Below are positions 1 to 10,938 of a stretch of DNA of 10,938 nucleotides, piece by piece (the first letter of the stretch is position 1; each line of letters starts with the position of its first letter). Location of the stretch: NCBI GenBank assembly GCA_029856525.1, contig JAHQXC010000042.1, forward strand, positions 1-10,938, in the 5' to 3' direction. Origin of the DNA: Candidatus Odinarchaeia archaeon (GTDB taxonomy: Archaea; Asgardarchaeota; Odinarchaeia; Odinarchaeales; Odinarchaeaceae). Under the pieces are notes generated by a model. It worked only from the letters and a program-made list of their open reading frames with translations. It had not been told where the DNA came from and did no database searches. Both the position numbers and the translations under genes were made by a program.

Positions 1-221
1 AGTATTTCCCCGTTTAGCTCTGTAGCGTAAACTTTTTTAAATAATTTCGCTAAAGGAATCGTAAAATACCCTGCTCCAGCCCCTATTTCGCAAGCTGTTT
101 TCCTTTTTTCCTCTCCTAATACTTCTTTTATTATATTTACGAAAATTTTAGTTGAAAGGAAACTCTCTCTTTCAACGTCTTCAAGAATTTTAATATTTTT
201 AGGATTAAAGACATGAGGCAT
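1..221 (-). CDS. Class I SAM-dependent methyltransferase, 5' part (runs off the window edge; not in the ORF track)
   Basis: Hand translation from ATG at 221 gives MPHVFNPKNIKILEDVERESFLSTKIFVNIIKEVLGEEKRKTACEIGAGAGYFTIPLAKLFKKVYATELNGEI. It contains SAM-binding motif I (EIGAGAG) followed by the beta-2 strand ending in an acidic residue (VYATE). It starts 10 nt after the corA stop. Confidence 0.88.
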   Translation of the reverse strand, partial: MPHVFNPKNIKILEDVERESFLSTKIFVNIIKEVLGEEKRKTACEIGAGAGYFTIPLAKLFKKVYATELNGEI

Positions 222-231
222 ATTTCATCAG

Positions 232-1236
232 TTAAATCCATTTTTTTCTTCTAAAATAAAGTAGCATGATAATGCTTACCGTGATCATCACGAGTACCAC
301 CAGCGGATAACCCCATATAAACTCTAGTTCCGGCATGAATTTAAAATTCATGCCATAGACGCCTGCGATAAACGTTAAAGGTATGAATATGGTAGCTATT
401 ATAGTTAATATTTTCATAACTTCATTTGTTCTATTACTTATACTTGAAAGATAAATATCAACCATACCCGATAATATTTCTTGTAATGTTTCGATTAAAT
501 CTATTATTTGAATAATATGATCGTAGACGTCTCTCAAGTAAATTATAGTTTTCTGGGATATGAAAGGCGCTCCTATTCTCAATAACACGTTAATTACTTC
601 TCGTAGAGGCCATACAGCTTTTCTTATAAATATTATCTCTCTTTTTAGCCTGTTAATTTCATTAATCGTTGTCTGAGAGGGTTTGGATATCAATTCCTCA
701 TCTATTCGTTCAATTTTCTCTTCAAGTATATCACATATATCAAAATAATTATCTACGATTGAATCTATCAGAGATGAGAGTAAGAAGTCAGCGCCCATAC
801 CTCTTATTAAACCCTTATCCTGTCTAATCGCCTCCCTTACAATCTCGAATACGTCTCCTTCCTTTTCCTGAAATGAAATCACATAGTCTTTACCTAGAAT
901 GAAGCTTACCTGTTCAATATGTATTTCATCTTTCTCTGAATTATATTGAAACATTTTTACTATTATGTAAACATAGTTTTCAAAGACGTCTATTTTTGGG
1001 CGTTGATCTATGTGACTTATATCTTCTATTATAAGGGGGTGTATTCCGTAAAGTTTGCCTATGTAATTATTCAATTCCCTATCATTCACCGTGTTAATGT
1101 TTATCCACGCCACTGTGGTGTTCTTTCTATATAATTGTAGCTCCTCTGGATCCTGTAATTTTTTTTCAAAAAACTCTTTGTTATTATAATTTATTACTTC
1201 GATTTTTATAAGACTCGCCTGCCGTTTATTTTTCAA
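232..1236 (-). CDS. corA: Magnesium/cobalt transporter CorA
   Basis: YGMNF signature, MPEL loop, two C-terminal TM helices, HPLIIEDI...QRPK and YLRDVYDH motifs. TTG start, exact start uncertain. Confidence 0.97.
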   Translation of the reverse strand: MKNKRQASLIKIEVINYNNKEFFEKKLQDPEELQLYRKNTTVAWININTVNDRELNNYIGKLYGIHPLIIEDISHIDQRPKIDVFENYVYIIVKMFQYNSEKDEIHIEQVSFILGKDYVISFQEKEGDVFEIVREAIRQDKGLIRGMGADFLLSSLIDSIVDNYFDICDILEEKIERIDEELISKPSQTTINEINRLKREIIFIRKAVWPLREVINVLLRIGAPFISQKTIIYLRDVYDHIIQIIDLIETLQEILSGMVDIYLSSISNRTNEVMKILTIIATIFIPLTFIAGVYGMNFKFMPELEFIWGYPLVVLVMITVSIIMLLYFRRKKWI

Positions 1237-1294
1237 AACTCATATTAATCTGCTTTAATTTCTATGATTTTAATATTTTTACTTTATTCTTTAT

Positions 1295-1310
1295 CGTAAA
1301 ATTTATATAG
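1295..1310 (+). promoter_or_regulatory. Putative archaeal BRE/TATA promoter for the thermosome gene
   Basis: CGTAAAA followed by TTTATATA (1302-1309), about 60 nt upstream of the ATG at 1372. SD-like GAGGTG at 1360-1365. Confidence 0.5.
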
Positions 1311-1371
1311 AAGTATAAATACTATTCACTCAAATTTTAACACTGAATTTTGAAAGCTCGAGGTGTTATCT

Positions 1372-3015
1372 ATGGCTGAGGTAGGGCAATTAGGCGGAAC
1401 TCCGATACTTATCCTTAAGGAAGGCACAAGTAGAACTAAAGGTAGAGAAGCTCAAAGAGCTAATATAACCGCTGCTAAAGTTATAGCTGAAGCCGTTAGA
1501 ACCTCTCTAGGCCCCCGTGGAATGGATAAAATGCTAGTGGATAGCCTAGGTGATGTTACAATCACAAACGATGGAGCTACTATACTAAAAGAAATGGATG
1601 TCCAGCATCCGGCTGCTAAAATGATGGTTGAAGTAGCTAAAACCCAGGATCAAGAGGTCGGCGACGGTACAACAACAGCGGTTGTATTAGCCGGTGAACT
1701 TTTGAAGAAAGCTGAAGAATTATTAGATAAAAATATCCACCCGACGATTATAGTTTCAGGTTACAGAAAAGCTACAGATAAAGCTCTTAAAATAATTGAT
1801 GAGATCTCTATAGATGTAAGCCCAGACGATGATCAAGTTTTGAAAAACGTGGCTATCACCGCCATGGCTACTAAAGTCGTCAGCGGAGCCAGAGAGTTCT
1901 TAGCTGATTTAGCGGTTAAAGCTGTGAAATCTGTTGTTGAAAAAGTCGGCGACGAGCTCAGAGTTGACATCGATAACGTGAAAGTGGAGAAGAAGGAGGG
2001 CGGTAGCATAGAAGACACTTTGCTAATTAACGGCGTTCTACTTGATAAAGAAGTAGTTCACCACGCGATGCCGAAAAAAGTGAAAAACGCTAAGATCGCG
2101 TTACTGGACGGTGCGCTGGAAGTCGAGAAAACCGAATTCGACGCTAAAATTAATATCACGCAAGTAGAGCAAATGCAGGCTTTCCTCGAAGAAGAGCAGA
2201 ATATCCTTAAGAACATGGTTGAAAAAATCAAGGCGGCAGGTGCTAACGTAGTGATCACTCAAAAAGGTATAGATGATTTAGCGCAGCACTATCTCGCTAA
2301 AGCCGGTATTTTAGCAGTGAGACGTGTAAAGAAATCTGATATGGATAAGCTTGCAAAAGCCACAGGCGGATCTATAGTAACAAACGTTGAGGATATAACA
2401 GCTAAAGACCTAGGTGAAGCTGAGGTCGTCTACGAGAAGAAGGTCGGCGATGAGCAGATGGTCTTCGTTGAAGGATGTAAGAATCCGAAGTCTGTCAGCG
2501 TCCTCATCAGAGGGGCTAGTGAAATGGTTGTAAACGAGGCGGAGCGAGCCTTCCACGACGCTTTATGTGTTGTGAGAAATATTCTACTTGAGTCAAAGGT
2601 AGTCGCCGGTGGGGGGGCTCCTGAAGTGGAGATCGCGAAGGCTCTTAGAGACTACGCTGAGACTTTAAGCGGTAGAGAACAGCTTGCAGTTATAAAATTC
2701 GCGGAGGCTGTTGAATCAATACCTAGGACACTAGCTGAGAACGCTGGCTTAGACCCTGTGGACATATTAGTCCAGTTGAAGGCTGCTCATGAAAACGGTC
2801 GTAAATGGGCTGGCGTCAACATTCTAGACGGCGGAGTCGCTGACATGGATAAACTTAATATTTGGGAACCATCATCAGTTAAGAAACAGGCGATTAAATC
2901 AGCTAGTGAAGCAGCGCAGATGATATTAAGAATAGATGATATCATCGCTGCAGGTAAATCTACATCGCCTAAACCGCCAAGCCCTTCAGGAGCTGAAAGC
3001 AGTGACGAATATTAA
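1372..3015 (+). CDS. ths: Thermosome subunit (group II chaperonin, CCT/TCP-1 family); alpha/beta not resolved
   Basis: [24 protein letters not shown] and GGGAPE motifs. ATG 1372 is preferred over GTG 1363 because GAGGTG lies 6 nt upstream of it. Confidence 0.98.
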
Positions 3016-3019
3016 TAAT

Positions 3020-3337
3020 ATGTCTGAAAACTCTTCAACCCCTAAAAAAAGAGTGGCTAAGAAACCAGCTGTGAAAAAAATAGGTGAAACAGAGTTTGTC
3101 ATTAAGATCGGTCCTCCAGTTCTCACTAGATATGAGCGTAGTCGAATCATAGGCGCACGAGCCTTACAGATATCCATGGGCGCGCCTATACTCATAGACT
3201 TTCAGGGTAAAATGGATCCTATTCAAATAGCTGAAGAGGAGCTTAAAAATTTAATACTCCCTATCATGGTGACTAGGACACTACCATCCGGTGAATCTCA
3301 GAGTATCCCTATAAAAGTTTTAATGAGCGGTTCTTAA
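3020..3337 (+). CDS. rpoK: DNA-directed RNA polymerase subunit K (Rpo6/RPB6/omega family)
   Basis: [22 protein letters not shown] is the Rpo6/RPB6 signature, followed by [15 protein letters not shown] 3020, 4 nt after the thermosome stop, is preferred over the track start 2936, which overlaps ths. Confidence 0.96.
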
Positions 3338-4348
3338 ATATAAATCTCTTATTTTTTTAATCTCTATATACCTATTTTTTATTTTCTCAGATTGAATATC
3401 TACAATGCTGTAGGGTCTGTGAGTTGTACTTAAAATGAAGCTATAATTTTTAAGAACATGGATGTCTTTTATCAAAAAATCTTTTAAAATTTTAAATTTC
3501 TCTTCATCACCGTATAGAAAGTTTATCGGTAAACCTGTGAAAAAGACGAATCTTTTATCTTTTACAAATCTATTAATTAAATTCAACCATTCTACTAATT
3601 CACTATAAGAATTCTTAGGAATTAAGTCAAGCGGGTGTATACCGTCGTAATTCTTCTCAATGAAGTCTACTTCTTTCCATGGGTTTCCATCCGTATGCAG
3701 AATAGCATATAACCCTTTAGATTTTATAGTCGAGCTGATTCTCCTATGGTTTTCTCTCCAAACTTTATTTATAAATTCAACCGGGTATAAGAGACCATGG
3801 TAGTCGAATACATCGTCAGCGATTCTAACAGCGTCGAAAAATTTGATGAATCTTGAATTCTTCAAAATATAAATGATATATTCTGTAAGCTTATTATGAA
3901 TTTCCTCAGCTGCACAAGTATTCACCAAACAGAGGTAAGCGTATTCGAAGCTATGCGCTAACTGTTCCTTATTTAAATTTTCACTAGCGCAAAAAGCCTC
4001 CGCTGTCTCAGTGGGACCTATCATTTTCAGCATTCTAAACCGGTCTGTCTCTGCTAGCAGATTTTTAAACACGCTGATTCTCTTATTAAACTCCTCTAAA
4101 AGCTCTTCTTTAGAAGGCCATTGATAACTGTTAATGTTTATTTTATTAGCCCAGTTTAACCTACTTGTAACTCTGCTAAATGGCCCACCGTGCACGTAAA
4201 AATCTTCGAATCTATTAATTCTACCTGATACGGTGACGATATCGCTGTAAATATTTTCGAGAAAAGTGTCTCCGATCTCTATTTGAAGCGGGGTTATCCC
4301 GGTTTTAACTCCTTTAAACAGTTTAATTATTATCTCTCTCATAATCAT
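3320..4348 (-). CDS. Uroporphyrinogen decarboxylase family / MtaA-CmuA-like (UROD/MetE-like barrel) protein, function uncertain
   Basis: Family-like motifs: Y.WP, GPTE, IADD...GLL.P..F...W, LHTDGN and DGIHPLD. Alternative start at ATG 4342. Confidence 0.72.
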
Positions 4349-4396
4349 TAATAGATTAAATAATACTTTTATACTATTTATTTTTCAGTTTTAAAC

Positions 4397-5224
4397 ATGG
4401 ATCCGCTTATCTCATTCTCGATTTTTCTAACAGCTATTTCAATAGGAGTCGTCTCCTCGATGATCGGGATAGGCGGAAACTCTCTTTTCATCCCAATACT
4501 GGTTATTTTTTTAAATTTAGATATACATGTAGCTATCGCAACAATGGTGTTCAGCTCTCTATTCATCGGTTTATCTTCTCTAATAGTTTACTTTAAAAAT
4601 AGAGTAGTAGATTTTAAGCTAGCATTACTAATGGAGGCAGCCACTATTCCAGGGGCATTCTTAGCACCTCACATATCGATTTTAATCCCTACGGAGATTT
4701 TGACATATATATTCGTCGCCGCTATGTTTACAATATCCGGGTATATGGTGTTATCTAATCATTCTAAATCTGATATTAGTAAAGAGAAATGTAATATTCC
4801 GAAGCCAACGGTAAAAAAATATTTATGGATCAGAGAATATACTTATAAAAACGAGAGGAGAACCGCTGTTATCAATATTCCTCTAACTATAATCGCCTCT
4901 TTTATCATAGGGTTAATAGTAGGGTTGATAGGTGTAGCAGGTGGAACGATGAAGGTTCCGTTTCTAAACCTTGTATGCGGGGTGCCTATGATTATCTCCG
5001 TCGGCACGGCTTTTTTAATGATAACTTTAACATCTATATCAGCCACAGCGGGATATGCTCTTTACAATCTGATTAATTTTTCCATAGCTATACCCGTAAT
5101 AATAGGTTTAATAATAGGCTCTCAACTTGGAACCCGTGTAGCCTTAAAATTACCTCAGAAAAAACTTAAAATAATATTTAGCATGGTATTAGCCTTAATA
5201 TCTATAATTATGCTCGTCACATAA
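4397..5224 (+). CDS. TauE/SafE (TSUP) family sulfite exporter / sulfur-compound transporter
   Basis: Two repeated halves with GIGGNSLFIPIL and GVAGGTMKVPFL motifs, about 8 hydrophobic helices, and a G.QLG.R motif near the C terminus. Confidence 0.92.
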   Translation: MDPLISFSIFLTAISIGVVSSMIGIGGNSLFIPILVIFLNLDIHVAIATMVFSSLFIGLSSLIVYFKNRVVDFKLALLMEAATIPGAFLAPHISILIPTEILTYIFVAAMFTISGYMVLSNHSKSDISKEKCNIPKPTVKKYLWIREYTYKNERRTAVINIPLTIIASFIIGLIVGLIGVAGGTMKVPFLNLVCGVPMIISVGTAFLMITLTSISATAGYALYNLINFSIAIPVIIGLIIGSQLGTRVALKLPQKKLKIIFSMVLALISIIMLVT

Positions 5225-5328
5225 AATTATAGAAACCGGGATTGTAAAATATATTCATATCTGGATGAATGGTGAAAGTTTCAGCTCGCCTTTGAACGTC
5301 TCCTTCTAATCGAATCGATATGATAGCC

Positions 5329-5342
5329 GGAAAACTTTATAA
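5329..5342 (+). promoter_or_regulatory. Putative BRE/TATA promoter within the tauE-metE intergenic region
   Basis: GGAAAA (5329-5334) followed by C and TTTATAA (5336-5342). Predicted start site about 5363-5371, far upstream of the metE start. Confidence 0.45.
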
Positions 5343-5366
5343 TACTTGCAGCGTATACTCATCTCT

Positions 5367-5452
5367 GCTAGGTGTGAAATACTCGGTAAGACTGGAAGCT
5401 GACTGTGAAAGCCTGGTTGTTAACAGTCCTCTTCTAGAAGTCCAATTATAGC
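5367..5452 (+). ncRNA. Candidate structured ncRNA or metE 5' leader (unassigned family)
   Basis: Hand-counted 38/86 G+C (44%) versus about 20% in the 1237-1362 and 7553-7663 intergenic regions. Long imperfect hairpin at 5392-5437, GCTA...TAGC complementary ends, and an upstream promoter-like motif. Confidence 0.3.
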
Positions 5453-5495
5453 TTTAGTTTGAACACTCTATAAACGTTTTAACTAAATATACGGG

Positions 5496-6410
5496 TTGAT
5501 TGCTTTGATAGGAGAATTAAAGCCTTTATTGAAAACCGTGATTGGAAGCCACCCTGTTAACGGGTTAACTGGTTTAGCCGCGATTAAAAACGCGGTTGAA
5601 CAGCAGTTGAAAGCCGGTGTAGAATTGATAAGCGACGGTCAGACGCGTAGAGACATGATCACTTATTTCACAGATCACATACCAGGGTTTATGATTCAAG
5701 ATAAACAGTCTAAAATAGTGGATAAGATCACTCCACCTGACAAGTCGCCTATACTTGAAGATTTAGTATACGCTCACAGTCTTTTAAAAAAAGGGTGTTT
5801 TCTTAAAGCTATTATAACAGGGCCTGTGACTTTAGTCGCTTCAGCTAAAATCGATAAATCCTCCCCTTACAATGGATTCTTAGATCAAAAACTTTACGTA
5901 GATTTAGGTGAAGCTCTTAAAAGAGAGGCTGAGCTTTTATTGAAAAGCGGCGCGGCTTTTCTGCAAATAGATGAACCATTCTATTCCGTGGGGGCGCCTA
6001 TCGAATTAGGAGCGTTAGCTATTAAAATAATTACGGAAAAAGTTAAGGTGCCTGTTGGACTTCACGTGTGCGGTGATATTAGAAAAGTCTTCCATAAGCT
6101 TGTCTCAATACAAGGTGTGAATGTTTTAAGCTTAGAGTTCGCGGCTTCTCCTAGTAATTTCACGGTTATTAATAGAGATGATTTAGATAGATATGATAAA
6201 ATTTTGGGAGTGGGGTGCGTGAACACGCAGAGTAGTAGCGTGGAATCTGTGAACGCTATTAAAATGATTTTAGCTAAAGCTTCTTCTATATTAAACTCTA
6301 ATAATTTTATAGTTCATCCTGACTGCGGTCTAAGACTTTTATCAGTTGAAGCCGCTTATAATAAGCTGGCGAATATGGTGGAAGCGGCGAATAGCTTCTC
6401 TAAACGGTAA
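5496..6410 (+). CDS. metE: Single-domain ('core') cobalamin-independent methionine synthase, MetE catalytic domain
   Basis: TVIGSHP N terminus, SDGQ, ITGPVTL, LQIDEP, and Zn ligands GLHVCG (HxC), SLEF (E) and PDCGL (C). About 300 aa, so no N-terminal folate-binding barrel. Alternative TTG start at 5529. Confidence 0.9.
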   Translation: MIALIGELKPLLKTVIGSHPVNGLTGLAAIKNAVEQQLKAGVELISDGQTRRDMITYFTDHIPGFMIQDKQSKIVDKITPPDKSPILEDLVYAHSLLKKGCFLKAIITGPVTLVASAKIDKSSPYNGFLDQKLYVDLGEALKREAELLLKSGAAFLQIDEPFYSVGAPIELGALAIKIITEKVKVPVGLHVCGDIRKVFHKLVSIQGVNVLSLEFAASPSNFTVINRDDLDRYDKILGVGCVNTQSSSVESVNAIKMILAKASSILNSNNFIVHPDCGLRLLSVEAAYNKLANMVEAANSFSKR

Positions 6411-6412
6411 AG

Positions 6413-7552
6413 TTAAGTTTTCTCCACTTTAACCAGGTTTAAATCCTCGTCTAAATATATTTTAAAACTGTGATCTCCATGCTGTATTGAGAAGGGTATA
6501 GGATAGCTGTTAATATTTTCAAAGTATGTTGAATCCATAGTGAATTTTATTTTAGTCGAGCAATAAGGGCATTCGAGTATCCTAGTTATCCGGCTCGGGA
6601 TCTTCCCCTCTTCTTTAAATATTTTCACAAACTCGCTTCTCTTCTTATCAACCCAGTTATTTATTACTACACGGCCTTCAGCTAGCACGCCTTTAATATT
6701 CTCTAGAAGATTTAACATTACCTCTTTAACTTTATCTTTTCTTTCACCGGTCTTCGACATGAAGAAAAAAGAGAGATGGTATCCCTGTTCCGGTTTCGCC
6801 ATCACTCGGAAAACACCCTCCTCTCCGAAGCCGCGGGTAAGCTTTCTAATAATATACGTGTCTAATTCATCTTTTACCGGTAGATTTAAAGAGAGAATCG
6901 CTGAATTCACACATTTTTTAGCTAAACCATTAGCTAAACTATACTCCTCGTAATCGCACTTATCGCATTCAACTTCCTCGCAAAACACACACGGTGTGTC
7001 TATATTCCTGTAAGGGCAGTTATAAGGTTTTAAATCTGTAATCTTATCAAGGACTTCTTCTATACTCATCATTTGAGGCGGCTGTTTAACGTGAATTTTG
7101 CAAGCCTCCTCCCCCTCCCATTTACTCTCCAATATCTCTATCACGAAACCAGGATTGAAAACATCCGCTATAACCTTTGAACCCGGTAAACATATAAGCC
7201 TGCATAAAGGGTTAGGTGAAACACTCTCACCTATATCCATTATAGGGCACTTAGTCACTTTAACGCTGATAACATCATCGCTTAAACTTTTCACATTAAC
7301 TTTGAATCCGAAAAGCGGCATGTATTTTTCATAGAATTTTATAATGCCTTCACGCCCCTCGCCTTCATCATATATTTTAATCTGGTTTAAAACTTTTTCA
7401 AAAACTTCATCTTTCTCTTTAGATAGAAGTTGAGCTGCATCCCCTCCATATTTCGCAACCATCTTAGAAAATATCATAGTATAAAAGTTGAATAAGCTCT
7501 CTCTTAGAATAGATAATCTTTCATCTATTTTATCAGCTTCACTCAATTTCAT
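6413..7552 (-). CDS. Multidomain protein: V4R-like Cys sensor domain + Cys-rich linker + ARPC4 (Arp2/3 subunit 4)-like domain + C-terminal CxxC/HxxH zinc finger
   Basis: aa 215-312 (VNSAILSL...DELDTYIIRKL...KPEQGYHLSF...KDKV...ENI...IN...EFVKIF) parallels the recalled eukaryotic ARPC4 pattern INSVRVSI...DEIEKILCHKF...KPVEGYDISF...KHKL...EEI...VN...EFLKNF. aa 1-157 has CP-x-C-x3-C...C. aa 328-361 has CPYC...HGDH. Confidence 0.78.
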   Translation of the reverse strand: MKLSEADKIDERLSILRESLFNFYTMIFSKMVAKYGGDAAQLLSKEKDEVFEKVLNQIKIYDEGEGREGIIKFYEKYMPLFGFKVNVKSLSDDVISVKVTKCPIMDIGESVSPNPLCRLICLPGSKVIADVFNPGFVIEILESKWEGEEACKIHVKQPPQMMSIEEVLDKITDLKPYNCPYRNIDTPCVFCEEVECDKCDYEEYSLANGLAKKCVNSAILSLNLPVKDELDTYIIRKLTRGFGEEGVFRVMAKPEQGYHLSFFFMSKTGERKDKVKEVMLNLLENIKGVLAEGRVVINNWVDKKRSEFVKIFKEEGKIPSRITRILECPYCSTKIKFTMDSTYFENINSYPIPFSIQHGDHSFKIYLDEDLNLVKVEKT

Positions 7553-7663
7553 AGACCTCTTTAAAAACAGGTTTAATTTTAAAATACTTTTATATGCTCA
7601 TATATATTATTTTTTACTATACACTATATGATATTAGAAGAATTTAAATAAAGCGGGTTTATT

Positions 7664-8164
7664 ATGGGAAATTTTAGAATACTTAAAAAATCAATTTTAA
7701 TGTCTACTCGCGTTAAAAAACGATTTATACCAGCTGTTCTATTTTACTGTATTCTCTCATGGTGGGTTGCTTTCACAATTCAACTCGGAGACACTTTTCT
7801 AGTCACCCTCGGTATTATAGGCGGTCTTATTATAGCTACAGTGTACGGTTTTATTCTATCCCAGTTTAGGAAGGCGCAGATCGCCACACTGAAATGTATC
7901 GGGTGGGGTAACTCTAACATTCTACTTTTACTTATCGGCGAAATCTTATTCGTCTCTCTTCTAGGCTATGTTTTAACCTTGGAGATCGATATTCATATTC
8001 TCGGTGTGAGCACATATTTCGAAGATATATTAATTCAATTCGTTTTCTCGGGTCCAGCTTTAGGTTTATCTCTACTAGTTGTGATAATAGCGCAGATACC
8101 GGGTATTATTCTAGCCTACTGGAGGACGCTTAAAGTTAGACCTATAGTTGCTTTAAAAGGTTGA
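7664..8164 (+). CDS. Minimal FtsX/MacB-type (type VII) ABC transporter permease
   Basis: RKAQIATLKCIG coupling motif (family consensus R.REIA.LKA.G), four hydrophobic segments and a C-terminal RPIVALK motif. Directly upstream of an ABC ATPase. Confidence 0.88.
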   Translation: MGNFRILKKSILMSTRVKKRFIPAVLFYCILSWWVAFTIQLGDTFLVTLGIIGGLIIATVYGFILSQFRKAQIATLKCIGWGNSNILLLLIGEILFVSLLGYVLTLEIDIHILGVSTYFEDILIQFVFSGPALGLSLLVVIIAQIPGIILAYWRTLKVRPIVALKG

Positions 8165-8174
8165 AGTGGTTGAA

Positions 8175-8873
8175 ATGACGCAGAAAGTTCCTATTATAAT
8201 AGCTGAAAACGTGTCTAAAGAATATAGACGGGGACGGGAGATAGTTAAAGCCCTAGTAAAAGTGAACTTGGAAATATATGAAGGCGAGCGCGTCTGCTTT
8301 TTCGGACCGAGCGGCAGCGGTAAAACTACTCTACTCAACGTTTTAAGCGGTTTAGACCAGCCTACGAGCGGTAGAGTAATATTAGACGGCTCGGATACAA
8401 GAGAGCTCGATGAGAGAATATTCCCTAAGATTAGAAGGGAGAAAATCGGTTTTATATTCCAAGACTTTAATTTAATCCCTGATTTAACAGTTATTGAGAA
8501 CGTTTCCTCCCCGTTGTGGCCGACTGATATGAAATCTAAGAAAATCGAGGAGCTTGCTATCTCAGTGCTCAGAGAAGTTGATATGATCGATAGGAAAGAT
8601 CATCTGCCTAGACAGCTCTCAGGCGGGGAGCAGCAGCGGACTGCTATAGCCCGCGCTCTAATTACACGGCCTAAAATTCTATTCGCTGATGAGCCGACCG
8701 GTAACCTAGACTCTAAGACTGGTTTAGAAATAATGAATCTGCTTAAGAAAATAAACGCTAACGATAAAACAACGATCGTCGTCGTCACGCATGATGAGAA
8801 TCTTCTCAAATTCGCTAATAGAGTTTTCGAGGTGGTTGACGGTAAAATCTCTTTATCTAAACGCGGCCAATGA
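8175..8873 (+). CDS. ABC transporter ATP-binding protein (LolD/MacB/FtsE-like)
   Basis: Walker [11 protein letters not shown]-loop IGFIFQ, signature LSGGE, Walker [13 protein letters not shown] and H-loop VTHD. Start is ATG 8175 or GTG 8166. Confidence 0.97.
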
Positions 8874-8924
8874 GTTTTTATATACTAGCCTTTTAAAAGT
8901 TATTTGACTAAAAGGGGTGTGTTA

Positions 8925-9590
8925 ATGACCGGTGAAGAAGTATCATCTACTAAGAAAGCGATTGTCTCCTTTCTAGATATCATCGAACATAACATTAAAG
9001 ATATCGATAACGATCAAATTGAGAGAATGGTTAATGAAATAATATATACTAAGGCTAAAGGGGGTAGGATATTCGTAGCTGGAACAGGTAGAACAGGTTT
9101 AATGGCTAAAGCTTTCGCAATGAGACTCTATCATTTAGGCTTCGACGTGGTGATTCTCGGGGAGACGATTGTCCCGAGCGCTACTAAAAGAGACTGTGTT
9201 ATAACTATCTCCGGCTCTGGTAAAACTGATTTCACAGTTGACACAGCTTCTATCGCTAAGAGAATAGGAACCAGGGTGATAGCGATCACAAGTAACCCTG
9301 AGTCTCCTTTAGCTAAGTTGGCGGATATTTTAGTGATTGTTAAAGGACGCACTAAGGATATGGAAGCTGATAAATCCGCTGTTTTGAACGGTGCTAAAAT
9401 TGAAACAATAAAATGGGATGCTAGACAGTTGACTGGTATACACGCGCCGCTGAGTCCTTTAGGCTCTATGTTTGAATTAACTTTGATGATGTTTCTTGAA
9501 GGTGTTATCGCTACTTTAATTGAGAAATTAAACTTAACTGAGGAGGAGATTAAAGCCAGACATGCTAATATTGAGACTATTAGCTCGTAA
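8925..9590 (+). CDS. hxlB: 6-phospho-3-hexuloisomerase (PHI, SIS domain; ribulose monophosphate pathway)
   Basis: IFVAGTGRTGL..KAFAMRL.HLG, ISGSGKT, PLGSMFE and terminal RHANIE motifs. ATG 8925 is preceded by SD-like GGGGTG. Confidence 0.93.
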   Translation: MTGEEVSSTKKAIVSFLDIIEHNIKDIDNDQIERMVNEIIYTKAKGGRIFVAGTGRTGLMAKAFAMRLYHLGFDVVILGETIVPSATKRDCVITISGSGKTDFTVDTASIAKRIGTRVIAITSNPESPLAKLADILVIVKGRTKDMEADKSAVLNGAKIETIKWDARQLTGIHAPLSPLGSMFELTLMMFLEGVIATLIEKLNLTEEEIKARHANIETISS

Positions 9591-9663
9591 ATATATTTTT
9601 AAATATTTTTCTATATAAAAAAATATTAGAAATAGCCTTCACACTTAAATATTAATCTCGGAT

Positions 9664-10377
9664 ATGATTTTAATGAAACCTGAGAAAATAATTCCTTCAC
9701 AGCTATTCTCTAAATGGAAGTTAACTGTTCAAATATTAAATTGTATATCCAATAATAGAGATAACACCATCCCACGGATAATGAAGAAGACGGGTTCAAG
9801 CTACACTGCTATTAAGAATATTATAGAAGAGTTAATCGCACATGGAATAATCGGGGAGCAGAAAATCTCTGAATCGAAAGATAGAGGTAGACCGCCTAAA
9901 ACATATATAATTCTAAAATCGTTCGAAATAAACTATCCTCCTAGAAAATATGATCTACTCTTATCTTATCTCATCTCCAGTTTAAAATCTAAAAACGAAG
10001 TAGACCTCCAGCAGCTATTAGCTGAGATAGGAGTCCAGATGGCTGTTGAAAAAGCATTTGAATTAAAAAACCATAATATAAAAATAAACTCTATAAGCGA
10101 CTTAGCTGTAGTCATCAGCAAGGACTTAGAAAGTGAGAACATCCCCTATGACGTTACCGTGCACGATAACTCATTGGAGATAAAAATCTACTCGTGTGTT
10201 TTCAAAAAAATATCTACCGAATTCTCTCCTATAATATGCCTAGTCCATGAAAATTATTATGCGAAACTTTTAGAAGAGACTTTAAAATTGAAGTCGAATA
10301 TAATTCACACATCGAATCTTTCAAAAAATGACTCAGAATGCTCTTTTCTTATTACACCTGTAAAACCATTAACATGA
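9664..10377 (+). CDS. Winged-HTH transcriptional regulator with C-terminal Cys-containing sensor domain (COG2345/SufR-like)
   Basis: N-terminal HTH ending in RGRPPKTY, then YPPRKYDLL. C-terminal C178, C192, H195 and C226 (CVF, IICLVH, ECSF). Alternative start at ATG 9673. Confidence 0.82.
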   Translation: MILMKPEKIIPSQLFSKWKLTVQILNCISNNRDNTIPRIMKKTGSSYTAIKNIIEELIAHGIIGEQKISESKDRGRPPKTYIILKSFEINYPPRKYDLLLSYLISSLKSKNEVDLQQLLAEIGVQMAVEKAFELKNHNIKINSISDLAVVISKDLESENIPYDVTVHDNSLEIKIYSCVFKKISTEFSPIICLVHENYYAKLLEETLKLKSNIIHTSNLSKNDSECSFLITPVKPLT

Positions 10378-10408
10378 TAAATTATAATCACTAAATTTTT
10401 CAATAAAT

Positions 10409-10426
10409 TACCCGCATTAACGGGTA
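10409..10426. repeat. Perfect 6-bp inverted repeat TACCCG-N6-CGGGTA
   Basis: Read directly from the sequence. It is a GC-rich palindrome in an otherwise AT-rich intergenic region. Confidence 0.6.
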
Positions 10427-10535
10427 GCGAATAGGTGACGTTGATAATTCTCGGAAAAATCTATAAAAAGTAAAAATTAATTAAATACCTTCAGTATAAA
10501 AATAATAAAAATCTAGTTAATTAAAGGTGGACTGT

Positions 10536-10938
10536 TTGACCGATAAAATTAGTTTTTCAGAGAAGATAGCCGGTAATCTGACTGATATTATAAATAATCT
10601 AATAGAGAATTTTCAAAGTCTACTAAAAGAAGAATTAGATAAAATATTTGAAAAAAATCACTCTGAGCTCGCTCAATTAAGTGAAAAATATGAGAGCTTA
10701 AACGAAAACCTCAAAGGTTTAATCGAAGCTCAAAACAATATTAAAATAAAAGTAGAGGAATTATACAATACCTCAGATAACACTTTTAAAAGAATTCAAT
10801 CAGAATTCACCGAGCGTATGAGCGCTTATTTTAAAGAATTCCACGAGGAGATGGAGAAAATAATAGATATGAACGCGGCTTTAACCGTGGAGTTATCTAA
10901 TAGACTGGATGAAATGCTTGTTAAATTAAACTCACTTT
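10536..10938 (+). CDS. Hypothetical alpha-helical/coiled-coil protein, 5' part (not in the ORF track)
   Basis: TTG 10536 follows SD-like AGGTGG. The frame is open to the window end: MTDKISFSEKIAGNLTDIINNLIENFQSLLKEELDKIFEKNHSELAQLSEKYESLNENLKGLIEAQNNIKIKVEELYN... It has no Pro, very few Gly and heptad-like Leu/Ile spacing. Confidence 0.8.
   Translation, partial: MTDKISFSEKIAGNLTDIINNLIENFQSLLKEELDKIFEKNHSELAQLSEKYESLNENLKGLIEAQNNIKIKVEELYNTSDNTFKRIQSEFTERMSAYFKEFHEEMEKIIDMNAALTVELSNRLDEMLVKLNSL

Follow-up and report, generated by a model that had tools for sequence, protein, structure and literature searches.

An ARPC4-like central domain in a three-module protein of Odinarchaeia: fold, predicted self-pairing and candidate actin contact

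ARPC4 and its relatives in Asgard archaea

ARPC4 is a core part of the eukaryotic machinery that branches actin filaments. The protein (p20-Arc, Pfam PF05856; chain F of 1K8K, 1TYQ, 3DWL and 6W17) consists of an α/β globular part and a helix of about 40–50 residues. It is the obligate heterodimer partner of ARPC2 (p34-Arc, PF04045), with which it associates through antiparallel C-terminal helices, and isolated ARPC2/ARPC4 binds filaments (PMC9894260). At the branch junction, solved at 2.7 Å, residue R158 of ARPC4 forms salt bridges with residues D80 and E83 of actin, and residue N154 joins the network (PMC10918085).

Asgard archaea carry stand-alone, single-domain proteins annotated as 'Arp2/3 subunit 4', which are found under the source labels Heimdall-, Hod-, Thor-, Prometh-, Wukong-, Frey- and Njordarchaeota. 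The Asgard ARPC4 family was reportedly listed for the first time in a 2017 Nature paper. Asgard homologues of Arp2/3 subunit 4 have already been reported (PMC7444086; PMC12583498), and the subunit appears in a catalogue of eukaryotic signature proteins (bioRxiv 10.64898/2026.10.28.762692). In our own sample, the Pfam ARPC4 family is present in 78 of 301 Asgard genomes, chiefly in open frames of 150–210 aa. The literature that we searched contained no description of the three-part Odinarchaeial form reported here, of a cysteine knuckle, of self-pairing or of co-variation with actin, which is a search result and no proof of absence.

The protein described here is encoded in a window of 10,938 nucleotides, the whole stretch of DNA that we analysed (contig JAHQXC010000042.1), from an Odinarchaeial genome of 1.32 Mb that is 93% complete. 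Six orthologues of this 379-residue protein, exclusively from Odinarchaeia, are 377–384 aa long and 61–88% identical to it, and the nearest one, OdinLCB4_000280 of Candidatus Odinarchaeum yellowstonii, is annotated 'hypothetical protein'. The overall architecture comprises a central ARPC4-fold domain (module 2) flanked by an N-terminal module 1 and a C-terminal module 3, with the following features.

6413–7552, minus strand: whole coding sequence of the three-module protein, 379 aa plus stop; orthologue of OdinLCB4_000280.
7079–7552, minus strand: module 1, residues 1–158, V4R/Bet3/H-NOX-like (ATC_hydrolase-type), from Pfam matches of orthologues and relatives and a weak model.
6605–7078, minus strand: module 2, residues 159–316, complete ARPC4-fold domain, from profile searches, Pfam matches of relatives, AF2, Foldseek, VIA and Atlas.
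6956–7018, minus strand: cysteine knuckle C179-x8-C188-x2-C191-x4-C196, residues 179–199, from the 51-sequence alignment.
6767–6796, minus strand: KPEQGYHLSF motif in the central β strands, residues 253–262, from alignment with ARPC4.
6608–6757, minus strand: long C-terminal helix, residues 266–315, from DSSP on the model, conservation and the two-copy prediction.
6647–6661, minus strand: NNWVD, residues N298–D302, in which N298 corresponds to ARPC4 N154 and D302 to ARPC4 R158 by alignment.
6416–6604, minus strand: module 3, residues 317–379, C2H2 zinc-ribbon-like (CPxC ... HxDH) with β strands, from relatives and conservation.

The genes around the coding sequence encode CorA, a thermosome subunit, an Rpb6-type RNA polymerase subunit, a TauE-type exporter, a MetE-like protein, an ABC transporter, an SIS-domain protein and a winged-helix regulator, and none of them is cytoskeletal or actin-related. 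A first-pass annotation of the same DNA had stated that neither an actin gene nor an Arp gene lies in the window, so that partners would be encoded elsewhere; the gene list of the window bears this out, and the one actin gene of the genome, split across two contig ends, lies outside the window. The sensor part of the regulator at 9664–10377 does not match the module 1 profile, and no paralogues of modules 1, 2 or 3 were found elsewhere in the same genome.

The central module and its flanking domains

Module 2 is almost certainly homologous to eukaryotic ARPC4. By hmmscan, residues 211–300 of the 379-residue protein match positions 63–156 of the 167-position Pfam ARPC4 profile (PF05856) at E 2e-4; the score is 21.4 bits against a curated cut-off of 22.2 bits, and 22.9 bits in a six-frame search of the genome. 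All seven Odinarchaeial orthologues match ARPC4 (best E 1.3e-6). The leading matches of a phmmer search of PDB sequences are ARPC4 chains, first 3dwl_F of S. pombe (E 5e-4) and then 1k8k_F, and the PDB sequence matches with E < 0.02 are exclusively ARPC4 chains. Additionally, we searched a profile built from the seven orthologues against 1.84 billion representatives, in which stand-alone Asgard proteins of 144–191 aa match residues ~160–311 from end to end, with E down to 4e-23. These stand-alone relatives exceed the Pfam ARPC4 cut-off with 30–41 bits.

Since the stand-alone relatives both cover residues ~160–311 and pass the Pfam cut-off, the ARPC4-like module extends over residues 159–316 and is not confined to residues 213–313. 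The first-pass annotation had placed an ARPC4-like core at 6614–6916 (minus strand), which corresponds to residues 213–313. The core is real, but this span is the C-terminal two thirds of a module that begins about 55 residues further upstream, at residue 159; the first third, which contains a short N-terminal helix and a cysteine cluster, falls outside it. The motifs on which that annotation was based (NSAILSL, DELD, KL.R, here KLTR, KPEQGYHLSF, KDKV and EFVKIF) are all present in the order quoted. Specifically, NSAILSL aligns with NSVRFSI of ARPC4, with the strand motif NS..S common to both, while the counterparts of KPEQGYHLSF are KPVQGYDISF in S. pombe ARPC4 and KPVEGYDISF in 9dlx_F. Both NS..S and KPxxGYxxSF are kept across an alignment of 51 Asgard sequences, the Asgard family form of the KPEQGYHLSF motif being EPExGYxISFF. 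The sequence identity between module 2 and ARPC4 is about 20%.

Module 2 was modelled with AF2 after aligning 51 family members, giving a pLDDT of 89 and a pTM of 0.82. As modelled, it is a full-length ARPC4 fold, and homology and fold are as secure as computation allows. The best nine Foldseek matches in the PDB are ARPC4 chains of Arp2/3 structures (TM 0.69–0.74, E down to 4e-8, 156–165 columns), and VIA-align superposes 150 of the 158 residues on ARPC4 (model 2–154 on chain 7–168) with Z 15.0 and an rmsd of 3.0 Å. ARPC2 follows in second place at Z 8.7, and the best unrelated fold reaches 4.2. The first-pass annotation had held that ARPC2 and ARPC4 share this fold and had proposed a superposition on the two; ARPC2 is, as expected, the next-best structural match. 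Its second α/β domain and C-terminal helix align with module 2, whereas ARPC2 as a whole has two α/β domains, matches far more weakly than ARPC4 and gave no sequence match. The first-ranked clusters of an ESM Atlas search with module 2 carry PF05856. Since the ARPC4 fold is present along the whole module, a fold unrelated to ARPC4, the outcome that the earlier annotation had named as counting against it, is not what the model displays.

Module 2 therefore has in common with ARPC4 the fold of the whole domain, with its α/β globular part and a helix of ~40–50 residues, as well as the NS..S and KPxxGYxxSF motifs and the asparagine at N154. Unlike ARPC4, it contains a four-cysteine knuckle in its N-terminal third, where it has no match to the Pfam profile. 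In the 51-sequence alignment C179 and C196 are invariant, C188 is conserved in at least 90% and C191 in at least 70%, and the Odin proteins have an extra C199 in the knuckle. The Pfam ARPC4 matches of the Asgard proteins begin at profile position ~53–68 in nearly all cases and at 13–36 in a few, which leaves the N-terminal, cysteine-bearing part without a match to the ARPC4 profile. The conservation of these cysteines suggests a putative zinc site.

The C-terminal helix, estimated earlier at ~45 aa, comprises 50 aa in the model. A hydrophobic stripe runs along it (residues 275, 278, 279, 282, 286, 290, 297, 300, 301, 308 and 312), and conservation and hydrophobicity per position indicate that this stripe is conserved and reaches the end of the helix. 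The stand-alone Asgard proteins and the Odin module are alike in the cysteine knuckle, an I-N-x-W helix motif and the hydrophobic stripe; they differ in that the protein of the Odinarchaeum order adds a V4R-like N-terminal and a zinc-ribbon C-terminal module.

Likeness to V4R/Bet3 (TRAPPC3)/H-NOX, ATC_hydrolase and MetOD1 proteins is limited to module 1. Six of the seven orthologues touch the ATC_hydrolase profile (PF14196) below threshold (best E 3.1e-6), the 379-residue protein itself scoring 16.3 bits against a cut-off of 28.1, whereas stand-alone relatives of module 1 match this family clearly (P0028, E 1.3e-16, 62 bits; P0029, E 2.5e-10), and P0029 matches MetOD1 as well. The Atlas feature matches of module 1 are ATC_hydrolase-type clusters. 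A full-length AF2 model from seven orthologues has a pLDDT of 57.6 (33–62 in the ARPC4 part, 50–73 in module 1) and is a weak lead; in this low-confidence model the fold of module 1 matches Bet3/TRAPPC3, TPC6, H-NOX and the DmpR sensor domain. Within the Odin order, the conserved cysteines of module 1 are Cys102, Cys117, Cys121 and Cys151.

In module 3, all 14 sequences compared retain C328, C331, H358 and H361 (CPxC and HxDH). Its relatives are stand-alone proteins of 65–89 aa and one protein fused to winged-helix domains (P0036), at E 9e-6 to 5e-4. The family matches of module 3 are generic and weak (Cys_rich_CPXG 0.003, Zn_ribbon_Brz 0.007, Rpo12 0.014), and no named family fits, the Pfam matches being generic zinc-ribbon noise. 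Profiles of modules 1 and 3 have no significant match among PDB sequences. The relatives of both modules belong to sensors and regulators rather than to cytoskeletal proteins, and the gene neighbours of the stand-alone module 3 relatives are uninformative.

The three-part form is present in all four genomes of this genus, including the present one, and in one genome (G044) from another family of this order. It was seen solely in the Odinarchaeum order, other Asgard lineages having stand-alone proteins of ~150 aa; two further genomes combine the ARPC4-like module with a different C-terminal extension of ~200 aa. We considered an operon that links the three modules elsewhere and rejected it, as no relative of module 1 or 3 was found within ~1.5 kb of 30 stand-alone ARPC4-like genes.

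Actin contact and self-pairing

In addition to the hydrophobic stripe, the long helix bears the NNWVD segment, whose equivalents in ARPC4 contact actin at the branch junction. N298, the counterpart of N154, is conserved. For the counterpart of R158 we paired the best actin with the ARPC4-like gene from each of 30 Asgard genomes. The R158-equivalent is Arg wherever actin has D80, which is the case in 22 of the 30. The two positions change jointly in the remaining lineages: in the Odin order, position 302 is Asp (or Glu) with actin Pro80; in family f13, Asn or Ile occurs with actin Gln80; and one Njordarchaeales-like genome has Glu with actin Lys80, a charge swap. Changes in one partner alone, at position 302 or at actin 80, occur in none of the 30 genomes. 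Actin column 80 ranks first among 147 variable actin columns with a Jaccard value of 1.0 (next 0.89), and position 302 ranks first among 130 ARPC4-like columns (next 0.70). The three changed lineages are separate on the actin tree, and the actin of genome G051, which is equally divergent, retains D with R.

This co-variation, which amounts to three events among related genomes, supports a candidate docking of the ARPC4-like family on actin subdomain 1, and we infer that the present protein may bind actin. Most stand-alone Asgard proteins have Arg at the R158-equivalent together with actin Asp80, in contrast to Asp/Glu and Pro in Odin. Since D302 and P80 are not complementary and no salt bridge between them is possible, the contact may be remodelled or lost in the Odin lineage. 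The second eukaryotic contact, between ARPC4 R55 and actin E99, has no counterpart in the sampled actins: Glu99 is found in 0 of 36 Asgard actins, which have S, N, A or Q at this position.

The non-complementary Odin pair would also suit a different reading, to which we give a minor but appreciable chance: the ARPC4 fold may be a mere dimerising or peptide-binding scaffold in a sensor or regulator unrelated to actin, in which the V4R-like domain would respond to redox state, to a metal or to a ligand, while nucleic acid or protein would be bound by the zinc ribbon. The ATC_hydrolase/MetOD1-type relatives of module 1 and its fold matches to V4R, H-NOX and Bet3 point in this direction, as do the winged-helix DNA-binding domains fused to the module 3 relative P0036, the housekeeping and transport genes around the locus, and the distant structural neighbours of the module 2 fold, which are peptide-binding secretion chaperones (Z 3–4). 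What argues for actin docking instead is that the co-variation lands exactly on a contact specified beforehand from the branch-junction structure, and that the Odin order keeps both D/E302 and actin P80, meaning that neither drifts freely. Moreover, the family is widespread in Asgard, and in 40 queried ARPC4-like-bearing genomes, all 37 in which actin was found by the Odin query have a eukaryote-like actin.

The gene content bears on the question of an ARPC4 partner. The ARPC2 family (PF04045) is above cut-off in 0 of 301 Asgard genomes, the present one included, and the present genome has no match to ARPC3 or ARPC5. Neither Arp2 nor Arp3 was found in it; this 93%-complete genome has a single actin-family gene, a single ARPC4-like gene, and weak profilin-like and gelsolin-like matches. 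With no ARPC2, ARPC3 or ARPC5, one ARPC4-like gene and one actin, the seven-subunit Arp2/3 complex of eukaryotes appears to be absent, in a search that covered ARPC2, ARPC3, ARPC4, ARPC5 and the actin family. As ARPC2 is above cut-off in none of the 301 genomes, a self-pairing clamp is a reasonable reading.

Two copies of isolated module 2, without modules 1 and 3, were considered as a pair, and their prediction scored 0.57, against 0.00 for the best control. Among proteins of solved structure, 20 of 30 one-chain pairs reach a score of 0.57, compared with 1 of 23 single chains. The two-copy runs share at least 73% of their contacts, with a partner pLDDT of at least 82. The predicted dimer interface is symmetric: the long helices are antiparallel with I297 at the centre, and the distal helix of each copy packs against helix 229–239 of the opposite one. 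This interface corresponds to the conserved hydrophobic stripe. D302 lies outside the interface. Module 2 is thus predicted to pair with itself via its long antiparallel C-terminal helices, and the predicted pairing follows the ARPC2/ARPC4 pattern. The first-pass annotation had proposed this very geometry for a homodimer, and the prediction, which passes its controls, returns it. As the predicted geometry is that of the solved ARPC2/ARPC4 clamp, the passing score may stem from resemblance to a complex of known structure and not from binding.

It is improbable, in our judgement, that the long helix pairs elsewhere, either in cis on module 1 or 3, or in trans with an unrecognised ARPC2 stand-in. 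Eukaryotic ARPC4 does heterodimerise obligatorily (PMC9894260), the fused modules adjoin the ARPC4-like domain at either end, and the dimer prediction covered isolated module 2; yet most family members have neither module 1 nor module 3 and nevertheless keep the hydrophobic stripe, which speaks against a cis partner. As to a partner in trans, stand-alone members have lineage-specific neighbours, namely a helical protein of 148–186 aa (13 loci) and a Roadblock/LC7 protein (10 loci), but the conserved helical neighbour, 148 aa long in one Asgard family, was rejected as an unrecognised ARPC2-like protein, since it is unlike the ARPC4-like profile (hhalign probability 0.3%). The lack of ARPC2 above cut-off in the 301 genomes and the separation of the two-copy prediction from its controls also argue against such a stand-in.

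That the likeness to ARPC4 reflects chance or convergence in an unrelated protein is hardly credible: the lone sequence falls slightly short of the curated Pfam cut-off and identity is low, but every orthologue matches ARPC4, stand-alone relatives exceed the cut-off, the two motifs are common to both proteins, and the structural match is collinear over nearly the whole module at a Z far above that of unrelated folds.

Proposed role of the family

The best explanation overall, which we hold with middling confidence, combines an ARPC4-fold module, self-pairing, actin docking, a zinc knuckle and flanking modules that act as tuners. Two copies would pair by their antiparallel long C-terminal helices, forming a symmetric ARPC2/ARPC4-like clamp without ARPC2. 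The outward helix face around residue 302 would dock on subdomain 1 of the sole actin, just as ARPC4 docks on the mother filament, while the knuckle would bind zinc and stiffen the fold. Binding on the actin side may be tuned or targeted by the two flanking modules, sensor-like and zinc-ribbon, and the protein could serve as a filament tether, bundler or seed. Compared with ARPC4, the Odin protein is distinguished by its predicted self-pairing, its fusion to two modules and the Asp at the R158-equivalent, as well as by a setting in which ARPC2, ARPC3, ARPC5, Arp2 and Arp3 were not found.

More tentatively, the Asgard ARPC4-like proteins may be zinc-stabilised homodimeric clamps that hold the filament side by the helix-to-subdomain-1 contact which ARPC4 makes at the branch junction, and they may stand for a symmetric precursor of the ARPC2/ARPC4 core. 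The Odinarchaeum order may have coupled this clamp to a V4R-type sensor, which would let a small ligand, a metal or the redox state act on actin organisation. We regard this wider proposal as possible and as clearly less secure than the explanation above.

The way in which the seven-subunit Arp2/3 complex arose is part of the wider problem of how the eukaryotic cytoskeleton originated. Among the families searched (ARPC2, ARPC3, ARPC4 and ARPC5), ARPC4 alone was found in Asgard genomes. A complete fold, no ARPC2, predicted self-pairing and co-variation with actin together make up an experimentally testable model, that of a symmetric ancestral clamp on actin, for which the Odin fusion could supply a regulatory input. 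Should the clamp model fail, the family would be a 'eukaryotic signature protein' with a different ancestral role.

Actin of the Odin order

The genome that holds the window (G000) carries a sole actin gene, which is broken across two contig ends (loci L002 and L003):

C3:5747-6319 and C8:1-477, the two pieces of the single actin gene

Helix 79-86 of this actin reads WPAMEKIW, placing a proline where eukaryotic actin has D80, and this proline is common to all five Odin-order genomes examined. The actin column ranked second for following the pattern at ARPC4-like position 302 (Jaccard 0.89) is eukaryotic residue 26, which corresponds to position 44 of the Odin actin fragment in the actin alignment. 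This residue adjoins the acidic D24/D25 patch in subdomain 1; it is Arg in Odin and Gln in most genomes.

Other genes of the window and neighbours of stand-alone ARPC4-like genes

Two further features of the window were recorded:

3320-4348, reverse strand, 342-aa ORF flanked by the genes for the Rpb6-type subunit and TauE
7664-8873, forward strand, gene pair of an ABC ATPase and an FtsX-like permease

The ORF matched no Pfam family at E 0.001. The gene pair, whose permease is very short (166 aa), is divergent from the ARPC4-like gene, with a spacer of 111 bp.

Elsewhere, stand-alone ARPC4-like genes have the following neighbours:

L007 847-1290, forward strand, and 12 more loci of Asgard family f4, gene of a helical protein of 148-186 aa
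L015 2168-2704, reverse strand, and 9 more loci of Asgard family f21, Roadblock/LC7-domain gene

Both neighbours are located immediately upstream of the ARPC4-like gene and share its strand, at all 13 and all 10 loci, respectively. The helical protein is conserved in f4; it has no Pfam family and showed no likeness to the ARPC4-like profile. The Roadblock/LC7 gene and the ARPC4-like gene of f21 may form one operon.

Variants of the ARPC4-like module

A second fused form of the module is represented by two proteins, P0017 and P0037:

L034 2573-3682 and L035 2441-3574, both forward strand, second ARPC4-like fusion

These proteins (361-435 aa) consist of an N-terminal ARPC4-like module, a linker rich in Pro, Glu, and Thr that contains the conserved motif LPPxPTD, and a helical C-terminal module of ~80 aa.

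The cysteine knuckle, a probable zinc site, also varies. At L015, L018, L019, L021, and L033, all of f21, it reads CxLDPDHxCC instead of CxxCxxxC, a replacement seen in part of that lineage, which suggests that the metal site has been changed or lost there.
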